Source: an uncultured bacterium | GTDB taxonomy: Bacteria > Lernaellota > Lernaellaia > JACKCT01 | DNA length: 64,000 bases | NCBI GenBank assembly: GCA_964586775.1 | Contig: CAZPJD010000225.1 | Coordinates: forward strand, 464 to 64,463 | Direction of reading: 5' to 3' | Shown here: one piece after another, positions 1 through 64,000 of the stretch | Layout of the letters: the number at the start of each line of letters is the position of its first letter | Position numbering within the stretch: position 1 is the first letter of the stretch | Translations under genes and position numbers: made by a program | The notes under the pieces: model-generated | Told to the model about the DNA's origin: nothing | Database searches by the model: none | The model's input: only the letters and a program-made list of their open reading frames with translations

Positions 1-16
1 CGGAAGGGATTTTACG

Positions 17-1492
17 TCAGGAGCGTGAACAAGATCTGGAGTCAGGTTTCTCCACCCGATACACCGCGAAGCGTCCGTCGCCCGAGCGGAAGACGCGCGT
101 GAACGCGAGGCCCAGTCGCTCGGCGGAGGGCGCGTCGGGCAGACCGAGCACCGGCGCAAAATCCACGGGGTTGTCGGGCTCGTAAGCGAGCCAGCGCGCG
201 CACGGATCGTCGAGCAGCTTTCGCAGGCCGGCCTCGTCGAACGCGCCGCCGGGCCCCGGCGCGGCCAGCACCGCGCGGCCATCGCGCAGATTCGCGTGAA
301 CGAGCAGCCACCCTTGCAGGCTCGTGCCGATCACCACGCGCTCGGGGGCTCGCGGCGTCTCGCGCAAGAACGCGGCCTGCTCCACCGCCCCGCCCGGCAC
401 GGCGAAGCGCGCGTTGTCGGCCAATGTGACGAGCGTCGAGAGCCCGATGAGGATCACCGACATCCCCGACGCGATGAACTTCTCGAACCACCGGCCGTCG
501 AGCCGCCTGGCGAGCTCCGCCGCCGCCTGCGGGATCATCATGACCACGAGCGGCATGACGTACTTGGTCTCGTTCGCGCCCATCGCGCCGCGCAGGGCCT
601 GCGTCTCGAAGACCGCGAAGGTCCACGCCGCGCTCGCCATCAGCGCCCACGCCCGGCGCGCGCGACGCAGCGTGATGAACGCGGCGAGGCCCAGCAACGC
701 CGTGGGCAGCGGCGCGTCATGCGCGAGCACCGCGGGCCACGCGATCGCCCGCTCAAAAAGCGATTTGTCCGCCATGTGGATCGCCGACACGCCCTGCGAG
801 ATGCGCAGGAAGTTCAGCGGATCGCCGGTCCGCGTCCATTGCCACGCGCACCACGTGGCGGGGAACGCCGCGCACGCGGCGACGAAGGCGAGCCCCTTGC
901 TGCGCCCGCGCCATAGCGCGAGCGCGCCGAGAATCGGCAGGGCGGCCCAGATCTCGAAGCGCGTGGCCGCCGCGACGGTGAACGCGAACCCGGCGATGGC
1001 CGCGGGCGCGACGCGCTCGGGATTCGTCCACCACGCGTCCCACGCCAAAAACGCGGCCATGACGATCGCGGCGTAGGGCATCATGTCGAGCCCGACGACC
1101 GAAAGGCGGATGCCGTGAGGGTGCGCCGTGAGCAGCACGAGGGCCAGCACGGCCTCGCGCACGCCGAAGATCCGCCGCGCGAGGAGGGCTACGATCCAAA
1201 ACAGCGCGAATGACGATATGAGCGAGAGCACGCGCGGAGCGAGGATTGGATCGGGAACGGCGGCCATGATCGCGGCGGTGAGGTAGTAGCCGACGGGGCC
1301 GTAGGCGGCGTCGGGCACCACCTCGAAATTCGCGAGCCAACGCTCGACGAAGAGGCCGCGGTCGTAAGCGTTGTGATGAAAGTCGATGCCGTTGTCCGAC
1401 GCGGCGAACACCGCGAGACGCACCGCAACGTAAACGGCGAAGACGACGAACGGCGCGACGCGCCAACCCCGCCAATTCTCGTCCGGCAGCAT
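17..1492 (-). CDS. Polytopic membrane protein, putative GT-C-fold glycosyltransferase (ArnT/PMT-like)
   Basis: 491-aa ORF with ATG at 1490-1492. Many hydrophobic helices fill the first ~380 aa, followed by a soluble C-terminal domain. Sits 19 nt upstream of rfbD on the same strand. The architecture resembles ArnT/PMT_2-type enzymes, but no decisive catalytic motif was verified. Confidence 0.45.
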   Translation of the reverse strand: MLPDENWRGWRVAPFVVFAVYVAVRLAVFAASDNGIDFHHNAYDRGLFVERWLANFEVVPDAAYGPVGYYLTAAIMAAVPDPILAPRVLSLISSFALFWIVALLARRIFGVREAVLALVLLTAHPHGIRLSVVGLDMMPYAAIVMAAFLAWDAWWTNPERVAPAAIAGFAFTVAAATRFEIWAALPILGALALWRGRSKGLAFVAACAAFPATWCAWQWTRTGDPLNFLRISQGVSAIHMADKSLFERAIAWPAVLAHDAPLPTALLGLAAFITLRRARRAWALMASAAWTFAVFETQALRGAMGANETKYVMPLVVMMIPQAAAELARRLDGRWFEKFIASGMSVILIGLSTLVTLADNARFAVPGGAVEQAAFLRETPRAPERVVIGTSLQGWLLVHANLRDGRAVLAAPGPGGAFDEAGLRKLLDDPCARWLAYEPDNPVDFAPVLGLPDAPSAERLGLAFTRVFRSGDGRFAVYRVEKPDSRSCSRS

Positions 1493-1511
1493 TACGCCAT
1501 CCCGGCCCGGG

Positions 1512-2372
1512 TCATGCGGGCGATCCGGTGAGGTGATCGCGCAGCGCCTCGCGCCACGGGCGCATCGCGTATCCGGTCTCGCGCGTGAACCGCGAGCCGT
1601 CGAGCACCGAGTAGGCTGGGCGTTTCGCCTTGGTGGGATAGCGATCGCTCGAGCAGGCGACGACCTCGACGCCGTCGATGCCCGCGAATTCCACCACCGC
1701 GCACGCGAGGTCGTACCACGTCGCGAGCCCGGCGTTGACGATGTGGTAGATGCCCGACCCGTGGCCGTGCAGGACGCGCACGATCGCCTCGGCGAGATCC
1801 GCCGCGTAAGTGGGGCAGCCCGTTTGATCGTTCACCACCTCGAGCCGCGCCTGCTCGCGCGCCTTGCGCCGGATGGTGTCGACGAAGTTGCGTCCCAATC
1901 GCCCGTAGAGCCACGCCGTGCGGACGATGACCGCGTTTTGTGCGCCCGCGTCCATCACCGCGCGCTCGCCGTCGAGTTTCGATTGCGCGTAGATCGAAAT
2001 GGGATTCGGCAGGACGTCTTCCGTGATCGGCGCACTCGCCGTTCCGTCGAACACGTAGTCGGTGGAGATGTGCACCAAACGCCCGCTCTTTTTCGCGCAC
2101 GCGCGGGCGAGATGAGCCGGGATATCGACGTTGGCGCGCCTGGCGGCGTCGAGATTCGCCGGGTCTTCCGCGCCCTCGACGTCGGTGTATCCGGCGCAAT
2201 TGATGACCACGCCGGGCCGCAGGTCGTCCATCAACCAAGCGACGGTTTTCTCGTCGGCGAGGTCGCCGTCGGCGAGGTCCCATTCGACGGCGTTGTGACG
2301 ATAGTGTCGCAGCGCGAGAACCACCGCCCGCCCCAGCATGCCCCGCGATCCCGTGACCAGAACCCGCGTCAT
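1512..2372 (-). CDS. rfbD: dTDP-4-dehydrorhamnose reductase
   Basis: 286 aa. Rossmann start VLVTGSRGMLG, then INCAGYTDVEGAE, HISTDYVFDG and YAQSK (YxxxK), all typical of the RmlD family. ATG at 2370-2372, TGA at 1512-1514. Confidence 0.88.
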   Translation of the reverse strand: MTRVLVTGSRGMLGRAVVLALRHYRHNAVEWDLADGDLADEKTVAWLMDDLRPGVVINCAGYTDVEGAEDPANLDAARRANVDIPAHLARACAKKSGRLVHISTDYVFDGTASAPITEDVLPNPISIYAQSKLDGERAVMDAGAQNAVIVRTAWLYGRLGRNFVDTIRRKAREQARLEVVNDQTGCPTYAADLAEAIVRVLHGHGSGIYHIVNAGLATWYDLACAVVEFAGIDGVEVVACSSDRYPTKAKRPAYSVLDGSRFTRETGYAMRPWREALRDHLTGSPA

Positions 2373-2660
2373 GACCTCACCGCATCCCGCGTCATGGCCT
2401 CACCGCGCCGCGCTTCATCGCGCCCCCGCGCCCGTTCGTGTTTCGAATGCCCGAAAGTCGTCGCGATTATAGTTCATCGCGTGGATTTTGCACGGTGGTT
2501 TCGCGACGATCGATCCGCGCTCCAGGTGATCGATGACTTCCCGCGGGTCCGGCACATCGCCCCTATCGCCACGTACGTCCGTTATGCTAGTTTTGAACGC
2601 CTGTTCGACGACGCGAGTGATGAACCGGGTCGTCCCCCTGCGCGGATGGAGGATGTTGTC

Positions 2661-4712
2661 ATGTCCCGCAAAGCGGCGGCGCTGGCCGTCATGTTGACCG
2701 TTCTGGCCGTGTGCGCGGCCGTTTTCCTGGCGTCGCCCCGGGACGACCTCGCGGCGGCGGACGTTTTCGCCAACGGCGCGATCGGCCCGCACGCGATGGA
2801 CCCCGTCCACCCGGTCGTGTTGCCCGCTCCCCAGTGGCCGCCGCGCGTCGTGAGCGCGTTTCCCAACACGTCGTACTTCTACGCCTTCGACAAGATCTAC
2901 CTGTTCGGCTACATCGATGGCACGACCTACACGCTCTACAACGCGGGCGGATCGCCGATCCAGAGCGGCACGCTCAACGACGGCGAGCACGTCGAGTTCG
3001 CCATCCTCACGGGTGTGTATCGCCTCGACGCCTCTGACCTGATCGCCGTGCTCGTGGGCAACGCCGACAACAACATCGTCGGTTACTACGCCGTCAACGA
3101 ACACTCGCTCGCCGTGGGCAACAAGTTCTACAGCTACCAGTACGCCAGCGGCCCCGACATGAAGCAGATCGCGTTCGCCTATCAGAACGGCACGACGATC
3201 CAGGCGTTCAACATGAACACCGGCGCTTCGCTCGGCACCACCACGATCAACGCGGGCGAGCACTGGGTGCTCAACACCGTTGCGAGCCGAAACAAGTACA
3301 TCAAGACGATCGCCGACAAGCCGATCTCGATCCTGAATTTCAGCGACATCGGTTACGCCGTGCCCGCGTCGACGGGCCTGTTCTCGGGCAAGCTCTTCCT
3401 GGGATACGCGGGATCGACGAGCGGCGACGGCGACGTGGTCGTGTCGAGCTTTACCGACGGCAACACCGTGACCGTGACGAACTCCACCACGAACGCCGTC
3501 ATCTTCACCGGCACGCTCGATCGCGGCGAGATGTGGCGGCAGACCTTTGCCGACATGTACTTCAAGGTCGAGTCGTCGGCCAACGTGTCGGTGAGCGTCG
3601 TGCCCTACATCGGCGCGGCGGGCGATTACCACTACATGTCCATCGCGTCGGACGACGTGGGCACGCGCATCGGCATCGATTTCTACTTCACCACCGTGAA
3701 CGGCCAGATCGACGTCTTCGCGTACGAGGACGCGACCAACGTCACCGTCACGGATACGCGCGGCACGGTGGACCCCGGCGACGACCTCGTGGCGTGGTCG
3801 GGCGCGCTCGATCAGGGCGGCCACCAGATGGTGACGTCGTACATGACGCAGTGGCACGTCGCGGCCGACAAAGGCGTGTCGGTGTTCACGAGCTTCGGAA
3901 CGCAGGCGGGTTCGGAGTTCATCCCGCTCTACGGCATCATCCTCGAGTGCGACAACGACGGCGACGGCCACGACGGGCCGCAGTGCGACGGCGACGATTG
4001 CAACGACTGGGACGACACGATCTATCCCGGCGCCGAGGAGATCAACTGCGATCGCATCGATCAGGACTGCGACGGAGAGGACCAGTGCCTGTGCGAAGGT
4101 CCCGAAGACTGCGACGACGGCATCTTCTGCAACGGCGCGGAAGAGTGCGACACGCAGACCGGGCTTTGCGGGCCGGGCGATTTCCCGTGTCCCGACGACG
4201 GCCTGTATTGCACCGGCCGCGAGCAGTGCAACGAAACGACGGACACGTGCGAGCAAAAGCAGGTGCCGAACTGCCCGGACGACGGCGCGTACTGCAACGG
4301 CGACGAGCTGTGTGACGAAGACCTCGACATGTGCGGTCACACCGGCAATCCGTGCCCCGACGACGGAGTGTTCTGCAACGGCTACGAGGAGTGCAACGAG
4401 CTGTCCGACCTGTGCGAGACGAACGTCGTGTGTGAAGACGACGGCGCGTTCTGCAACGGCGCGGAGACGTGCAACGAAGAGGCCCAGACCTGCGACCACG
4501 AGGGCAATCCCTGCCCCTCGGGCGAAATCTGTCTGGAAGACACGGACGAGTGCCTCGCCGGGGACGATGACGACATCGAGCCGCCGGCCGACGATGACGA
4601 AGAAGATCCCGGTCCGACGCCCGCCGGCGAAAAGGAAGAGGATGCGGGCTGGCCCGAGGGTCAGGTGACCGGCGGCTGCTGCGGTTGCGGAGACAACGGC
4701 ACGGACGACTGA
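2661..4712 (+). CDS. Secreted repeat protein with MopE-type and Myxococcus-type cysteine-rich repeats and an acidic Cys-rich C-terminus
   Basis: The real start is an internal ATG (MSRKAAALAVMLTVLAVCAAVFLA, a signal/anchor) within track ORF 1533-4712. About four beta-rich internal repeats of the form xTxVTVTDxxG...GxLxxGE. One CDGDDCNDWDDTIYPGAEEINCDRIDQDCDG motif. Five C(P/D/E)DDGxxC(N/T)GxExC modules. Tail is DDDDIEPPADDDEEDP...GGCCGCGDNGTDD. Confidence 0.75.
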   Translation: MSRKAAALAVMLTVLAVCAAVFLASPRDDLAAADVFANGAIGPHAMDPVHPVVLPAPQWPPRVVSAFPNTSYFYAFDKIYLFGYIDGTTYTLYNAGGSPIQSGTLNDGEHVEFAILTGVYRLDASDLIAVLVGNADNNIVGYYAVNEHSLAVGNKFYSYQYASGPDMKQIAFAYQNGTTIQAFNMNTGASLGTTTINAGEHWVLNTVASRNKYIKTIADKPISILNFSDIGYAVPASTGLFSGKLFLGYAGSTSGDGDVVVSSFTDGNTVTVTNSTTNAVIFTGTLDRGEMWRQTFADMYFKVESSANVSVSVVPYIGAAGDYHYMSIASDDVGTRIGIDFYFTTVNGQIDVFAYEDATNVTVTDTRGTVDPGDDLVAWSGALDQGGHQMVTSYMTQWHVAADKGVSVFTSFGTQAGSEFIPLYGIILECDNDGDGHDGPQCDGDDCNDWDDTIYPGAEEINCDRIDQDCDGEDQCLCEGPEDCDDGIFCNGAEECDTQTGLCGPGDFPCPDDGLYCTGREQCNETTDTCEQKQVPNCPDDGAYCNGDELCDEDLDMCGHTGNPCPDDGVFCNGYEECNELSDLCETNVVCEDDGAFCNGAETCNEEAQTCDHEGNPCPSGEICLEDTDECLAGDDDDIEPPADDDEEDPGPTPAGEKEEDAGWPEGQVTGGCCGCGDNGTDD

Positions 4713-4742
4713 ACGTCAGCCGAATTCGACTCGATCGAAGAG

Positions 4743-4774
4743 ACGGCGTCCCCTTGGGGCCGCCGTTTCCTTTG
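4743..4774. terminator. Candidate bidirectional intrinsic terminator between convergent genes
   Basis: Hairpin ACGGCG-t-CCCC tt GGGG-c-CGCCGT followed by TTCCTTTG. Lies between the stop at 4712 (+) and the stop at 4785 (-). Confidence 0.4.
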
Positions 4775-4784
4775 AGAGCGGCGA

Positions 4785-5771
4785 CTACAAATCCAGCACC
4801 GTCTTAAAGTGCTCGTAGATCTTGCGGTTCGCGTACGATGGAAATCCGATCGAGGTGTAGTGCGTGAGCGGCATGAAGTGGACCGTGGGCTTGCCGTAGG
4901 TGTCGCGCGTTTTCAGCACGAGCTCGCGCGGGATGATGTCGTCGATCGCGCCGTTCACCATCACGAGCCGCGCGGGGTCGATGCGGTCGGCGTAGCGCGC
5001 GGGGTCAACGGGGCCAAAGGCCGGCTCCACCGCGGCGCGAAGCTGCGCGGGCGTGATGTTCTCGCGCTCCATCACCGCGTCGCGCAGCTTGTACACGCGT
5101 GAAAACCCGCTCTCGGCCACGATGTCGGACAGGTGCGCGCCGGTGACCAGAAACCCCGCCGCCTCGACACGCCCGTCGGATTCCATCGTCAGCGCGCCGA
5201 TGATGCCGCCGAGCGAAATGCCCATCACGGCCGTCTTGTTCTTGTCCACGTATGGCAGCGTGTCGAGGTAATCGATCGCCCGGCGCGCGTCGATCACCGC
5301 CTGCCGAATCTGCATGGCGCTGTATTCGAGCGGCTTGTCAGGCTTAAAAAACGTTTCGCGCCGACGCAGCGCGATGACCGTGAAACCGCGTTCGGCGAAA
5401 TACTCGGCGTAGGGTTTGACGATATCATAGGGACCGCCCGTCGGCGGCAGCAGCACCAGCGCGGGAGTCTGCTTGTTCTCGTCCTTGGGCGAATAGAAAA
5501 ACGCCTTCGCGTTCTTCTCCTTCATCTTCTCCATGTCGCGCGCGCGCCATTTGAGGCCGCGTTCGACGTATTTGCCGTGGTCCTTCGTCTTGCCATCGAT
5601 GACGGGCGCAATCGGGTTCGCGCGGTCGTAGGCGAACTCGGGAATCTCCTCGCGCGCGAGCGCCGGCGGCGACGCGGCCATCGTCCCCTCGAAGCGGTAC
5701 GTGGCGCATCCCGACGCGAGCGCGGCAACGGCGAGCGCGAAGACGAACGAAACTCCCGCAAGACGGCGCAT
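4785..5771 (-). CDS. Alpha/beta hydrolase lipoprotein (dienelactone hydrolase-like)
   Basis: 328 aa. Signal peptide plus lipobox (FALAVAALASGC). Nucleophile elbow GISLGG. Overall alpha/beta hydrolase layout. Confidence 0.7.
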   Translation of the reverse strand: MRRLAGVSFVFALAVAALASGCATYRFEGTMAASPPALAREEIPEFAYDRANPIAPVIDGKTKDHGKYVERGLKWRARDMEKMKEKNAKAFFYSPKDENKQTPALVLLPPTGGPYDIVKPYAEYFAERGFTVIALRRRETFFKPDKPLEYSAMQIRQAVIDARRAIDYLDTLPYVDKNKTAVMGISLGGIIGALTMESDGRVEAAGFLVTGAHLSDIVAESGFSRVYKLRDAVMERENITPAQLRAAVEPAFGPVDPARYADRIDPARLVMVNGAIDDIIPRELVLKTRDTYGKPTVHFMPLTHYTSIGFPSYANRKIYEHFKTVLDL

Positions 5772-5855
5772 GGGTGATCCCCCGAATGTGCGCGCACGTT
5801 AGCAAAGGAACGCGCCCGGCGACAACCGACGCGCGGTCCGCCGTGTCGATTCGCG

Positions 5856-5885
5856 TTGACACCGAAAAAACGCGCGTGATATGAA
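5856..5885 (+). promoter_or_regulatory. Candidate sigma70-type promoter for parA
   Basis: TTGACA at 5856-5861, an 18-nt spacer, then TGaTATGAA (extended -10-like) at 5877-5885. About 37 nt upstream of the parA ATG at 5922. Confidence 0.35.
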
Positions 5886-5921
5886 TCGCCGTCTTTCCTC
5901 TCCGGCGGGATTTTCCAGAGC

Positions 5922-6725
5922 ATGGCGGTCATCTCGATCACCAATCAAAAGGGCGGTGTCGGCAAAACGACCACGGCGATCAACCTGGGCGCCGGGCTCG
6001 CCCGCAAGGGCCTGCGCGTGCTGATCGTCGATCTCGACGCCCAGTGCAACGCCACGCAGTTCCTGTACCGCCGACTCGAGGATGACGAGCCGGGCGTGTG
6101 CGAGGCGCTGCTCGAGGAACGCCCCCTCGCAAAGATCGTCGTGAAGACCAATGTGGAGGGCCTCGATCTCGCCCCCGCCGGCGAAAGTCTCGCCAACGCC
6201 GATCTCAACCTCGCGAGCCTGATGGGGCGCGAGCGCTACCTGGCGAATCTGCTGGAAGACAAGACCCTGCGCGCGTACGACCACATCCTCATCGACACCG
6301 GCCCCTATCTGGGGCTGCTCACCATCAACGCCTTCGTCGCCTCCGACGCGCTGATCGTGCCGGTGAGCTGCGAATATCTGCCGCTCCTCGGGCTCAAGTT
6401 CCTGCTCGAAACCGTGGACAAGGTGAAACGCAAGCTGCACCCCGATCTCGAGATCCTGGGATTCCTGCTGACCATGGTGGACCGGCGCGAAAAAATCACG
6501 GGCGAGGTCGAGCAGGTGATGGCGAGCCGGTTCGGGGATCGGTTGTTTCAGACCCGGATTCGGATTAATACCAAGCACAAGAGCGCGCCGCACGCCCGGG
6601 AGACGATCTTCCAGTATGAGGGTTCAGCCTCGGGGAAAGGGACGCAGGATTTTGCGGCCCTGACCGAAGAGGTGCTCGCGCGTCTCGATGGAGGCAAGAC
6701 CCGTCATGGCCAAAAAGCCCGGTAG
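5922..6725 (+). CDS. parA: ParA/Soj-family ATPase (orphan; no ParB in the window)
   Basis: 267 aa. Deviant Walker A NQKGGVGKTTT, then LIVDLDAQ and ILIDTGP (Walker B). Soj-like throughout. Confidence 0.9.
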   Translation: MAVISITNQKGGVGKTTTAINLGAGLARKGLRVLIVDLDAQCNATQFLYRRLEDDEPGVCEALLEERPLAKIVVKTNVEGLDLAPAGESLANADLNLASLMGRERYLANLLEDKTLRAYDHILIDTGPYLGLLTINAFVASDALIVPVSCEYLPLLGLKFLLETVDKVKRKLHPDLEILGFLLTMVDRREKITGEVEQVMASRFGDRLFQTRIRINTKHKSAPHARETIFQYEGSASGKGTQDFAALTEEVLARLDGGKTRHGQKAR

Positions 6726-7374
6726 CAAAGGCTTCGATTCCATCTTCGACGCGACCGACGCCAAGTCGGCCAAGTCGGCGCGCGCGCGCCGGACGACCGC
6801 CAAGTCGACCCCGCCGGCCGCGTCCGCCGCGTCTGCCGCCCACGCGGCCGAGGCCAAGCCCGCGAACGGCAACGGCAACGGCAACGGATTCGAGCCCTAC
6901 GAACTCGATCGCTTCTCGGTGGTGAAAACCCTGCTCAAGACGCACGAAGACGAGGTGATCTACCGCAAGACCAAGGAAGACCGCCTGCTCATCACGGGCA
7001 TCTCCCTCGTCGCGGGCGTCGCCATCGGCGCGTTCCTCATCCGCGCTTTGTGCGGTGGCTGCGCGGGAAGCTGGATCTATTCGTTCCTCTTCCGCGTCTT
7101 TTTCTCGCTCATGGTCGGCCTCACGGGCTTCACCATCGCGGCCATGATGGAACTCAACCGCACGCGCTTGCAGGACCTGCTCGCGATCGTCGTGAAGATC
7201 CACGAACAGTTCCGGCTCTTCGACGACGGCGTGTACGACAAGTCCGGCTCGGCGTTTCTGCCCAGCACCTACAAGTTCGTCGGCAGCATCAACGACGACG
7301 AGACCAACTACGCACTTCTCGTTTTGAAGGTCGCCTCGGTCATCACGGCCGTTTTCGTCCTCTTGTTCGTCTGA
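6706..7374 (+). CDS. Membrane protein with a basic ParB-like N-terminal peptide (candidate ParA partner)
   Basis: GGAGG lies 11 nt upstream of the ATG at 6706 (alternative ATG at 6688). Overlaps the parA 3' end by 20 nt. N-terminus is MAKKPGSKGFDSIFD, followed by a Lys/Arg/Ala-rich stretch, a GNGNGNG tract and about 3 TM helices. Confidence 0.6.
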   Translation: MAKKPGSKGFDSIFDATDAKSAKSARARRTTAKSTPPAASAASAAHAAEAKPANGNGNGNGFEPYELDRFSVVKTLLKTHEDEVIYRKTKEDRLLITGISLVAGVAIGAFLIRALCGGCAGSWIYSFLFRVFFSLMVGLTGFTIAAMMELNRTRLQDLLAIVVKIHEQFRLFDDGVYDKSGSAFLPSTYKFVGSINDDETNYALLVLKVASVITAVFVLLFV

Positions 7375-7395
7375 TCGCAGCGCCGCCGCCAAGGA

Positions 7396-7426
7396 CCGCC
7401 GGGCTCGATCGGGCACCGGCGGTTTT
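7396..7426 (+). terminator. Candidate intrinsic terminator or attenuator
   Basis: CCGCCGG ... CCGGCGG 7-bp stem followed by TTTT, 22 nt after the stop at 7374. Confidence 0.35.
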
Positions 7427-7438
7427 CATTGGGACGCC

Positions 7439-9781
7439 ATGACGGATCGCGAAGCGCATTCCGATTCCCCGGCCCGTCGCGCCCCGCGCGCGTTCGGGGT
7501 GTGGTGCGTCGCGACGGGCGTCCTCACCGCGGTACAGCTCGCGCTGCCACTCGTCGGCGTGCCCGGTTACGAGGCCGCCCAAATCCAGACGATCTGGTTC
7601 GCCGTCGCCGCGGGTCACATCGCCATCGCGTGGGCAAGGCATCGCTCGAACACGCCCCTGCTCGCGACCGCCGCGACCGCCGCGCTGGCGACCGCGCTCG
7701 TCTGGCTGGCGTGCGTCGCGGCGCTGTTCGGCGCGGGATTCGCGCGCGGCGCATGCGACGCATCGCGCGACGTGTGGTGGTTTCTCATTCTGCCCGGCCC
7801 GGCCATTGCGCTGGGCGCGGCGTGGGGCGCGTTTCTGGCATCGCTCGGGCTTTCCGGTCGCCGAACGCACCTCGCTTATGTCGCCGTCGTCGCCGTCCAT
7901 CTCGCGTGGGAGCTCGCCGGCATCCGCACGCAGCCGATGACCTTTTCCTACAACGCGCTCCTCGGCTACTTCCCGGGACCGGTGTACGACCGCGCGGTGC
8001 GCATCGGCGCGACGCTTGCCGCCTCACGCGCGCTCGGCCTTTCCGAGGCGACGGCGCTCTTCGCACTGGCGGCCCTCGTCGAAGGAAAGCGCGGGCGAAA
8101 AGCCCTCGCCGCCGCGCCGGTTGCGTCGTTCGCGGCAGGTTTCGTCGCGGCGGTCGCGCTCGCGATCGTCGGACCGACCCTCGACGCCTCGACCGATCGC
8201 GCGAAGATCGACGCCACCCTCGGCGCGATTGCCCGCGGGCCGAACGTGACGATGCACTTCCCCGAGGATACGCCGCCGGACGAGGCGCGGCTGTTGCTCA
8301 TCGACCTCGAGCACCGGTTTACGCGCCAGGCGCGGTGGCTCGGCCTCGCCGAGCCCGAGCCCGTCGATGCGTACTACTACCGCTCGGCCCGCGAAAAGAA
8401 GCGGCTGACCGGCGCGGGCGACACGCAGTGGGCGAGTTGCTGGAACCGCGAGATGCACATGACGATCGAGCGGCCGCCGCACTCGGTTCTCAAGCACGAG
8501 GTCGTGCACGTGCTGGCCGAGCCGTGGGGAATTCCGGGGCTGGGGTTCTCGCGCGTGCTCGGCCTCACCGAAGGGCTCGCCGTCGCGTCCGAGGTCTGGC
8601 GCGAGGACTGGACGATCCCGTATTGGGCCGCCGCGATGAAATCCGTCGGCCGTCTGCCCGATCTCGCCGACATCTCGGGGCCCACGGGCTTCTGGCGACT
8701 TTCCGGCACACGCAGCTACCTCGCGTGGGGCGGGTTCCTCACGTGGCTGCGCGAGCGTCATTCGAACGACGCCATTGCGCGCGTGTATCGCACGGGCGAC
8801 TTTCGCGAGGCGTTCGGCAAGAGCCTTCGCGAGCTGGTGGACGAGTGGGAATCGTCGCTCGATGCGATTCGGGTCCCGCCCGATCTCCTCCGCGTCGCGG
8901 CGTATCGATTCTTCCGACCGTCTCTCTTCGAGGGCCGCTGCGCGCGAACCGTCGGCACGCTGGAAGAAGACGGCGCACGGGCGCTCGACGCGGGGCGCGC
9001 GCAAAAGTCGGTGCGTCTTTTCGCCGATGCGCTCGAACTTTCCGGCGGCGATTCGCGCAACCGGCGCGACTTCATGGCGGCCCTCGTGTCGGCGCGGAGA
9101 CTCGACCAGGCCGAGCGCGAGGCCGCAGAAATCTTCGCCGCGGAGGGCGCGGAGTTTTTCGCGACGCCCGAGCCTGGCAAGCCCGTTCACGGCAATCTGC
9201 TCGCGGCGACGCAGGCCCGGCTCACGCAGGCCGCCCTCGCGTGGCGTCGCGGAGATCGCGAATCCGCGCGGCGGTTTTACGAAGACGTGCGCGCATTCGG
9301 TGTGGGCGACGCGAATCGACGCGAGGCAATCGTGGCGCTTGACGCGCTCGGTTCCGCCGCGATCGAGCCGATGATTCGCCGCTATCTGGTGGAGCCCGAT
9401 GCCGAGGGCGCGCGTTGGCACGATCTGCACGCGGCGCTGGATGCCCGGCCCGATGACGCGGTGGCGCGTTACCTGCTCGGGCGCAGGCTCTACGGCGCGC
9501 GACGGTTTGACGACGCGGTGACGCACCTCGATGCCGCGCTCACGCTCGGTTTGCCGGACGACGCGCTGACGCGCGAGGCGTGGCGCACGCTGGGCCGCGC
9601 ACACTACGAGGCCGGGCGATTCGAGGACGCGGCGGTGGTGTTCACCGAGCGCCGACCCGCGAGTCTGTCGGAGGGTGCGCGCAAAGACGCCGACGAGTGG
9701 ATCGACCGCTGCCTGTTCGCCGCGACGTTCCCCGAAACCGTTTCGATCGAAAACGTCGGTGGAATGGGCGACGACGACTGA
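7439..9781 (+). CDS. Membrane-anchored MA-clan (gluzincin-like) metallopeptidase with C-terminal TPR region
   Basis: 780 aa. About 6 N-terminal TM helices. HEVVH (HExxH) followed by TEGLA (candidate third-ligand Glu), as in Peptidase_MA_2-type proteins. The C-terminal ~300 aa are TPR-like helical repeats. Confidence 0.6.
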   Translation: MTDREAHSDSPARRAPRAFGVWCVATGVLTAVQLALPLVGVPGYEAAQIQTIWFAVAAGHIAIAWARHRSNTPLLATAATAALATALVWLACVAALFGAGFARGACDASRDVWWFLILPGPAIALGAAWGAFLASLGLSGRRTHLAYVAVVAVHLAWELAGIRTQPMTFSYNALLGYFPGPVYDRAVRIGATLAASRALGLSEATALFALAALVEGKRGRKALAAAPVASFAAGFVAAVALAIVGPTLDASTDRAKIDATLGAIARGPNVTMHFPEDTPPDEARLLLIDLEHRFTRQARWLGLAEPEPVDAYYYRSAREKKRLTGAGDTQWASCWNREMHMTIERPPHSVLKHEVVHVLAEPWGIPGLGFSRVLGLTEGLAVASEVWREDWTIPYWAAAMKSVGRLPDLADISGPTGFWRLSGTRSYLAWGGFLTWLRERHSNDAIARVYRTGDFREAFGKSLRELVDEWESSLDAIRVPPDLLRVAAYRFFRPSLFEGRCARTVGTLEEDGARALDAGRAQKSVRLFADALELSGGDSRNRRDFMAALVSARRLDQAEREAAEIFAAEGAEFFATPEPGKPVHGNLLAATQARLTQAALAWRRGDRESARRFYEDVRAFGVGDANRREAIVALDALGSAAIEPMIRRYLVEPDAEGARWHDLHAALDARPDDAVARYLLGRRLYGARRFDDAVTHLDAALTLGLPDDALTREAWRTLGRAHYEAGRFEDAAVVFTERRPASLSEGARKDADEWIDRCLFAATFPETVSIENVGGMGDDD

Positions 9782-9830
9782 CGGTTCGCCCCTTGCCGCC
9801 GCGCGGCCCGTTCGATAACGTCCGAGACGC

Positions 9831-11189
9831 ATGACGACCGAACTGTCGATCGCCCGCGCGCGTGCCCGCGCCATCTGGCTCATCGCGGCGAGCCTCGCGT
9901 TCTTCGCTTGGATCTCGCCCGCGTTCGCGTTGCTGTTCGCCTTTACGACGCTCGTCGATCGCGCCCTCGCCCGCGCCGCCGCGCGCGAACATTCGCGGTG
10001 GATCGCCGCGGGCGCGAGCGCCCTCATGAACCTCGGCGCGATCCTCGCCTTGCACAACCTGCACCGATTCGCCGACGCCCTCGCGGCATGGCCCTCGCTG
10101 ATGGGCTCGGCGCTCAATGAGGGCGGCACCATCGCGGTGCTGCCGATCGGCTGGTCGCTGCTCTTCGCGCAAAACCTCGCCCATGTTCTGGATGTGGCGC
10201 GCGGGCGCGGGCAACCGACCGAGTGCATCCTCGAGCACGCGCTCGCCGCCGTGTTCTTCCCGCGCATGTGGGCGGGGCCGATGGTCGAACCCGTCGCGTT
10301 TGCCGCGCGAATTCGTCGGCCCGAGCGCCTCACCGGCGAACGCCTCGGCCGCGCGATCTGGCACGGCGCGCTGGGCGCGATCAAGATCGTCGCCGTCGCC
10401 GACTACCTCGCGCTCAACATGGTGGACAAGGTCTTCGATCTGCCCACGCTTTTCTCCACAACCGAGGTGGTTTTCGCGCTGGTCGCGAACGCGCTCGTCA
10501 TCGCCGCGATGTGGTCGGGCGCGTGCGACATCGCCGTCGCCGCCGGACTCGTGCTCGGCTTCGACCTGCCGCAAAGTTTCGCGTCGCCCGCCACGGCGAC
10601 GGGTCCGCGCGACCACTGGCGTCGGTTCCTCGCGCCGCTCACGGCCGCGCTTCGCGAGCACGTTTTCCGCCCGCTCGCGGGCGGGCCGAATGCTTCGCGC
10701 CTGCGCCGTGCACTCGCCGCGTTTGCGCCGCCGCTGCTGGTCGGCTGCGTCGTGGGGCCGAGCGAAACCACGCTCGCCTTCGGCGCGTTTGTCGGCGCGA
10801 CGCTGTTCGTCGCGACGCTCTTCGGACGCAAGACCTCGAACGACAAGCCGGGCATCGGCGCGCGCGCGTTCGGATGGGTTCTCACTTTCCTCGCCATGAC
10901 GGTCGCGTGGACGCTCTGGCGTGCGCACGACCTGCAAACCGTTTCCGATCTCGCGTCGATCCTGCCGCTCGGCATCTACGAAACGCCGAACCTGACCGCA
11001 ACCGTGATCGGCGTTTTTTTCGCGTCCCAGGTGGTCGCGTTCGTGCCCGCGCCATGGGTCGCGAAAACCCGCGATGCATTCGCACGTGCGCCCTGGCCCG
11101 TACAGGTCGCGGCGGGGCTCGCGGTGGCGTGGGCGCTTTGGCGCGTGAACGCGGTGTCGGAAGTGCCCTTCGTCTACGAGCGGATGTGA
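9831..11189 (+). CDS. MBOAT-family membrane O-acyltransferase homologue (AlgI/DltB-like), divergent
   Basis: 452 aa, polytopic. LPIGWSLLFAQNLAHVLDVARG...FFPRMWAGPMVEP parallels the AlgI consensus LPIGISFYTFQ..SY.IDVYRG...FFPQL.AGPI.R. DHWRRFLAPLTAALREHVFRPLAGG parallels DFWRRWHISLS.WLRDY.YIPLGG. Confidence 0.7.
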   Translation: MTTELSIARARARAIWLIAASLAFFAWISPAFALLFAFTTLVDRALARAAAREHSRWIAAGASALMNLGAILALHNLHRFADALAAWPSLMGSALNEGGTIAVLPIGWSLLFAQNLAHVLDVARGRGQPTECILEHALAAVFFPRMWAGPMVEPVAFAARIRRPERLTGERLGRAIWHGALGAIKIVAVADYLALNMVDKVFDLPTLFSTTEVVFALVANALVIAAMWSGACDIAVAAGLVLGFDLPQSFASPATATGPRDHWRRFLAPLTAALREHVFRPLAGGPNASRLRRALAAFAPPLLVGCVVGPSETTLAFGAFVGATLFVATLFGRKTSNDKPGIGARAFGWVLTFLAMTVAWTLWRAHDLQTVSDLASILPLGIYETPNLTATVIGVFFASQVVAFVPAPWVAKTRDAFARAPWPVQVAAGLAVAWALWRVNAVSEVPFVYERM

Positions 11190-11195
11190 GGATCG

Positions 11196-11696
11196 ATGCC
11201 GTCGTTTTTCGCCGATCACACCGACCTGGGCATCGGACATGCGCTCGTGACGATGGGCGATGACGACGTGGCCGCCGTCGCCGACATCATGATGGCCTCG
11301 GAGCCCTGGGCAAACTACGGCTACGAACGACGAACCATCGAGGACTTTCTGCACGGCACGATCGAGGCGGGCATGGCGCGCGTGGTGACGCCGTCGGGCG
11401 GCGCGCGCGAGGTCGTCGGCGTGGCGACGGTGCAGCCGGGTTTTTTAGGCGGGCGCTATCTGGAGCTGCTCGCGCTGCGCGCCGACCGGCGCGGGCGCGG
11501 CCTTGGGCGGCGCGTGATCGAGGCGATCTGCTACGAAATGCCCGTCCACATGCGCGACCTGTTTGTGCTCGTCGCCGATTCCAACGCGAAGGCCGTCGCG
11601 TTCTATCGTCACCTGGGATTTCGCGACGTGGGCGAGCTTCCCGGCCTCATCCGCCTCGGAAAAACCGAGCGCCTGATCTGGCTGCGGTTTCGATGA
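11196..11696 (+). CDS. GNAT-family N-acetyltransferase
   Basis: 166 aa. Motif A LALRADRRGRGLGRRVIEA and AVAFYRHLGF. GAGGA RBS. Starts 6 nt after the MBOAT stop. Confidence 0.8.
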   Translation: MPSFFADHTDLGIGHALVTMGDDDVAAVADIMMASEPWANYGYERRTIEDFLHGTIEAGMARVVTPSGGAREVVGVATVQPGFLGGRYLELLALRADRRGRGLGRRVIEAICYEMPVHMRDLFVLVADSNAKAVAFYRHLGFRDVGELPGLIRLGKTERLIWLRFR

Positions 11697-11826
11697 CGAT
11701 GCGAATCGCATCGCCATTGGTGCCCGAACTCACCGGATCGTGCTTTCGCGGGCGGTATTTTGACATGCGTCAAGGCGGCGCCCGGAGGGGAGCGGTACCG
11801 TGCGGGCGTGTTCAGGGAGTCCGGCG

Positions 11827-12225
11827 ATGAGCCACGCACAGCACGCACCCACAGATTCCGCAGCGAATTCTCCGAAGTCGCCCATCCTTGTTTCCTACCG
11901 AAAGACGCCGCTCACCGCCCGTGACGAACAAAAGCTCGCGACCGACATCGGTATTCTCAGGGCATTCACGCATGTGTATTGCCAAAAGCTCCACGGCGCG
12001 AAAAAGGACGACCTGTGCCCCGACTGCGCGGCGCTGCTCGAGTACTCGATCGAGCGGCGCACGCGCTGTCCTCTCGACCCCAAGCCCAAGTGCAAGGAAT
12101 GCCCGGTCCACTGCTACAAACCGGCGCTGCGCAAAAAGATGCAGGACGTTATGCGCGTCGCCGGGATGCACTTCGTCTTTCGCGGACGCGTGGACTGGCT
12201 CGTGAAGTACTTCCTCGCCTCGTAA
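11827..12225 (+). CDS. Nitrous oxide-stimulated promoter (YgbA_NO) family protein
   Basis: Cys pattern YCQKLHG...LCPDC...RCPLDPKPKCKECPVHCYKP...MRVAGMHFVFR matches my recollection of this family. Internal ATG at 11827 of track ORF 11800-12225. Confidence 0.65.
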   Translation: MSHAQHAPTDSAANSPKSPILVSYRKTPLTARDEQKLATDIGILRAFTHVYCQKLHGAKKDDLCPDCAALLEYSIERRTRCPLDPKPKCKECPVHCYKPALRKKMQDVMRVAGMHFVFRGRVDWLVKYFLAS

Positions 12226-12323
12226 TCCCCGTCGCATCCCGCCTCCACGCCCCGCCGGTCCTTCTCCCGCCGATTGACGAACGCGGGAGGGGTCATCTAA
12301 TGTGTTACCTATCGGGGGGCGCA

Positions 12324-12599
12324 ATGCGGATCCGGGACTTCGAATGGGACGAAGGCAACGAACTGCATCTCGCTCTCGGGCACGGCATCGAGCCGGAGGA
12401 AGCCGAGGAGGTTCTCGCGTGCTCGCCGCTCGTCCGAAAAACGAAAAGGGGTCACTACGCCGCCTTCGGACGCACCGCCGCCGGTCGCCTGCTGGTGATC
12501 GTGTTCGAATTGCGTGATCGCGGCATCGCGCGGGTCATCACCGGCTGGGATATGACCCGGGCGGAACGACGCTGGTACCAAACCCGCGGAAAGGGCTGA
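12324..12599 (+). CDS. brnT: BrnT (DUF497) ribonuclease toxin
   Basis: 91 aa. FEWDEGNELHLALGHGIEPEEAEEV...LLVIVFELRDRGIARVITGWDMTRAERRWY is typical of BrnT. Only the last 91 codons of track ORF 11979-12599 are used. Confidence 0.85.
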   Translation: MRIRDFEWDEGNELHLALGHGIEPEEAEEVLACSPLVRKTKRGHYAAFGRTAAGRLLVIVFELRDRGIARVITGWDMTRAERRWYQTRGKG

Positions 12600-12602
12600 G
12601 CG

Positions 12603-12905
12603 ATGAAGAAATCGACGTCGACGCGCGTCGCCCAGGACGATGCCGCGGCCTACTACGACCGTCACGGCGTGCTCGGCGACGTGATCGATCGTCCCGTGGA
12701 ATTTGCGCTCGATGAGGAACTGCGGGACCAGATTCTCAAAGGCGAACGAAAGCGCCGCTTGAAGAACGTGTCGGTGAAACTCGATGAGGCCCAAATCGTC
12801 GCGCTGCGGAAAATCGCCACGCTCAAGTCGATTCCCTATCAGACGCTGATCCGACTGTGGCTGGCCGAAGGAATCGCGCGCGAACTGCGCATCTCGAGGA
12901 CGTAG
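12603..12905 (+). CDS. brnA: BrnA antitoxin (RHH/CopG-like)
   Basis: 100 aa. Starts 3 nt after the brnT stop. C-terminal VSVKLDEAQIVALRKIATLKSIPYQTLIRLWLAEGI is the BrnA signature. Confidence 0.85.
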   Translation: MKKSTSTRVAQDDAAAYYDRHGVLGDVIDRPVEFALDEELRDQILKGERKRRLKNVSVKLDEAQIVALRKIATLKSIPYQTLIRLWLAEGIARELRISRT

Positions 12906-12930
12906 ATCGAAAAGGCGTCGCCCGACCGCC

Positions 12931-14274
12931 CTACGCCGTCAACTCGGCTTTGCGCGCGAAGCGACGCAGCGCCCGGCGGACGAGTTTGTCGATCGAATAC
13001 GCGACGAAGAGCAGCGAATCGCGCAGATCGAAGACGGGATTCGGCAGTTTGAAATAGAACGGCAGCGTGAACATGAGCTGCTTCGCACCGATAGGGCAGC
13101 CGCCGACGCGCCGGATTTTTTTTGCGCGGATGGTCCCCTCGACGCGCGTGCACGTCCCGATCAGAAACGCCACGCCATCGCCCGCGTCCACGTCGCCCTT
13201 GAATACGCCGGTGACGATCGCGCCCTCGCGCGCCTTGGCCACCGAACCGGGTCGCCGCTTGTCGATGGTGCCCAGGCACCCCTTCACCGCGCCCAAACAC
13301 CCGCCGTGGCACAGCCGCCCGCGCACGGGATCGACGCCGGAGTAAAACCGGATCGGCGTGCGCAGCTTCTGGATGTCCTGATACTCGCTCTCGTGCCCGG
13401 CGGTCGCCGCGCGCAGCTCGTCGATCTCCACATCGCCCTCGACGCGAACATCCTCGATCTGCCGCGGCCCGTAGCCGCGCTCCATGGCCTGCATGAGATG
13501 AACGACTTGATGCGGCTCGCGATGCAACAGACGGCAGGCCACCAGATCCATCGCCACGGGATCGTCGGCCACGAGGATCGCGCCCATGGGAATCGGTCGC
13601 GGCGCGGACTCGAACCCCGTGCCGATCGTCACCGCGTCGACGATGATCGCGTCGGGGTAGCCCATCTCCAGCACGTCCACGACTTTTTCGTCCACGCGGT
13701 CGTCGTGATAGAGCATGCGCTCGTCGTGCGTGAGAATCCCGATGTTGAGTTTGAGCGAGCAGGTGACCTGGCAGAAGATGTGGTACTTCAGCTTCGGCAT
13801 CCAGATCATCGTGTCGGCCTCGGCCAATGAGCGCGCGACCTTCATCGACTTGTGATGCATCGCGCGGCGCAGCGGCACGGTGACGGTGGGCTCGGTGTTG
13901 AAGTCCACCACGCGCGCGCCGGCACGCGCGAGTTCGAAGTACCCCGCTTCGGCAAGAAAGAGCCGCGACGGCACTCCGAAACCGCTGGACTCGCCGACGG
14001 TCACGTCGTCCGCGCCGCCCGCGCGCGCCCAGCGAATCGCCTCGGCGACGATTTTGGGATCGGTGAACGAATCGTGGATGTACTTGCGATTCGCGGTGAC
14101 GACGTTGGGTTTGATGAGCACGCGCCCGCGCGGCCGGATGCCCAGATCCGCGAGGCTTTCGTTCACGATGGCGCGCACGCGGTCCGGCTCGGCGGTTTTG
14201 CAACGCCGCACGAGAACGCGGTAGGAGCGCGGTCGCGCCAGCCGTTCGTCGATCTTCGCGCGCAGATCGCTCAA
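12931..14274 (-). CDS. DUF362 domain-containing protein with Cys-rich C-terminal extension
   Basis: 447 aa. TTG start with GGAG 8 nt upstream. VLIKPNVV...DPKIVEAIRWARAGGADDVTVGESSG is the DUF362 core. CHGGCLGAVKGC cluster near the C-terminus. Confidence 0.65.
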   Translation of the reverse strand: MSDLRAKIDERLARPRSYRVLVRRCKTAEPDRVRAIVNESLADLGIRPRGRVLIKPNVVTANRKYIHDSFTDPKIVAEAIRWARAGGADDVTVGESSGFGVPSRLFLAEAGYFELARAGARVVDFNTEPTVTVPLRRAMHHKSMKVARSLAEADTMIWMPKLKYHIFCQVTCSLKLNIGILTHDERMLYHDDRVDEKVVDVLEMGYPDAIIVDAVTIGTGFESAPRPIPMGAILVADDPVAMDLVACRLLHREPHQVVHLMQAMERGYGPRQIEDVRVEGDVEIDELRAATAGHESEYQDIQKLRTPIRFYSGVDPVRGRLCHGGCLGAVKGCLGTIDKRRPGSVAKAREGAIVTGVFKGDVDAGDGVAFLIGTCTRVEGTIRAKKIRRVGGCPIGAKQLMFTLPFYFKLPNPVFDLRDSLLFVAYSIDKLVRRALRRFARKAELTA

Positions 14275-14359
14275 TCCCGACTCCGATGAACGCGATCAGG
14301 ATGCGCCGCCCGCCGCCGCGCGGTCAAGTCGCACGTTTCACAAGGGCGGCGAATGGGCG

Positions 14360-15538
14360 TCACAAATCCTCCGGCGCGGTGCACAGCGAGACGACCCCCG
14401 ATTCGGTGACGAGGCAGGTGTTCTCGATTCCCGCCGGGCCGATCGTGGGCGAGAGCGCCTTGGGCTCGATCGCGATCACCATCCCCGGTTCCACCACGCC
14501 GTCAAAGCCCGGCGCGATGACCGGCCATTCGTCGAGTTCCAGTCCCACGCCGTGGCCGAAGAAACGCACCCGGTTTTCGCCGAAGCCCATGAAGCCCTCG
14601 GGCTCGCCGCGTTCGGCGAAGATGCGCGCGCACGTATCGTAAATGTCGCGAAACGCCGCGCCGGGGACGAGTCGCGACGAGAGCTCGCGCATCGCCGCGC
14701 GGCACCACTCGTGCGCCATGCGAACCTGCGCGCCCGGTTCGCCGACAGCGAAGACGCGGGCGTCGTCGGCGTGATAGCCCAAGTGATTCGTCACCATATC
14801 GACCATCACCGTCTCGCCCTCGCGCAGCGCGCGCCGCCCCGCGCCCGAGGACCACGCGTGCAGCCCCGCCGAGCCCACGGGCCCGTCGAAGCTTGACGGC
14901 GTCGCGGCGGACTCGGCCGCGCTGACGTAAAGGATGTGCAGCCACGATCCCGGTTTGCGCAGTCGCACGTGGCCGTCATGACCAAGACGGCGCACGAGCG
15001 ACTCGACCTCGACCGAGAGGTCGATCTCCGTCACCCCCGGCGCGATCATTTCACGCACGTGCGCAAACGCCGCGTCGGCCTGCGCGGCGGCGGCGCGCAC
15101 GCACGCGATTTCCCATTCGCTTTTCACCGCGCGAAGCCGCTTCGCATCCGCCGAGATGTCGCCTGCCACCGATCCCGCGGGCAGCGCGTCCAGCACGCGC
15201 CGATACATCGCGGCGGGCCACACGTCGAGGCACGCGCCCACGCGCACCGCGCGCCCCGTGGGCGCGACGATCGCGACGATGTCGCGAATCGAGCGCAGCT
15301 CGCGCACGTCGGCGACGGGCGATTCGGCGCGCGCGCGCGAAAACGACTTGCGCGCGAGCAGCACGGCATCGCCCGAGGCGCGCACCACCAGTGTCGCGTC
15401 CTGCGTCGTGCCCGCGAAATATTGCAGGTCGGTCGGGTGCGAGATCAGCGCGGCGTCGAGCCGGCCGTCGATGCGCGCGGCCAGCGCGCGGATGCGCGAT
15501 GCGATCTCGCCGGGCGGCGGCGCGTTCGGAAAGTCCAT
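14360..15538 (-). CDS. M24-family metallopeptidase (Xaa-Pro aminopeptidase/creatinase-like)
   Basis: 392 aa. MVDMVTNHLGYHADDARVF, HGVGLELDEWP, IAIEPK and AGIENT are the pita-bread metal-ligand motifs. Confidence 0.8.
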   Translation of the reverse strand: MDFPNAPPPGEIASRIRALAARIDGRLDAALISHPTDLQYFAGTTQDATLVVRASGDAVLLARKSFSRARAESPVADVRELRSIRDIVAIVAPTGRAVRVGACLDVWPAAMYRRVLDALPAGSVAGDISADAKRLRAVKSEWEIACVRAAAAQADAAFAHVREMIAPGVTEIDLSVEVESLVRRLGHDGHVRLRKPGSWLHILYVSAAESAATPSSFDGPVGSAGLHAWSSGAGRRALREGETVMVDMVTNHLGYHADDARVFAVGEPGAQVRMAHEWCRAAMRELSSRLVPGAAFRDIYDTCARIFAERGEPEGFMGFGENRVRFFGHGVGLELDEWPVIAPGFDGVVEPGMVIAIEPKALSPTIGPAGIENTCLVTESGVVSLCTAPEDL

Positions 15539-15632
15539 GCTCGGCCCCGTTTCTGAATGGCGATTCAGCGACGCCTTGATCGGCGGCGCGCGCGGTGCTA
15601 TTCGAGGTTGTTATTTCGTGTTTGGGACATTC

Positions 15633-15662
15633 GATTCCTGACGGGATCACCTGATTCCTGAC
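15633..15662 (+). promoter_or_regulatory. Direct repeat GATTCCTGAC x2, candidate operator upstream of fadI
   Basis: Identical 10-mers at 15633-15642 and 15653-15662, exactly 20 bp apart, 66 nt upstream of the fadI ATG. Confidence 0.25.
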
Positions 15663-15727
15663 AATGCGTCCGTGGCGTTTGGGGAGCAAGGCCCCCGCGC
15701 GGCGGCATGCGTCGAGGAGGCACCATC

Positions 15728-17032
15728 ATGGCGAAAAAATCCGCTCCCGCGAACGGTCGGCGCGTCGCGGTCATCGACGGCGTACGCACGCCGTTTCTGC
15801 GCGCGGGCACCGAGTTCAACGACCTCATGGCCTACGATCTGGGCCGCTACGCGGTCTCGGGGCTGCTGGGCAAGAGCGGCCTCGACCCGAACACCGTCGA
15901 CATGGTGATGATGGGGTGCGTGATCGCCGATCCCGCGACGTCGAACGTCGCGCGCGAGATCGTGCTCGCCACCGATCTGCCCGACCGCGTGCCGGCGTAC
16001 ACGATCAGCGAGGCGTGCATCTCGGCGAATCAGGCGATCTGCAACGCGGTGGATCAGATCGCGCGCGGCTACGGCGACGTGGCGATCGCGGGCGGCACCG
16101 ACATCACGTCGGACGTGCCGATCCGCTACCAAAAGCGCATGCGCCAAAAATTCCTGCGCACGCAAAAGGCCAAGGGCCTGAAGGACTACTACGAGATCTT
16201 CCACGACGTGAAGCCCGCGGATCTCGTGCCCGACCCTCCGGGCATCGCGGACTTTTTCACGGGGCTGTCGATGGGCGGCGCGTGCGACCGCATCTGCGCG
16301 CGGCTCGGCGTCACCCGCGAGGAGCAGGACCAGTTCGCGGCGCGCTCGCACCAGCTCGCGCATCAGGCGGCGGAGTCGGGCCTCTTCGACGACGAGGTCC
16401 TGACCGTCGCGCCGCCGCCGCATTTCAAGCCGGTGACGCGCGACAACGGCGTGCGCGGCGACACCACCTACGAAAAGATGGCGAAGCTGCGGCCCGCCTT
16501 CGACAAGAACTACGGCACGGTGACCGCGGGCAACGCGTCGTTTCTGACCGACGGCGCGGCGGCGGTGCTGCTGATGAGCGAGGAGAAGGCGAAGGACCTG
16601 GGCTACAGGCCCAAGGCGTACATCATCGGCCACGCGTTTCGCGGCACCGATCCGCTCGAGGAGATGCTGCTCGGCCAGACCTACGCCACGCCCATGGCGC
16701 TCGAGCGCGCGGGGATCTCGTTCGAGGATCTGGGCGTGCTCGAGATCCACGAGGCATTCGCCGGGCAGATGGTGGCGACGGTCAAGCTGCTCGAGTCGAA
16801 AGAATTCGGCGAGAGCCTCGGCATGGGCCGCGCGATCGCGAAGAAGGTGAATCCGGACATCCTCAACATCCACGGCGGATCGCTGTCGATCGGGCATCCC
16901 TTCGGCGCGACGGGCGCGCGGCTGATCCACACGTGCGCGAACCGGCTGCAACGCGAAAACAAACGCTACGGGCTCGTGGCCGCGTGCGCCCTGTCGGGCC
17001 TCGGCAACGCCACCGTGCTCGAACGGGCCTGA
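15728..17032 (+). CDS. fadI: 3-ketoacyl-CoA thiolase, FadI-type
   Basis: Active-site context ISEACISANQAI. C-terminal GGSLSIGHPFGATGARL and ACALSGLGNA. Has the FadI-type insertion (QKRMRQKFLRTQKAKGLKDYY...PPGIADFFTGLSMG). Gene order thiolase then multifunctional enzyme matches fadIJ. ATG at 15728 (track alternative 15707). Confidence 0.85.
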   Translation: MAKKSAPANGRRVAVIDGVRTPFLRAGTEFNDLMAYDLGRYAVSGLLGKSGLDPNTVDMVMMGCVIADPATSNVAREIVLATDLPDRVPAYTISEACISANQAICNAVDQIARGYGDVAIAGGTDITSDVPIRYQKRMRQKFLRTQKAKGLKDYYEIFHDVKPADLVPDPPGIADFFTGLSMGGACDRICARLGVTREEQDQFAARSHQLAHQAAESGLFDDEVLTVAPPPHFKPVTRDNGVRGDTTYEKMAKLRPAFDKNYGTVTAGNASFLTDGAAAVLLMSEEKAKDLGYRPKAYIIGHAFRGTDPLEEMLLGQTYATPMALERAGISFEDLGVLEIHEAFAGQMVATVKLLESKEFGESLGMGRAIAKKVNPDILNIHGGSLSIGHPFGATGARLIHTCANRLQRENKRYGLVAACALSGLGNATVLERA

Positions 17033-17044
17033 GGGGGGACGACC

Positions 17045-19249
17045 ATGGTGTCGAAAAACGCGGTCGCTTCGGCGAAAAACGTGCTGAAGAACGTGCTCAC
17101 GATCGAGCGACGCGACGGCGGCGTCGCCCTCGTCTGGTTCGACGATCCCGACGACGTCGTCAACAAGCTCTCGACCAGGGTGCTTGGTGAGTTCAACGCC
17201 GTGATGGACGAGCTGGAGGCCGACGTGGCCGTCAAGGCCGTGGTGTGGATCTCGCGCAAACCCGACTGCTTCATCGCGGGGGCCGACATCGCGGAGATCC
17301 AGACGTTTTCCACCGCGGCCGACGCCGAGCGCATCAGCCGCACCGGCCATGCTGGTTTTGCGCGTATCGAAAAGAGCAAGAAGATTCACATCGCGTGCGT
17401 GTGCGGCGCGGCGCTGGGCGGCGGCACCGAGTTCGCCCTCGCCTGCCACTACCGCATCGCCGCCGATGCGCCGAAGACGATGTTCGGCCTGCCCGAGGTC
17501 AAGCTCGGTCTGTTGCCCGGCGGCGGCCGCACGCAGCGCCTTCCCCACGTGGTTGGCCTCGAGGCCGCGCTCGACCTGATGCTCACCGGCAAAAACGTCT
17601 TCGCGAAAAAGGCGCTCAAGATGCGCCTGGTGCACGAGGTCGTCTCGCCGTGGGGCCTGCCCGAGACGGCGGTCAAGGCTGCGGCGCGCCTCATCAAGGA
17701 CGGCATCCCGACGGGCAAGACCGACCCCGACTGGAAAGAGAAGATCAAGCAGGACGTCGGCCCCGCGCGCAACCTGATCCTCAAGACCGCGCTCGAAATG
17801 GTCGAACGAAAGACGTACGGCAACTACCCCGCGCCGGGGCACATCATCCGCGCGGTGCGCGCCGGGCTCGAAACGCCGGGCGAAAAGGGCTACGCGGCGG
17901 AGGCGAAGCTCTTTTCCGAGCTCGTCGTCACGCCGCAGTCCCGCCAGCTCGTGAACCTGTTCTTCGCGATGACCTCGAAAAAGAAGAGCGCGCTCGCGGC
18001 CAAGGCCGCGCCGGTGCGTCATCTGGGCGTGCTCGGCGCGGGGCTCATGGGCTCGGGCATCGCGCTCGTGTCGTCGGAGCAGGCCGAGACGCCGGTGTGC
18101 GTGAAGGACATCAGCCCCGACGCGCTCGCGGCAAGCCAGAAGTACGTGTTCCGCGCGATGGACGAAAAATTCCGCAAGCGCGCGATCAACCGCCGCGTGC
18201 GCGACCGGGTGGTCGCGCGGGTACACGGCGTGCTCGATTACGACGCCCTCGGCCGCTGCGATCTCGTCGTCGAAGCCGTCTTCGAGGACATCAAGATCAA
18301 GCACCAGGTGCTGCGCGAGGTCGAGGCCGTCACGCGCCGCGACTGCGTCTTCGCGTCGAACACGTCGGCGCTGCCCATCACGCAGATCGCCGCGGCCTCG
18401 AAGCGGCCCGAAAACGTGCTGGGCATGCACTACTTCTCGCCGGTCGAGAAGATGCCGCTGCTCGAGGTGATCCGCACCGAAAGAACGAGCGAGAGGGCGC
18501 TCGCCACCGCCGTCGCCTTCGGCATGAAACAGGGCAAGACGGTGATCGTCGTTCAGGACGGCCCGGGCTTTTACACCACACGCATCCTCGCGCCTTACAT
18601 GAACGAAACGTGCCTGCTGCTCGCCGAGGGCGCGACGATCCCCGATCTCGACCGCGCCATGCTCGCGTGGGGATTCCCCGTCGGGCCCGCGGCGCTCTTC
18701 GACGAGGTGGGCATCGACGTGGCGGCGCACGTGGCGGGGTTTTTGGGCGAGGCGCTGGCCAAAATCCACGGTCCCACGCCGACCAGCGACGGCATGATCA
18801 AGCTCGCCGCCGCCGGATACAAAGGACGCAAGAACAAGAAGGGCTTCTACCGCTACGACGCCGCGCCCGCGTCGCGCCTGCCGCTGGGGCTGGGCAAAAA
18901 GAAGGGCAAGCTGCCGAACGAGGCCGTGTACGCATTCTTCGGCGATCGGCCGCGCAAGACCGTGAGCGCCGCCGAGATTTCGGACCGGCTCGGCCTGGTG
19001 ATGGTGAACGAGGCGGCGTCGTGCCTGCAGGAAAAGGTGATCGAGACGCCGCAGGACGGCGACCTCGGCGCGATCCTGGGCCTCGGGTTCCCGCCGTTTC
19101 GCGGCGGGCCGTTCCGTTATGTTGACGAGCTCGGCGTGGCGAAGGTGGTGGAAAAACTCGAGCGCCTCGCCGACGCGCACGGTGCGCAGTTCGCGCCCGC
19201 GAAGATTCTGGTCGAATACGCCAAGAAGGGGCGGACGTTTTACAAATAA
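17045..19249 (+). CDS. fadJ: Fatty-acid oxidation complex alpha subunit (enoyl-CoA hydratase / 3-hydroxyacyl-CoA dehydrogenase)
   Basis: 734 aa. N-terminal crotonase fold (FIAGADI, GAALGGGTEFALACH), then the Rossmann motif LGVLGAGLMGSGIA of the 3-hydroxyacyl-CoA dehydrogenase domain. Starts 12 nt after fadI. Confidence 0.85.
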   Translation: MVSKNAVASAKNVLKNVLTIERRDGGVALVWFDDPDDVVNKLSTRVLGEFNAVMDELEADVAVKAVVWISRKPDCFIAGADIAEIQTFSTAADAERISRTGHAGFARIEKSKKIHIACVCGAALGGGTEFALACHYRIAADAPKTMFGLPEVKLGLLPGGGRTQRLPHVVGLEAALDLMLTGKNVFAKKALKMRLVHEVVSPWGLPETAVKAAARLIKDGIPTGKTDPDWKEKIKQDVGPARNLILKTALEMVERKTYGNYPAPGHIIRAVRAGLETPGEKGYAAEAKLFSELVVTPQSRQLVNLFFAMTSKKKSALAAKAAPVRHLGVLGAGLMGSGIALVSSEQAETPVCVKDISPDALAASQKYVFRAMDEKFRKRAINRRVRDRVVARVHGVLDYDALGRCDLVVEAVFEDIKIKHQVLREVEAVTRRDCVFASNTSALPITQIAAASKRPENVLGMHYFSPVEKMPLLEVIRTERTSERALATAVAFGMKQGKTVIVVQDGPGFYTTRILAPYMNETCLLLAEGATIPDLDRAMLAWGFPVGPAALFDEVGIDVAAHVAGFLGEALAKIHGPTPTSDGMIKLAAAGYKGRKNKKGFYRYDAAPASRLPLGLGKKKGKLPNEAVYAFFGDRPRKTVSAAEISDRLGLVMVNEAASCLQEKVIETPQDGDLGAILGLGFPPFRGGPFRYVDELGVAKVVEKLERLADAHGAQFAPAKILVEYAKKGRTFYK

Positions 19250-19400
19250 CGCGAACGCACCAGCAAACGCGCTTGCCAACGCGTCCCCGCGTGCGCACCA
19301 TCGGCCCGACGGGAAGCGGGAGCCGGGACTCCCCGCGGGCTGCAAACTCGCCGGGAACGCCGGGCAGGCGTTCCGTTCGGTTCGACTCCGAATCCCGTCT

Positions 19401-19575
19401 GTGCGGAACCCTCGCAGGTCATGTGGCACAGCCGCCCCCGGCGGTGCGGAACCTTTGCGGGTCATGTGGCACAGCCGCCCCCGCGGTGCGGAACCTTTGC
19501 GGGTCATGTGGCACAGCTGCCCCCCGGCTGTGCGGAACTCTTGCGGGTCATTTGGCACAGCCGCCCCCGGCTGTG
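19401..19575 (+). repeat. Tandem REP array, 4 copies, 42-44 bp period
   Basis: Consensus GTGCGGAACCtTtGCgGGTCATGTGGCACAGCCGCCCCCGGC. Copies start at 19401, 19444, 19486 and 19530. Junctions form a GCACAGC(N8-9)GCTGTGC hairpin. Confidence 0.85.
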
Positions 19576-19588
19576 TAAAACTCCGTTC

Positions 19589-20089
19589 ATGTCGCAACGT
19601 GAACCCAAAGCCCGATACCGGAGAAACCTTCCGCACATACAGGCTGCCGGAAAGACATTCTTCATCACGTTTCGAACGCGCCGGGATGTCGAATTGCCCG
19701 GGGACGCTCGCTCGCTGGTGCTTCAGCATTGTCTGTACGATCACGGGCGGCGCTACGAACTGATCGCCGCCGTGGTGATGCCGGATCACGTGCATCTCCT
19801 GCTCACGCCGAGACTCGAAGACGCGCTCGCCCCGTTCAGACTCGCCGCCCTCATGTCGGGAATCAAAGGATCGTCGGCACATTCCGTGAACAAAGCCATG
19901 GGACGACGCGGCCCATTGTGGCAGGACGAATCATTCGACCATGTCCTGCGTTCTGACGAAGATGCGCGTCAGGTCGGGGAATACATTTCGCTCAACCCGG
20001 TGCGCAAGGGGCTCGCCGAAACGCCCGAAGGGTATCCATGGCTTTGGCGGCGGTGGGTGGAGGGAGAAAGAGTCCAGCAGGGGCCATGA
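19589..20089 (+). CDS. REP-associated tyrosine transposase (RAYT; IS200/IS605-like Y1 HUH family)
   Basis: 166 aa. YRRNLPH near the N-terminus, HUH motif MPDHVHLLL, WQDESFDH, and a Tyr helix in GEYISLNPVRKGL. Internal ATG at 19589 of track ORF 19421-20089. Confidence 0.85.
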   Translation: MSQREPKARYRRNLPHIQAAGKTFFITFRTRRDVELPGDARSLVLQHCLYDHGRRYELIAAVVMPDHVHLLLTPRLEDALAPFRLAALMSGIKGSSAHSVNKAMGRRGPLWQDESFDHVLRSDEDARQVGEYISLNPVRKGLAETPEGYPWLWRRWVEGERVQQGP

Positions 20090-20096
20090 GGCAAGA

Positions 20097-20213
20097 GCAC
20101 AGCCGGGGGCGGCTGTGCCACATGTCCCGCTAGGGTCCTTGCCTTTGAATGTGGAACAGGCGCCCTCGCCTGTTCGGCACTCGCACAGCCGGGGGCGACT
20201 GTGCCACATGATC
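20097..20213 (-). repeat. Two inverted REP copies plus an intervening perfect hairpin
   Basis: GCACAGCCGGGGGCGGCTGTGCCACATG (20097-) and GCACAGCCGGGGGCGACTGTGCCACATG (20183-) are reverse complements of the upstream REP core. Hairpin GAACAGGCG-ccct-CGCCTGTTC at 20154-20175. Confidence 0.75.
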
Positions 20214-20220
20214 TTGTTCC

Positions 20221-22560
20221 TCAGATCTCGTACCAGCAGCCGTCGGCGGCGGTCATGAAGGCGTCGTCGTCGCTGTCGAGCTCGCCGGACTGATCGAGGT
20301 CCGCGCCATCGCACCAGCTATTGCCGGCGTCGCACGACGCACCCTCACCGAAGTTCGTCCACGCCGTGTCGAAGTCGGCCTGATCGTCGGCGTCCACATC
20401 GCCGTCGCCGTCGAGGTCGGGCCGCTCGCAACCCAGAACCGCCCACGAGCAGTCGAGCACGGTGGGTTCCATCGCGCAGTTGGGGATCTCGTTCAGATAG
20501 ATCGCCCCGCCGAAGCCCTGGTGCGTGATGTTGGGAATCTCCTCCCAGTCGCCGTCGACGTTGACGACCTCGTAATGATCGCCGTTGCGCTTGATCGGCT
20601 TGTCGGCCTCGGTGGGGAAGCGGTCCCAATAGCGGTCGTAGGTTTCCGGCCGATCGGCGTAGCCGTTCACCTCGGCGAGGATCTGGCTCCACAAATCCGC
20701 GTCGCTCCACAGCGCGCGCGGCGTGCTGTCGCCGCGATTCAGCACGTCCTCGAACACATCCTGATAGCGCTCGGCGCGCACCCAGCCCTGCGGGTCGTAA
20801 TCGGCGTTGCCCACGCCCGCGATGTGCGCGTACTGGGCGACCTTCTGGAGTTCCTCGATCGCCTCGTTCACGTAATTCGATGGCGGCACGGGCTGCGCCT
20901 GCGCCCAGTCGAGCGTGAGCTGCGCGCTGATGCGGTGCAGCTCGGTGATGTGGAAGAGCGCCTCGCGCGCCTCCTGCAGCAGATCGCCCTTGTTGGCGAG
21001 CTGCGCGTAATACACCAGCGCGAAGGCGGCCATCTCGGGCTGGTCGGTCGCGTCGGCGATCTGCATCAGGATGTCGGCCACGCTCGACCCGCCCAGGTTG
21101 ACGGCGATGCGCATGAGGTCTTCGAGCGACTGGCCGAGGATGTTGAGGTTGTAAATGTCGCCCCAGCCGAGGCCGATGTAGGCGTCATCCATGTTTTCGC
21201 AGGTCTTCGTCAGGTTGCCGGGAACCGGGATGCCCAGCGCCTCGAGCAGCATCTTGATCGCGATGATCTCATACGACCCCGGCGTCTCGACGGGCTCCGT
21301 GGGCGAGGTCAGGCCGTCCGCCGACATCGCCTTGGCCATGTACGACATCTGGCAGGAATTCATCGAGCCGAGCCACTCGGGGCCCTCATCCGCGCCGTCG
21401 GGGCGGATTTCGCCGGCGACGATCAGGTGGTCCTCGTCATAGGGCTCGAACTCGCCCACCGTCATCAGGTTGTAGCCCTCGCCGATGGTGCGATCGCCGA
21501 TGCGCTGCCCGGCGGCCCACGCGCGCTCGGCCGAGGCGCGCACGTCGGCGTCGGCGCCGGCGTCGTTCATCGCCTCGAGCGCGGCGAAGTAGCCCACGCC
21601 GAAATCGGGGAAGTTGTCGCGGCTGTTGTGATTGCCCCAGAAGTAGCCCTCGAAGGGCCCGAGCTGGCTGATCATGTACGACGAGCAGCAGTTCGAGATG
21701 CGCAGGTAGTAGGGCATCTCCTCGAAGACGAATGTCACGGCGTAGTCGCCGGGGCGCAGGATCGACTCGATGCGGAAGTAGTGGTCCGTCGGTTCGCCGT
21801 TGATGGCATACACACCATCGGAGAAGAACGCGTTGATGATCTCTTCTTCGAGCGTGGGCGAGTAGTCCTCGGCGGGGTCGATGGGCGCGCCGTCCAGCGT
21901 GCGCGTCACGGTGCCGCCGGGGCCGTCGATGGTGACGGTAAATCCGGTCTGCCACTCGCGGCAGGTGAGACCGTCGATGCCCTGGATTTCCTCGGCGTAG
22001 GCGAGGCCCTCGAACTGGCGGATCGCGGTGAGGGCCAGTTCGCGCGTGCGGAAGATCTTGTAGGCCTGATACGCGTTGAAGGCTGAGAAGCCGATCCAGT
22101 TGTTGTCCACCGGGTGGAGCTGGACTTCGTAGTCGCTGCCGTCCTTGGCGATGTTCGTGTGGCCCAGCGTGTGCGCGGGCACCACGTCGCCGACGAGCAT
22201 GAAGCGGTTGTACGCCTTGAGCGTGCGGCCGATGCGCTCCTTGTAATAGAGCTTGAAGGCGTCGGCCTTCGTGGTCGGATTCACCCACGGATCGAAGGGG
22301 ATGTCGTCGTCGGCGTCGTCGTCCGTCGTATCGTCGTCGGTCGTGTCGTCATCCGAGGTGTCGTCGTCGCCGGTGTCGTCATCCGGCAGCGGGGGGAACG
22401 TGTCGTCGTCGCCCGTGTCGTCGTCCGCGGCGTCGTCATCCGCCGCGTCGTCGTCCGGGGTGATCGTCGTCGGCCCGGAATCGTCGTCGTCATCGCCGCC
22501 GCACCCCGCGACAAACGCCAGAGCCATCACCACCGCCACCGCCCAACCCCACCTGTTCAT
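20221..22560 (-). CDS. Large lipoprotein of unknown function with N-terminal Asp-rich linker and C-terminal EF-hand/dockerin-like Ca-binding loops
   Basis: Start MNRWGWAVAVVMALAFVAGCGGDDDDD, with GGGAG RBS 8 nt upstream of the ATG at 22560. About 70-aa (D3-x)n linker. C-terminal DLDGDGDVDADD and DLDQSGELDSDD. Confidence 0.7.
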   Translation of the reverse strand: MNRWGWAVAVVMALAFVAGCGGDDDDDSGPTTITPDDDAADDDAADDDTGDDDTFPPLPDDDTGDDDTSDDDTTDDDTTDDDADDDIPFDPWVNPTTKADAFKLYYKERIGRTLKAYNRFMLVGDVVPAHTLGHTNIAKDGSDYEVQLHPVDNNWIGFSAFNAYQAYKIFRTRELALTAIRQFEGLAYAEEIQGIDGLTCREWQTGFTVTIDGPGGTVTRTLDGAPIDPAEDYSPTLEEEIINAFFSDGVYAINGEPTDHYFRIESILRPGDYAVTFVFEEMPYYLRISNCCSSYMISQLGPFEGYFWGNHNSRDNFPDFGVGYFAALEAMNDAGADADVRASAERAWAAGQRIGDRTIGEGYNLMTVGEFEPYDEDHLIVAGEIRPDGADEGPEWLGSMNSCQMSYMAKAMSADGLTSPTEPVETPGSYEIIAIKMLLEALGIPVPGNLTKTCENMDDAYIGLGWGDIYNLNILGQSLEDLMRIAVNLGGSSVADILMQIADATDQPEMAAFALVYYAQLANKGDLLQEAREALFHITELHRISAQLTLDWAQAQPVPPSNYVNEAIEELQKVAQYAHIAGVGNADYDPQGWVRAERYQDVFEDVLNRGDSTPRALWSDADLWSQILAEVNGYADRPETYDRYWDRFPTEADKPIKRNGDHYEVVNVDGDWEEIPNITHQGFGGAIYLNEIPNCAMEPTVLDCSWAVLGCERPDLDGDGDVDADDQADFDTAWTNFGEGASCDAGNSWCDGADLDQSGELDSDDDAFMTAADGCWYEI

Positions 22561-22754
22561 CGCATGTCTCCCGGTACCGAGTCCTTGAGGGATCGACATG
22601 CTACCAGAGTCGCGTCCCGCGCCCAAGGGTCGGTCGGCACACGCCCCAATCCGCTCCTAATGTCCCGCACGCCACGAACAAACCGATCGGTTCTGGATAT
22701 TCTTGTCCGGATAGGGCTCAATGACATCCCTTAGTGATTTTCATTACACGTCGA

Positions 22755-22770
22755 TTTGACCTCGGTCAAA
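22755..22770. promoter_or_regulatory. CRP/FNR-family-type palindrome TTTGAC-N4-GTCAAA upstream of nrfH
   Basis: Perfect 6-4-6 inverted repeat in a locally AT-richer segment, centred ~77 nt upstream of the nrfH ATG. A TGaTAAGAG -10-like element lies at 22792-22800. Confidence 0.4.
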
Positions 22771-22839
22771 GACGGATGAACCGCGATTCAGTGATAAGAG
22801 GCCGAACGCCGGGCGAACCGGCGCGCGACGGGGGACGCA

Positions 22840-23343
22840 ATGACGCAAGGCGCGGGCACGGCGGACTCGGGAACGGCAAGAGCGGGACGGGTCACTCCGC
22901 TGATGATCGCCGCGATCGCCGCGGCGCTGACCGTGGGCATGGCGGCGGGGCTCGGCGCGTACACGTTTGTTTATGCCAAGGGCTATTCTTACATGGGCAA
23001 TGATCCGGCGTCGTGCGTGAACTGCCACATCATGAAAGACCAGTACGAGGCATGGGCGCGCAGCAGCCATCACGCGGTCGCGACCTGCAACGATTGCCAC
23101 GCGCCGCACGACCTCGTCGGCAAGTATCGTGTCAAGGCGACGAACGGCTATCACCACTCGCTCGCGTTCACGACCGGCGAATTCGCCGATCCGATCCACA
23201 TCAAGCCCGGCAACCGCGCCGTCACCGAGGCGCAGTGCCGTCACTGCCACGCCGACATCGTCCACGGCATCGACACCACGCCCGAGCCCGGCGAGGAGAT
23301 GTCGTGCGTGCGGTGCCACGCGTCGGTGGGGCATCTGCATTAG
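22840..23343 (+). CDS. nrfH: Cytochrome c nitrite reductase small subunit NrfH (NapC/NirT family tetraheme quinol dehydrogenase)
   Basis: 167 aa. One N-terminal TM helix. Four CxxCH motifs (CVNCH, CNDCH, CRHCH, CVRCH). The first occurs as CxxCHxM, as in NrfH. Confidence 0.9.
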   Translation: MTQGAGTADSGTARAGRVTPLMIAAIAAALTVGMAAGLGAYTFVYAKGYSYMGNDPASCVNCHIMKDQYEAWARSSHHAVATCNDCHAPHDLVGKYRVKATNGYHHSLAFTTGEFADPIHIKPGNRAVTEAQCRHCHADIVHGIDTTPEPGEEMSCVRCHASVGHLH

Positions 23344-23425
23344 GAATTTCGCGCGGCCGTCGTGCGGTCGCGCCGGGTCTTTCGAGATTGGGTCCTGTAC
23401 GGCTAACCGTCCCGGGGAGGTCCTC

Positions 23426-24940
23426 ATGAGTCCGGAAACCACGAAGAGACGCTGGCTCTCGCTGTTCCTGATGTTCGCCGTCGTCGCGGCGGTCGCCGCT
23501 GGCCTGTCGGCTTACGTGCTCACGAGCGTGATGGAGCACAAGCAGGAGGCGAAAAATCCGTTCTTCCGCGTCGTCGAGATCACCGACGACACGGGAGATC
23601 CGGCGATCTGGGGAAAGAACTTCCCGCTGCACTACGATCGCTATCTGCGCACGGCGGACATGGTGCGTACGCGTCGGGGAGGCAGCGAGGCGTTGCCGCA
23701 CACGCCGACCGACGCCGACCCGCGCAGCGTCGTGACGGTGTCGAAGATCGAGGATGACACGCGCCTGAAGCGGATGTGGGCGGGCTACGCGTTTTCCAAG
23801 GACTTTCGCGAAGAGCGCGGCCACGCCTACATGCTCGAAGACCAGATCTACACCGAGCGCCAGAAAGTCGGCCAGCCGGGCACGTGTCTGAACTGCCACG
23901 CGTCGACGTACCTGATCTACAAAGAGCTGGGCAACGGCGACATCATGGCCGGCTTCGACAAGATGAACTCGATGAAATACGACGAGGCCAAGACCTACGC
24001 CAAGCACCCGGTGGCGTGCATCGATTGCCACGACGCGCAGACCATGCAGCTTCGCATCACGCGCCCGGCGTTTATCGAGGGTATCAAGGCGCTCAAGGCG
24101 TCGCAGGGCGTGGCCGACTACGACGTGAACAAGATGGCGACGCGCCAGGAGATGCGGTCGTTCGTGTGCGGCCAGTGCCACGTCGAGTATTACTTCAAGG
24201 GCACCGAGAAGCGCCTGACCTTCCCGTGGCACGAGGGCGTGGGCGGCGAGGACATCCTCGACTACTACAACGAGCAGGGCTTCAAGGACTGGGTGCATGC
24301 CGACACGGGTGCGCCGATGCTCAAGGCGCAGCACCCCGAGTTCGAGATGTGGAACAAGGGCATTCACTCCAAGGCGGGAGTCACGTGCGCCGACTGCCAC
24401 ATGCCCTACATGCGTGAAGGCGCGATGAAGATCAGTGACCACCACGTGCGCAGCCCGCTGCTCAACATCAACAAGTCGTGCGGCACCTGCCACCGCGCCT
24501 CGGAAGAGGAACTCAAGGCGCGCGCCGAGAACATCCAGGAGACATTCTTTGGCCTGCGCAATCAGGCGATGGACGCGCTGATGGATCTGATCGACGACCT
24601 GAAGGCCGCGAAGGACGCGGGGCGGCCCGACGCCGAACTCGCCGCCGCGCGCGAATTGCAGCGCCGCGCGAGCTTCCTGATCGACTTCTGCGAGGCCGAG
24701 AACTCGACGGGCTTCCACGCGCCGCAGGAATCGACGCGCCTGCTCGGCGTGGCGATCAACTACGCCCGCGACGGCCAGCTCTCCGTGCGCGACCCGAATT
24801 ACAAGCCGAAGACCATCGCGGCGCACGAGGCCGCGATGGCGGCGAAGGCCGCGGCGACGCCCGCCGCCGCTCCAGCCGAGAAAAAGGCCGAGGGCCAGAC
24901 GGCCGCCAACGAGAAATCCCCCGGCGCAAGCGCGCTGTAA
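23426..24940 (+). CDS. nrfA: Pentaheme cytochrome c nitrite reductase NrfA (CxxCH variant at heme 1)
   Basis: 504 aa. GGGGAGG RBS. N-terminal anchor/signal. Five heme motifs: CLNCH, CIDCH, CGQCH, CADCH and CGTCH. The RGHAYMLED...QPGTCLNCH context corresponds to the NrfA catalytic heme site. Confidence 0.9.
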   Translation: MSPETTKRRWLSLFLMFAVVAAVAAGLSAYVLTSVMEHKQEAKNPFFRVVEITDDTGDPAIWGKNFPLHYDRYLRTADMVRTRRGGSEALPHTPTDADPRSVVTVSKIEDDTRLKRMWAGYAFSKDFREERGHAYMLEDQIYTERQKVGQPGTCLNCHASTYLIYKELGNGDIMAGFDKMNSMKYDEAKTYAKHPVACIDCHDAQTMQLRITRPAFIEGIKALKASQGVADYDVNKMATRQEMRSFVCGQCHVEYYFKGTEKRLTFPWHEGVGGEDILDYYNEQGFKDWVHADTGAPMLKAQHPEFEMWNKGIHSKAGVTCADCHMPYMREGAMKISDHHVRSPLLNINKSCGTCHRASEEELKARAENIQETFFGLRNQAMDALMDLIDDLKAAKDAGRPDAELAAARELQRRASFLIDFCEAENSTGFHAPQESTRLLGVAINYARDGQLSVRDPNYKPKTIAAHEAAMAAKAAATPAAAPAEKKAEGQTAANEKSPGASAL

Positions 24941-24964
24941 CGAAAGGGACCTCTCCACTGCTGC

Positions 24965-25000
24965 GCGGCGATCGGGAACCCGGTCGCCGCGATTTTTTTT
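24965..25000 (+). terminator. Rho-independent terminator after nrfA
   Basis: GCGGCGATCGGG-aa-CCCGGTCGCCGC stem followed by GATTTTTTTT, 25 nt after the nrfA stop. Confidence 0.7.
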
Positions 25001-25012
25001 ATGGGCGGGGAC

Positions 25013-27862
25013 TCAACAGCCGCAGCCGTCGTCGTCGTCATCGCCGCCGCCGTCCGCCGCCGACGCGTCGTCGTCCGACGTATCGTCGTCCATCGAATCG
25101 TCGTCGGTGATGTCGTCGTCCGCCGTGTCATCGTCGACCGTGTCGTCGTCGTCGGTGTCGTCGTCCAACGTATCGTCATCCGTCGTGTCGTCATCGACGG
25201 TGTCGTCGTCGACGTCGTCATCCGCGTCGTCGTCGGTATCGTCGTCGCCGGGGATCGTGGTCGTCGTGGTCGATGTCGTGGACGTGGTGGTTGCAGTCGT
25301 GGACGTGGTGGTCGTTGTCGGCGTGCCGGTGCTCGGCCATCCCACGACCTCGATGTTGTCGAGGCCCCAGTACTGCGCGTCGAGCCCCGCGTTCTTGTAA
25401 TAGAAACGCACGAAGACCTGCGGATACAGATCGGCTTCGGGCAGGTCGAAGGTCACCGCGCCCTCCTGATCCGCACCCCAGTTCACCAGATTCGTCCACG
25501 TCACCCCGTCGTAGGACCACGCCACCTGCGCGCGGTCGAGCAGGCCGTGCCGATACTCGTGCCGGAAACGCAGTTCGATGCCCTCGTGGTGCGAGCAGTC
25601 GAGCGCGGGCGTGATGAGCTGTTCGTCGAGACGCTGGAACTCGCCCGTCGTCTCCTTATCCGCGGCGACGAAGCGGTCCATCCAATGCGGCGAGCTGCGC
25701 GATCCCGCGTTGTCGCTGTTCCACGTCACGGTGTTCGATCCGCCGTCCACGATCTGCCAGGGACGCGGCTCGAGATCGAAGTTGTCGAAGAAGATGCGGT
25801 CGGGCCCGGTGGGCGACGCGGTCACCTCCACCGTGTTGCCGTCGCAGTTGCCGAAGGGATCGCACGCGCGCACCACGTAGTACCAATCCGCGCCGTTGGG
25901 CGCCCATTGATCGAGCCAGGGCGACTCGGTCGCGGTGTCGATGGGGTCGTCGAAATCCTGAGCCCCGGACGCGTCCGCGCGGTAGATGCTGTAGACCACC
26001 ACGCCCGTGTCGGCCGCGGGATCCCACGTGATCTCGGCCTCGTTGTCGAGGCCCGTCGCGCCGGTCGCGCCCGCGAATGTCGGCGCGGCGCAGTCGGCGC
26101 TTGCGATTTTCGTCTCGACGACGTTGATGCCGCCCTCGCCGTCGTTGGCGTCGGTGTAGGTGACCGTGATCGTGTCGCCGTTCGCGAGTTGCAGCACGCC
26201 GTCGGCCGCGGGCGCGCCGGTCGCGGTGGCGATCTGGCCGCGGAAGAGGCCGTCCACTTCCGCGTCCTCGGTCAGGGCGAGCGTCTCGCCGCCAGGCTCG
26301 GTCGTGCTCTTCACGTTCACGTTCAGCGTGCCCGACAGATCGCCCTCGGTCACGGTGACGCGCACGACGTCGTCGCACGAGTACAGCGCACGGTCGATGG
26401 AGAGCGTCGCGTTCGACGTGACCATCTCGGCGAGCAGCCACCAGTACGCCTCGACCACGTCGATGCGCCCGCGCCCGTAGACGTTGTCCTCGCCGGCCGC
26501 GCCCAGATCGACGGCGGTCTCGTAGAGCGCCATCTTCACCTGCTCCACCGTCGCCTCGGGAAAAGCGCCGCGCAGCAGGATCGCCGCGCCGGTCACCGCG
26601 GGCGTGGCCATCGAGGTGCCGCTCATGGTGCTGTAGTTGTTGCCCGGCACCGACGACATGACGTTGTCGCCGATCGCCGAAACCTCGGGCTTGAGCGTCA
26701 GATTGTCGCAGCGCGACGGCCCGCGCGACGAAAAACTCGTGATCGTCGTGTTGTCCTGCTTGAGCGCGCCCACCGCAAAGGTGTTGAGCGACGTCGTGAT
26801 GCGATTCCCCGGCGAACGCAGCGATTTCGCCGTGGGTCCCTCGTTGCCCGCCGCGAAGAGCACCACCACGCCCGCGGCCTCGGCCGCGTCGATCGCCGCG
26901 TAAAAGTCGTTCGCGCACGACGGATTCGGGATGCCCCACGAGTTGTTCACCGCGTCGGGCACGTCGTCCACCGTGCCGGGGTTGCCGTCGGGATCCGCCA
27001 TCCACTCGAACGCGCCGATCGCGTCGCTGTAGATGTTGCCGCCGGGTACGTCGATCGTCTTCGCGCCGATCCACTTCGCGCCCGGGGCCATGCCGATCTG
27101 GTGCCCCGCGCCGTCGTCGCCCAGGATCGTGCCGAGGGTGTGCGTGCCGTGCGAGCCGGAGTCCGTCGGGAAGGTCTCGCTGCCGACGGGATCGAACCAC
27201 GCGTGCTCGGGCAGCACGCCGCCGTCGAGCCCGCGCCACCGATCGGCGAACGCGGGGTGCGTGGCATCCGCGCCCGTGTCCTGATCGCAGGCCAGCGCGC
27301 CCGTGCCGTCGTAGCCCATCGCCCACAGCTCCGGCGCGCGCGACGCCGTGATGCTGCCCAATATGCCCGTGGCCACGTCATCGGCGGCGATCGCGTCGCC
27401 CACGGCGACCGGTTCGATCAGCTCCAGCGGCGGATCGAGATAGACATTCGCGATGTCGCGCCGCGCGCGCAGCGTTTCGATGTACGCCGCGTCGGCCTCG
27501 ATCGCGACCGCGTTGGCGATCCAGAATGGACGCACCCGGCGCACCGCCGCCCCCGCGCCCGCGAGCGTGCCCAACAGCGCGCCCTGCGTGGACGCGGCCA
27601 TGTCCTGCAATTCCTCGATGACGAGCGCGTGGCGCTGCGCCCGGGTCAGGCGCGCGTCGTCCATGAACGCGGTGAGCGCGGCCAGATCCACCGATTCGGC
27701 CATCGTGAGGTAGATGTTCAGCGTTTCGCCGGGCGCGGCGGCGGCCAGCACGTCCTCGAGCGCGTCGTCGAAACGCGCGGCGTTCGCGACGGAGGGCGAA
27801 ATCGCGAGAAGAATCAGCAGAGCGACAAAGGAAACATGGCGGGAAAAACGCAACGTGGACAT
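25013..27862 (-). CDS. Secreted subtilisin-like (S8) serine protease with MAM-like C-terminal domain, Thr-rich and Asp-rich tail ending GCGC
   Basis: Signal peptide MSTLRFSRHVSFVALLILLAISPSVANA, with GGGAG RBS (track alternative start 27874). Catalytic triad contexts DQDTGAD, GSHGTHTLG and GTSMATPAVTG. Tail is T-rich, then (DDDx)n, then GGGDDDDDGCGC-stop. Confidence 0.85.
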   Translation of the reverse strand: MSTLRFSRHVSFVALLILLAISPSVANAARFDDALEDVLAAAAPGETLNIYLTMAESVDLAALTAFMDDARLTRAQRHALVIEELQDMAASTQGALLGTLAGAGAAVRRVRPFWIANAVAIEADAAYIETLRARRDIANVYLDPPLELIEPVAVGDAIAADDVATGILGSITASRAPELWAMGYDGTGALACDQDTGADATHPAFADRWRGLDGGVLPEHAWFDPVGSETFPTDSGSHGTHTLGTILGDDGAGHQIGMAPGAKWIGAKTIDVPGGNIYSDAIGAFEWMADPDGNPGTVDDVPDAVNNSWGIPNPSCANDFYAAIDAAEAAGVVVLFAAGNEGPTAKSLRSPGNRITTSLNTFAVGALKQDNTTITSFSSRGPSRCDNLTLKPEVSAIGDNVMSSVPGNNYSTMSGTSMATPAVTGAAILLRGAFPEATVEQVKMALYETAVDLGAAGEDNVYGRGRIDVVEAYWWLLAEMVTSNATLSIDRALYSCDDVVRVTVTEGDLSGTLNVNVKSTTEPGGETLALTEDAEVDGLFRGQIATATGAPAADGVLQLANGDTITVTYTDANDGEGGINVVETKIASADCAAPTFAGATGATGLDNEAEITWDPAADTGVVVYSIYRADASGAQDFDDPIDTATESPWLDQWAPNGADWYYVVRACDPFGNCDGNTVEVTASPTGPDRIFFDNFDLEPRPWQIVDGGSNTVTWNSDNAGSRSSPHWMDRFVAADKETTGEFQRLDEQLITPALDCSHHEGIELRFRHEYRHGLLDRAQVAWSYDGVTWTNLVNWGADQEGAVTFDLPEADLYPQVFVRFYYKNAGLDAQYWGLDNIEVVGWPSTGTPTTTTTSTTATTTSTTSTTTTTIPGDDDTDDDADDDVDDDTVDDDTTDDDTLDDDTDDDDTVDDDTADDDITDDDSMDDDTSDDDASAADGGGDDDDDGCGC

Positions 27863-27967
27863 GGCAACTCCCATCGGGACCGGACCCGGCGGGATTCTAG
27901 CGCAATTCGCGGCGGAATTGCAGGGAGGTTGAGGGCGATTTGGTAGCGTGTCAGCGCAGTTCGACGC

Positions 27968-28231
27968 TCACGCGCTTGTCCGCGGCCGTAGCGGAATGAA
28001 GACGACCTCGGACTGCGCGCCGACTTCGGGCTTTTTGGAATGCGGAGGCGGAGCGAGCCCGCGCTCAAACTCGACGATCAGGGTCTCGTTGAGCGCGTCT
28101 TCGGCCATCTCCACGGCGTGCTCGCGCGTTTCGCCGAACGTGTTGATGTGCGGATGGTCGGGAAAAGAGACGATCACCGTTCCGCTTCGCCGGTCTTTCT
28201 TCAGGATCGCGAAGTATCCATCGTTGTCCAT
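27968..28231 (-). CDS. HicB-like antitoxin-domain protein (orphan)
   Basis: 87 aa. YFAILKKDRRSGTVIVSFPDHPHINTFGETREHAVEMAEDALNETL matches the HicB N-terminal fold pattern. No HicA-sized ORF is adjacent. Confidence 0.55.
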   Translation of the reverse strand: MDNDGYFAILKKDRRSGTVIVSFPDHPHINTFGETREHAVEMAEDALNETLIVEFERGLAPPPHSKKPEVGAQSEVVFIPLRPRTSA

Positions 28232-28244
28232 CGCTCACTGATTC

Positions 28245-29897
28245 CTACATCGCCTCGGGCGCGGCGATGCCGAGAATGGCGAGCGCGTTCGCCGTCGCCT
28301 GTTTCACCGCGGCGCATAGCGCCAGGCGCGCGGCGGTGAGGGCCGCGTCGTCGGTCAGGATGCGGTGCTGGAAGTAGTAGGGGTGGAAGAGCCCGGCGAG
28401 CTCGGACAGGTAAACGGTGAGCCGGTGCGGCTCGCGCCCCTGCGCCGACTGCGTGACGATGTTCGGCAGCTCGGCGAGGCGCTGCGCGATCTCGAGTTCC
28501 TGGGGCGCGGCGAGTTTCGCGAAGTCCACGTCCGCCGCGCGGGGAATCGCCACGCCGGCCTCGGCGGCCTTGGCGAAGATGGAGCAGATGCGCGCATGCA
28601 TATACTGCACGTAAAAGACCGGGTTCTTGTTCGACTGTTCCTTGGCGAGATCGACATCGAAGTCGAGCTGCGCGTCGTAGCGGCGCATGAGGAAGAACCA
28701 GCGCGTGGCGTCGCGGCCGACCTCTTCGCGCAATTCCTGCAACGTGTAGAACTCGCCCGCCCGGGTGGACATGCTCACGCGCTCGCCGCCGCGCATCAGG
28801 CTCACCATCTGGATCAGCAGCACCGACAGCGCGTTCGGATCGAGGCCGAGCGACGCGATCGCCGCCTTCATCCGCGCCACGTAGCCGTGGTGATCGGCGC
28901 CCCAGATGTCGATCAGCTCGTCGAAGCCGCGCGCGATCTTGTCGGCGTGATACGCCACGTCGCCCGCGAGATAGGTCTTTTCGCCGTTGCTCTTGACGAG
29001 CACGCGGTTTTTCTCGTCGCCGAAACGCATGGTGTCGAGCCATAGCGCGCCGTCGTCGTCGAACGCGAATCCGCCCTCGCGCAGCGTGCGCAGCGTGGCA
29101 TCCACCGTGCCCGCGTCGTAGAGCGTCTTCTCCGAAAAACAGCGGTCGAAACGCACCCCGAGGGCTTCGAGGTCGTCGAGAATTTCGCGCAGGATGCGCC
29201 CGCCGGTCCACAGCGAGATCTCGGGGATGTCGGCCTCGGTCACGCCGTCGCCGCGCTCGGCGCGCAGGGCGCGGGCGTGGTCGATCATGTAATCGCCCTG
29301 ATAGAGCCCCTGCTCCAGCGGCCCGGTCTTTCCCTCGATGAGCTGCCGGTAACGCAGAACCGTCGAACGCCCGAGGGTCTGGATCTGCAGGCCAGCGTCG
29401 TTGACGTAGTACTCGCGTTCGACCGCGAATCCCGCCGCGGCGATCAGGTTGGCGAGCGCGTCGCCCACCACCGCCCCGCGCCCGTGGCCGATGTGCAGAG
29501 GGCCCGTGGGATTGGCCGAGACGAACTCCACCAGCACGCGCTTCCCCGCGCCCGCCGTCGTGCGGCCGAAGTTCGCGCCCTCGGCCTCGATGCGACGCAC
29601 CACCTCGAAGACGCTCGCGGTGTTGACGAAGAGATTGATGAAGCCCGGCCCGGCGATCTCGCAGCGGCGCACCAGCCCGTCGGCGTCGCCGAGTTCTTCG
29701 ACGAGGGCGGTCGCGATTTCGCGGGGATTTTTCCCGACGGCTTTGGCGAACATCATCGCCACGTTGGTGGCATAGTCGCCGTGGTCGGCGTGCTTGGGGA
29801 TGGTGAGCTGCACGTCGGGGACGCGCGCGTCCGTGCCCCACTTCGTCGCCGCGCGCCCGAGCGCCTCGCCGATCCTCGCCGCCAGTTGCTCCTTCAT
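28245..29897 (-). CDS. argS: Arginine--tRNA ligase
   Basis: Class I HIGH motif (ANPTGPLHIGHGRG) and SMSTRAGEF (the KMSKS equivalent in ArgS). C-terminal anticodon-binding domain ends in M. ATG at 29897 with GGAG upstream; the track start at 29915 is TTG. Confidence 0.9.
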   Translation of the reverse strand: MKEQLAARIGEALGRAATKWGTDARVPDVQLTIPKHADHGDYATNVAMMFAKAVGKNPREIATALVEELGDADGLVRRCEIAGPGFINLFVNTASVFEVVRRIEAEGANFGRTTAGAGKRVLVEFVSANPTGPLHIGHGRGAVVGDALANLIAAAGFAVEREYYVNDAGLQIQTLGRSTVLRYRQLIEGKTGPLEQGLYQGDYMIDHARALRAERGDGVTEADIPEISLWTGGRILREILDDLEALGVRFDRCFSEKTLYDAGTVDATLRTLREGGFAFDDDGALWLDTMRFGDEKNRVLVKSNGEKTYLAGDVAYHADKIARGFDELIDIWGADHHGYVARMKAAIASLGLDPNALSVLLIQMVSLMRGGERVSMSTRAGEFYTLQELREEVGRDATRWFFLMRRYDAQLDFDVDLAKEQSNKNPVFYVQYMHARICSIFAKAAEAGVAIPRAADVDFAKLAAPQELEIAQRLAELPNIVTQSAQGREPHRLTVYLSELAGLFHPYYFQHRILTDDAALTAARLALCAAVKQATANALAILGIAAPEAM

Positions 29898-29978
29898 CGT
29901 TCGTTCTCGCTCCAAATATTGTTTCTCGACCGCGCGATCGTCGCGGCCCTCATAACACGGTGTTCGAGACCAGACCCG

Positions 29979-31547
29979 CTAGCACCCGCATCCGTCGTCG
30001 TCGTCATCGTCGTCGTCGTCGCCGTACGCGGGGATGTCGGTGGACGTGTCGTCGTCACCGGAATCGTCATCCGCCGTATCGTCATCCGCGGTGTCGTCGT
30101 CGGAATCGTCGTCCGCCGTATCGTCGTCGCTATCGTCGTCGCTGTCGTCATCGGTGTCGTCATCGTCGGGTTCGATCAGATCGTCGTCGCCGAAGGGTCC
30201 GCCGCCGGGCAGGATGCCGTAGTACACGCCCATCCAGTAGCCGACGAGGTAGTCCATACCCGGGCCCACATAGCGCTGGTCCTCGCCGTGGTTGCAGCCC
30301 GTCTCGAAGGGCGTCGACTGCCAATACATGTCGGTCCAGTGCCGGTCGTCCAGCTCGCGCGCCTCGGCGGTGATCGGGTCGATGTTGATGAGATCGTTCA
30401 GCCACGGGTACTGGTTGCCCAGCTCGTCGAGCAGCACCGACAGCGGATCGAGCGGCATGTCCGAGCACGTGCGCGCGCGGCGGTAGCTCGGCGCGTCCCA
30501 ATATCGGCCCAACGTGTTGAAGTGGTCGTCCTCGATCCAGTCGTAATCGTCTTCCACGCAATTGCCGAGACGCAGGCAGCCGGTCACGTGCGTCGAATCG
30601 AACCAGGGGTTGTGCGTTCGTTCCACATAGGGGCGGTTGTAGGTCATCCACAGATCGTAGAGTTCCTCGAGCCGCTCGCGATCCGGCCACAGGCGAAACA
30701 CCGCCTGAAAATCCAAATGACGCAGGTTGTTGCCGTAGTACTCGGTGTACTTGTTGTATCCGGCCCAGATGTCCACCGCGAGCACGGGCCGCCACAGGTT
30801 GTACTGCTGGTCGAGCAGTTCCCAAATCTCGGGTGTGTCGATCACGTACGCGGCCTGCACGAGCCACGCGATGCGCTTCATCGGGCCGATCCACGCCGCG
30901 CCGTTGCCCGTGTATTCGCCGTTCTGGTCGGTGATGTTCCAGTCGTTCGTCGTGAGCATCTCGATCACGTCGATGATGTCGTCGCGGATGCCCGCGCGCA
31001 CGTCCTCGTGCTCGGCGAGTCCTTCGAGCGCCTGATACGAGAGCACCATGCCCCACCACCAGCCGCTGTATTGGTCGCGGCTCGTGTGATCGACCCAGTA
31101 GAGCCCCGCGAACTCGCCCTCGCCGTGATTTTTCCAGTCGTTGTCATCGCCCTGGCCGCAGTTCCACGGGGCGATGTCCTCGCCCGCGAAGCGAGCGATG
31201 TAGCCCAGCGTCTGCGTGATCGCCATGGCGGTGCGCATGTATTCGACCACGCGCAGCACCTCGTCGAGCGCGCCCTCGTCGCCCGTGGCCATGTAGCGCA
31301 GCGCCTCGGCGCCCAGGTACATGCCCGTCCAGATCATGCTGTCGCCCTGATGGTGCAGGCAGCCGATCTCGGTACGCGTCTCGTCGGTGAACTCGACCGC
31401 GCCGGTGAGCGCACCGAGGCTTCCGTTGTGCCAGGTCTCGATCCACTCCTGATACGCCTCGGCTTTGGCGTGCAGATCGGGATCGAAATCGGCCCACGCG
31501 GGGGAAACCGCGAGACAAATCGTCAGAATCAACAGCGCGCGTCGCAT
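29979..31547 (-). CDS. Secreted protein of unknown function with C-terminal poly-Asp tail ending GCGC
   Basis: 522 aa. Signal peptide MRRALLILTICLAVSPAWA. Trp/Tyr-rich helical body. 70-aa tail GDDDLIEPDDDDTDDDSDDD...YGDDDDDDDDDGCGC-stop. Confidence 0.7.
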   Translation of the reverse strand: MRRALLILTICLAVSPAWADFDPDLHAKAEAYQEWIETWHNGSLGALTGAVEFTDETRTEIGCLHHQGDSMIWTGMYLGAEALRYMATGDEGALDEVLRVVEYMRTAMAITQTLGYIARFAGEDIAPWNCGQGDDNDWKNHGEGEFAGLYWVDHTSRDQYSGWWWGMVLSYQALEGLAEHEDVRAGIRDDIIDVIEMLTTNDWNITDQNGEYTGNGAAWIGPMKRIAWLVQAAYVIDTPEIWELLDQQYNLWRPVLAVDIWAGYNKYTEYYGNNLRHLDFQAVFRLWPDRERLEELYDLWMTYNRPYVERTHNPWFDSTHVTGCLRLGNCVEDDYDWIEDDHFNTLGRYWDAPSYRRARTCSDMPLDPLSVLLDELGNQYPWLNDLINIDPITAEARELDDRHWTDMYWQSTPFETGCNHGEDQRYVGPGMDYLVGYWMGVYYGILPGGGPFGDDDLIEPDDDDTDDDSDDDSDDDTADDDSDDDTADDDTADDDSGDDDTSTDIPAYGDDDDDDDDDGCGC

Positions 31548-31578
31548 CGTTCACCTCGCGAAAAGGGGTCTCGCCATG

Positions 31579-31917
31579 TCACGGCAGGCCCGGAAAGTTC
31601 TCGACGAACTGGATCTTGAGATCGGGGAAGGAATCGACGTACTGCACCTTCAGGTCCGGGAAGTTTTCGACGAACTGCCACTTGCCGCACGCATCGGGGA
31701 AGTGCTCGACGTGCTTGACCTTCAGGTCGGGGAACGACTGCACCGTCTGGATCTTGATGTCGGGGAAATTCGAGACGATCTTGACCTTGCCGTAGAGCTT
31801 GAAGCCCTTGAACGTGCAGTCGGGTCCGACCTTCTTGTCCGACGAACCCGCCGACGACGCGACCAGCGACAGCGCAATCGCGACGATCACCAGACGAACG
31901 AAAGACGGGGTGCGCAT
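31579..31917 (-). CDS. Small secreted protein made of six 11-residue K(V/I)xxVxxFPD(L/I) repeats
   Basis: 112 aa. Signal peptide MRTPSFVRLVIVAIALSLVASSAG. 33-nt periodicity is visible in the DNA. Only the 3' 112 codons of track ORF 31579-32658 are used; ATG at 31915-31917. Confidence 0.7.
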   Translation of the reverse strand: MRTPSFVRLVIVAIALSLVASSAGSSDKKVGPDCTFKGFKLYGKVKIVSNFPDIKIQTVQSFPDLKVKHVEHFPDACGKWQFVENFPDLKVQYVDSFPDLKIQFVENFPGLP

Positions 31918-32006
31918 GCTCCTCCCTCCCAAGGCGAGCGGGAGTTTTCCAGAACGCGAAGCGAATGTCCATGCAAAGCGCGTGAAAAGAGCGAAGGAAG
32001 AGGGAA

Positions 32007-33020
32007 TCAGATCTCGCCGCGGCCCTTCGCCGAATCGGTCAGATCGATCAACTCCGCGGGATACGGACGCAGCAGGCTCTGGCGGCGCAGGTAGTCGTAG
32101 CCTTCGCGCTCGGACCACGACGCCAGCAGGGCGATCGGCGCGGCGAGCGGCGCGCGGCGTTCGCGGTATCGCCGCACGAGCTGAAGGTAGTGGCTCTTCT
32201 CGGCGTGCGATAGCGACTTCTTGAAAAACCCGAACGCGTGCTCCAGCGCGTTGATGACCGCGCCGCGCCGCCACGGCGCGTCGAAGACCCCGGCCAGCGT
32301 TTCGGCGTAGGCGGCGAACACGTCGTCGGGCGCAAGGGCGTCGCGATTCGCCACGACGTTGCCAAGCGCTCGCATCGCCGATTCGCGTGCGGCCATGAGC
32401 AGGAACTTGTGGCGGGCGTGAAAGTCGACGAGCGCGCTGATGCGGCCGGTCGCCCTTGCGGCGCGCAGCTCGGCAAACGTGAAGATGCGAATCAGAAAGC
32501 GCTCGCGGATCACGAAGTTCGACAACCGCCCTTCGTCCTCGACCGCGCCCTCGCCGAACCGTTGCAGCACCTCGGCGGCGAACAGCCCCGCGCCCTTGCC
32601 CGACGCCATCGCATCGGCGCCGGCGTGCGCGTAGTGCTTCACGTCGCGCGGGCCGCACGAGGGCGAGCGCGACTTGAGGAGAAAGCCGTCGATCGGCCCG
32701 AGTGCGTCAAGCGTCGTCCTCGTCCACGCGCGCATGTCGTCGGTGACGTCGCGGCCCGATTCGGGCTGCACCAGTCGCGGCTCGTCGCCGCGCAGGGTGA
32801 TGCGCACCGGCGGGCGTGGCGTGCCCAGACCGATCTCGGCTTCGGGGCAGTGCGTCACGAGGTCCGCGTGCGCCGCGAGTCGCTCGACAAAGTCGTCGCG
32901 CAGAATCGCCCCGTCCCAACGGCACGCCTCGAAACCCAAACACCGGCTGACAAAGACACGGGGCCGCGCGAATGTGAGTTCGTCGGGATCGACGGTGGTG
33001 GTGCGAGGGGTCATGCGCAC
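32007..33020 (-). CDS. DUF523 (TudS-like) + DUF1722 (YbgA-like) fusion protein
   Basis: 337 aa. N-terminal VFVSRCLGFEACRWDG...CPEAEIGLGTPR...SPSCG is the DUF523 Cys pattern. The C-terminal helical half has the YbgA-like HAFGFFKK...EKSHYLQLVRRYR. GTG at 33020 or ATG at 33014. Confidence 0.7.
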   Translation of the reverse strand: MRMTPRTTTVDPDELTFARPRVFVSRCLGFEACRWDGAILRDDFVERLAAHADLVTHCPEAEIGLGTPRPPVRITLRGDEPRLVQPESGRDVTDDMRAWTRTTLDALGPIDGFLLKSRSPSCGPRDVKHYAHAGADAMASGKGAGLFAAEVLQRFGEGAVEDEGRLSNFVIRERFLIRIFTFAELRAARATGRISALVDFHARHKFLLMAARESAMRALGNVVANRDALAPDDVFAAYAETLAGVFDAPWRRGAVINALEHAFGFFKKSLSHAEKSHYLQLVRRYRERRAPLAAPIALLASWSEREGYDYLRRQSLLRPYPAELIDLTDSAKGRGEI

Positions 33021-33103
33021 GTTTTAGCGCGAACGCGATGCGGTGACCAGAAAGAGGGTTGGAGTATCAGGATCAGACCTCGGCGCCCGACAGCACACGA
33101 AGC

Positions 33104-33319
33104 CTAGCCAACGGCGATCTCGAGCTGCGTGACGAAGACATCGCGGCGAAGTCGTCGGCTCACCTCTTCCGCGGGCGCCGCCTCGAAAAACAACTCCAAC
33201 GCTTCGCGAAGGTTGTCGCGCGCTTCCTCGATCGTGTCGCCCTGACTGGCGATGTCCAATTCCGGACACAACGCGACGTATCCCTCTTCGTCCTGCTCGA
33301 TCACCGCGGTCATGCGCAT
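33104..33319 (-). CDS. HicB/UPF0150-family antitoxin-like protein (orphan)
   Basis: 71 aa. VIEQDEEGYVALCPELDIASQGDTIEEARDNLREALELFFE is the canonical UPF0150/HicB pattern. No HicA-sized ORF is adjacent. Confidence 0.7.
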   Translation of the reverse strand: MRMTAVIEQDEEGYVALCPELDIASQGDTIEEARDNLREALELFFEAAPAEEVSRRLRRDVFVTQLEIAVG

Positions 33320-33471
33320 GGCGGACTCTCCTTGGATCTGTTGAATAGACTCCGGCGCTCGCGCGGCGTTGTCAATTGTTCGGGCTCGCCGTCGTCTTCG
33401 TGTTCCCCGTCTTCATTGACAGTGCCCCGCGCGCCGCTAACATCGGCGCCACGGGGAGGGCGCGCTCGCCC

Positions 33472-33894
33472 ATGTTCGACGTCGGCGGCTCCGAAATCCT
33501 GCTCATTCTCTTCCTCACGCTGCTCGTGATGGGGCCGAAGAATATCCCCAAGATCGCGCGCACGCTGGGCAAGACCATGCAGCAGGTCCGGCGCATCACC
33601 AACGAATTCAAGCATGCGATGGAAGACGAGATCCGAGTGCTGGAACTCGAGGAACTCAAGACGGAGCGCGCCAAAACTTCGGCAAATCGCCCCGCCGAGC
33701 CCGTCGCCGCGCGGTCGAATTCCGCCGATGCCGAGGGTCCCGCCACACCCGCCACGCCGGCGGGGGAGCCGGTCGTCGAGACCGTCAATCCGGCGGCGGA
33801 GATCCCGGTCGAGCGCGAGCGAACGGGAGCGCATCCCACCACGCCGTCCACCGAGACGGCGGCGCGTGGCGCGAACGACGGGGGCGCGGCGTGA
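33472..33894 (+). CDS. tatB: Twin-arginine translocase TatA/TatB-family protein (TatB-like)
   Basis: 140 aa. MFDVGGSEILLILFLTLLVMGPKNIPKIAR shows Glu8 and the GP hinge typical of TatB. GGGGAGGG RBS. Track ORF 33376 (TTG) would add 32 aa. Confidence 0.75.
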   Translation: MFDVGGSEILLILFLTLLVMGPKNIPKIARTLGKTMQQVRRITNEFKHAMEDEIRVLELEELKTERAKTSANRPAEPVAARSNSADAEGPATPATPAGEPVVETVNPAAEIPVERERTGAHPTTPSTETAARGANDGGAA

Positions 33895-34673
33895 AGGAGC
33901 GCGACGCCGAGCTCGCCGGCCACATGACGCTGACGGAGCACCTGACCGAGCTGCGCAAGCGGCTGCTGTGGTGCGTGGGCGCGATCGGCGTGTGCTTTTT
34001 CGCCGCGTGGAATTTTGCGCCGCGCATCTTCGCCCTGTTCATGGAGCCGCTCACGCGCGTGCTGGGCGAGGGCCGGCAGGTGGTGTTCACGTCGCCCGCC
34101 GAGGCGTTCATCACCTACATGAAGGTCGCCGTGACGGTGGGCGTATTCGCGTCGGCGCCGGTGATCTTCTGGCAGATTTGGCGCTTCGTCGCGCCGGGGC
34201 TGTACCGCCGCGAGCGCGCGTATTTCGGCGCGGTGGTGATCGTCGGATCGTTCTTCTTCGTGGGCGGCGCGCTCTTCGGCTACTTCAGCGTCTTCCCCAT
34301 CGGATTCGCCTACTTCATCAAGACCTTCGAGACCGAAACCATCCGCGCGATGATCAGCGTGAAAGAATACTGGAGTTTCGCGCTCACGATGCTCGTGTGC
34401 TTCGGCGTCGCGTTCGAGCTTCCCGTCTTCGTGTTCTTTCTCGCGAGGGTCGGTATCGTCACGCCGCAGTGGCTCTGGAAAAACTTCCGCTACGCCGTGC
34501 TCGTCATCTTCATCGCGGCGGCGATCTTTACGCCGCCCGACATCATCTCGCAGATCACCCTCGGCGTGCCGCTCGTCATCCTCTACCTGCTCGCCACCGG
34601 CGCGGCGTATCTGTTCGGCTCGAGAAAAAAGCCGGTCGAATCCGCGGCCGACGCCGCATCCGCCGACGAGTAG
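33891..34673 (+). CDS. tatC: Twin-arginine translocase subunit TatC
   Basis: 260 aa. LTEHLTELRKRLL start motif and six TM helices. The GTG start overlaps the tatB stop (GTGA). Alternative ATG at 33924. Confidence 0.9.
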   Translation: MKERDAELAGHMTLTEHLTELRKRLLWCVGAIGVCFFAAWNFAPRIFALFMEPLTRVLGEGRQVVFTSPAEAFITYMKVAVTVGVFASAPVIFWQIWRFVAPGLYRRERAYFGAVVIVGSFFFVGGALFGYFSVFPIGFAYFIKTFETETIRAMISVKEYWSFALTMLVCFGVAFELPVFVFFLARVGIVTPQWLWKNFRYAVLVIFIAAAIFTPPDIISQITLGVPLVILYLLATGAAYLFGSRKKPVESAADAASADE

Positions 34674-34680
34674 GCCCCCT

Positions 34681-35325
34681 TCACCGCTTTCGCACGCGGC
34701 CCGTGCTCACGGCCCACCAGCCGTAGGCGAATCCGCCGATGTGCGCCCACCACGCCACACCCGGCGCGCCGGGGTCGCTCATGATCGATCCGAGGATTTG
34801 CATGCCGAGCCAAAGACCGATGAAGATGCGCGCACGCCAGATGAAAAAGATCGGGTAGATGACAATGAGAAAAAATCCCTTGATGCGCGCGGCGGGAAAC
34901 AGATGCAGGTATGCGCCCAGCACCGCCGCCACCGCGCCCGACGCCCCGACCATCGGCACGCGCGATCCCCGCTGCACCACCGCGTGCGCGAGGCACGCGA
35001 CCATCGCGGCGACGAGATAGAAACGCACGAACGCGCCGCGCCCCAGCCGGTCCTCGACGTTGTCGCCGAAGACCCACAGGAACAGCATGTTTCCCGCCAG
35101 ATGCGCGATGCCGCCATGCAGGAACGCGCTGGTGATCGCCGTGACCGGTGTGAGGACCGAATCCCATGCCCACGGATGCAGCAGCTGATAGGGCACCGCC
35201 GCGAAACGCAACCCCGCATCCCGCGCGCCGAGCTGCCACACGAATGCGGCGACATTCGCCGCGATGAGCAGCGTCGTCATCACCGGCGCGCGGCGCGTGG
35301 GGTTGAGGTCGCGATAGGGAATCAT
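34681..35325 (-). CDS. Rhomboid-family intramembrane serine protease
   Basis: HGGIAHLAGNMLFLWVFG, GASGAVAAVLGAY (GxSG, catalytic Ser) and AHIGGFAYG (catalytic His). Six TM helices. ATG at 35325. Converges on tatC with a 7-nt gap. Confidence 0.85.
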   Translation of the reverse strand: MIPYRDLNPTRRAPVMTTLLIAANVAAFVWQLGARDAGLRFAAVPYQLLHPWAWDSVLTPVTAITSAFLHGGIAHLAGNMLFLWVFGDNVEDRLGRGAFVRFYLVAAMVACLAHAVVQRGSRVPMVGASGAVAAVLGAYLHLFPAARIKGFFLIVIYPIFFIWRARIFIGLWLGMQILGSIMSDPGAPGVAWWAHIGGFAYGWWAVSTGRVRKR

Positions 35326-35432
35326 GCCCGGGCAGGAATAGCACAACGGTCGCGCGGGCGCGACGTGTCGCGCCGATCTTGTTGACGCCGACGCGGCGCG
35401 CGAGAATGATGTGGCGCGACTTTGGGGGTCGA

Positions 35433-36485
35433 ATGTCCATCGCCGCGACGACCGTGACCGAGATGTACGAACGCATGCGCGAGCGCTTGGCGCGCCTCGT
35501 GCCCGAGGCCGAGCTGCGCCTGAAGGCCGAGATCGCGTTCGAGGTCAATCGCCTCAAGGCCGAGCGCGGCGCGATCGTCCTCGGCCACAACTACATGGAG
35601 CCCGCGCTCTTCCACTCGGTCTGCGACGTGGTGGGCGATTCGCTGGAACTCTCGCGGCGCGCCGCGGCGGCGAGCGCGGACCCGATTGTGTTTTGCGGCG
35701 TGCGTTTCATGGCCGAAACGGCGAAGATCCTGAATCCCGAACGCACCGTTTTGCTGCCCGCGAAAAAAGCGGGGTGTTCGCTCGCCGACGGCATCACCGC
35801 CGAAGACGTGCGCCGACTGCGCGAGGCGTATCCCGGCGTGCCGATCGTCACCTACATCAACACCTACGCCGACGTGAAGGCCGAGGTGGACGTGGTGTGC
35901 ACGTCGGGCAACGCGGTGCGCGTGGTGAGGGCGCTCGATTCCGACCTCGTGATTTTCCTGCCCGACGAATACCTGGCGCGCAACGTCGCCGCCGAGACGG
36001 GCAAGACGATTCTCGTGCCGACGGGCGATCTGGATTCGCTCGGGGACGTGCGCGCGCGCGGCATCGGCATGATCGGCTGGCGCGCCCGCTGCGAGGTCCA
36101 CGAAAAATACACGGTGGACGACATCGCGAATGTGCGGCGGCAGTTCCCCGACGTGTACGTGCTCGCGCATCCCGAGTGCCGCCCCGAGGTCGTCGAGGCC
36201 GCGGACTATTCCGGCAGCACGACGCAGATGGTACACCAGGTGAAACAGCACGACGCGGCGCACTATCTGCTGCTCACCGAATGCAGCATGGGCGACAACA
36301 TCATCGCCGAGAACCCCGAGCGCGACATTTTGCGGATGTGCTCGGTGCGCTGCCCGCACATGAACGAGATCACGCTCGAAAACGTGCTCGATTCGCTGCG
36401 CCACGACGCGGAGACGATCGAGGTCGAGGAATCGGTGCGTGTGCGCGCGCGCAAATCGCTCGACCGGATGCTGGCGATCGGGTGA
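35433..36485 (+). CDS. nadA: Quinolinate synthase
   Basis: VLGHNYMEP, FCGVRFMAETAKIL, GCSLADG, VCTSGNAV, AHPEC and TECSMG are NadA hallmarks. ATG at 35433; the track start at 35379 is TTG. Confidence 0.9.
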   Translation: MSIAATTVTEMYERMRERLARLVPEAELRLKAEIAFEVNRLKAERGAIVLGHNYMEPALFHSVCDVVGDSLELSRRAAAASADPIVFCGVRFMAETAKILNPERTVLLPAKKAGCSLADGITAEDVRRLREAYPGVPIVTYINTYADVKAEVDVVCTSGNAVRVVRALDSDLVIFLPDEYLARNVAAETGKTILVPTGDLDSLGDVRARGIGMIGWRARCEVHEKYTVDDIANVRRQFPDVYVLAHPECRPEVVEAADYSGSTTQMVHQVKQHDAAHYLLLTECSMGDNIIAENPERDILRMCSVRCPHMNEITLENVLDSLRHDAETIEVEESVRVRARKSLDRMLAIG

Positions 36486-36507
36486 GGGCCGAAGGAGAAT
36501 CACGAAG

Positions 36508-37902
36508 ATGCGGACCTACTGCCGGAAGGTTTTGTTCCTTCCCCTCTTGGCCGTATTGCTTCTCACCGGCTGCACAGGAGACGACGATTCGCCTTCGTCG
36601 GACTCCGGCGTAACAAGCGATGACGACTCGGCGTCGGACGACGACACGACCGCCGATGACGACGCGGCGGACGACGATCTCGCGGACGATGACGACGACG
36701 GGCCGAGTTATCGCCCGATCCTGTTCGTGCATGGATTCCTCGAAGACGGCGACGCCTTTCACGCGCAGTCGCAGCGCTTCGCCACGAACGACTACGACCT
36801 CGATCGCGTCTTCGCCGTCGATTACAACACGCTCTGGGCGACGCCGGACGCCGTCGATCTGATCGGCGGGGCGATCGACGAGATCCGCGCGCTCACCGGC
36901 GCCGACGACGTCGACCTGATCGGCCACTCGATGGGCGGGTCGATGGGCGCGGATTATCTGCAGGGCGCCCCCGCGCCGAACCACGTCGCCCACTACGCCC
37001 ACGTGGCGTCCTTCGATTTCGAAACGGCGGGCATCGACGCGCCGATCCTCAATCTGTCGTCCGAGGCCGATGCGGTGGTCGGTGCGCGAGAGATCGACGG
37101 CGCGACCAACGTGGTGCTGCCCGGCCTCGACCACCTGCAACTCGCGACGTCGCCCGAGACCTTCGAGCAGCTCTTCACCTTCTTCAACGGCGAGCCGCCC
37201 GCGACGCTCGAGGTCGAGCCCGCCTCGCCCATCACGCTCTCGGGACGCACACTCGTCTTCGGCACGAACGAGCCCGCGCCCGCGCAGATCGTGCGCATCT
37301 TCGCGGTCGATCCCGCGACGGGGGAGCGCGACGCCGCCGAGCCCGACGCGGTTTTCACGTCCGACGCGACCGGCGCGTGGGGCCCATTCGATGCTGAGCC
37401 GGACACGCACTACGAGTTCGAGATCCGCGACGAGGCCGGGCGCTGGCCGGCGGTGCGTTATTACCGCGAGCCGTTTATGCGTTCGAGCCGCCTCGTGCAC
37501 TTTCGCGTGTTGCCCGATTTCGATTCGGCGTTCGCGGTGCCGTTCAAGCTGCTACCGCTGCTGGGTGATCGCGTCGCCTTTGCCTCGCTCAACCTCAACC
37601 GCGCGGCGATCGCCGGGCGCGACACCTTCACCGTGGACGGAATCGACCTGGCGACCGAAGACGTTACGCCCGCCGACCAGAGCGTTCTCGCGGCGGTGTT
37701 CGCCGATCTCAACTTCAACGGCGCCACCGACGGACCGATCCTGCCCGGCATCGTCGGCCTCTTTCCGTTCTTCACGATCTACGATCTTTTCGCCGATCCC
37801 GGCGTCGGCGATCCCATCCCGATCGAATTCAACGGACGCACTCTGACGATCCGAGGGGACGAGGGCCCCGCCGAGTCGCTCTCCATCGCTCAATTCGACT
37901 GA
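36508..37902 (+). CDS. Lipoprotein alpha/beta hydrolase (lipase/esterase-like) with N-terminal Asp-rich linker
   Basis: GAAGGAG RBS. Lipobox LLLTGC followed by TGDDDSPSSDSGVTSDDDSASDDDTTADDDAADDDLADDDDD. ILFVHGF and LIGHSMGG (GxSxG). Confidence 0.7.
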   Translation: MRTYCRKVLFLPLLAVLLLTGCTGDDDSPSSDSGVTSDDDSASDDDTTADDDAADDDLADDDDDGPSYRPILFVHGFLEDGDAFHAQSQRFATNDYDLDRVFAVDYNTLWATPDAVDLIGGAIDEIRALTGADDVDLIGHSMGGSMGADYLQGAPAPNHVAHYAHVASFDFETAGIDAPILNLSSEADAVVGAREIDGATNVVLPGLDHLQLATSPETFEQLFTFFNGEPPATLEVEPASPITLSGRTLVFGTNEPAPAQIVRIFAVDPATGERDAAEPDAVFTSDATGAWGPFDAEPDTHYEFEIRDEAGRWPAVRYYREPFMRSSRLVHFRVLPDFDSAFAVPFKLLPLLGDRVAFASLNLNRAAIAGRDTFTVDGIDLATEDVTPADQSVLAAVFADLNFNGATDGPILPGIVGLFPFFTIYDLFADPGVGDPIPIEFNGRTLTIRGDEGPAESLSIAQFD

Positions 37903-37962
37903 GCGCCGCGTCGCGCGATCCACGCGGTTGCGCGCCGTGCGCGGTTTCCCGATCATGACGCG

Positions 37963-39978
37963 GTGGGCAAGATGAACATCACGGAGCGCCGCGCGTGGAC
38001 GATCTACGGTGCGGCGTGGTGCGTCTGGCATCTGCTCGTTTTTCTCTCGACGCCCGACACCGGCCTGCACATCGGGAATCACGAAGAGGCGATGAGCGGC
38101 AACCTCGCGCGGGCGCTCGTCGAGGGCCTCGCCCTGCCCGCGTGGCATTATCAATACGCCCATCACACGCACGGCACGTTCCTTTACGGCCTGCTGCTCG
38201 CGCCGATCTACGCGATTGGCGGATCATCGATTCTGTGGGTCAAGGCGCTGGGGCTCGCGTTCGCCGCGGCAGGAACGGCGCTGTGGATCGCCCTGGTGCG
38301 CCGCGCCTTCGGGCCGCGAACGGCGGCGATCTTCGCGGCGTGGTGGCTCGTCGCCCCGCCCGCGCTGATGCGGATGCAGCACCTCGCGTGGGCGAATCAC
38401 ATGGAGAGCATCGCGTGGATCGGTGCGATGCTGCTCGTCTTCGCGGGTGCGGACGACTCCGAACCTTCTCCGAAACGCTTCGCGTGGCTCGGCGCGCTCG
38501 CGGGATTCGCGAGTTTCTTCTGCCTGCAGAGCCTGCTCGTCGCCGTGCCGCTCGCGGTCCTGACACTCTGGCGTTGGCGTCGCGCGGCAATTCGGCCCCT
38601 CGCCGCCGCCGTGCCCGCGTTCGTCGCCGCCTACAGCCCCCACTGGCTTTACCAACACGCGATGTATCGCTCCCTCAACCTCGAAGCGAAGCACCCCGAT
38701 CTCGTCGCCCGCGCACGCGCATTCGCCGAGGTCGTCCCCGAGGCGCTCGCCTACGCGTGGCCGATCGTGACATGGCTCGCGGTCGCCGCGGTCGCGGTCG
38801 CGCTCATCTTCGCCATTCGCGAATTCGCGCGCCCGGCTCGCCGCTACACCGATCGCTCCGGGCCGTGGGTGCTGCGCGCGCTCGTGCTCCACATCGCCGC
38901 GTTTTTTGCCGCCAATGTGCTGTCGACCTTTGCCGTCGAGCCCTACGCGCTCGACGTCTATCGATTCCGGTACGTCACGCCGCTCTTTCCCACGGCCATG
39001 GCGATCGCCGCGTGGGCGCTCGCGGCGTGGCCGCGATTCGCCGCCATCGTACTCGCGCCGCTGATCGTCGCCGGTGCGTTCGACGCCCGCGTGCCGCAGA
39101 CGATCGCGTCGGTGGCGGCGCAGGCGCGCGACGGGATTCCCGGCGCGTGGATGTGGGAACTGCGCGGCGACAACCTGCGCCCGATCGTCGAGCAGAACGC
39201 GCCGTTTGCGTGGGGCAACGCGCTGGAGATTCGCGGCGACCGCGACGAGACGTGGCGCGAGATCGCCGACCAGATCGGTCGTTTGCCGACCGAGTGGCGC
39301 GCGCTCGCCTGCGAGACCCTCGCGCTCGATCGCGGCGAGACCGCGCCCGATTTCGTGCGCGCGTCGTGCGGGCCGACCGCCGACGCCTCGTGGCGGCGCG
39401 GACTCGGCCGCCGACAATTACGAATCGTGTTCAACGGCATGTTCCAGGACCCGAGCCCCGAAGCCATCGGCCGCGCGTTTGGGGGCGTTTGCGCGAAGGC
39501 CGACGCCGATCTCGCGCGCGGATTCGCCTACGAATTTCTCGCGCAATACGAGGTGCGCACACACGCGCGTTTTCGCATCGAGGACGCCGCGCAGACGCGC
39601 GCGGCGGTCTCGTCGGTGCTCGCGAGCACGGACGCCGAGGCGTGCGCGGGCGCGGCGATCGCGAACGGGATGGGGCGCTTCGTCGCCGAGCTGGAGATCG
39701 ACCGCGCGCCGTTCACGACACTGTCGCGCTTCACGCCGCTCGATCCCACGCCGGAACGAATGGCGGAGTTCGAGAGCGGTTACGCCTCGGGCATGGCTCT
39801 CGCGTTCATCGCGAAGTGGCGCTGCGCGCCCGGCGATCTGCCACTGCTGCGCACGCCGCAACTCGCCCCGCGCCTTGCCGACATGAGCCTTCGTCTCGAA
39901 GCGCGCGGCGAACGCATGTGCCTCGCGCGGATGCCGGCCGACTGGACAGCGCCGGGCGCGGCCCCGACAATGCCGTGA
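37963..39978 (+). CDS. Polytopic membrane protein, putative GT-C-like glycosyltransferase, with soluble C-terminal domain
   Basis: 671 aa. About 11 TM helices over the first ~390 aa. An acidic loop (HEEAMSGNLARAL) follows TM1, as in GT-C enzymes. No catalytic motif was verified. Confidence 0.5.
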   Translation: MGKMNITERRAWTIYGAAWCVWHLLVFLSTPDTGLHIGNHEEAMSGNLARALVEGLALPAWHYQYAHHTHGTFLYGLLLAPIYAIGGSSILWVKALGLAFAAAGTALWIALVRRAFGPRTAAIFAAWWLVAPPALMRMQHLAWANHMESIAWIGAMLLVFAGADDSEPSPKRFAWLGALAGFASFFCLQSLLVAVPLAVLTLWRWRRAAIRPLAAAVPAFVAAYSPHWLYQHAMYRSLNLEAKHPDLVARARAFAEVVPEALAYAWPIVTWLAVAAVAVALIFAIREFARPARRYTDRSGPWVLRALVLHIAAFFAANVLSTFAVEPYALDVYRFRYVTPLFPTAMAIAAWALAAWPRFAAIVLAPLIVAGAFDARVPQTIASVAAQARDGIPGAWMWELRGDNLRPIVEQNAPFAWGNALEIRGDRDETWREIADQIGRLPTEWRALACETLALDRGETAPDFVRASCGPTADASWRRGLGRRQLRIVFNGMFQDPSPEAIGRAFGGVCAKADADLARGFAYEFLAQYEVRTHARFRIEDAAQTRAAVSSVLASTDAEACAGAAIANGMGRFVAELEIDRAPFTTLSRFTPLDPTPERMAEFESGYASGMALAFIAKWRCAPGDLPLLRTPQLAPRLADMSLRLEARGERMCLARMPADWTAPGAAPTMP

Positions 39979-40967
39979 TGTCATTAGTCGATCCATTGAG
40001 CGATTCGGTTTCGCGCGCTCTCTCGGACGCGTTCGCGGGCGTATCGGGCCCGTTCTTTTTCGTGGGGTCCGGCAAGAACGCGGGCAAGACGACCGCGATG
40101 AACGCGGCGAACCGCGTGTTGGCGACGCGCGGCGCCGACGTGGGCGTGACGACGATCGGCCACGACGGCGAGGGGCGCGACGCGATCCTGGGCACCGAAA
40201 AGCCGCCGGTCGAGGTCTTCGCCGGCAACCTCGTGTGCCTCACGCGCCGGATGATGGACGACGCGGGCGACGCGCTCGCCCCCGTGGCGTCCACCGGATT
40301 TGTCACGCCGATGGGCGCGCTCGAGATCGCCCGCGCGCTTTACCCGGCGAACGTCGAGATCCTCGGACCCGAGACCAACGCGCGCTGTGCGGCGGTGTGC
40401 GACCAGATGCGGAGGCTGGGCGCGCGCATCGTGCTGGTCGACGGTGCGTTTTCGCGGCGCACGCAGATCGCGATGCACGACGAATCGCCGCTCGCCCTGA
40501 TTGCGTCGGGCGATTTGGGGGCGACGACCGGCGAGGTGAGGGCGACGATCCGCTATTGGGTGGAGTTGCTCGATCTGCCGCGCGCGGGCGAACCCGACGA
40601 CGAAGCGGCGGGTATCGAAACGCCGGGGGGCGTAACGGGGGCGTCGATCCTGTTCACTGACGCATGCGTGCGCGTGCGCGGTCCGCTGCTGGGCGAGACG
40701 GCGGCGAAGCTCGCGCGAATGGCGCGCAGGCGGCGGGTCGTGCTCGACGATGCCACCAAGGTGTTTTGCGAGGAGCGCGAATGGCGGGCGCTTCGCGACG
40801 CGTGCGCGTCGGTCAATGTCGTCCGCTCGTTCGATTTGCGGTTCGTCGCCGCGAACCCGACCGCGCGTTTCAAGGGGGCGTTCGACGCGGATGAGTTCGC
40901 ACGCGCGCTCAAAGACGCCGCGCCGAACAAGCCGGTGATCGATGTCGTTGCCCGAATCGTTCTTTGA
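39978..40967 (+). CDS. P-loop-like protein of unknown function
   Basis: 329 aa. The ATG overlaps the upstream stop (GTGATG). FFFVGSGKNAGKTTAMNAA is a Mur-ligase/MobB-like P-loop. Only the last 329 codons of track ORF 37995-40967 are used. Confidence 0.5.
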   Translation: MSLVDPLSDSVSRALSDAFAGVSGPFFFVGSGKNAGKTTAMNAANRVLATRGADVGVTTIGHDGEGRDAILGTEKPPVEVFAGNLVCLTRRMMDDAGDALAPVASTGFVTPMGALEIARALYPANVEILGPETNARCAAVCDQMRRLGARIVLVDGAFSRRTQIAMHDESPLALIASGDLGATTGEVRATIRYWVELLDLPRAGEPDDEAAGIETPGGVTGASILFTDACVRVRGPLLGETAAKLARMARRRRVVLDDATKVFCEEREWRALRDACASVNVVRSFDLRFVAANPTARFKGAFDADEFARALKDAAPNKPVIDVVARIVL

Positions 40968-40985
40968 CGCGTCGACGATTCCCGC

Positions 40986-41996
40986 TTACGGGAACAGCGG
41001 ATACGGCTTGCCGAGCTTGTAGCTGAGATTCGCGAAGAATCGCGTTTCGTCGTCCATATCCCGCGCCTCGAGGTAGACCTGCTCCGCGCCCGCGGTCACG
41101 TTGATGTGGTGCGTCGTGAAACGCAGCGCACCGACGATGCCGTTGCGATCTTCCTCGTTCGTGGTGCCGCGCATGAGCACGCCGTCGTATTCGACGATGA
41201 GCGTGACGAAGTTGCGCGGGTGCAGCGGGAACACCATGCCCAGATGCACCTCGCCGCTCTTTTCCTCGTAATCGCGCCCGCTCACGCCCAGGTCGCGCAG
41301 CACGAGCTGGCCGTCGGCCATGATGGCGAACGCGTACTCGGTGAAAAACAGGTCGTTGATCTCGACGCCGGTGGCGACCAGCAGCCGCGCGCCCCACGAT
41401 TTCACGTCGGATACGCCGTCCTCGTATTCGATGCCGGGCGCGATGCCGCCGAGCCCGATGGCGAGCGGCGGGAGAAAGAGCGAGGGGTGCGCATAGCCCC
41501 ACTTGAACATGCCCTCGACGCTGCCGATGCCCGCGTGGCTGGTCTGGCCGAACACGCGCTCGCGACGACCGAACTCGTCGATGCGCTCGCCGACGGCCAG
41601 GTCGGATTCGACGTAGGGGATGTGAAGTCCGAACTCGAATCCGGCGGGAATCCCCACGCCCGCATTGAAGACGTATTCGGTGCGCGTGTAATCGGGGTCG
41701 GGGTTCGTCTGCTGCAGATACGCGGTGCCGACCTCCACGGTGCCGGGATCCAGCGTGCGCGACGACGTGGTGAAGAACAGGCCCGACATGCCTTTGTAGT
41801 TTTGCGGCAGGTTGTTGACCTTGGGCTTCGCGTCCTGCACCTGCGGGCCCGACGGCGCGGCGGGTTCGACATCGGTCGTCGCCGGAGCCGCACCCTCGTC
41901 CTCATCCTCGTCCTGCGCCCACGCCGGCGCGGCGATCGTCATGATCGCGAATACGGCGACCGCGCCCCACGCCCCCATGCGCATTCCCGATTTCAT
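40986..41996 (-). CDS. Putative outer-membrane beta-barrel protein
   Basis: 336 aa. Signal peptide ...AIMTIAAPAWA, then an acidic QDEDEDEG stretch. Alternating hydrophobic beta-strand pattern with aromatic girdles. The ATG overlaps the capD-like stop (ATGA). This is the 3' part of track ORF 40986-43733. Confidence 0.5.
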   Translation of the reverse strand: MKSGMRMGAWGAVAVFAIMTIAAPAWAQDEDEDEGAAPATTDVEPAAPSGPQVQDAKPKVNNLPQNYKGMSGLFFTTSSRTLDPGTVEVGTAYLQQTNPDPDYTRTEYVFNAGVGIPAGFEFGLHIPYVESDLAVGERIDEFGRRERVFGQTSHAGIGSVEGMFKWGYAHPSLFLPPLAIGLGGIAPGIEYEDGVSDVKSWGARLLVATGVEINDLFFTEYAFAIMADGQLVLRDLGVSGRDYEEKSGEVHLGMVFPLHPRNFVTLIVEYDGVLMRGTTNEEDRNGIVGALRFTTHHINVTAGAEQVYLEARDMDDETRFFANLSYKLGKPYPLFP

Positions 41997-43930
41997 CCAT
42001 CTCTCCGCGGCGTATGCAGAACCGCCGGGGGATGCTCGTCCGTCGCCGTTTCGGCCATCCCCTGGCGCGTCAATTCTCGCATCAAAACAACCGTCTCGTC
42101 CACGCGTTCCTCGCCGGACAGCTCGATCAGCCGCCGGACCCGCTGGTCGAAATCGCGCGTGACGCCGAGCTGCGCCGCGGGTTCGGCGTAGATCTTGTCG
42201 TGCGCCGTGCGCTCCATCTTCTCCTTGCCCGTGAACAGCTCTTCGGAGAGCTTTTCGCCGGGGCGAAGGCCCACGAACTTGATCTCGATATCCTTGTCGG
42301 CGTCGAGCCCGGACAGGCGGATCAAATTGCGCGCGAGTTCCAGAATGTTGATCTGCTCGCCCATCTCCAGCACGAAGATCTCGCCACCCTGGCCCATCGC
42401 CGCCGCTTGCATCACGAGCTGCGTCGCCTCGGTGACGGTCATGAAGTAGCGCTGCGCCTTGGGGTGCGTCACCGTCACCGGCCCGCCCTCGGAAATCTGC
42501 CGGTGGAAGAGCGGAATCACCGAGCCCGACGAGCCCATCACGTTGCCGAAACGCACCGCGATGAATTTCGTCTTCGGCTGCTTTTGAGCGAGCGATTGCA
42601 GGATCATCTCGCCGATGCGCTTGGTCATGCCCATGACGTTGGTCGGGCGCACGGCCTTGTCGGTGGAGATGAAGACGAAGCGTTCGACATCGCGCTCGAT
42701 CGCGGCCATCGCCACGTTGAGCGTTCCCTCGACGTTGTTGCGCAGCGCCTCGATGGGGTGCAGCTCCATCATGGGCACATGCTTGTATGCGGCGGCGTGA
42801 AAGACCACCTGCGGCTTGTGCTCCGCCATCACCGCCAGCAGCTTCTGGCGGTCGAGAATGTCGCCGATGATGGGCAGCGTGCGGACGTGCGGGAAGTGTT
42901 GAACGAGTTCCCACTGGATCATGAACAGCGCGTTTTCGTTGCGCTCGAACAGCACGATCGTGTCGGGGTCGACGGCCGCGATCTGGCGGCACAGCTCGCT
43001 GCCGATCGAACCGCCCGCGCCGGTGATCAGAATCGTGCGTCCTTCGAGCTGCGAGCGGATCAGATCCTGATCGAGGCGCACGGTTTTGCGCCCCAGCAGG
43101 TCCTCGACCGACACCTCGCGAAGCTGCTTGACCGATACGCGCTCGTTGAGGATGTCCGCCATCGGCGGCACGATCTTGAAGCGCACGTTCGTTTCGCGGA
43201 AGCGGCTGATGAGGTCCTTGAGTTCCTTGGGCTTGAGCGACGGCGACGTGATGATGATCTCGTCGACCTTGTGGCGTTCCAGAATGCGCGGGATCTCTTC
43301 GCGACCGCCGAGGATCGACACACCGTGGATCTTGAAGCCCTTCTTCGGCGCGAAGTCGTCGATGAAACCGATCACGTTCAGGCGCAGCGCCTCGTTGTTG
43401 CGGATCTCCTTGAGCAGCTCCACGCCGATCTGACGGCTGCCGTAGATCAGCACGTTCGACCCGGCGGGGGTGCGTTCGTTGAGGAGCTTTTCGCGAAACG
43501 CGCGAAGCGAGAAACGGATGCCGCCGATGAACGTGATCGTGATGAACCAGTCGATCATGAAGATCGAGCGGGGGAAGCCCGGGAAGAAGAAGACCGCGAC
43601 GACGATGAAGGCGAGCGTCGAAACCGTGCTGGCGCGGATGATGTCCGACAGGTCGTCCATGCCGACGTACCGCCACCAGCCGCGGTACAGATCGAAGTAG
43701 TAGAACACCGCGATCTTGATCAGGATGATCCACGGTGCACTGCGCCAGAACAGACGGCCCGCCCAGCCGGAGAGATCCGAATCGAAACGCAGTGAAAACG
43801 CGAGAAAATAGCCGAAAACGATCAGGACGATCTGGCTGGAGACGATAAACACGCGCCGAAATCGCAGCACGCTGTGCCCGAACGGCGTATCCAGAAAATT
43901 TCGTCCGCGTAAATCTTCGCGAAGACCCAT
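41993..43930 (-). CDS. Membrane-bound nucleoside-diphosphate-sugar 4,6-dehydratase/epimerase (CapD/WbpM/PglF family)
   Basis: 645 aa. Four N-terminal TM helices, ILITGAGGSIGSELCRQI, and FISTDKAVRPTNVMGMTKR. Confidence 0.85.
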   Translation of the reverse strand: MGLREDLRGRNFLDTPFGHSVLRFRRVFIVSSQIVLIVFGYFLAFSLRFDSDLSGWAGRLFWRSAPWIILIKIAVFYYFDLYRGWWRYVGMDDLSDIIRASTVSTLAFIVVAVFFFPGFPRSIFMIDWFITITFIGGIRFSLRAFREKLLNERTPAGSNVLIYGSRQIGVELLKEIRNNEALRLNVIGFIDDFAPKKGFKIHGVSILGGREEIPRILERHKVDEIIITSPSLKPKELKDLISRFRETNVRFKIVPPMADILNERVSVKQLREVSVEDLLGRKTVRLDQDLIRSQLEGRTILITGAGGSIGSELCRQIAAVDPDTIVLFERNENALFMIQWELVQHFPHVRTLPIIGDILDRQKLLAVMAEHKPQVVFHAAAYKHVPMMELHPIEALRNNVEGTLNVAMAAIERDVERFVFISTDKAVRPTNVMGMTKRIGEMILQSLAQKQPKTKFIAVRFGNVMGSSGSVIPLFHRQISEGGPVTVTHPKAQRYFMTVTEATQLVMQAAAMGQGGEIFVLEMGEQINILELARNLIRLSGLDADKDIEIKFVGLRPGEKLSEELFTGKEKMERTAHDKIYAEPAAQLGVTRDFDQRVRRLIELSGEERVDETVVLMRELTRQGMAETATDEHPPAVLHTPRRDG

Positions 43931-44066
43931 GGCGGGTGGTCGTCCCTTTCCGGCCCCGATCCCATCACATATCGAATCAAAATCGAGGGAAGTTTAGCGG
44001 GAGCCGCACGGAAGGGCAACACCCGAGCCAAGAAAAGTGACCGACTGGACGAATCGGTCAGACCGT

Positions 44067-44804
44067 TCAGCCCATCTTTTCGATCAGGTCCTCGGACTCG
44101 ACGACCCGGCTCACCGGCGATGGATCGATCGCGATGCGCAGAAGCGCCAGGCCGAGCTGCGCTCCAGTGATCGTCCGCCAGCGGCGACCGAAGCGCGCGA
44201 GCCCCACCGCGCCCGCCGCGCCCGAGAACGCGTCGAAAAACGTTGCGGCCGCGCGCTCGGCGGGCCGGGCGTCGTCGCGATCCGCGCCGCTGATGAACGC
44301 GGGGCGCACGATGGAGTACGGCAACCCCGAGCCGCGCACGGCCTCTTCGGCCATCCAGCGTGCCCGGCCATAGGGCGAGGTCGAGCTGGCGTTCGTGCCA
44401 ATCGCCGAGAGATACACGATGCGCGGCGAGAGTCCCGACGCCTTCGCCGCGTCGACGGTCATTTTCGTCAGCCCGAAATCCACCGCCATGTAGCTCTGCG
44501 CGCTCGCGTCGCCCCCCGCGCGGGCCACGTGCTTCGCCCGGTCGCGCGTGGTGCCGATGGCGATGACGATCGCGGCGGGTCGCTCCCGGCGAAACGTCGC
44601 CGCCAGCGATTCGGTTTCCCAAGGGGTCGCATCGACCCGAGCGCCGATGCCCTCGAACCGGCTCGACCACTCGCCGAGGCGCGGCGAATCGGGGCGAACG
44701 TGCGCGATCGTGTCGATTTCGGCGTCGCGCGCCGCGCGCACCACCTCGCGCCCGGTGTAGCCGGTCGCCCCAAGAACGAAGAGGGCGTTCGAAAAATTGG
44801 TCAT
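44067..44804 (-). CDS. NAD(P)-binding atypical SDR (NmrA-like)
   Basis: 245 aa. N-terminal LFVLGATGYTGREVV Rossmann motif. Confidence 0.7.
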   Translation of the reverse strand: MTNFSNALFVLGATGYTGREVVRAARDAEIDTIAHVRPDSPRLGEWSSRFEGIGARVDATPWETESLAATFRRERPAAIVIAIGTTRDRAKHVARAGGDASAQSYMAVDFGLTKMTVDAAKASGLSPRIVYLSAIGTNASSTSPYGRARWMAEEAVRGSGLPYSIVRPAFISGADRDDARPAERAAATFFDAFSGAAGAVGLARFGRRWRTITGAQLGLALLRIAIDPSPVSRVVESEDLIEKMG

Positions 44805-45080
44805 GATCTCGCGAGTTTACCACGCGTTTCGGCCCGATGTCGTGGTTATTTGGCCGTTTGCGGAATTTTCGGGCGAATCTACGGATAGAGCTTATAGAAC
44901 TTTTCATTCAGGACTTCGCGGGCGCTTCCGACAACCCAAGGGAGCAAACGTCCCGATCGAAAAACTTCGAGCCCGCCAAAACGAGACCACACGCGCTGCG
45001 CGTGGTCCGTTTATCGATTCCGAGGGTTGTCTTTGTGCGTTTTTCGGTCGGCTCAGGGATTGAGCCGTGAGGGAGGTATC

Positions 45081-47390
45081 ATGTCCCGTCTGCGTTTCCG
45101 GTCCATCAGGTCCAAGCTGCTCGCCATGGGCGTCGCGCTCGTCGCCATGCCGGTCTTCGCCCTCACCGCGATCGCCCTTTACCTGGGCGGCGGCATGCAG
45201 GGAGAGGTCGGCGAACAGATGAGTGGCATGACGAACGCGAGCCTCGGCGCGGTGCTGCAGGGCGTCAATCACATGATCGACGCGCATGTGGCGACCGTGA
45301 AACAAGAGCTGCTGTCCGGATTCAACGTCGCCAAGCGCGTGCTGGCCGATGGCGGCGGCGCCGGTCTTTCCGCCGACCAGGTCGTCGAATGGCATGCCGA
45401 GAACCAGTTCACCAAACAGGCGCAGGCGCTGAAACTGCCCCGACTGACGCTCGGGGCCGCGGCGGTCGAGCCGCTCGCGGATTTCGCGAAACGCGCGCCC
45501 GTGGTGGACGACGTGCGCGACCTGATCGGCGCGTCTTGCACCATCTTCCAGAAGATGAACGACCAGGGCGATCTTCTGCGCGTGGCGACGAACGTGAAAA
45601 AGGCCGACGGCAAACGCGCGGTGGGCACTTACATCCCCGCCGTGAACCCCGACGGCAAGCCGAACCCCGTCGCGGCGGCGATCGCGCGCGGCGAGCGCTA
45701 CGAGGGCCGTGCGAAGGTCGTCGACACGTGGATGTCCACGGTGTACGAACCGCTCAAGGACGGCGCGGGCAAGACGATCGGCGCGCTCTTCATCGGCGTA
45801 CCCATCGAGGGAAGCGGCGCGCTGCGCAAGGCGATCTACGAAACGGTTGTGGGCAAGTCGGGCTACGTGTTCGTGATCGGCGGCTCGGGCGACGAGATGG
45901 GCCACTACGTCGTCTCGAAAAACGGCGAGCGCGACGGCGAGAACATCTGGGACGCGAAGGACGCCGACGGCAAGACGTTCATTCAGGAGATGGTGAACGA
46001 AGGCAAGAAGAAAAAGCCGGGCGAGTTCGGCATCATCCGCTACGCGTGGAAGAACAAAGACGAAACCAAGGCGCGCATGAAGATCAGCGCTTACACCTAC
46101 TACGAGCCGTGGGACTGGGTCATCGGCGCCGGCGCGTATGAGGACGACTTCCACGACGTGAACCAGCGCCTCGCGGCGGGCTTCGGGCGCATGCGCAACG
46201 GCTTCATCGTCGCGGGCGTGCTGACGACGCTGCTGGGCGTGGTGTTCACCCTGATCGTCGGCAACGCCATCGCCAAGCCGGTTCGCGTGACGAACACGGT
46301 GCTCAAAGACATCGCCGAGGGCGAGGGCGATCTGACGCGCCGCCTCGACGTGACGACCGCGGACGAAGTGGGCGAGCTCGCGCGCAATTTCAATGTCTTC
46401 GCCGAAAAACTCCAGAAGTCGGTGCGCAGCGTGCTCGAAAACACCGGCGCGCTTCGCCAAACGGTGTCGAAGCTCTCCACGGTGTCGTCGGGCCTCGCGA
46501 GCGGCGCGGAAGAAACCAACACGCAGACCAACGCGGTGGCCGCGGCGACCGAGCAGATCACGGCCAACGTTTCGCACGTCAACGGCGTCACGCAGAACAT
46601 GACGACGGGCGTGAACACCATCGCATCGTCGTCGGAAGAGGTGGCGTCGAGCGTCAACTCGGTGGTGGCGTCGATCGAGGAAATGTCGGGGAGCCTGAAC
46701 GAGGTCGCGCGCAACTGCGCGAACGCGTCGACGATCGCGGGCAAGGCGGCGACCATCGCGCGGGACGCGACGGACGTGATCCAGCGCCTGGCCGAAGCCT
46801 CGAAGCGCATCGACGTTGTGGTGGAGACGATCAGCGATATCGCGGACCAGACGAACCTGCTGGCGCTCAACGCGACGATCGAGGCGGCGAGCGCGGGCGA
46901 CGCGGGCAAGGGTTTCGCGGTGGTGGCCAACGAGGTGAAGGAACTGGCGAAACAGACCGCGACGGCGACGGGCGAGATCGCGGAGCAGATCCGCGAGATG
47001 CAGGAACGCACGGGCAAGGCGGTCGAGAGCATCACGGCGGTGGTCGGCGTGGTCGGCGAGATCGACGAGATCACGCACACGATCGCCGCGACGGTGGAGG
47101 AGCAGACCGCGGCGACGAACGAGATCGCGCGGGCGATGTCGTCGGCAGCGGGCGGCGTGGCGGGCATGTCGCGCAGCGTGCAGGAACTGCGCGATCACAT
47201 CCGCAACGACGTGGCGCGGGGCATCGAGGACGTGGCGACGACTGTGACCAGCGTGTCGCGCAACATTCAGAACGTGCACCTCGCGGCGCAGGAAACGGCG
47301 CGCGGCGCGGCGGTGACGAACGAGGTTTCGGAACAGATGACCATGCTCGCCGACGAGCTCGGCCGCGTCGTCGATCAGTTCCGCGTTTAG
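45081..47390 (+). CDS. Methyl-accepting chemotaxis protein with double Cache-type periplasmic sensor and HAMP
   Basis: GAGGGAGG RBS. TM1, a ~300-aa Cache-like ectodomain ([19 protein letters not shown]..., [19 protein letters not shown]), TM2 and HAMP. Signalling hairpin [37 protein letters not shown]. Confidence 0.9.
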
Positions 47391-47412
47391 GCTTCCGATA
47401 GATTCGCGATTC

Positions 47413-47434
47413 GGGGACGGGCTCGCCCGTCCCC
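47413..47434. terminator. Hairpin between convergent genes (candidate terminator)
   Basis: GGGGACGGG-ctcg-CCCGTCCCC followed by ATCTTCATT. Lies between the MCP stop (47390) and the DUF1015 stop (47439). Confidence 0.45.
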
Positions 47435-47438
47435 ATCT

Positions 47439-48674
47439 TCATTGGCGCGCGATGCGGCGCACCACGAGCCCCGAACGCAATTTGGGCTCGAACCACGTGG
47501 ACTTGGGCGGCATGACCTCGCCCGCGTCGGCGACGGCGAGCAGGTCGTCCATCGAGGTGGCGAAACACGCGATCGCGAGGCCCGACGGCGACGCGGCGAC
47601 GCGCTGTTCCAGCTCGGCGAGCGGCCGTGCGCCGCCGACGAACTCGATGCGCGGATTCGTGCGTGGGTTGTCGATGCCCAGGATCGGCCCGAGCAACTCG
47701 TCCTGCAAAACGGCCACGTCGAGCCGCGACGCGACGGACGTGCCGTTCGGTTTTTTCTTGGGCGCGATGCGAACCCACGAACCGTCGATGAAAAGGCCGA
47801 ATTCGCCCGGGCGCTCCGGCGCGGGCGTCGCCGCGCGTTTCACGTCGAACACCCATTCGACGCGCGCCATGACGTCGGCGACCGTTCGCGACTCGAGATC
47901 CGTGACGACCCGGTGATACGGTAGGATGCGAAGCTGGTTGTGCGGAAAGATCGTGGCCATCACGCGGGCGGCGGGCGATTCGGGTGAACCGTCGCCGACG
48001 CGCCCCTCGCGCCACACACGGGTCGAAGCGGCGATGCGGTGGTGGCCGTCGGCCACATAGAGCGATTCCACGTCGGCGAAGGCCGCGAGCAGGTTCTTCA
48101 CGTCGTCGTCGCGATCCACCACCCACAGCCGGTGGCGCACGCCGTCGGCCGCGCGAAACGCGATCGTGGGTTCGGTGCGCGCATGGCCGAGGATCGCGGC
48201 ATCCACGGAAGGGTCGGAGCGGTACGCCAGATAGACCTGCCCGGTATTGGCACCCGTCGTCGCGATGTGCCGCGTGCGGTCGAGCTCCTTGTCGGGGCGC
48301 GTGAATTCGTGGCGCTTGATGACGCCCGCCTCGTATTCGGCGAGGCTCACCTCGGCGATGAGGCCGGTCTGCGTGCGCCCCTCGCGTTCGAGCTCGTACA
48401 CGTAAAACTCGGGGCGCTCGCTTTCGCGAAGAGTTCCCGCCGAGACGAGGCGGTCGAGTTCGGCGCGTGCGCGCGCGTACACGGCGTCGCCGTAGGGGTC
48501 CTCGCTCTCGGCCATGGCGGCCTCGGAACGGACCACGCGCATGAAGCTGTCGGGGTGCGTCGCCGCGATTTGCCGCGCCTCGGCGGCGTTCACGACGTCA
48601 TAGGGCGGGCACGACACATTGGCCGCGCAATCGGCCCGAACCACATCGCCTCGAAAAGGCGCGACGAACACCAT
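47439..48674 (-). CDS. DUF1015 domain-containing protein
   Basis: Start MVFVAPFRGDVV, then CPPYDVV, GVIKRHEFTRPDKELDR and YVADGHHR, all as I recall for the DUF1015 family. ATG at 48674; the track start at 48749 is less likely. Confidence 0.75.
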   Translation of the reverse strand: MVFVAPFRGDVVRADCAANVSCPPYDVVNAAEARQIAATHPDSFMRVVRSEAAMAESEDPYGDAVYARARAELDRLVSAGTLRESERPEFYVYELEREGRTQTGLIAEVSLAEYEAGVIKRHEFTRPDKELDRTRHIATTGANTGQVYLAYRSDPSVDAAILGHARTEPTIAFRAADGVRHRLWVVDRDDDVKNLLAAFADVESLYVADGHHRIAASTRVWREGRVGDGSPESPAARVMATIFPHNQLRILPYHRVVTDLESRTVADVMARVEWVFDVKRAATPAPERPGEFGLFIDGSWVRIAPKKKPNGTSVASRLDVAVLQDELLGPILGIDNPRTNPRIEFVGGARPLAELEQRVAASPSGLAIACFATSMDDLLAVADAGEVMPPKSTWFEPKLRSGLVVRRIARQ

Positions 48675-48788
48675 GACGACTCCGGCGGCAAAACACCCAG
48701 GAACGGGGACGAGAAAGGGGCGAAAAAGCCGCCGGATTATAAGGAGCAAGGCCCGCGGCGCAAGGGCGCGGCAACGCCATGCCCGGAA

Positions 48789-50033
48789 TCAGGCGCAGCC
48801 GCCTCCGCCGTCCGACCCGCCGCCGTCGTCGTCGCCGCCCCCGTTTCCGCCGCCGACGCCTCCGAGACCCGTGTCGCTGTCGTCGTCATCATCGTCGTCG
48901 TCACCGGGGAACCAGCCGTCGTCGTCATCGTCGTCGGACGGCTGCGTGGTGGTGGTGGTCGAGGTCGGGATCGAGGTTGTCGTCGGGCTCGTCGTCGTGG
49001 TCGTGCCCGGGTTCGTCGTGGTCGTCGTCGCGTGCGTGGTTGTCGTCGTGTGCGTCGTGGTGGTCACGTGCGTCGTGGTGGTGGTCGTCGTCGTGGTGAC
49101 GACAACCGTGTACTTCTCCATCACATCCGACGGAAAACCCAGAGGGCCGATCGGATCGCCGCCTGCCACCCACAGTGCGTTCTGCGACACCGCCCAGCCC
49201 ACGCGGTAGCGGTTTTGCACGACGTTCGTCGTCTGCGTCCACGATCCCCCGGGGGTCGCGGTGTAACCCTTGTTCACCCAACCGCCGCTGCCGTTTTCGC
49301 CGTGCGAAAAGATCAGCTTGCCGTTCGCCGTTCCCGACGCGCCGCCCCACCAGATCGTCGGCAGGTTCGGGCACGTGTCCCACGAGTCCGTCCCCGGCGT
49401 GTACACGTCGCAGGTGTTGAGCTCCGTGTCCGTCTCATCGACGCCGCCGAACACATAGAGCTTGCCGCCCGCGACGCCGCTTCCGTGGAACCGCCGCGAG
49501 GTGGGCATGGGCGTGAGCGCTAGCCATTCGTCGTTGTCGGGATCGTAGGACCAGCACTCGGGGTGCGACAAATCATTCTGATCGCCACCGCCGCACAGGT
49601 AGAGCAATGTGCCGATCTTGTCGAAGGTGTAGGCGTAGCGCGGCCCCGGCACCGTCGCCGTCATCGTCTCGAAAAGATTCCACGTGGTCTGGTATCGATA
49701 CACCGTGCCGACCACGTTCGTGCCATCGAAACCGCCCGGGATGTAGATCCAGCCGCCCAGCTCCGTGCCGTGGCCGAGCGCCAGGGCCGCCGGAAGGTTC
49801 GCCGCGTTCGACCATGTCAGTGTCGAGATCTTGTATTTATCCGACGAACGCAGGTAGCTGCCCAGCCAGTCCATTCCGCCGAACACATAGATGTTCTGGG
49901 CATCCGCAGCCATGATCGGATCAAAGCGCTGGGTGTCCATGCCCGACATCTGCGTCCATTGGGCAGCCGCGGGCGATGCCGCGACGATTGCGAACGCGAA
50001 CGCAACAAACCACAGAAAAGCGCGAGAGCGCAT
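48789..50033 (-). CDS. Secreted Kelch-repeat beta-propeller protein with Thr-rich and Asp/Gly-rich tail ending GGGGCA
   Basis: Signal peptide MRSRAFLWFVAFAFAIVAASPAAA. Repeated YDPxxDxW...P..R..H....GGKLYVFGG units. Tail is TTTTTTTTTHVTTTTHTTTTTH..., then DDDDDDGWFPGDDDDDDDD..., then GGGDDDGGGSDGGGGCA. Confidence 0.8.
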   Translation of the reverse strand: MRSRAFLWFVAFAFAIVAASPAAAQWTQMSGMDTQRFDPIMAADAQNIYVFGGMDWLGSYLRSSDKYKISTLTWSNAANLPAALALGHGTELGGWIYIPGGFDGTNVVGTVYRYQTTWNLFETMTATVPGPRYAYTFDKIGTLLYLCGGGDQNDLSHPECWSYDPDNDEWLALTPMPTSRRFHGSGVAGGKLYVFGGVDETDTELNTCDVYTPGTDSWDTCPNLPTIWWGGASGTANGKLIFSHGENGSGGWVNKGYTATPGGSWTQTTNVVQNRYRVGWAVSQNALWVAGGDPIGPLGFPSDVMEKYTVVVTTTTTTTTTHVTTTTHTTTTTHATTTTTNPGTTTTTSPTTTSIPTSTTTTTQPSDDDDDDGWFPGDDDDDDDDSDTGLGGVGGGNGGGDDDGGGSDGGGGCA

Positions 50034-50280
50034 TGTTCCGTCTCCCCAAAGCGGAATCACGCGTTGCCGACCACGGCCTGTGTAACACAACTGACCGGCG
50101 GTTCTCAACGGGGACGCGTGGGGGCCGCCTCCTCGCCGCCCACGGTCTGGGCAGGTGTGGGTCGTGAAGAATTCCGCCACTTGGCTTGATATCGATGTCA
50201 TCTATACTGAGTGCGATCATTGTCCATTTTCCGGGCGAGCCCCTACGCGTCCGCGCCGGCTCGTCCACGGAAGGGACCCC

Positions 50281-51987
50281 ATGACCGACGAACAAGAAGC
50301 TTTGGTCGAATCGATCGCGAAATCCACGAAGCGAACCATATCGCTCCTCTACGTTCAGCTCAGTCTGTGCCTTTATGTGTGCGTGATGCTCGCGGGCAAC
50401 GGGGCGCGAGGATATCTCGGCGCGGGCAAGGAAGTGCGGCTGCCCATTATCGATTTTCCAATCCATTATCGGGCGTTTTCCGTCATCGGGCCGTGGATGG
50501 TCGTCTCGACCTCGATGTGCCTGTATTTCGAACTGCGTCGACTGTATCGCTGGTATCAAGAACTTGCGGCGACGCGGTGCGACACCCCTCGCGATTGGAG
50601 CATCGTCGTCGAGCCGTCGATATTCGGGTCGCTGGTCCTCGATCGAGGAATGAAGAGCACCGACCGGCTGGTGCTGTCGGTGCTAGTGGGCGCGGCGATG
50701 TGGCTCGTCCCGGTCTTCACGGTATGGCTCTTCGCATGGGAGTTTTCAGCGCTCCACGGTTTCTGGTCGTCGACCTACCACGCACTGGTCGTGTTGGTGA
50801 TGACCGGGGCCGCCTTCGTCTCGGGTTTGCGTTGCGACGTTTGGGTCGATACGCAGAAGCGACGAACGCGGGCTCTCGTTTACGCCCTCCGGATCGTGCT
50901 CGCGTTCGTGCCGGTCGGCCTTGCGGCAAACTACGCGGTTGCCGCCGCGCGGGGCGAGTTCCCTCCGTTCGCCGAAGGTCGGTTCGAGTCGTTCGTTGCG
51001 CGGGCAAGCTTGCCGCTGAATCTGTCGGCGGAGCGCGCGGCGTTCGAAACCCTCGATCGCGCCGCGGAGCGACCGTCCCCCTCCGCCGAAAGGGAAATGG
51101 GCTTCGCGGAAGGGGAACGCGACGCGGGGGCCGGTGCGCCGCAATTCATCGGGGTCGAGTTGTCAGCGATGCCACTGCAATCCGCGGATCTGCGCGGGGC
51201 GGATCTGCGCGGTGTGGACTTCCGGGGTTCGGATCTCAGCGGAGCGATGCTCGAGGGTGCCGATCTGCGCGATGCGAACTTCACGAGGAGGCGCGTGGAA
51301 TATTCGGGCGATCCGCTTTCGCGGCTCGGCGTCTGGATGAGTCCCGCACATCGGCACATGGAAAAGCGGTCGGCCGCCATTGCCACCCGATGCGCTGATG
51401 AGGATGCAGACGAAGCGACCGAACCGGACGTTTGGGTCCGCTCGATCCGGGTGCCCGCGACACTGGAGCATGCACGAATGGAGAATGTGTTGGCGTCGAA
51501 CGCCCGCTTCGGTTGCGCACAGATGTCCCAAGCCCGAATGCGTCGCATCGACCTGACCCGCGCGAGCCTCAACCGCGCGGATCTGACCGGAGTGAAATTG
51601 AATGAAGCCATGATGCGAAACTCCAACCTTCGCCGGGTCGATTTGACCTGCGCGGCGCTCGACAACGCCGATCTCGGCGGCGCGGACATTTTCGGCGCCC
51701 GTCTCGATCGAACATCCCTGTGCAATGCCATCCTCGCCGTACGCGTGGTAGAGTCCGTGCAATCCGACTGCACCCCCGCATTTTCTTCCGAAGCGGACGC
51801 GGCCTTGACGCGGACACTTGGTCGGGCAGGCGTCGTACGCGATGCCCTCGTCGACGACCGGGCGATCGCGAGCATCACGAAGTCGTGGAATGCGTTGGCC
51901 AACCGCAAATGGCGCGTCACAAGGTCGAATGGATGCTGGACCGCGCGGCAGGTTCGGCCCGACGATCCCGATCCCTGCGCCGACTAA
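50281..51987 (+). CDS. Membrane protein with C-terminal pentapeptide-repeat domains
   Basis: 568 aa from the ATG at 50281. About 5 TM helices, then LQSADLRGADLRGVDFRGSDLSGAMLEGADLRDANF, plus a second block RIDLTRASLNRADLTGVKLNEAMMRNSNLRRVDLTCAALDNADLGGADIFGARL. Confidence 0.75.
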   Translation: MTDEQEALVESIAKSTKRTISLLYVQLSLCLYVCVMLAGNGARGYLGAGKEVRLPIIDFPIHYRAFSVIGPWMVVSTSMCLYFELRRLYRWYQELAATRCDTPRDWSIVVEPSIFGSLVLDRGMKSTDRLVLSVLVGAAMWLVPVFTVWLFAWEFSALHGFWSSTYHALVVLVMTGAAFVSGLRCDVWVDTQKRRTRALVYALRIVLAFVPVGLAANYAVAAARGEFPPFAEGRFESFVARASLPLNLSAERAAFETLDRAAERPSPSAEREMGFAEGERDAGAGAPQFIGVELSAMPLQSADLRGADLRGVDFRGSDLSGAMLEGADLRDANFTRRRVEYSGDPLSRLGVWMSPAHRHMEKRSAAIATRCADEDADEATEPDVWVRSIRVPATLEHARMENVLASNARFGCAQMSQARMRRIDLTRASLNRADLTGVKLNEAMMRNSNLRRVDLTCAALDNADLGGADIFGARLDRTSLCNAILAVRVVESVQSDCTPAFSSEADAALTRTLGRAGVVRDALVDDRAIASITKSWNALANRKWRVTRSNGCWTARQVRPDDPDPCAD

Positions 51988-52053
51988 GGAGGCGGGACGA
52001 ATCCCTGGTCGCGCGGAAATCGCGCCGCTGCGCGCGAGCCCCGAACCACATCG

Positions 52054-52728
52054 ATGTCCGACCCGTTTGACAACGTCTCCCGGCGGCGCAATCTTTTTGC
52101 GACAGGATCGCCAATGGACGAAAGCCCGCACGACATCCTGCGCTTTCGGCACGCCATCGACCGCATCGACGCGGCGAACGACGACGATCCGCGTCGCGTG
52201 CACGACGAACGCACCGGGCGACCGATCGCCCGCGAGCGGCTGTATTCGCGGCGCATGACCGAAGCCTTGGGACGCCTCGATCGCGATGCGTCGGTCGCGC
52301 AACGGCTCGCGGTGCGCGCGCAGCACATCCGGCGCTGGATGATCGGACGCGACGAATACCCCTTGGACCGCTCCGGGTATCTGCGCTGGCGCGAAGCCCT
52401 CAAGCGTTTCCACGCTGAAACAGTGGCGGCGATCCTGCGCGATGTGGGCTATGACGAAGCGACGATCGCGCGCGTTTCGTCGCTGCTCAAAAAGGAGCGC
52501 CTTCGCACCGATCCCGAGACGCAGACCCTCGAAGACGCGGCGTGCCTCGTTTTTCTGGAGTACGAGTTTGCCGAATTCGCGCCGCGCCACGACGATGCGA
52601 AGATCGTCGAGATCGTGCGCAAGACCTGGGGCAAGATGAGTGAACGAGGCCGCGCCGCCGCGCATCAGATTGTGCCGCGGCTCGACGACTCCCTGCGATT
52701 TCTCGTCGAACGCGCGCTCGCCGAATAG
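52054..52728 (+). CDS. DUF4202 domain-containing protein
   Basis: 224 aa. AQHIRRW...YLRWREALKRFHAETVAAILRDVGYDE...LEDAACLVFLE matches my recollection of DUF4202. Confidence 0.65.
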   Translation: MSDPFDNVSRRRNLFATGSPMDESPHDILRFRHAIDRIDAANDDDPRRVHDERTGRPIARERLYSRRMTEALGRLDRDASVAQRLAVRAQHIRRWMIGRDEYPLDRSGYLRWREALKRFHAETVAAILRDVGYDEATIARVSSLLKKERLRTDPETQTLEDAACLVFLEYEFAEFAPRHDDAKIVEIVRKTWGKMSERGRAAAHQIVPRLDDSLRFLVERALAE

Positions 52729-52731
52729 ATC

Positions 52732-54009
52732 TTACTTCCCGATCGCCGCCGTCAGCACGCGCGGGCCATCCGCCGTGACGAGGATGTCGTCCTCGATGCG
52801 CACACCGCCCACATCACGCCACGCGCCCAGGGCGTCCCAATTCACGCGGTCGCGGTGCGTTTCGCGGCGAACCGGGTCGTCCAGAATCGCGGGCACGAAA
52901 TAGATCCCCGGTTCGACGGTCATCAGAAAGTTCTCGGCAAGCGGCAGATCGACGCGCACGCGCGCGCCGCAGCACATTCGCCCCTCGGGCCGGCCCGACG
53001 CGCGGCCGCCCACGTCGCGCACGCTGAGGCCCACCATGTGGCCGACGCCGTGCGGGAAAAACAGCGCGATCGCACCCGACTCGAGCAGCTCGTCGTCGCC
53101 ACCGCGCACGAGGCCCGCGTCGCGCAGCCCCGTCGCCATCACGCGCGCGGCGGCGCGGTGCACGTCGTGCCATTCGACGCCGACGCGGCAGCCCTCGATG
53201 GCCGCGAGCTGCGCCGCAAGCACGATGTCGAAGATCGCCTGTTGTCGCCCGTTGAACGCGCCGGCGGCCGCGAATGTGCGCGTCACGTCGGCGGTGTAGC
53301 CGTCGATCTCGCCGCCCGCGTCCACGAGCACCACGTCGTTCTCGCCGATGACGCGCGCGCCGGGCTCGAAGTGCAGCACCGCCGCGTTCGAACCCGCGCC
53401 GACGATCGTGCCGTAGCCAACGCCGGTCGCGCCGCTGCGAAAGAACTCGGCCTCGATCTCGATCGCGACCTCGCGTTCCGTGCGCCCCGGGCGAATCATT
53501 TCGCGCGCTTTCGCGTAACCCGCCGCGGTCGCGGCGACGGCGCGTTCGACGAGCGCGATCTCGGCCGCGTCCTTGGGCCGGCGTGCCGCATCGAATCGAT
53601 CCTGAACGCTCGCCGAGATTTCGGCCTCGAACGCGATGCCGGGTACGGGCGCGCCGAGCGACGCGATGCGCCGTCCCGCCCGCGCACGCAGCCACGCGTC
53701 GAGGTGGGCGATGTCCTCACCCGGGGGCACGTCGGGCTCGCCCTCCCACAGACGTTCGTCGGCCGACGCGGGGCGTACGAAGTGCGTCCATCCGCCCATC
53801 GCGTCCCACGCCATCACGCCGCCGGGCCGACGCGAACCCGTGAGCCAGTAGTATTCGGGGTACGGGATGAAGGGATAGGTTTGATCGAGCCCACCGGGCT
53901 TGCCGATCGGCTCGCCCGCGCCGACGCACACCACGTCCGCCGCGCCGCCCATCGCGTCCGCAGCGCGCCGTTTTCTCGCTTTCAGAACGTCATCCGAAAA
54001 AACTGCCAT
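52732..54009 (-). CDS. pepP: Xaa-Pro aminopeptidase (M24B)
   Basis: 425 aa. DVVLVDAGGEIDGYTADVTRTF, HGVGHMVGLSVRD, VEPGIYF and GGVRIEDDILVT are the M24B metal-ligand motifs. Confidence 0.85.
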   Translation of the reverse strand: MAVFSDDVLKARKRRAADAMGGAADVVCVGAGEPIGKPGGLDQTYPFIPYPEYYWLTGSRRPGGVMAWDAMGGWTHFVRPASADERLWEGEPDVPPGEDIAHLDAWLRARAGRRIASLGAPVPGIAFEAEISASVQDRFDAARRPKDAAEIALVERAVAATAAGYAKAREMIRPGRTEREVAIEIEAEFFRSGATGVGYGTIVGAGSNAAVLHFEPGARVIGENDVVLVDAGGEIDGYTADVTRTFAAAGAFNGRQQAIFDIVLAAQLAAIEGCRVGVEWHDVHRAAARVMATGLRDAGLVRGGDDELLESGAIALFFPHGVGHMVGLSVRDVGGRASGRPEGRMCCGARVRVDLPLAENFLMTVEPGIYFVPAILDDPVRRETHRDRVNWDALGAWRDVGGVRIEDDILVTADGPRVLTAAIGK

Positions 54010-54128
54010 GTGGCCTCCCGTGCGCGCGCATCATACGCCGAACGACGCGAGGTGCGAACATCGAGACGGGTTCGCGGTGGCATCATCGACGCAAATGGGT
54101 GGGAGCGGTTGCGGAAAGCGCCACGGCG

Positions 54129-55397
54129 CTAGGAGAGTATCCTTTTCGGGCGCGGGCGACTTTTGGCGGTCGCGACACCTCGCCGCTCGATCAACGCGCG
54201 CGTACGCTCCACTTCCGCGGCCAGTAACTTTTCGTCGGGCAGCGCGAGACGGTACTGCGCGGCCACGACCTTGTTCGGCAAGCCCTCGAGGGCATAGCGA
54301 GCGAGCGCCGCACCCCTGCTCGTACATAGGATCAGGCCCACGGGCGGGTTCTCGTCGTCGGCCATCCAATGCTCCCGCGCGTAGTTCAGATACATATGCA
54401 TCTGCCCGGCGTCGGCGTGCGTGAACTTGCCGACCTTGAGATCGATCACGACCAGACAGCGCAGGCGGCGGTGGAAGAACAACAGATCGACGCGATACCA
54501 CTCGTCGTCGATGCGCAGACGGCGCTGGCGGCCGACGAACGCGAAGTCGCCGCCCAGTTCGAGCAGGAAGCGCTCGAGTTGTTCGATGAGCGCGCCTTCG
54601 AGTTCGCTCTCGGAATATTCGTCGCGCAGCCCCAGGAATTCGAGCACCAGCGGGTCCTTGATCTCCTCCTCGGGCGTGACGGCATCGCCGGGTCTCGGCT
54701 TCGCCCCCTTGCGGAGCATCGCCGCCTTGTTGCGCGACATCAGGGTGCGTTCGTAGAACAGGCTCGAGATCTGGCGGTCGAGCTGGCGCACGGTCCATCC
54801 GCCGCGCAGCGCCTCGGTCTCGTAGAAACGGCGCGCGTCTTCGGACACGACGGAGAGCAGGCGAACGTAGTGCGACCAAGGGAGCGGGAACGCTTGCGCC
54901 AATTCGTGTAGGCCAAGTTTCCGCGAGGAGGTCACAGGCCCAAAGGTCGAGCGGTCGCTCGCGGCGGATTTTCCAGACAGTGTCTGGCGATTCGAGGTCC
55001 CCACGCTTTTCGAAGATTTGCCAGACAGTGTCTGGCAAATGTTCTCCGGCGGATACGACTCGAAAAATGACCTCATGTTCTGAAGATTCTGACGCGAGAA
55101 TCCCCGACCGATTTTTTTCGTCAAATCACCGGCAAGCATTTCCAGCAGCCGCTTGCCGTAAGTCGCCCTCGTCTCGCCGCCCTGCTCGGTCTCGACGATC
55201 CTCCGCCCGATTTCCCAGTAGGTCGCGGTCATGACCGCATTGACGGCTCTGGCCGACGCACGCCGGGCGGACTCCAGCAGCGCCACGACATCGGAGAGGA
55301 CGCGGTCGTAGCCGCCGACCGGATTGCCGCTCGACGCGCCCGGCACCGCCGCCCGTTTTCGCGCGGGCGGAGTCCGCTTTCGCTCAGTAGCTGCCAT
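54129..55397 (-). CDS. YhcG/DUF1016 family PD-(D/E)xK nuclease-domain protein
   Basis: 422 aa. YWEIGRRIV...GFSRQNLQNMRSFF...WSHYVRLLSV...FYETEALRGGWTVRQLDRQI... The C-terminal core is RVDLLFFHRRLRCLVVIDLKVGKF (D...D-L-K). Overlaps the upstream gene's 3' end by 14 nt. Confidence 0.85.
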   Translation of the reverse strand: MAATERKRTPPARKRAAVPGASSGNPVGGYDRVLSDVVALLESARRASARAVNAVMTATYWEIGRRIVETEQGGETRATYGKRLLEMLAGDLTKKIGRGFSRQNLQNMRSFFESYPPENICQTLSGKSSKSVGTSNRQTLSGKSAASDRSTFGPVTSSRKLGLHELAQAFPLPWSHYVRLLSVVSEDARRFYETEALRGGWTVRQLDRQISSLFYERTLMSRNKAAMLRKGAKPRPGDAVTPEEEIKDPLVLEFLGLRDEYSESELEGALIEQLERFLLELGGDFAFVGRQRRLRIDDEWYRVDLLFFHRRLRCLVVIDLKVGKFTHADAGQMHMYLNYAREHWMADDENPPVGLILCTSRGAALARYALEGLPNKVVAAQYRLALPDEKLLAAEVERTRALIERRGVATAKSRPRPKRILS

Positions 55398-57606
55398 ACG
55401 CCGCGTTGAGTTCGCCGAAGTCGTAGAACAGGTCCCCGACGCCGTCGGGCGTCCACAGACTCCAGGCGAGTTCCTCGGTCGCGGGCAGCCACAGCCAGTT
55501 CGGATCGGCGAAGTCGTCGCTCGTGCCCGGCGTCGGTTTGCCGATGAAGCCCGAGCCGCCGAAGTCGCTCGCGTTCTTCATCCACATGAAGCTCTGGCTC
55601 ACGTTGTCGCCGCCGGGGCCGCCCACGTAGGACGCGATGCCCGCCGCCGAGAATTCCGTGAACGTCGAAAACGCGTAGACGTAGTTGAGGATCGCCGAGC
55701 CGTTGGCAAGCCACGCGCACCAGGTGATGCCGTCGTCTTTGGGAATCAGGCCGTAGACGCTCGGCGGCTCGGGCGGATTCTCGCCCGGCGCGGGCGCGGC
55801 GAGGCGCGAGCCGTTCTGCATCGACGCGATCATGTCGGCCCACACGAAGACGTGCGTGCCCGGCATCTGCGAACGCACCCGGCGCACGACCTCGCTCACC
55901 GAATAGCCGAACAGCTCGGCGGGGGATTTTGCCGCCGACGCGCAGACGGGGTTTTCGTTGAAGCGCGCGATGTCGGTGTGGCCGATGTGGATCGCAGTGG
56001 GTGCGAGCACATCGCGGATGTTCGCGAGCATCGGCTCTAAAATGTCCGTGTACATTCCTTCGACGAGCGGGCAGGTGTCGTCGCTATCGCCTTCGGCGCA
56101 GTCGTATCCGCGCAGCGCGCACTCGGCGATCACGCGATCGGCGTGGCCGTACCACGAAAATGCGGGCACGGGTTCCATGCCGTGGGCGCGCACGAATTCG
56201 AACAGTTCGGAGCCGTCCTCGCGCACGAACTCGTTATCGAGATCGAAGTACCAGTCGCCGGGGATGACGAGGTGCGTGAGCTTGAGCTCGCCGAGGTAGC
56301 GGATGCGGCGCTTGGCCTCGTCGGTGAGCGGCAACAGGTTTTCAACGACCGTGCCGCGGATCGGGAAATCGGGCCGATCGGCGACGGTGATCGCGGGGAT
56401 CGCTTCGGCGCTTTCGTGCTGGTTGACGACGCGCAACAGGCTGCCCGTGCCGTAGATGGCGCCGGCGAAATCCGCGCCCGCCACGGCGATGCCGCTCGCC
56501 GAGACCTCGAGCAAGTACGAACCGGGCACGGTGCCCGCGGGCAGAAAGCGCGCGTCGTTCATGGCGCGCAGCACGCCGTTGTCGTCGAGGGTGCCGATGG
56601 CGATGACGTTATCCGCGCCGGTCACATCGACCGATGGCGCGAGCGCGGGCCGCGAGCCGGTCATGCGCTCGATGGCGTCCTGCAGAAACGACGCGACATC
56701 GGCGTAGCGCGACATCTGGTCGGGCGGCAGGGCGATCACGGTTTCGGCGTTCGGGGTAAAGCCCGCCTCGGGGCGGAAGCCCGCGGGGTGCGGCTCGGGC
56801 ACGATCGCCAGCTTGTAGGGACTTTGCACATCGGCGCGGAAGCCGCGGTCGTAAATTTCGGCCTCGCTCATCGCGCGATTCCACACACGCAGGTCGTCGA
56901 CCAGCGCGTCGGGCGCGGAGCCGGTTTGCAGGCCGCCCAACAGGATCGGCACGTCGGCGTCGAAGCCGGAGACGGGGCCGCGCATCTCGGCGACGAGCGA
57001 TCCGTCGAGATACAGGCGACGCACGGCGTCGTGATCGCGGTCGCCCACGCCCTTCCACGTGACGGCGAAGTGCGTCCATCCGCTGCGCCAGATCCACGGC
57101 TTGCGGATCGAGAAGCCATAGTAGTCGAGCACGGGGCGGTCGTCGGTGGGCGTCACGCCCGCGCCGCCGATGGCGAAGACGGGCTTGTTCTTCAGGCCGT
57201 CCTTGAACATCGAAAAATTCGTCTCGTCGCCGATGGCGAGCAGGTGGCGCTTGATGCCGTCGTGCCAGACGGTCTTGGGCAGCACCCACATCTCGAGCGT
57301 GCCGTCGGTCGAGGGCACGCGGCCGATGGCCGGGGCGACGAGCTGCACGCCCTCGCCCAGCGCGATCGCGTTGCCGGTCAAACCCGGCACAAACGCCGCG
57401 TCGGCGTCGCCCGCGACCAGCGTCGCGCCCTTGGCGGCCAAGTCGTCGGCGCTCTCGAAGTCGAGCGACCACACGAGCTCGCCGCCATCGTCGTCATCGT
57501 CGTCGTCATCGCCGCCGGAGCAAGCCGACGCAATCAGCGCGACGCACGCCGCCACGCACCAAATCCCCAGCGCGCCGAATCGCGCGTCGCGAAGTTTTCG
57601 CGTCAT
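55384..57606 (-). CDS. Lipoprotein with poly-Asp linker, LamG/ConA-like lectin domain and putative TIM-barrel glycoside-hydrolase-like domain
   Basis: GGAGGAG RBS. Lipobox LIASAC followed by SGGDDDDDDDDGG. LamG pattern LYLDGSLVAE...DDLRVWNRAMSEAEI. The later ADRPDFPIRG boundary and IHIGHTD are reminiscent of GH20-like enzymes, with low certainty. Confidence 0.6.
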   Translation of the reverse strand: MTRKLRDARFGALGIWCVAACVALIASACSGGDDDDDDDDGGELVWSLDFESADDLAAKGATLVAGDADAAFVPGLTGNAIALGEGVQLVAPAIGRVPSTDGTLEMWVLPKTVWHDGIKRHLLAIGDETNFSMFKDGLKNKPVFAIGGAGVTPTDDRPVLDYYGFSIRKPWIWRSGWTHFAVTWKGVGDRDHDAVRRLYLDGSLVAEMRGPVSGFDADVPILLGGLQTGSAPDALVDDLRVWNRAMSEAEIYDRGFRADVQSPYKLAIVPEPHPAGFRPEAGFTPNAETVIALPPDQMSRYADVASFLQDAIERMTGSRPALAPSVDVTGADNVIAIGTLDDNGVLRAMNDARFLPAGTVPGSYLLEVSASGIAVAGADFAGAIYGTGSLLRVVNQHESAEAIPAITVADRPDFPIRGTVVENLLPLTDEAKRRIRYLGELKLTHLVIPGDWYFDLDNEFVREDGSELFEFVRAHGMEPVPAFSWYGHADRVIAECALRGYDCAEGDSDDTCPLVEGMYTDILEPMLANIRDVLAPTAIHIGHTDIARFNENPVCASAAKSPAELFGYSVSEVVRRVRSQMPGTHVFVWADMIASMQNGSRLAAPAPGENPPEPPSVYGLIPKDDGITWCAWLANGSAILNYVYAFSTFTEFSAAGIASYVGGPGGDNVSQSFMWMKNASDFGGSGFIGKPTPGTSDDFADPNWLWLPATEELAWSLWTPDGVGDLFYDFGELNAAYGSY

Positions 57607-57610
57607 GGAT

Positions 57611-60400
57611 CTACTCCTCCAACACGTCTGGATCGAGCGGGTCGGCCAGCCATTCGGGATCGACCAGCATGTAGAGGTTGTCCTCAATGATCTGGCCTTG
57701 GCTCTTGAGGAACAACGCGGCCTGACGGCGCGCGGCGATGGAATACATGATGGAGTAGGGGTCGAAGCGCGGGGCGAGCATGTACTCGTGGTTGTATCCC
57801 GGGTGCACGCGCCACGCCTGATGCGCCACGCTCTGCAACGGCAGGTTGCCGTTGGCGAACGACACGCGGATCTCGTTGAGCGCGCCGCGGTCGAGCAGAT
57901 TGTCCATGTGCCAATCGTCGATGACGCCCGCCGCGCGGATGATCGCCGTGCCCGCCTGCAGAGGAATCGCCGAGTCGGGCGAGCACACCTGCATGATGAA
58001 GTTCTTCGGGCCCGCCTCGGTCACCGGATCGAGGAACAGGTGCGGCGCGAAGCTGATGGGGTCGGACAGGCCGACGGCCCACTGCGCGTTGTCGATGAAC
58101 GAGCGCGCCTCGGGCGTGTTGCGATCGACGCCCAGGCCCCGGTACTCGGTGGCGAACTCGAACTTGCCGATGGGCTTCTCGGTCGCCGGATCGGTCACCG
58201 TCAGCCGCAGCCAGTCGCCCTTGTCCGCGCCCACCGCGATGGCGAAATTCCCCGTCGCGTCCACCGTCTTGTGCTTGATGACGCCGGTCTTGGTGTTTTC
58301 CATGCTGATGCGCTTGCCCGCCGCGAGGGGCACGTCGCCGATGAAGGTGTTGAACACCTCGCTGCCGAATTCGAGATCGAGCGCCTCGGCGTGATAGTTG
58401 AGGTGCGTCACGCCCTTGGCCGCGTCGGGCGTGCCGATGATCATGGGACCGAGCAGGTCGGCGCGCACGCCGTAGTTGACGTTGGGGATCGTCGTGCGCT
58501 GCAAAATGTCGGTGAGACCGCCGCCGGGCACGTTGAACACGGCGGACTTGATCTCGGGCTCCAGCGACACGAAGGGAATGCCGATCAGCGAGCCGAGGCT
58601 CATGCCGACGAACGAGATTTCACCGTCCGGCCCGGCCACGTCGAGCACGCCGTCGAGGTTGAAATCGCCCTCCTCCAGATCCAGCTTGCCGTTGCCGTTC
58701 CAATCCGTGCCCATGTTGCGCAGCACGCGCACGGCCTGGAAAAGATCGAACACGGTTTGGTGCGAGATCGCCACCGTGCGGAAGATGTCGGCCGAATAAA
58801 AGCTCTGGCCCGAGATGATGAGCCCGTCGCCGTCGAAGTCCGGCGTGCGCCCGTGCAGCATCGCGCCCAGGAACGTCTTGTCCTTCAGCACCTGCACCAG
58901 CTCTTTCGAATCGAGGCCGCTGATGTCGATGTTGGGGTAGAAGATCCCCATGATGATCTTGACAAGCAGGCTCGCCGGCACGTCGCCCAGCGGGCCGATC
59001 TCAAGGTCGTTGAAGCTGTCGAGCGCGTAGTAGATGGCGCTCACGTAAGTCTCGGGGCCGTGCTCCGCCGCGTCGATACCGATCGTCGCGATGCCCTGCT
59101 CGGCCATGTGGTTCGCCAGCGCCAGCATGTCGAGCCGGTTGCGGATGTTGGCGTGCTGGTGGAACGTGATCGGGTACGGCGGCTGCGCATAGTTGTTCTT
59201 GGCGCACGGCTTGGGCACCGCGATGTAGAACGGCACCTCCTCGGGCGCCCACTCGGCCTCGCCGGTTTCGTAGTTCACGTGAAAGACGCGGTCGTGCGTT
59301 TCGAGGAAGCTCGCGGTCGTGAACGATCCCGAGACGATGTAGTCCACGCTGTCGGTGCCGAACATGACGTCGAGCGGCACGTTCTGGCCGCCCTCGATGA
59401 ATCCGCCGATCAGATCCATGAAGCTGCCGAAGGCCCGCGCGTCCATGACGTAGTCGTTGCCGTCGGTCTCGGTGCCCATCGAGAACGGATCGAGCTGCGT
59501 GATCTTGGGGACGAGATCGTCGGCGAGGTAGTCGAATGGGCCCTCGCCGTGAAGTCCGCGCCGCAGCTCCTGCAAATGATCGGTGATCGTCGCCGTCGTG
59601 AATTCCCAACCAAACGCGATGTCCTCGGGATTCACGCCTTTTTTCGTCGCCAGAATCTCGGCGGCGTCGGTGAGCGAATCGAACTGCTCGGGGAACGTGA
59701 CCTTTTCAAAATAATCCGGCGGGCGCACCGGGAAACCGTTCTCGCCCTTCAGGCCGGTCGTCAGCACCACGGCGTATTTGCTGGCCTGCTTGAGCGGCAC
59801 GAGCGGGCGGATCAGCAGCGTGTTCGTCGCGTCCTCATACCACTCCACGCGGTTGTCCGCGGCGAAGATGACCGTGGGGTTGTCGGCGTTTTCGTCGTTC
59901 GGGAAAAACGCCTCGGGGTCCACCATGTTCTTGGGGTAGTAGCCCTTGCCCAGGTCGAGCTCGACGATGTCGCCGTAGTACTTGGAGTCGCGCTGCACGT
60001 TGACGAGGTAGATGTTCTCGTCGCGGATCGTGAACAGGTTGATCGGCATCGAGAACGACACGGCGACGTGCGAGAAGTTCGCGAAACCGTCGAGCTGACG
60101 AAGCCTCGAGCGCAGGTCGCGCCCGAGCTGCGTCTCGGCCTCCTGCGGAATGTTGACGCGAAGGCCGGTGCGCGTCGTCGGGTCGTCTTTGGCGAGGATG
60201 TTGTTGGGCTGCGGGATCAGCGAAATCGGTTTCGCGCCCGGCTCGAAGAGCACCTCGGGGCCGTCGCCGCCGGGGTTCTCGAAGTCGTAGCCCTCGGGCC
60301 GCTCATCGTCCGATTCGCCGCGGGTGCATCCCCCCGCCGTCACGAGCGCGAGCGCCAGCACCGCCAAACCTACCCACGACCAATTCGCTTTCACCACCAT
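57611..60400 (-). CDS. Large lipoprotein, putative secreted alpha/beta hydrolase (lipase-like) with Ca-binding-type loops
   Basis: Start MVVKANWSWVGLAVLALALVTAGGC (alternative ATG at 60436). ISFVGMSLGSLIG (GxSxG). DFDGDG and NGNGKLDLEEGDFNLDGVLD loops. Track ORF 57611-60685 is over-extended at the 5' end. Confidence 0.55.
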   Translation of the reverse strand: MVVKANWSWVGLAVLALALVTAGGCTRGESDDERPEGYDFENPGGDGPEVLFEPGAKPISLIPQPNNILAKDDPTTRTGLRVNIPQEAETQLGRDLRSRLRQLDGFANFSHVAVSFSMPINLFTIRDENIYLVNVQRDSKYYGDIVELDLGKGYYPKNMVDPEAFFPNDENADNPTVIFAADNRVEWYEDATNTLLIRPLVPLKQASKYAVVLTTGLKGENGFPVRPPDYFEKVTFPEQFDSLTDAAEILATKKGVNPEDIAFGWEFTTATITDHLQELRRGLHGEGPFDYLADDLVPKITQLDPFSMGTETDGNDYVMDARAFGSFMDLIGGFIEGGQNVPLDVMFGTDSVDYIVSGSFTTASFLETHDRVFHVNYETGEAEWAPEEVPFYIAVPKPCAKNNYAQPPYPITFHQHANIRNRLDMLALANHMAEQGIATIGIDAAEHGPETYVSAIYYALDSFNDLEIGPLGDVPASLLVKIIMGIFYPNIDISGLDSKELVQVLKDKTFLGAMLHGRTPDFDGDGLIISGQSFYSADIFRTVAISHQTVFDLFQAVRVLRNMGTDWNGNGKLDLEEGDFNLDGVLDVAGPDGEISFVGMSLGSLIGIPFVSLEPEIKSAVFNVPGGGLTDILQRTTIPNVNYGVRADLLGPMIIGTPDAAKGVTHLNYHAEALDLEFGSEVFNTFIGDVPLAAGKRISMENTKTGVIKHKTVDATGNFAIAVGADKGDWLRLTVTDPATEKPIGKFEFATEYRGLGVDRNTPEARSFIDNAQWAVGLSDPISFAPHLFLDPVTEAGPKNFIMQVCSPDSAIPLQAGTAIIRAAGVIDDWHMDNLLDRGALNEIRVSFANGNLPLQSVAHQAWRVHPGYNHEYMLAPRFDPYSIMYSIAARRQAALFLKSQGQIIEDNLYMLVDPEWLADPLDPDVLEE

Positions 60401-60627
60401 CCCCCAAGCCGAAGCGCGCCCCACGCACGCGCGCATCGCGACCGATGCCCTTCGCGCGGGGGTCGTCACAGGGGCGAAAGTGTACCGCTCGCGCCAAGTG
60501 CTCGCAAGCCGTTTTGAAAGGTTATTCAAATGGACGGTGTGGCGCGGCCGAGCTCGGGGACATGCAGCGCGAAGCGATGCGTGTCCCCGACCGATCAAGC
60601 CAAGCGAAGCGAGACGGGGCGCGGGCC

Positions 60628-61368
60628 TCAGCCCGGCGTGCCCCCGTTCACGATCACGGGCAGCTTCGATTTCCAGTTGTTCCAAACATCATCGTTTGTG
60701 GCGAGATCGCACATGAAGTGCGCCACATTCGCCATGTTGGTGCTGCCGGGCGCGAAGAGGCTGTTCACGAGGCCCTCGTGCGTCGCGTAGGGCGTCACGT
60801 CGCCATCCAGCAGCGAGTCGGGCCGGAGGGCCACCCACTCGACGCACGGGTTCGCCTCGCCGATGCGCTGTATCAAGAAATCCGCCGCGCGCTGGTTGTC
60901 CTTTGCCGGCGGAACCAAGGCTCGGATCAGGCCGACCACCGCCCTCTCGAACGCGCCCCGGCGCGTGTCGAGCCCGCCCGGGCGATTGACCGAGACGCTG
61001 CTCATCAGGATGAACCGCACGGGCCGCGCGGGACGCGTCGCCTCGATCGCGCGGCACAGGCGCTCGGTCGCCCGCGCCACCAGATCGCGCGGCGGGCCGA
61101 AGACGCCCCTGAAGCTGAGGACGTGGCCGAGGCACGAGATCACCGCGACGCACCCGCTCGTGTGGCGCGAAAGCTCGTCGTCCGAAAGCGAGAGCAAATC
61201 GGCGACGATCACGTCGAGGTCGGCGTGCCCCGCCACGCCCGGCGGGAGCCGATCGGCGGAACGCACGATGGCGCGCACGCGAACGCCCCGGGCGAGGAGC
61301 TGCGTCAACACGCGCCCGCCCGTGCGCCCGGTGCCGCCGACGAGAAGAACGGGTTGTGGTGTGGTCAT
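60628..61368 (-). CDS. NAD(P)-binding atypical SDR (NmrA/BVR-B-like)
   Basis: 246 aa. VLLVGGTGRTGGRVLTQLLARG Rossmann motif. Confidence 0.7.
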   Translation of the reverse strand: MTTPQPVLLVGGTGRTGGRVLTQLLARGVRVRAIVRSADRLPPGVAGHADLDVIVADLLSLSDDELSRHTSGCVAVISCLGHVLSFRGVFGPPRDLVARATERLCRAIEATRPARPVRFILMSSVSVNRPGGLDTRRGAFERAVVGLIRALVPPAKDNQRAADFLIQRIGEANPCVEWVALRPDSLLDGDVTPYATHEGLVNSLFAPGSTNMANVAHFMCDLATNDDVWNNWKSKLPVIVNGGTPG

Positions 61369-61530
61369 TTATCGAACCCCTCCGACCGTCTTGTAAGGCT
61401 CAATACACAAGTGCCGCAAGAGGTGGACCGGGGCGAGGCGCACGGATCACGCGCGATGTCGGCCTGACGCAACGTTTTTCGCGCGAATACCGCGGCGAAC
61501 CGGCTCGCGCTGGACGCCCCTCGTCGGCCT

Positions 61531-63078
61531 TCAGCGCGCGGAGGCCGGCGCCGGCGTTTTGGCCGGCGGCGCGTCGGCGCGTTCGCGCAGCCGCTCGAAC
61601 GCGCGTTCCACCTGCACCTGAACGTCGCGATACGACGCGAGGGGGTGGAAACCGACGGAAATGCGCGAGCCCTTTTCCACGATGGCGCTTTCGGCGCGGC
61701 GGGCCAGCTTGATCGCCTGAAGGTAGTAGCGGTTTTCGCGCAGCCAATTTCGGCCCACGCGCTTGGCATAGGATTGAATCGCCGCGCGGTAGAAGTCCAG
61801 CCGGAAGACCGACTTGATGCGTTCGCGCCACGAATAGTAGCAGCGGTGCGCGCGGATCTGGCTCCACTGCAATTCGGTCGGGCTGAGGCGTTGCGGCCGG
61901 AACACGACATGATGCCCGTCGTAAAAACTCCAGTCGCGCACGACGAGTCGATCCTCGCGCTCCAACTCGCGAAAGGTCTCGGTGCCGGGCATCGGCGTGA
62001 GGATCATGAACTGCGCGGTACGCAGCCGCTGTTTCATGGCGTATCGCCACGTGCGCCTCAGATCCGCTCCCGTGTCGGTGTCGAAGCCGAACACGAACAT
62101 GCCGTGGATGCCGATTTTGTGGCGGTGAATCGCCGCGATCGCGTTCGTGGCCTGCTCGCTCGTCTGGGCTTTTTTCATCAGGCCGAGCGTTTCGTCGGAA
62201 ATCGATTCGAACCCGATGTAGACGTGACGGCACCCGGCGGCGCTCATCAGGCGAAGGAATTCCTCGTCGCGGGCGAAGTCGATGCGCACCTGCGCGGACC
62301 ATCGCAGACCGGGGCACCGCTCGATCATCCCTTCCAGAATCCGCCGGGTACGCGGGATGTTCACGCAGAAGTTGTCGTCATAAAAGAACGCGAAATCGCG
62401 CTTGGGATCGCATTGCGCGACCTCGTTCAGCACGTCGTCGACGTCGCGATAGCGCATGCCGCGGCCGAACATGCGCGTGACGGAACAGAACGAACACGCG
62501 AACGGACAGCCGCGCGACGTCTGGATCGGTACGATACGCCAGCGCGTAACGCCGCGGCGCGCCTGGTAACCCTCAACGAGACCCATGTCGGGGATCGGAT
62601 TCGCGCGAAGGTCCACCGGCGTGAAATCCAGCGGGTTGTGGACGACTTCGCCGTCGCGCCGATATGAAAGCCCGGGCACGCCGTCGAACGGGCCGCCCGC
62701 TTCCCACGCGGTCATGAACGCCAACATCGAGCGTTCGGCTTCGCCCCGCAGGACGAAGTCGCAGTGCCGCAGAGCTTCCTCGGGCAGAAAAGTGACATGC
62801 GGCCCGCCCATGATGACGGGCACTCCGCGGGCGCGGATCTGCCGCGCCATTTCATAACCGCGCGGCGCGGTGGGGGTCAGGACCGAGATGGCCGCGAGAT
62901 CGGCGGACAGCACGGACTCGAAATCGATGTCGAGAATGTCCTCGACGTAAACGCGCGTGCGATGGCCGTGCCCGCGCAGGATCGTCGCCAACAGCACGGG
63001 ACCCAGGCGCGGAATCCCGAAGCCGGAGAAGATGTGCGAGTTCGGTGACCGGGGCTCGAGAAAAACGACGTTCGCCAT
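61531..63078 (-). CDS. B12-binding-domain radical SAM protein
   Basis: N-terminal Rossmann-like cobalamin-binding-type domain (VPVIMGGPHVTF). SRGCPFACSFCSV (CxxxCxxC). Long helical C-terminal extension. ATG at 63078 with GGAAG RBS. Confidence 0.8.
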   Translation of the reverse strand: MANVVFLEPRSPNSHIFSGFGIPRLGPVLLATILRGHGHRTRVYVEDILDIDFESVLSADLAAISVLTPTAPRGYEMARQIRARGVPVIMGGPHVTFLPEEALRHCDFVLRGEAERSMLAFMTAWEAGGPFDGVPGLSYRRDGEVVHNPLDFTPVDLRANPIPDMGLVEGYQARRGVTRWRIVPIQTSRGCPFACSFCSVTRMFGRGMRYRDVDDVLNEVAQCDPKRDFAFFYDDNFCVNIPRTRRILEGMIERCPGLRWSAQVRIDFARDEEFLRLMSAAGCRHVYIGFESISDETLGLMKKAQTSEQATNAIAAIHRHKIGIHGMFVFGFDTDTGADLRRTWRYAMKQRLRTAQFMILTPMPGTETFRELEREDRLVVRDWSFYDGHHVVFRPQRLSPTELQWSQIRAHRCYYSWRERIKSVFRLDFYRAAIQSYAKRVGRNWLRENRYYLQAIKLARRAESAIVEKGSRISVGFHPLASYRDVQVQVERAFERLRERADAPPAKTPAPASAR

Positions 63079-63246
63079 GCGGGTACTTCCTGACATCGAC
63101 GGCGCCAGCGGGCCGGATATGCCGCCAGGTGGAAAACGCCCGTGGCATGCGGCCCGCTCAAGATGACGCGTTCTCCGATCGCCACCATTGTACGCGCATT
63201 TCGCCTCTTCGGCGCAAGTCTTGTTGCCCCGAGACCGCGCGCCCCG

Positions 63247-64000
63247 TTATCTCGACGGCGACCGACGCCGTTCGAATCGCTTGGGCGCGCCGGAGAAGCG
63301 CGACGGCGCGGACGGGCGGCGCGATTTGAGCGACACGTCCGGTTCGCCGCCGATCGCGCGGGTCTGCGCCACAGCCAGCGCCACGGCGTCCGGCTCGGGC
63401 GGGGCCATGCGCGCCTGGGGCAGATGCGCCGCGTTTTCGAGCGGCAGGCGCTTTTGAATCAGCTTCTCGATGGAGCGCAGCGTGGTGCGTTCGTCGGAGC
63501 CGCAAAACGACAGCGCAATGCCCGACGCCCCCGCGCGCGCGGTGCGCCCGATGCGGTGCACGTAGGATTCGGCGTCCATGGGCAGGTCATAGTTGACGAC
63601 GTGGCTGACCTCGTCGATGTCGAGGCCCCGGGCGGCGATGTCGGTGGCCACGAGCACGCGGGCCGCGCCGCTCTTGAAGGCGCGCAGGGCGTTTTCGCGC
63701 TGGCTCTGCGACTTGTTGCCGTGAATCGCGCCCGCGGCGATGGCGTAGCGCGACAGGTGCTTCACCACCTTGTCGGCGCCGTGCTTGGTCTTGGTGAAGA
63801 CGAGCGCCCGCGTCACGTCCTTCGTGTCCAGCACGCGCAGCAGCAGGCGGATCTTTTCGGGTTTTTCCACCAGATAGACCGACTGGCGAATGCGCTCGAC
63901 CGTCGTGGCCGGGGGTGTGACGGCGACGCACTCGGGCCGGTCGAGCAGGGTGTTCGCCAGCTCGCGGATGGCCGGCGGCATGGTGGCCGAAAACATCAAC
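63247..64000 (-). CDS. DEAD-box RNA helicase (RhlE-like), 5'-truncated by the window edge
   Basis: Motif III SAT (MMFSATMPP), motif V VLVATDIAARGLDI, motif VI HRIGRTARAG, and a basic C-terminal tail. The reading frame is open to position 64000. Confidence 0.85.
   Translation of the reverse strand, partial: LMFSATMPPAIRELANTLLDRPECVAVTPPATTVERIRQSVYLVEKPEKIRLLLRVLDTKDVTRALVFTKTKHGADKVVKHLSRYAIAAGAIHGNKSQSQRENALRAFKSGAARVLVATDIAARGLDIDEVSHVVNYDLPMDAESYVHRIGRTARAGASGIALSFCGSDERTTLRSIEKLIQKRLPLENAAHLPQARMAPPEPDAVALAVAQTRAIGGEPDVSLKSRRPSAPSRFSGAPKRFERRRSPSR

Follow-up and report, generated by a model that had tools for sequence, protein, structure and literature searches.

A ParA-like ATPase and its three-pass membrane neighbour in Candidatus Lernaellota: probable positioning of a membrane complex by a motor normally used for DNA

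Bacteria use ParA/MinD ATPases as their general positioning motors. The partners described for their DNA, carboxysome, chemoreceptor-array and PomXY divisome-regulator cargoes are soluble or peripheral proteins. In a 64-kb stretch of DNA from an uncultured bacterium (the window, i.e., the whole sequence analysed, covering nearly all of a 64.6-kb contig), a Soj-like ParA gene is followed directly by a gene for a small membrane protein, which raises the question of what such a ParA would move. We propose that the Lernaellota ParA, although such motors normally serve DNA, probably has a membrane complex as its cargo, because it always adjoins a three-pass protein with a ParB-like conserved tail. 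Judged from sequence comparison and structure prediction, it seems rather probable that the two genes form a positioning module of the ParA/MinD type, whose ATPase-activating partner would be an integral membrane protein and not a DNA-binding ParB, with binding, stimulation and positioning all predicted.

The ParA gene (5922..6725, +) encodes a complete P-loop ATPase of 267 aa (Pfam AAA_31, 7e-52; also CbiA), and its nearest PDB entries are M. xanthus ParA (8RAY, 3.5e-46) and T. thermophilus Soj (1WCV, 3.8e-44), in agreement with the preliminary description, which had named it a Soj-like ParA with the motif KGGVGKT. Walker A, A' and B are all intact, namely a deviant Walker A KGGVGKT (residues 10-16), a Walker A' VDLD (36-39) and a Walker B ILIDTGP (121-127), and the protein can be assigned by these motifs to the ParA/MinD P-loop ATPase superfamily. 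It belongs to a distinct ParA subfamily, recognizable by the signatures DTxPYLGLLT, PVSCExLPxLGLK, DRRExIT and IRxNTxxK, and shares 39-44% identity with canonical ParA/Soj; within this subfamily, those ParAs that have a TM partner belong to a single clade and are 62-72% identical to the window ParA. Basic residues occupy the ParA DNA-binding positions (R189, K218 and K220). R189 is taken by us to align with R189 of B. subtilis Soj, K218 aligns with R238 of M. xanthus, and R214 and K220 are conserved across the subfamily. The protein ends in a short polar C-terminus (...EEVLARLDGGKTRHGQKAR) with no amphipathic (membrane-targeting) helix. We place the window ParA on the ParA-like (nucleoid-matrix) branch and not on the MinD-like one, with DNA binding being predicted. 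An identity as MinD was rejected on account of the missing amphipathic helix, of a TIGR01968 match restricted to residues 3-41 (38.9 bits versus 212.9; NCBIfam) and of neighbours unrelated to minE and minC. Likewise, an identity as BY-kinase was rejected, since TIGR01007 (tyrosine autokinase) scored 59 bits, the cut-off being 108 (NCBIfam), and a search of the window ParA for a C-terminal Tyr cluster revealed none. A plasmid collection contained no representative of the ParA subfamily, the best plasmid ParA being 44% identical, and no adaptor. A sigma-70 promoter scan called no promoter, the TTGACA at 5856 having no acceptable -10 under the scan rule, and Rfam gave no match anywhere in the window.

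A ParB and parS sites were looked for. None of the 41 predicted window proteins matched Pfam ParBc, and tblastn with two genuine ParBs detected no homologue in any frame of the window (best E 1.6) or in about 780 kb of related loci. No parS (TGTTNCACGTGAAACA) was found near the operon; only two sites, with 2-3 mismatches, are present, both within genes at a distance of more than 40 kb. The absence of ParB and parS from the vicinity, as originally reported, thus stands, for ParB across the 64-kb window.

The gene downstream of ParA, here called the adaptor gene (6706..7374, +), encodes a protein of 222 aa from a small conserved family, for which AlphaFold2 and hydropathy indicate an N-terminal peptide, a disordered linker, conserved cytoplasmic helices and three TM helices. 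It runs from the ATG at 6706 to the stop at 7374, overlaps the 3' end of ParA by 20 nt, and is preceded by a GGAGG ribosome-binding site read from the sequence within the ParA coding region (6690..6694, +), 11 nt before the ATG, so that both the overlap and the separate GGAGG noted earlier were recovered. The start was set at 6706 and not at the upstream ATG 6688 because the homologues all begin with MAKK or MPKK. A GC3 of 0.84-0.89 in a window of 66% GC shows that both the ParA and the adaptor ORF are real genes. The protein opens with MAKKPGSKGFDSIFDAT (residues 1-17; 6706..6756, +), a putative ParA-binding and -activating peptide delimited by alignment and by a motif table of 31 N-termini, in which D11, I13, F14 and T17 are invariant. 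A K/R/A/P-rich disordered linker follows (residues 18-66; 6757..6903, +), in which a K/R/A-rich stretch leads to ANGNGNGNG, with the GNGNGNG tract at the end. In the AlphaFold2 model, pLDDT stays below 50 across residues 1-66. Length and sequence of the linker vary between homologues and its charge is poorly conserved; in one homologue (P0018), it gave a weak match to Pfam HC2 (histone H1-like). TM helix 1 (residues 94-112; 6985..7041, +; hydropathy 2.48) lies inside a model helix spanning 69-115, TM helix 2 (residues ~124-149; 7075..7152, +; hydropathy, AlphaFold2 and alignment) precedes an invariant ELNRxRLQD, and TM helix 3 (residues 204-222; 7315..7371, +; hydropathy 2.76; model helix 199-221) forms a C-terminal anchor. 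The layout first outlined for this product, a basic unstructured stretch, GNGNGNG and about three TM helices, is therefore confirmed by model and hydropathy. The N-terminal 93 residues contain 17 K+R versus a single one in the TM1-TM2 loop, which by the positive-inside rule indicates that the tail is cytoplasmic. Pfam and NCBIfam assigned no family to the adaptor, and Foldseek found nothing significant for its model in the PDB (best E 0.63). The family is tiny: an exhaustive profile search of 1.84 billion representatives yielded 14 clusters and no distant relatives beyond them, which means that there is no functional annotation to borrow.

The pairing of the two genes is constant. In about 25 of about 25 non-redundant loci with the membrane protein, a ParA of the same clade lies directly upstream, adjacent or overlapping, while the flanks differ. 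The loci compared are derived from MAGs, at least some of them from Ca. Lernaellota (FEN-1099), and the adaptor and ParA loci look chromosomal. The preliminary description had named a lack of this linkage in relatives as a refutation of its proposal; the linkage is conserved, and the proposal passed this test.

The N-terminal peptide is the sole conserved part of the cytoplasmic tail of the adaptor, the linker downstream of it not being conserved. Its core, [FL]-D-[SD]-I-F-x-x-T, was derived from 31 distinct N-termini, with D(-2), I(0), F(+1) and T(+4) each present in 31/31, a hydrophobic residue at position -3 in 26 and lysines enriched upstream at variable positions. From the K-G-(F/L)-D-(S/A)-(I/L)-F core postulated earlier, the part from the aromatic or leucine residue onwards stands in this refined form, whereas the 'K-G' is not conserved. 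One divergent member of the adaptor family (P0028) displays no motif. The motif is also found at the N-terminus of unrelated proteins whose genes come after sister ParAs within the subfamily, namely soluble proteins of 116-127 aa and a 523-aa IDR/zinc-ribbon protein; the peptide of one such sister partner (L032) reads MVLDKRKVRESIFSDTS. Among 1917 ORFs, the motif matched 22, of which 16 are the ORF directly downstream of ParA, and a genuine ParB/Spo0J adjoining a ParA starts with MAGRKSDFTLTKLDDLFST (...KLDDLFST). Since it recurs on unrelated sister partners as well as on a genuine ParB, the peptide stands out as the ParA-interaction module of the subfamily, here apparently grafted onto a membrane anchor, with binding predicted from the sequences. 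The strand-helix pattern of the small sister partners would fit ribbon-helix-helix DNA binders; neither Pfam nor PDB searches supported this fold for the ~120-aa proteins, and it is therefore a pattern-based suggestion only. A short, charged, disordered N-terminal partner peptide is a general rule of the ParA/MinD family (PMC10241942, PMC11407121, PMC13170346), and the adaptor, with a short, positively charged and predictedly disordered N-terminus encoded beside the ATPase, conforms to it. A PomX-type peptide was rejected, as the PomX contact residues (M1, K2, A4, F5, V9, K13, R15 and L16, with K13 and R15 required for activity; PMC13170346) do not fall on the spacing of this motif.

How such a peptide might dock can be judged from M. 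xanthus, in which ParB presents L15-x-x-L18-I19 plus R13, and ParA a peptide pocket of V116, L150, L152, L155, L187 and L192 (PMC12462528). The adaptor motif reveals the same spacing, hydrophobic-x-x-hydrophobic-hydrophobic with an upstream basic residue, and five of the six pocket residues are hydrophobic in the window ParA (L95, L130, L132, I135 and L172). The acidic/aromatic patch for ParB R13 is altered, with Y81 changed to C, D110 to S and E117 to N (M. xanthus ParA as reference), and the basic residue of the adaptor peptide has no fixed position. The hydrophobic pocket is common to all Soj-like ParAs and is thus no proof of specificity.

A candidate for the cargo is provided by the third gene (7439..9781, +). 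It encodes a 780-aa protein with an ABC-2-permease-like TM domain, a gluzincin metallopeptidase domain (HEVVH353-357, E378) and a C-terminal TPR; HExxH, the downstream Glu ligand and a thermolysin-like fold, as expected of a gluzincin (MA clan), are all present, and no ABC ATPase gene was found near it. A GC-rich hairpin with a U-run between the adaptor and this gene (7392..7431, +; MFE -32.2 kcal/mol, z -1.6 versus shuffles) is a weak candidate for a partial terminator, being not significant and not called by the consensus terminator scan. The 780-aa gene usually comes after the adaptor gene, but not always: in one clade (L001/L006/L012) it is unlinked, a homologue (P0039) being located on another contig of the same sample, and distant homologues occur without ParA or adaptor. 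This renders the identity of the cargo uncertain, so that the 7-TM permease-like/metallopeptidase/TPR protein is put forward as a likely cargo candidate.

Taken as a working model, ParA would bind ATP, dimerise and coat the nucleoid, with DNA serving as the presumed matrix. The 3-TM partner would be an inner-membrane protein whose N-terminus faces the cytoplasm, and its flexible basic linker of ~50 residues would allow the peptide at that end (KK-x-[FL]-D-[SD]-I-F-x-x-T) to reach nucleoid-bound ParA dimers. There, the peptide may form a short amphipathic helix, with F10, I13 and F14 on one face, and dock at the edge of the dimer, in its hydrophobic pocket, whereupon ATP would be hydrolysed and ParA released. 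In repeated cycles, the membrane protein and its load, likely the co-encoded 780-aa protein, would follow the ParA gradient on the nucleoid or become spaced along it. More tentatively, and with slightly less than even confidence, we suggest that this may be the first ParA/MinD system with an integral-membrane activator. On this view, the activator would read a nucleoid ParA gradient via its long flexible tail, and an envelope-spanning peptidase/permease-like complex would thereby be spaced, partitioned or localised; the system may have arisen when the ParA-interaction peptide of a small soluble partner, probably a DNA binder, was joined to a membrane anchor.

Other explanations of the locus have to be weighed against this. 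That the two genes adjoin fortuitously and the N-terminus resembles ParB by chance could be argued from the shortness of the peptide and from the K-G-F core that proved not to be conserved, but this is effectively refuted by complete synteny in ~25 loci with different flanks, genes that overlap or abut, four invariant motif positions and a strong enrichment of the motif directly downstream of related ParAs, leaving it a vanishingly small probability. Polar landmarks for ParA are known in TipN, PopZ and HubP, and the membrane protein could similarly be a landmark or sink of a chromosomal ParABS system, sequestering or resetting ParA at the membrane, with a canonical ParB/parS elsewhere as the true cargo. 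The nearest PDB matches of the ParA are indeed chromosomal ParA/Soj proteins, and the window holds the two weak parS-like sites mentioned above. We regard this as unlikely all the same, as the subfamily is well apart from canonical ParA in identity and signatures, sister clades carry the motif on the adjacent gene and not on a distant ParB, the patch for the canonical ParB arginine is altered, and no ParB was detected in the window or in the ~780 kb of related loci.

Alternatively, the adaptor could be a membrane-anchored ParB substitute, whose K/A/P-rich linker binds DNA non-specifically and tethers or segregates the nucleoid against the membrane, so that the cargo would be DNA after all. The richness of the linkers in lysine, alanine and proline, the weak histone-H1-like match of one of them and the strand-helix pattern of the small sister partners are in line with this, whereas the poorly conserved sequence and charge of the linker, only moderately basic in the window, the lack of any centromere-like repeats noted and the ribbon-helix-helix assignment without backing from Pfam or PDB are not. 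In addition, the conserved parts of the adaptor are its TM and juxtamembrane regions, which points to a function on the membrane side, and we give this reading only a slim chance. Similarly slim is the chance that the ParA-like protein is no positioning motor, but a regulatory or energising ATPase of an ABC-2-like permease/peptidase machine, switched on by a transmembrane modulator in the manner of CapA/CpsC activating CapB/CpsD. Activation of a ParA-like P-loop protein by a membrane protein has a precedent (PMC4574921), the ABC-2-permease-like protein has no ABC ATPase gene nearby, and NCBIfam revealed weak similarities to tyrosine autokinases; yet all these kinase matches are far under their cut-offs, the C-terminal tyrosine cluster is missing, the motif also occurs on partners lacking any membrane machine, and the 780-aa gene is not always linked.

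With positioning of a membrane complex as the preferred reading, the module can be compared with known systems. Chromosomal ParABS (Soj/Spo0J; M. xanthus ParA-ParB, 8RAY) has the same ATPase fold and motifs, a partner gene directly downstream, a disordered N-terminal partner peptide of the pattern hydrophobic-x-x-hydrophobic-hydrophobic with upstream basic residues, and a pocket that is mostly kept here. Unlike in ParABS, the partner in the window spans the membrane three times and has no ParB/Srx CTPase domain, HTH or dimerisation domain, no parS was found near the operon, and the ParA differs by its 39-44% identity, its own signatures and its changed arginine patch. Type Ib partition systems (ParF/ParG of TP228; delta/omega of pSM19035) also use a small ParA without N-terminal DNA-binding domain and a small partner with a flexible N-terminal tail, which is known to activate the ATPase there and is predicted to do so here, and the sister clade with its ~120-aa soluble partners displays the type Ib-like general layout. 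In contrast, a membrane anchor replaces the globular part of the partner here, the window partner being a 3-TM protein and not a ribbon-helix-helix centromere binder, and the loci are not found in plasmid records. In PomXYZ, McdAB (carboxysomes), ParC/ParP and PpfA/TlpT (chemoreceptor arrays), a nucleoid-bound ParA-like ATPase works with a partner bearing a short charged N-terminal peptide on non-DNA cargo; such cargo is also proposed here, where the gene neighbourhood implies it, but their partners are soluble or peripheral, the cargo proposed here is an integral membrane or envelope complex, and the adaptor shows no sequence relationship to PomX, McdB, ParP or TlpT. MinD/MinE shares the ATPase superfamily, the activator peptide at the dimer interface (proposed here) and a membrane-associated function, though it is MinD that is membrane-bound via a C-terminal amphipathic helix and MinE that is peripheral, whereas in our case the partner is membrane-embedded and the ParA lacks the helix. 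Split BY-kinases (CapA/CapB, CpsC/CpsD) likewise combine a ParA/MinD-fold P-loop protein with a small polytopic membrane protein from the adjacent gene and a cytoplasmic activating peptide (predicted here). Theirs is, however, C-terminal and acts on a tyrosine autokinase that has a Tyr cluster at its own C-terminus, whereas the window ParA has no such cluster and scores far under the cut-off.

If true, a polytopic membrane partner would extend the diffusion-ratchet principle to cargo diffusing in the plane of the membrane with the nucleoid as matrix, a geometry that, to our knowledge, has not been analysed so far. One ParA subfamily and one N-terminal motif go with partner bodies of three unrelated kinds (a small soluble one, a long disordered one and a 3-TM one), a series that amounts to a natural experiment on how a change of the body attached to a conserved, putatively activating peptide redirects cargo specificity. 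The motif itself is a short, testable peptide for biochemistry. The module would also give a first functional clue to a conserved operon in the uncultured phylum Ca. Lernaellota (FEN-1099), and to the uncharacterised permease-like/gluzincin/TPR membrane protein family. Many of the relatives also encode a REC-PATAN-TM-TPR protein.

Analysis of 31 distinct adaptor-family N-termini, anchored on an I-F pair, revealed invariant residues at D(-2), I(0), F(+1), and T(+4), with F, L, or M at position -3 in 26 of them and a predominance of lysines from -9 to -4, while the linker that follows varies freely in length and sequence. Fixed positions in front of a freely varying linker are what characterises a short linear motif that is flexibly tethered. 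Of the ParB-like core proposed in the preliminary description, the I-F pair and the aspartate are kept; its "K-G" is limited to the closest relatives and lies outside the conserved core.

The adaptor gene (6706-7374, plus strand) encodes a protein with three TM segments and starts with an ATG at 6706, has a GGAGG 11 nt ahead of it, and overlaps the 3' end of the ParA gene (5922-6725, plus strand) by 20 nt, in agreement with the ribosome-binding site and overlap described earlier. Third-position GC reaches 0.84 in the ParA and 0.89 in the adaptor reading frame at a window GC content of 66%, and because of this excess both are taken to be real genes. The adaptor begins with MAKKPGSKGFDSIFDAT, followed by a K/R/A-rich stretch with GNGNGNG at its end and three hydrophobic segments (residues 94-112, ~124-149, and 204-222), in line with the approximately three TM helices noted before, and matched no Pfam or NCBIfam family. 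An AlphaFold2 model based on 19 homologues left residues 1-66 disordered, in line with the unstructured stretch noted before; its long helices span 69-115 and 123-168 and are followed by two shorter ones (188-197 and 199-221), with a mean pLDDT of 60 (70-84 in the helical part), and no resemblance to solved structures was found. The first 93 residues contain 17 Lys and Arg and the short loop between TM1 and TM2 a single one, which by the positive-inside rule would make the tail cytoplasmic. The Lys/Ala/Pro-rich linker after the motif (window 6757-6903, and homologues P0017, P0018, and P0020) is reminiscent of histone-H1-like tails, the one of P0018 giving a weak Pfam HC2 match, and might bind DNA non-specifically.

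The ParA/Soj-like ATPase of 267 aa was assigned to Pfam AAA_31 (7e-52) and CbiA, all of its NCBIfam matches being under the equivalog cut-offs, and its closest solved structures are M. xanthus ParA (8RAY, 3.5e-46), T. thermophilus Soj (1WCV), and H. pylori Soj. It belongs to a broad, well-marked subfamily with signatures absent from canonical ParA/Soj, namely DLDxQ without Pro, APAGExLA, DTxPYLGLLT, PVSCExLPxLGLK, DRRExIT, IRxNTxxK, and GxGxxD. R189, which aligns with R189 of B. subtilis Soj, and K218 are basic at the non-specific DNA-binding positions of Soj/ParA, and R214 and K220 are extra, subfamily-specific basic residues. Together with the lack of a MinD-type C-terminal helix in this protein, they point to the nucleoid as its likely matrix.

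Relatives of the adaptor are rare: a search of 5.8 billion sequences gave only 19 (E<=1e-3), and an exhaustive profile search of 1.84 billion representatives only 14 clusters. Contexts were taken from six divergent members, 11 GTDB species representatives, two ParA-first look-ups, and metagenome-scan recoveries. In all of the approximately 25 non-redundant loci, the gene immediately upstream, which abuts or overlaps, encodes the same type of ParA; the outer flanks vary in a tblastn map. The co-occurrence suggested as a check is thus borne out. The MAGs bearing the pair carry the label "bacterium" or "Deltaproteobacteria bacterium", and FEN-1099 appears in the names of several. One is Ca. Alcyoniella australis, a member of the phylum Ca. 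Lernaellota (PMC9324843), and the system is probably limited to this phylum.

Eighty loci were recovered by scanning metagenomes with subfamily-specific ParA patterns, and their genes were called by a simple script. The first 40 residues of all 1917 six-frame ORFs (minimum 60 aa) were searched for [KR], up to five residues, [SDNGT][IL]F, one or two residues, and T. In total, 22 ORFs matched, 16 of them immediately downstream of ParA: nine 3-TM adaptors and seven soluble proteins of 116-127 aa, starting, for example, with MVLDKRKVRESIFSDTS... or containing ...RERDDIFQDTS..., in whose N-termini only M1, F, and T are invariant. MVLNKDKVRQSIFDVV is the start of two further proteins: one of 523 aa, in which a long acidic disordered region is accompanied by a zinc-ribbon-like C-terminus, and a related truncated one that continues with an Ala/Glu/Arg-rich region. 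These soluble partners, either of ~120 aa or long and disordered with a zinc ribbon (loci L031 4872-6443; L032 4501-4866; L033 1760-2116; L034 752-1114; L044 4458-4835; L092 1673-2056; L093 3525-3875; L029 3790-4347), share the N-terminal ...[SD][IL]F..T and follow sister ParAs of the same subfamily, with bodies unrelated to the adaptor. They gave no Pfam or PDB match; those of ~120 aa show a strand-helix pattern and are suspected to adopt an RHH fold. Quick neighbour-joining, with no bootstrap support values, united the ParAs that have TM partners in one clade and placed those with soluble partners in its sister group; M. xanthus ParA and T. thermophilus Soj are distant from both. The motif type is present on true ParBs as well, since an annotated ParB/Spo0J-family protein adjoining ParA in Monoglobus pectinilyticus (NZ_OY725736.1, L111 3264-4208) starts with MAGRKSDFTLTKLDDLFST, which fits the adaptor motif and not the canonical GLGRGLxALL. 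Taken together, motif sharing and the ParA tree are the strongest evidence at hand for the peptide being the ParA-interaction element, and they indicate that the adaptor is the cognate partner of the window ParA; synteny likewise favours the earlier proposal of a membrane adaptor in place of ParB. As a separate observation, MPSLDIFCLRIFIAFSRLSRTSTS is the plus-strand reading of a conserved stretch downstream of subfamily ParAs in many high-GC loci (e.g., L046, L054, L059, L074, L083, and L091), most likely a conserved gene in convergent orientation that is being read on the wrong strand, and a small conserved ORF (MNFTGVKVFSATKAREREDLGEQV...) lies ~330 nt beyond.

In M. xanthus ParA, the peptide pocket consists of V116, L150, L152, L155, L187, and L192, and R13 of ParB, required for ATPase stimulation, touches Y81, E82, D110, and E117 (PMC12462528). 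By alignment to 8RAY, the corresponding positions of the window ParA are L95, L130, L132, I135, K167, and L172 in the pocket and C60, E61, S89, and N96 at the arginine site, and all of these are kept across the clade. The F10-x-x-I13-F14 of the adaptor has the spacing of M. xanthus ParB L15-x-x-L18-I19, with lysines upstream, which makes the same binding mode plausible, presumably with the charged contact remodelled. Partner proteins generally direct a charged disordered N-terminus to the ATPase and the remainder to the cargo (PMC10241942, PMC11407121, PMC13170346), and we infer that the module works like such a positioning system.

The absence of a ParB or parS near this ParA, noted before, holds for the window, which is nearly all of its 64,583-bp contig. 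None of its 41 predicted proteins matched ParBc, and tblastn with two genuine ParBs from annotated records gave no match in either the window or ~780 kb of related loci. Only two matches to the parS consensus were detected (47836-47851, two mismatches; 59271-59286, three mismatches), both palindromic, within coding regions, and more than 40 kb from the pair; as many occurred in 2 of 100 shuffles. With neither ParB nor parS in the window, the module could not be placed in ParABS, nor in MinDE or the BY-kinases, and it is unrelated in sequence to PomX, McdB, ParP, and TlpT. Architecturally, type Ib partition comes closest, pairing a small ParA with a small partner whose N-terminal tail is activating. 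Membrane activators have a precedent only in split BY-kinases (PMC4574921), and no paper retrieved from the literature searched, of incomplete coverage, describes a ParA/MinD ATPase whose partner is an integral membrane protein, which is absence of evidence only.

The probable cargo is the 780-aa protein encoded at 7439-9781, with an ABC-2-permease-like TM domain, an M9/M1-like gluzincin peptidase (HEVVH...E), and TPR repeats. Its AlphaFold2 model is confident (pLDDT 92, pTM 0.90), H353, E354, H357, and E378 are invariant in 39 homologues, and its peptidase and TPR parts would lie on the periplasmic side, judging by the basic loops RHR, GRR, and KRGRK. The neighbourhood of the gene contains no ABC ATPase gene. 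Homologues with 30-51% identity follow the pair in all lineages but the L001/L006/L012 clade, often after a protein of 574-588 aa that combines a weak receiver domain, DUF4388/PATAN, a TM segment, and TPR. Proteins of this build are encoded between the adaptor and 780-aa genes in many relatives (L002 8693-10417; L008 5124-6890; L026 7439-8695; L027 7464-9212), are fused to the 780-aa homologue in L010 (3618-6782) and L021, and are missing from the window's operon. Response regulators with a PATAN domain are known to control the polarity of type IV pilus motors (10.1101/2021.06.11.447907). The uncharacterised 780-aa family (~43 members) is wider than that of the adaptor; since distant members, some in other lineages and one labelled Polyangiaceae, lack the pair, and the sample that yielded L001 has its homologue on another contig, the link is frequent, not obligatory. 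Between the adaptor and 780-aa genes, a GC-rich hairpin followed by UUUU (7392-7431), with no significant gain in folding energy over shuffles (z -1.6), is possibly a leaky terminator.

Elsewhere in the window, a large secreted-looking protein (2736-4712) without a Pfam match at E<=1e-4 has Cys/Asp-rich repeats in its C-terminal third (...CNGAEECD..., ...CPDDG.FCNG.E.C...). NapC/NirT-type and cytochrome c552 genes (22840-24940, nrfH/nrfA-like) would imply dissimilatory nitrite reduction to ammonium; as their calls overlap (22840-23343 versus 23129-24940), the true nrfA start is probably further downstream.

Follow-up and report, generated by a model that had tools for sequence, protein, structure and literature searches.

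Introduction

A conserved histidine is the hallmark of MBOAT proteins. Two active-site histidines are distinguished in DltB, the "invariant" His336 and the "conserved" His289, the position of the latter being occupied by Asn or Asp in eukaryotic MBOATs (PMC11035591). The invariant residue (His315 in PatA) is needed for activity and for auto-acetylation of tyrosine (PMC11035591, PMC12148441). In PatA, the C-terminal Tyr is the acyl-shuttle residue, and the His315Ala substitution abolishes auto-acetylation (PMC12148441). A second signature position, 30–50 residues upstream of the invariant one, holds His, Asn or Asp (PMC5831804). The sole natural exception reported is mammalian HHATL, which has Leu instead of the invariant His while homologous regions are kept, and whose acyltransferase activity is doubted (PMC5831804).

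Here, we describe a bacterial gene with an MBOAT fold in which both active-site histidines are replaced. It lies in a 64-kb stretch of DNA (64,000 nt) from an uncultured bacterium, analysed as a whole and referred to as the window. Its features are listed in Table 1.

Results

The open reading frame specifies 452 amino acids. Profile–profile and fold comparison, rather than a Pfam match, place the predicted protein in the MBOAT superfamily. With hhalign, the profiles of its clade and of canonical MBOATs align over 442 columns (probability 100%, E 5.8e-95), and profile A1, made from a 14-sequence alignment, matches DltB (6bug_C) with E 4.3e-49. The latter match emerged with the profile; phmmer with the single window sequence returned nothing from the PDB. 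The AF2 model (pLDDT 77.7, pTM 0.78; pLDDT < 50 in the C-terminal tail) has DltB 6bug_C as its best PDB match in Foldseek (E 1.2e-7, TM 0.60–0.67), and the leading PDB matches are all MBOATs (DltB, PORCN, HHAT and MBOAT7).

An earlier note, made from the letters alone, had called membership of the family secure because the LPIG.S and FFP...GP motifs are retained. Both are indeed present: the glycine of LPIGWS (G107) is common to 92% of canonical relatives, and five residues of FFPRMWAGP (F142, F143, P144, G149 and P150) do not vary among the 14 aligned sequences. Membership is borne out by the profile–profile and Foldseek comparisons and not by the family models, as Pfam PF03062 (MBOAT) gives no match at E ≤ 1 and TIGR04091 (DltB) scores 28.5 bits, the cutoff being 375. 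The PF03062 annotation is also empty for the relatives P0001–P0003 and present for P0004–P0006.

Table 1. Features of the MBOAT-like gene and its neighbours, in window coordinates.
Feature	Position	Strand	Evidence
780-aa gene upstream; membrane N-terminus, HEVVH...TEGLA, C-terminal TPR repeats	7439..9781	+	TPR matches
MBOAT-fold gene without both active-site histidines	9831..11189	+	ORF, hhalign, AF2/Foldseek, dN/dS
LPIGWS core motif, retained; residues 104–109	10140..10157	+	14-sequence alignment
FFPRMWAGP core motif, retained; residues 142–150	10254..10280	+	14-sequence alignment
Clade hallmark YLALNMVDKVFDLPTLFSTTE; residues 192–212	10404..10466	+	Alignment, translation checked
Met227, column of DltB Asp249	10509..10511	+	Alignment
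Segment quoted in the earlier note, DHWRRFLAPLTAALREHVFRPLAGG; residues 261–285	10611..10685	+	Translation, alignment
Leu267, column of DltB His289 ("conserved" second active-site His)	10629..10631	+	Alignments
Val308 (in GCVVGPSE), column of DltB His336/PatA His315	10752..10754	+	Alignments
Second clade-specific motif ILPLGIYETPNLT; residues 377–389	10959..10997	+	Alignment
Tail PFVYERM; residues 446–452	11166..11186	+	Alignment
GNAT acetyltransferase, 166 aa, 6 nt past the stop codon of the MBOAT-like gene	11196..11696	+	Pfam Acetyltransf_1, E 1.4e-9

In the segment DHWRRFLAPLTAALREHVFRPLAGG, which keeps W263, R265 and R275, the earlier note had let the His of the W-H-x-S motif fall on a leucine, aligning by eye. 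Its register was correct: MAFFT (14 sequences), hmmalign (161+ relatives), hhalign (clade versus canonical) and an alignment anchored on DltB all put Leu267 in a column where 99% of the 154 canonical relatives have His. The agreement of three independent methods rules out the register error that the note had itself entertained. It was mistaken, however, in taking the lost residue for the invariant catalytic one. Leu267 stands at the site of the secondary His289, while the counterpart of the invariant His336 is Val308, in a column that holds the His of the W-H-G motif in all 154 canonical relatives, and this loss was missed. The observation is thus confirmed by the alignments, yet it understates what is gone. 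The second signature residue is likewise absent from the window protein, with Leu267 in its stead, and Met227 occupies a column that is Asp in 99% of canonical relatives.

Every member of the clade lacks both histidines. Over 11 clade sequences, the Leu267 column reads L/L/L/L/M/M/F/F/F/F/F, so the leucine, about which the earlier note had asked whether orthologues share it, recurs in four sequences and is Met or Phe in the rest. In the non-redundant clade set, the columns equivalent to His289, His336 and Asp249 read L/M/M/F/F/F/F, V/V/W/C/A/N/N and M/T/K/E/E/E/T, respectively. Such free variation is expected if these sites are no longer constrained. The histidine loss itself is not due to chance: independent assemblies share the substitutions, which recur throughout a coherent clade.

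A substitute histidine was sought across the clade alignment, and no conserved His column was found. His262, placed two residues upstream in the earlier note and in fact five residues upstream of Leu267, is Y/F in orthologues, and His277 is A/H/Y; neither is conserved even at 83% identity, so the suggestion that a nearby histidine acts as a relocated base was rejected. None of the HMM and profile alignments put a nearby histidine at either active-site position; Leu267 and Val308 are found there.

The clade is very small: an exhaustive search of 1.84 billion representatives yields about four clusters at 50% identity. Its bearers are known from MAGs alone; pattern scans of genomes and metagenomes contributed just L010–L013. 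It is monophyletic in 30 of 30 NJ bootstraps and nested among canonical MBOATs, and on this phylogeny the histidine loss is of single origin inside the canonical MBOAT-SGNH acyltransferases. Public records name relatives "MBOAT family protein" or "AlgI" despite the missing catalytic residues, which is of consequence for annotation.

In the C-terminal tail, Phe447 and Tyr449 correspond to the acyl-shuttle motif FxYxxF and are invariant in 14 of 14 aligned sequences, whereas Glu450 and Arg451, both invariant in the clade, take the places of canonical F and Q. Wherever the C-terminus of a clade member is intact, it reads FVYER[MLF], the last residue being M, L or F, versus FIYFQF in 87 of the 154 canonical relatives. 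Among His-bearing near relatives, P0016, P0020 and P0026 end in FVYEQF, and P0031 in FEYQRF. Upstream, 18 of the 21 positions of the clade hallmark YLALNMVDKVFDLPTLFSTTE do not vary among the six aligned clade members, whose identity drops to 33%, K200, L204, T206, L207, T210 and T211 being clade-specific; in the motif ILPLGIYETPNLT, also clade-specific, the clade invariably has I377, L378, I382, P386, N387 and T389.

Conservation of the 12 residues that form the pocket in DltB is graded. Canonical proteins have all 12, the His-bearing sister 8, the His-less members with SGNH partners 6–9, and P0004 6; the window protein agrees with the canonical consensus at 2, the other 10 being lost. It additionally lacks Lys186, Arg153, Asn249 and the N-terminal (first transmembrane) helix. 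It keeps K185, R265, R275, R364, W263 and FFPxxxAGP, as well as G309, which is also common to canonical MBOATs. K185, R265, R275 and R364 may be among the conserved Arg residues lining the putative cytoplasmic acyl-CoA pocket (PMC12148441). Judged by these residues, the window lineage is the most eroded of the clade.

The gene neighbourhood differs within the clade. At the basal loci L001, L004 and L010, two SGNH proteins adjoin the His-less MBOAT, both with intact GDS, N-D and DxxH catalytic motifs, a hint that acyl transfer persists at least in these modules; in L004, their genes are on the minus strand at 9461–10795 and 10785–11900. The gene after the His-bearing sister MBOAT (L018) codes for an orthologue, at 54% identity, of the same SGNH partner. 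In the 64-kb window, tblastn with six clade-associated GDSL proteins (E ≤ 0.1) detected no SGNH partner, and neither a DUF2334 gene nor a second, canonical MBOAT able to act in trans was found. The MBOAT-like gene is instead followed by a GNAT gene. The same holds for L007, L011 and L006 (a relative at 50% identity); in all of these, as in the window, the GNAT starts 3–7 nt past the MBOAT-like gene. The window and L006 GNATs are orthologous (60% identity), and the former retains the R-x-x-G-x-G acetyl-CoA loop, as read directly in its sequence. In three other genomes, GNAT orthologues of 49–55% identity have no MBOAT adjoining; the ~590-aa proteins found beside them are unrelated to the 780-aa TPR protein of the window. 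The GNAT beside the MBOAT of L010 belongs to another type and points in the divergent direction. Beyond the closest relatives, a general partnership of the GNAT with MBOAT-like genes is unsupported; it is a possible partner of the MBOAT-like protein, confined to the window sub-lineage. The 780-aa TPR gene, with its HEVVH at residue 353, is kept upstream in L007 and L008 and not in L006, and possibly shares an operon with the MBOAT-like gene. Promoter and terminator scans gave counts at shuffle expectation.

Discussion

We consider the window protein best read as an MBOAT derivative that is non-catalytic or, at the least, independent of His. That the gene is a selectively maintained, non-catalytic derivative with an MBOAT fold, no longer capable of His-dependent acyl transfer, has in our estimate a probability of about one half. 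The ancestor would have been an ordinary bacterial MBOAT-SGNH O-acyltransferase of cell-envelope polymers, of the AlgI/PatA type. The alignments show both histidines and the neighbouring Asp to have been replaced in the common ancestor of the clade, with the tail changed from F-x-Y-F-Q-F to F-V-Y-E-R-x, and the aromatic pocket, Lys186, Arg153, Asn249 and the first transmembrane helix to have then been lost in the window sub-lineage, where a GNAT gene comes next and the SGNH genes have ceased to be neighbours. The present-day protein may act as a pseudo-enzyme, that is, a scaffold, adaptor or conduit, whose function would sit in the clade motifs NxVDKVFDLPTLFSTTE, ILPLGIYETPNLT and PFVYER rather than in the former active site, a state that would parallel that of mammalian HHATL relative to HHAT. 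A pseudo-enzyme had been among the options of the earlier note, and it is the one best supported, by the loss of both histidines, the Asp249 equivalent and 10 of the 12 pocket residues. The window gene combines a kept fold and lost catalytic residues with purifying selection, as is expected of a pseudo-enzyme.

Purifying selection also bears on the suggestion that we deal with a decaying pseudogene, or with substitutions that are sequencing or assembly artefacts. The dN/dS of the MBOAT-like gene is 0.20–0.25 against 83%-identical orthologues, and 0.07–0.18 for neighbouring genes; it is the highest (0.20) of five genes compared and, as seen above, the Pfam MBOAT model fails to recognise the protein. 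Nevertheless, a value of ~0.2 is far below 1 and close to that of the neighbouring TPR gene (0.18), which argues that the gene is no pseudogene; it denotes constraint on the gene without indicating what is constrained. Furthermore, the reading frame runs its full length without interruption, the ORF being intact in four assemblies; the substitutions recur in at least four independent assemblies; and hardly any change is seen in the 21-residue motif and the C-terminal tail among proteins down to 33% identity. On these comparisons, the pseudogene or artefact reading is effectively refuted. What speaks against the non-catalytic reading is of another kind: the acyl acceptor Tyr449 and Phe447 are invariant, and K185, R265, R275 and R364 are kept, as expected if acyl loading of the tail persists, and the basal members adjoin two SGNH proteins with intact motifs. 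The kept Tyr tail and these SGNH partners leave an enzyme with a non-histidine base as a rival. Such a protein would acylate Tyr449 from a cytoplasmic acyl-thioester, with Glu450 on the mobile tail, or Asp199, Lys200, Asp203, Glu212 or Arg260, as candidate base, and would pass the acyl group from Tyr to an SGNH enzyme, whose gene is a neighbour in basal members and, for the window protein, would lie elsewhere in the source genome. In its favour, the clade-invariant Glu450 and Arg451 accompany the loss of the histidines (the switch from YFQF to YER), W263 and FFPxxxAGP are kept too, and the gene is under purifying selection. The effect of His315Ala in PatA argues against it, as do the freely varying former active-site columns. 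Moreover, Glu at Tyr+1 (P0016, P0020 and P0026) and Arg at Tyr+2 (P0031) already occur separately in His-bearing proteins, which makes compensation by these tail residues less than obvious. Since the window protein has just 2 of the 12 pocket residues, is without K186, R153 and N249, and has no SGNH partner within 64 kb, this rival suits subclade B, which includes P0006 and P0015, better than the window gene; overall, we regard it as tentative and on the unlikely side. The broader proposition that the clade (at least its SGNH-partnered members, possibly the window protein) comprises working transmembrane acyltransferases loading the C-terminal Tyr without histidine seems a shade more doubtful still.

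Alternatively, the MBOAT-like protein and the downstream GNAT might form a two-part module, in which the GNAT would do the acetyl-CoA chemistry and the His-less MBOAT would serve as its membrane dock, or as a conduit for an acetylated substrate that is lipid-linked or belongs to the envelope. The tight spacing of the two genes persists in the window, L007, L011 and L006 despite differing upstream contexts, the GNATs are orthologous, that of the window keeps the acetyl-CoA loop, and the SGNH partners are missing precisely where the GNAT occurs. Against this, the orthologous GNATs of three other genomes stand apart from any MBOAT, the GNAT at L010 is of another type and orientation, and the adjacency is limited to closely related genomes, where it may be inherited synteny. 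The Tyr tail, periplasmic by homology with PatA, would also lie beyond the reach of a cytoplasmic GNAT. We therefore deem such a module improbable.

The clade offers a natural graded series, from canonical proteins with 12 pocket residues to the His-less, SGNH-less window protein with 2. It makes testable whether the histidine is strictly required for loading of the Tyr shuttle, and what role a non-catalytic MBOAT has in bacteria. His-free loading of Tyr, if true, would provide an exception, found in nature, to the rule by which MBOAT catalysis depends on the invariant histidine.

Comparison with Known Systems

With PatA/PatB, AlgI/AlgJ/AlgX, WssH/WssI and DltB/DltX/DltD, the window protein has the fold and clear homology in common. 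The LPIG.S and FFP...AGP motifs of these MBOAT-SGNH O-acyltransferases, as well as W263, R265, R275 and G309, also occur in it, and their acyl-Tyr shuttle motif is homologous to its F-x-Y tail. Their adjacency to an SGNH gene is matched by the basal clade members and the His-bearing sister, but not by the window gene. In contrast to these enzymes, the clade has replaced the equivalents of DltB His336/PatA His315, His289 and Asp249 altogether and ends in FVYER[MLF] rather than FIYFQF; the window protein is also without 10 of the 12 pocket residues, K186, R153, N249 and the first transmembrane helix.

DltX likewise bears a C-terminal Tyr motif without a catalytic His of its own and is thus loaded by another catalyst (PMC12148441). 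By analogy, a His-less MBOAT with a kept tail could in principle be a carrier loaded in trans. However, DltX is a microprotein bound to a competent DltB, whereas here the tail belongs to a protein with the complete MBOAT fold, and the 64-kb window encodes no competent MBOAT.

By analogy, the window protein is probably a bacterial counterpart of the "dead" mammalian MBOAT HHATL, with which it has in common the MBOAT fold and the replacement of the invariant His by a hydrophobic residue. HHATL differs in being eukaryotic and of an unrelated branch, so that the loss in the clade would be independent, and in keeping the upstream Asp, whereas the clade is without both signature positions. In addition, HHATL has no counterpart to the C-terminal Tyr tail of the clade or to the SGNH partners of the window protein's relatives.

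Homology with MBOAT proteins

The MBOAT-like protein is encoded by an open reading frame whose coordinates (Table) agree exactly with those in the earlier note. It cannot be extended upstream, since its start codon is the first to follow a stop and the gene before it terminates at 9781. The protein fails the simplest test of family membership, with no Pfam PF03062 match at E<=1; phmmer returned nothing from the PDB, and the sole curated-model match is TIGR04091 (DltB) at 28.5 bits (cutoff 375). Despite this, its homology with MBOATs is secure. A database search gave 13 relatives, a graded series from proteins with 83% identity to canonical MBOATs; the profile built from their alignment matched DltB (6bug_C) at E 4.3e-49, and a comparison of the clade profile with 20 canonical MBOATs by hhalign gave a probability of 100% (E 5.8e-95, 442 columns). 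The AlphaFold2 model (pLDDT 77.7; pTM 0.78) predicts an MBOAT fold: its only significant Foldseek matches in the PDB are MBOATs, DltB (E 1.2e-7; TM 0.60-0.67) followed by PORCN, HHAT and MBOAT7. The motifs LPIGWS and FFPRMWAGP both align N-terminal of the peptide DHWRRFLAPLTAALREHVFRPLAGG.

Features in the window and in related loci
Feature	Location	Strand	Remarks
PMT_2/GT-C-type gene, window	17-1492	-	weak match
ParA/MinD/BcsQ-like P-loop ATPase	5922-6725	+	AAA_31, E 7e-52; overlaps start of next gene
228-aa protein	6688-7374	+	no family match
TPR780	7439-9781	+	780 aa, directly 5' of MBOAT-like gene; hydrophobic, multi-helix N-terminus; C-terminal TPR repeats
MBOAT-like ORF	9831-11189	+	452 aa
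DHWRRFLAPLTAALREHVFRPLAGG	residues 261-285 (10611-10685)	+	peptide singled out in the earlier note
YLALNMVDKVFDLPTLFSTTE	residues 192-212		invariant, clade-marking
ILPLGIYETPNLT	residues 377-389		invariant, clade-marking
BrnT-like toxin + CopG-type antitoxin	about 12327-12905	+	BrnT_toxin E 1.9e-7, antitoxin E 1.6e-5; both just under gathering score
PMT_2/GT-C-type genes, L006	6348-7889 and two further genes	- (6348-7889)	clear matches; one divergently adjacent to MBOAT-like gene
DUF2334 proteins near subclade-B MBOAT/SGNH modules	L001 1010-4471; L004 5103-7990

Loss of both signature histidines

In Campylobacter jejuni PatA, the universally conserved His315 is needed for auto-acetylation of the Tyr in the C-terminal motif FxYxxF, and the acetyl-Tyr is the donor to the SGNH partner PatB (PMC12148441). 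In the numbering of the DltB alignment, F-W-N-R-W-H ends in His289, and the His of G-F-W-H-G, equivalent to PatA His315, is residue 336. PMC11035591 terms His336 'invariant' and His289 'conserved', the latter position being Asn or Asp in eukaryotic MBOATs. The earlier note had read a Leu on the RW-H histidine, and its register was right: the alignments, hhalign included, place Leu267 (window 10629-10631) in the His289 column. It was mistaken in taking this residue for the invariant catalytic one, as His289 is the secondary histidine and the invariant residue is His336. The latter, found in 154 of 154 canonical relatives, is missing too, its column being occupied by Val308 (window 10752-10754, in GCVVGPSE). 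The notion of a relocated histidine did not hold either: orthologues carry Tyr or Phe at His262, which lies five residues upstream of Leu267 rather than two, and Ala, His or Tyr at His277, ruling out both as substitutes, and no conserved His column was found across the whole clade.

Both signature residues and most of the pocket have been lost in the window protein. Met227 stands where DltB has Asp249 (99% of canonical relatives have Asp here), and, of the 12 residues listed for the DltB active-site pocket (PMC11035591), only W263 and W360 match the canonical consensus; canonical proteins match at 12, the His-bearing P0031 at eight, SGNH-partnered His-less members at 6-9 and the clade member P0004 at six. 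Further losses in the window lineage are Lys186, Arg153, Asn249 and the first transmembrane helix. Retained are W263, R265, R275, K185, R364, FFPxxxAGP and G309.

Extent and ancestry of the clade

When the clade profile was run exhaustively with HMMER against 1.84 billion representatives clustered at 50% identity, 28,500 MBOAT relatives were returned; the best 150 of these, together with earlier hits, made up the 161 proteins that we classified for His. Both histidines are absent only in P0001-P0006 and P0015, and bit scores drop from 475 to 358 at the clade boundary. The sole other deviation, P0105, has Tyr at the His289 equivalent (RWY) with His336 of WHG intact and is otherwise canonical; all other classified proteins have both RWH and WHG. 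Genome and metagenome scans contributed the loci L010, L011, L012 and L013 (partial). The His289 column reads L/L/L/L/M/M/F/F/F/F/F over 11 clade sequences, and the His336 column V/V/V/A/V/W/C/A/N/N over the 10 that cover the position.

All 30 NJ bootstraps recovered the clade as monophyletic, and it nests among canonical MBOATs; therefore, the histidines were lost in a single event, passed on by descent, within the MBOAT-SGNH acyltransferases. Its sister in the NJ tree is P0031, which has both histidines, followed by P0016, P0020 and P0026. In L001, L004 and L010 (subclade B), the His-less MBOAT is accompanied by two GDSL/SGNH proteins of about 450 and 375 aa, both orthologous over the three loci (41-61% identity) and retaining block I GDS, block III N-D and block V DxxH. 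An orthologue of the larger one (54% identity) follows P0031, and the clade is thus descended from a standard MBOAT-SGNH pair. This arrangement is ancestral, since the SGNH-partnered members form a grade, not a clade.

In the SGNH partner of P0031 (L018 7555-8907, +), block I has G-A-S in place of G-D-S, and block III has G-T-N-E; the Ser nucleophile and the His of block V are retained. A weak Condensation-domain protein occurs with the module in L004 (5103-7990), and a GxGYxYP putative glycoside hydrolase and an AAT-family acyl-CoA acyltransferase-like protein lie beside that in L010 (2037-7255). There are hints that the subclade-B modules constitute a putative glycan-modification locus.

Gene neighbourhood

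The 64-kb window was searched for SGNH, DUF2334 and a second MBOAT, and none was found. A GNAT gene (166 aa) begins 6 nt past the MBOAT-like stop codon. In L007 and L008, but not in L006, TPR780 is conserved 5' of the MBOAT-like gene; TPR repeats are its only Pfam matches, and HEVVH at residue 353, with TEGLA some 20 residues on, appears gluzincin-like by eye. The ATPase and 228-aa genes are syntenic in L007 and share their strand with the TPR780, MBOAT-like and GNAT genes; the five may form an operon. The toxin-antitoxin pair, taking up some 700 bp that separate YgbA_NO from DUF362, looks like a recent insertion, since the corresponding space in syntenic L007 is just 19 nt. Near MBOAT-like genes of subclade A, the window lineage, PMT_2/GT-C-type glycosyltransferase-like membrane proteins occur repeatedly. 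Orthologues of the window's GNAT (49-55% identity) in L015 (5001-5525), L016 (5001-5537) and L017 (5001-5525) lie 3' of a conserved protein of some 590 aa that has no annotation (77-91% identity among the three), with an MMPL/RND-type transporter in between in L015 and L017 and a weak GDSL protein after the GNAT in L016.

Functional interpretation

The Tyr tail was retained while the partners changed: F447 and Y449 of the shuttle motif are invariant in 14 of 14 aligned sequences. His loss is accompanied by a tail change to FVYER[MLF], present in all clade members with an intact C-terminus; 87 of 154 canonical relatives have FIYFQF, and Tyr+1 in the 144 canonical tails matching the motif is Phe in 121 and Glu in only three. 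The invariant Tyr and the intact catalytic motifs of the basal members' SGNH partners speak for continued Tyr loading with a non-His base, the main alternative reading, possible though doubtful, which fits the basal members better than the window protein. The tails of the nearest His-bearing relatives, FVYEQF (P0016, P0020, P0026) and FEYQRF (P0031), show that Glu at Tyr+1 and Arg at Tyr+2 were each present, separately, before His loss, which weakens the idea of Glu450 as the substitute base.

A GNAT-coupled module would be consistent with the same gene order in L007, L011 and the 50%-identity relative L006 (3-nt gap), where the upstream context is unlike the window's, and with the orthology of the window-type GNATs (60% identity); but as GNAT orthologues (49-55% identity) in three other genomes adjoin no MBOAT, the link is suggestive only and this account unlikely. 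The MBOAT-like gene is clearly under purifying selection, its dN/dS of 0.20-0.25 against 83%-identical orthologues in L007 and L011 ruling out pseudogene status, and a pseudogene or artefact is a highly improbable explanation. Of the five genes compared, the MBOAT-like gene is under the weakest constraint (TPR780, 0.18; GNAT, 0.11; 219-228-aa protein, 0.105; DUF362, 0.07; same genomes). We favour a non-catalytic role for the window protein (probability about 0.5), given how far it has eroded, how freely the old catalytic columns vary and that it has no SGNH partner in the window.

Databases annotate the relatives plainly as 'MBOAT family protein', 'AlgI' or 'DltB', and our literature search turned up no description of a bacterial MBOAT without the invariant His. 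The clade would be of high interest if it proves catalytically active and is of moderate interest as things stand. The literature searched notes a single MBOAT exception, mammalian HHATL, in which Leu replaces His (PMC5831804); the window protein, if non-catalytic, would be a bacterial analogue of HHATL.

Follow-up and report, generated by a model that had tools for sequence, protein, structure and literature searches.

We find that the window, by which we mean the whole 64-kb stretch of DNA analyzed here, contains an intact, ordinary REP-associated tyrosine transposase (RAYT) gene with copies of its own hairpin repeat on both sides. The locus is very probably a REPtron, in which a RAYT (TnpA-REP) that is single-copy and vertically inherited is enclosed by its cognate REPs. 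The original prediction had described a complete REP-RAYT unit, with cognate REPs in opposite orientations on the two sides of the gene, and the protein profile, the catalytic motifs and the repeats all agreed with it.

The RAYT protein, of which the window encodes one copy, matched the NCBIfam model for REP-associated tyrosine transposases (NF047646, REP_Tyr_transpos) with 95.4 bits against a cutoff of 80, over positions 4-145 of the 146-position profile, and it also matched Pfam Y1_Tnp. The HUH motif and the C-terminal tyrosine helix noted originally were both present: the HUH motif is H67-V68-H69 (within DHVH), and the catalytic tyrosine, Y132, lies in the motif YISLNP (Y132-I-S-L-N136-P137) on a helix predicted by the AF2 model at residues 126-134. 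The W motif is W111-Q112. The HUH and Y---NP motifs were invariant across the 30 family members compared, and the window RAYT retains 31 of 31 family-invariant residues. The AF2 model (pLDDT 84, pTM 0.81) gave 4ER8 as its top fold match in the PDB (E = 6e-8, TM 0.61, 165 columns, full length), and this TnpA-REP entry was also the best PDB match by sequence (~24% identity). Neither a Pfam search nor the AF2 model revealed an extra domain in the 166 residues. The Y---NP motif is the signature of class 2 TnpA-Y1 (Quentin et al. 2018, PMC6006769); in a comparison with Table 1 of that paper, the combination DHVH/WQ/YISLNP was nearest to subclass 2.7 ([ND]HVH / WQ / YI[LR][NQ]NP) and matched none of the rows 2.1-2.8 exactly.

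The REP is a sharply bounded element of 25-26 nt, composed of a (T)GTGG foot, a 9-bp GC-rich stem and a 4-nt loop. Upstream of the gene, Tandem Repeats Finder recovered the four tandem ~43-bp repeats that had been reported (period 43, 4.2 copies, 89% matches, score 278), each unit consisting of a 17-nt leader, GGAACCYTTGCGGGTCA, followed by a REP (Table 1). The array does end just before the RAYT gene, with a spacing of 12-13 nt between the last hairpin (19575/6) and the ATG in place of the 14 nt given; the start codon lies near the predicted 19590, its exact position being 19589. As the linker is repeated along with the rest of the 43-bp unit and there are no unique spacers, a CRISPR array was rejected.

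Table 1. Positions of the RAYT gene, the REP copies and the associated repeats in the window.
Feature	Position	Strand	Evidence
Tandem head-to-tail array, four 42-44-bp units	19394..19576	+	Tandem Repeats Finder, unit alignment
REP copy 1, TGTGGCACAGCCGCCCCCGGCGGTGC, single stem mismatch	19422..19447	+	Repeat search, folding
REP copy 2, 1-nt deletion in 3' arm, without canonical hairpin	19465..19489	+	Folding, z = +0.2
REP copy 3, 5'-arm C-to-T (T/G mismatch), extra loop C	19507..19533	+	Folding, unit alignment
Bracketing inverted repeat (leader plus REP), left arm	19537..19575	+	Repeat search, 90% complementary
REP copy 4, gene-proximal, foot GTGG changed to TTGG, 8 stem pairs left	19551..19576	+	Folding, z = -2.8
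RAYT / TnpA-REP gene, 166 aa	19589..20089	+	ORF plus profile, motif and fold evidence
REP copy 5, inverted relative to upstream array, GTGG foot, perfect 9-bp stem, CCCC loop	20097..20122	-	0 mismatches
Bracketing inverted repeat, right arm	20098..20136	-	Repeat search
Variant REP, TGTGGAACAGGCGCCCTCGCCTGTTC, canonical foot, stem length and loop length	20150..20175	+	Folding, alignment
REP copy 6, inverted, one stem mismatch	20183..20208	-	Repeat search, folding

Downstream of the stop codon, the two reverse-complement copies that had been described (copies 5 and 6) were recovered within 121 nt. A perfect 9-bp hairpin was said to separate them; this hairpin is real, but it is not a mere separator. 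Positions 20154-20162 pair with 20167-20175 (-12 kcal/mol, z = -3.65; foot region ATGTGG), and two stem positions are altered on both arms in a compensatory manner. This co-variation, together with the REP layout, identifies the element as a seventh, variant REP on the plus strand, and a similar CAGGCG/CGCCTG variant occurs downstream of the RAYT in another genome (locus L108). The variant and copy 6 form an inverted, REPIN-like pair in which the feet lie on the outside and 7 nt separate the two elements, a geometry that matches the dispersed pairs found in other genomes. The claim that every REP core can fold as a hairpin held without flaw only for copy 5 (-14 kcal/mol, z = -3.3). The other five of the six canonical-type copies are defective, with copy 2 failing to fold and the remaining four carrying flaws, such as the loss of the ninth base pair in copy 4.

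Part of the array and of the downstream cluster together make up an inverted repeat of 39-40 nt that brackets the gene and reaches 14-17 nt past the REP. This extension faintly recalls terminal inverted repeats and is a point against the REPtron reading. Assignment as a TIRYT (subclass 2.1) was rejected, given the length of 166 aa, the lack of a C-terminal HTH and a bracketing repeat that amounts to the REP plus its 14-17-nt leader.

As described originally, the unit lies between a fadJ gene and a lipoprotein gene. The gene upstream carries ECH_1, 3HCDH_N and 3HCDH domains (Pfam) and is thus FadJ/FadB-like; the downstream neighbor encodes an 801-aa protein on the minus strand, which had no match in Pfam and has a lipobox-like signal (..FVAGC) read from its translation. 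We also noted a minus-strand ORF at 15647-19882 (1,411 aa) that overlaps both fadJ and the RAYT gene and treated it as a high-GC artifact.

A syntenic orthologue is present in GCA_020845895.1 (locus L120), where the gene order is the same, which fits vertical inheritance of the RAYT as judged from the two sequences. The L120 and window RAYTs are 81% identical in amino acid sequence and the neighboring genes 89-95% identical. With a dN/dS of 0.15 for this pair, the RAYT shows purifying selection by this measure. The L120 gene is bracketed by a similar inverted repeat (87% complementary), and the arrangement of REPs in the same orientation upstream and inverted downstream of the RAYT is shared by the window, L120, L108 and a further locus, L067; REPs also lie on both sides of a partial RAYT match at locus L098. 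A plasmid search returned no close RAYT relatives, the best matches being 26-43% identical, and thus gave no indication of a plasmid-borne origin. Since the array units are more alike within one genome than between the window genome and its relative, the upstream arrays in both would be best explained by local tandem duplication of the REP plus its leader.

The original prediction allowed that the repeat might be unique to this locus, a local duplication and not a REP family. It is not. We found the exact 24-mer at 119 or more loci, spread over about 50 assemblies with seven phylum labels, and in several genomes it is present at 5-12 or more separate loci, indicating a dispersed family. In many genomes the REP is dispersed alone, without any gene; most often, two copies make up an inverted pair whose feet lie outside and whose spacer is 10-17 nt long. 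Among 126 copies, the TG directly before the 24-mer was conserved (87% and 98%) and the flanks beyond it were not, as would be the case for a discrete element. The REP, GTGGCACAGCCGCCCCCGGCTGTGC, was identical to the base in genomes labeled Planctomycetota, Acidobacteriota, Chloroflexota and Verrucomicrobiota, and was likewise unchanged in genomes labeled Sumerlaeota, Actinomycetota and 'Deltaproteobacteria'. Viral contigs contained one match, to an inverted REP pair of the ordinary kind that has no RAYT in its vicinity. A repeat of 25 bases that stays unchanged across seven phylum labels is the sole unusual point of the locus.

The dispersed REP occurs in many genomes that encode RAYTs of the same clade as the window RAYT. 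We found 2,712 RAYT homologues at E <= 1e-5, mostly metagenomic, and most of those listed at the top are 50-60% identical to the window protein. Many of 120 homologues carried REP-derived peptides at their called N- and C-termini, in keeping with REPs on both sides of the gene, and in many members of the clade the proximal REP shares its reading frame with the RAYT ORF (VAQPPxAV). This is a hint that translation may start at or before the REP foot, in which case RAYT expression could be gated by the hairpin. The 25-mer REP had no match in the text of papers that can be searched, apart from unrelated primer or human sequences, and we found no description of this RAYT clade in searchable papers. 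Taken jointly, these observations raise the possibility, which we put forward only tentatively, of a large RAYT clade with a REP that is base-invariant across phyla and a hairpin that perhaps gates expression. If true, an invariant REP would imply either repeated transfer of REP-RAYT between phyla or an unusually rigid protein-DNA recognition code.

One result runs against the REPtron reading within the lineage of the window itself: no REP copies were found outside the locus, either in the 64-kb window or in the 20.5-kb L120 locus of the relative. A search of the 64 kb with a 23-mer core (up to 3 mismatches) gave 4 matches versus 0.00 expected, and a 14-mer core (up to 2 mismatches) gave 6 versus 0.36 expected, all of them at this locus. 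The original prediction had thus been right that there are no further copies in the window, but had called their absence unusual. Genomes that carry this REP have about one independent site per 51 kb, and at this density the probability of finding no extra site in 63 kb is about 0.29. Thus, the absence of further REPs in 64 kb is uninformative.

Such an absence would also be seen if the RAYT were an orphan, or a relic, kept in a genome without a dispersed REP/REPIN population. The seven local copies would then be leftovers together with products of tandem duplication at the site, leaving the enzyme almost or entirely without substrate, or with a different role. We regard this as unlikely, although several observations agree with it: most of the local REP copies are defective, the units are homogenized within each genome in a way that fits local duplication, and a lineage-specific extended unit, GCGGGWCATGTGGCACAGCC, was absent from JGI metagenome contigs. 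All six of its matches there were in-frame coding coincidences (..PRVMWHSR..) with neither a RAYT nor a hairpin, and were rejected as REPs for these reasons. However, the JGI metagenome collection may lack the lineage, and, in addition to the probability given above, both the selection on the gene and the persistence of one flawless REP and one compensated variant speak against the orphan or relic reading.

A second alternative is that the repeat cluster acts mainly at the level of RNA, stabilizing or terminating the convergent RAYT and lipoprotein transcripts at their 3' ends and controlling RAYT translation through a hairpin in the 5' UTR, with no current role in mobilization. Stable hairpins do lie between convergent genes here, with copy 6 ending 12 nt from the stop codon of the lipoprotein gene, and the proximal hairpin closely precedes an ATG that has no evident Shine-Dalgarno sequence upstream. 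The available text of Di Nocera et al. 2013 (PMC3733652) reports REPs mostly 3' of coding regions. Nevertheless, a consensus scan detected no terminator-like site at the REPs; its one plus-strand match (19714-19727) falls within the coding part of the RAYT gene. None of the REPs of the locus is followed by a T-run. Thus, the originally proposed second function of the unit, as terminator region of the two flanking genes, is not supported. The end of the fadJ-like gene lies 145 nt ahead of the array, and this gene has an imperfect palindrome of its own at 19253-19286. A scan for sigma-70 promoters found none. The entire window had no match to an Rfam family, and an RNA-level function would not account for the exact agreement between the repeats and the cognate REP of the enzyme encoded among them. 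As the main explanation we consider it improbable, but a role of this kind is compatible with the REPtron rather than exclusive of it, and it is possible that the REPs serve as a 3'-end hairpin for the lipoprotein and RAYT mRNAs.

An autonomous IS200/IS605-type insertion sequence with the flanking hairpins as its left and right ends is highly improbable and largely refuted: the HUH/Y1 fold with its Y1_Tnp match, the hairpins on both sides and the 39-40-nt bracketing repeat are what such an element might show, but the IS200 equivalog model NF033573 gave 19.4 bits where its cutoff is 55, the protein has Y---NP and not Y---Q as its Y motif, there is no tnpB neighbor, the gene is single-copy in the window, and the flanking hairpin is a sequence that is dispersed alone, gene-free, in many genomes. 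Moreover, the RAYT occupies the same chromosomal position in the relative and has diverged there by 19% in amino acid sequence alongside its neighbors, which argues against recent transposition. What the window RAYT shares with IS200/IS605 TnpA (Quentin subclass 1.1) is the HUH/Y1 fold and, by analogy, probably the recognition of single-stranded hairpins; the two differ in Y motif, copy number, tnpB association and end structure. The grouping with IS200/IS605 TnpA that the original prediction had held open was therefore not found.

Under the REPtron explanation, a mechanism can be proposed by analogy with E. coli TnpA-REP. The HUH/Y1 enzyme would recognize the folded REP hairpin together with its 5' GT[AG]G foot in DNA that is single-stranded, such as that at a replication fork. 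H67 and H69 would bind the metal, and the enzyme would cut and rejoin DNA via a 5'-phosphotyrosine link to Y132. Such activity may maintain or spread REPs and inverted REP pairs (REPINs) throughout the genome.

The E. coli system itself (RAYT, yafM; 4ER8; Quentin subclass 2.2 / Bertels Group 2) resembles the window locus in the length of the protein (~165 aa), its HUH/Y1 core, the flanking of the gene by inverted cognate REPs and the 5' GT[AG]G foot at the base of the hairpin. As in E. coli BIMEs, which contain Y and Z REPs, two REP subtypes alternate in orientation. In contrast, the proteins are only about 24% identical and their motifs differ (DHVH/WQ/YISLNP in the window versus DHLH/WE/YIHYNP in subclass 2.2), the foot is GTGG where E. 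coli has GTAG, the stem is short and perfect (9 bp) where that of E. coli is long and bulged, and the head-to-tail tandem array upstream of the gene sets the window apart. The RAYT-REPIN system of Pseudomonas fluorescens (Bertels & Rainey 2011; Group 3 / subclass 2.5) is likewise single-copy, vertically inherited and under purifying selection (PMC5581495), and its short REPs are dispersed as inverted pairs (REPINs). Its group has the Y motif YI[VI]ANP compared to YISLNP in the window; whereas the REPs of Pseudomonas are specific to a species or a RAYT and reach very high numbers, the 25-mer of the window spans phylum labels at a modest density, about one site per 51 kb in the genomes that carry it.

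The GTAG-tagged families, compared by their description in the available text of Di Nocera et al. 2013 (PMC3733652), also have a GT[AG]G/GTGG foot and a 6-9-bp stem, form dimers with mostly outside feet, and reiterate the REP plus its flank in tandem within clusters. One of these families, GTAG-20 of Opitutus terrae, has a GTGG foot, and others come from Planctomycetes and Chloroflexi; that text already notes families common to distant organisms.

The secure outcome is one of annotation: the gene is a REP-associated tyrosine transposase and not an IS200 'transposase', and the repeats that surround it are its REPs. The locus adds to a known kind of RAYT/REP system, its unusual part being the constancy of the REP across phylum labels; this wider, cross-phylum point rests on the other genomes and not on the window, which offers a small way into a RAYT clade with a REP that stays the same from phylum to phylum. 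The well-studied REP-RAYT systems of Pseudomonas and enterobacteria have lineage-specific REPs that are thought to co-evolve with the RAYT. For this reason, an invariant 25-nt REP found alongside RAYTs that are only 50-60% identical to the window protein would be a useful natural experiment, both on recognition specificity and on the horizontal versus vertical spread of REP-RAYT.

The locus is a REPtron of known kind, that is, a gene for a REP-associated tyrosine transposase (RAYT, or TnpA-REP) together with its cognate REPs, short hairpin repeats with a GTGG foot. The proposed HUH/Y1 RAYT identity of the gene was borne out. Its protein scored 95.4 bits (cutoff 80) over nearly the full profile of NF047646, the NCBIfam equivalog for REP-associated tyrosine transposases, and in Pfam it matched only Y1_Tnp, at the superfamily level. 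Among solved structures, 4ER8 (E. coli TnpA-REP in complex with a REP hairpin) matched best by sequence and was also the best fold match to an AlphaFold model from a 30-sequence alignment (pLDDT 84, pTM 0.81; TM 0.61 over all 165 columns), with the IS200, ISDra2 and IS608 transposases ranking behind. Furthermore, the protein keeps 31/31 of the invariant positions in that alignment, including H67-V68-H69 (HUH), W111-Q112 and Y132/N136/P137. Y---NP is the class 2 (TnpA-REP) signature, whereas IS200 transposases have Y---Q (Quentin et al. 2018). The motif triplet DHVH/WQ/YISLNP is nearest to subclass 2.7 and matches no published subclass exactly. Identity as an IS200/IS605 TnpA was rejected, given Y---NP rather than Y---Q and a score of 19.4 bits against that model's cutoff of 55.

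An ORF is present as predicted, but its ATG lies one base before the position originally implied. The frame is open through the whole array to an ATG in REP copy 1 (19421-20089, +; 222 aa), and a 99% identical database homologue, P0002, is the window gene itself called from an internal TTG (131 aa). Alignment of the homologues favours the 166-aa start at 19589 over either of these calls.

Features of the RAYT locus in the window
Feature	Position	Strand	Details
Tandem array, four 42-44-bp units	19394-19576		family D1; Tandem Repeats Finder
RAYT ORF	19589-20089	+	166 aa
Reverse-complement REP copy, flawless	20097-20122	-	perfect 9-bp stem, -14 kcal/mol, z = -3.3
Variant REP, seventh copy	20150-20175	+	ATGTGG-AACAGGCG-CCCT-CGCCTGTT-C
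Reverse-complement REP copy	20183-20208	-	one stem mismatch
Predicted lipoprotein, 801 aa	20221-22626	-	lipobox FVAGC

As anticipated, four tandem repeats of about 43 bp precede the gene (period 43, 4.2 copies, 89% matches, score 278) and two reverse-complement copies follow it. Each array unit consists of a 17-nt leader and a 25-26-nt element, TGTGGCACAGCCGCCCCCGGCTGTGC. The repeats are present as REPs but are unequal, since only the first downstream copy is flawless among the six of canonical type: a stem mismatch occurs in unit 1, unit 2 carries a deletion and lacks the REP fold (z = +0.2), unit 3 combines a T/G mismatch with one additional base in the loop, and unit 4, adjoining the RAYT gene, has the foot TTGG instead of GTGG. 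The REPs at the locus are far above chance. Within the 64-kb window, a 23-mer with up to 3 mismatches gave 4 matches versus 0.00 expected, and a 14-mer with up to 2 mismatches gave 6 versus 0.36 expected; neither search found the core in the rest of the 64 kb.

The perfect 9-bp hairpin noticed between the downstream copies is real (z = -3.65). It has the foot, 9-bp stem and 4-nt loop of the REP layout and is therefore a seventh, variant REP, in which two stem positions are altered on both sides in a compensatory manner (CACAGCCG to AACAGGCG). With the second reverse-complement copy it forms an inverted pair, feet outside, with a 7-nt spacer; this is the commonest geometry of dispersed copies elsewhere, where the spacer is 10-17 nt. 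A similar CAGGCG/CGCCTG variant occupies the same relative position downstream of the RAYT at another carrier locus, L108. Downstream of the gene, two REP subtypes thus alternate in orientation in a small BIME-like cluster, much as the Y and Z REPs do in the E. coli REPtron (PMC6006769).

The closest full-length homologue among the matches listed (P0001, 81% identity) lies in the syntenic locus L120 of a relative, GCA_020845895.1. The order there is as in the window: thiolase, fadJ-like gene, REP array, RAYT, two inverted REPs, a 781-aa lipoprotein, nrfH and nrfA. Nucleotide identity is 86% on both sides of the array, and the RAYT has a dN/dS of 0.15, compared with 0.07-0.15 for neighbour genes of 89-95% amino-acid identity. 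It follows that the two RAYTs are orthologues, subject to purifying selection and fixed in chromosomal position. Domesticated RAYTs behave likewise (Bertels et al. 2017, PMC5581495); an IS would be expected to do the opposite. The gene is single-copy in the window, and a plasmid search found no close relative. The adjacent predicted lipoprotein of 801 aa, 92% identical in L120 and adjoining nrfH and nrfA, has no Pfam match; its sequence includes a long low-complexity linker rich in Asp and Thr and, at the C-terminus, an Asp-rich segment with Cys.

There are four array units in the window versus three in L120, and two of the L120 units share a replaced 3' arm. Units are more alike within a genome than between the two, which indicates that the arrays probably underwent independent tandem duplication or homogenisation. 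Exactly at the array's distal edge (window 19401/19449), L120 carries a 1.7-kb insertion (8160-9862) with a GH79-family (Glyco_hydro_79n) gene, and just upstream of the array is a residual copy of the C-terminal end of the lipoprotein (AADGCWYEV*; 9829-9870, -). Together these suggest a rearrangement at the REP cluster in L120.

The alternative of a repeat confined to this locus does not hold at the level of the family. In a scan of one genome per species, the exact 24-nt core was found at at least 119 loci and, among the matches listed, in about 50 assemblies by record titles, labelled Planctomycetota, Acidobacteriota, Chloroflexota, Verrucomicrobiota, Sumerlaeota, Actinomycetota and 'Deltaproteobacteria'. 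Several single genomes have at least 5-12 separate loci each. Because the carriers include megabase-scale contigs and a complete genome, CP050848.1, with at least nine loci (L012, L027, L028, L056, L067, L076, L079, L109 and L112), these labels are unlikely to be binning artefacts. REPs are usually lineage-specific, so an exact core across seven phylum labels is unusual; the RAYTs adjoining it share only 51-58% identity with the window protein. When metagenomes were scanned for the extended unit specific to the window's lineage, all matches were coincidences within coding sequence.

A RAYT homologue is encoded at 8 of the 119 loci among the matches listed, the others being stand-alone repeats. 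Across 126 copies, conservation takes in the two bases 5' of the 24-mer (T 87%, G 98%) and stops at the edges of the element on both sides, which marks it as a discrete inserted element. Carrier genomes have one independent additional site per roughly 51 kb, giving a probability of about 0.29 of none in 63 kb. Thus, the lack of further copies in 64 kb, originally thought unusual, carries little weight. Tandem upstream arrays like the window's recur in the clade: a Planctomycetaceae MAG (WYBU01000068.1; L023, 4708-5170) has a head-to-tail array of at least 15 REPs with a 29-bp period, almost pure REP, and homologue P0065 has four in-frame tandem REPs with a 30-nt period directly upstream of its RAYT. 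A predicted viral contig (IMGVR_UViG_3300013138_001791; L127, 11057-11120) carries a typical inverted REP pair of this family with an 11-nt spacer and no RAYT; the region may derive from the host, or the contig could be a vehicle for transfer.

Among the 120 homologues listed (P0001-P0120), REP-derived peptides stand at the called termini of many, a further trace of the inverted REP arrangement around the gene. The proximal upstream REP is read in the VAQPPxAV frame in 29 of the 65 whose N-termini are extended by 20 aa or more, and in the other two open frames in 0/65. Some of the called starts coincide with the GTG or ATG in the REP foot. The in-frame observation also takes in carrier loci L108, L067 and L058. 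In the window and L120, 73 nt separate the REP from the NLPH codon, the REP is out of frame, and a stop comes after it; carrier loci L096 and L098 also depart from the in-frame pattern.

The window combines a RAYT family member with intact catalytic residues, purifying selection on its gene and repeats of REP structure, and the inverted REP arrangement is conserved around RAYTs from other phyla. By analogy with the E. coli work of Ton-Hoang 2012, Messing 2012 and Corneloup 2021 (summarised in PMC6006769 and PMC8266576), the enzyme would act on single-stranded DNA, where it would bind the REP in its folded form together with the GT[AG]G foot and would cleave and rejoin nearby via a phosphotyrosine intermediate, which would account for the spread of REPs and REPINs (REP inverted pairs). 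The suggestion that the unit terminates both flanking genes is unsupported. No REP is followed by a T-run, and a consensus scan found no terminator-like site at the REPs, its sole + match (19714-19727) falling within the coding region of the RAYT. Between the end of the fadJ-like gene and the array there are 145 nt, and that gene has a palindrome of its own. The REPs could act as 3' hairpins for the convergent transcripts of the RAYT and lipoprotein genes.

Overall, the REP-RAYT unit of the original prediction is confirmed as an observation and supported in its interpretation, with corrections for the variant REP, the terminator and the uninformative absence. GT[AG]G-footed REPs, including GTGG-footed ones, have already been described, with families known from Planctomycetes, Verrucomicrobia and Chloroflexi; their preferred form is the feet-outside dimer, and clusters with tandem reiteration are also described (PMC3733652). 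In the literature searched (full text without figures), we found no description of this particular 25-mer REP or of base-for-base REP conservation over seven phylum labels. The possible novelty, an invariant REP alongside RAYTs of only 50-60% identity to the window protein and a proximal REP read in frame in many homologues, concerns the clade rather than the window.
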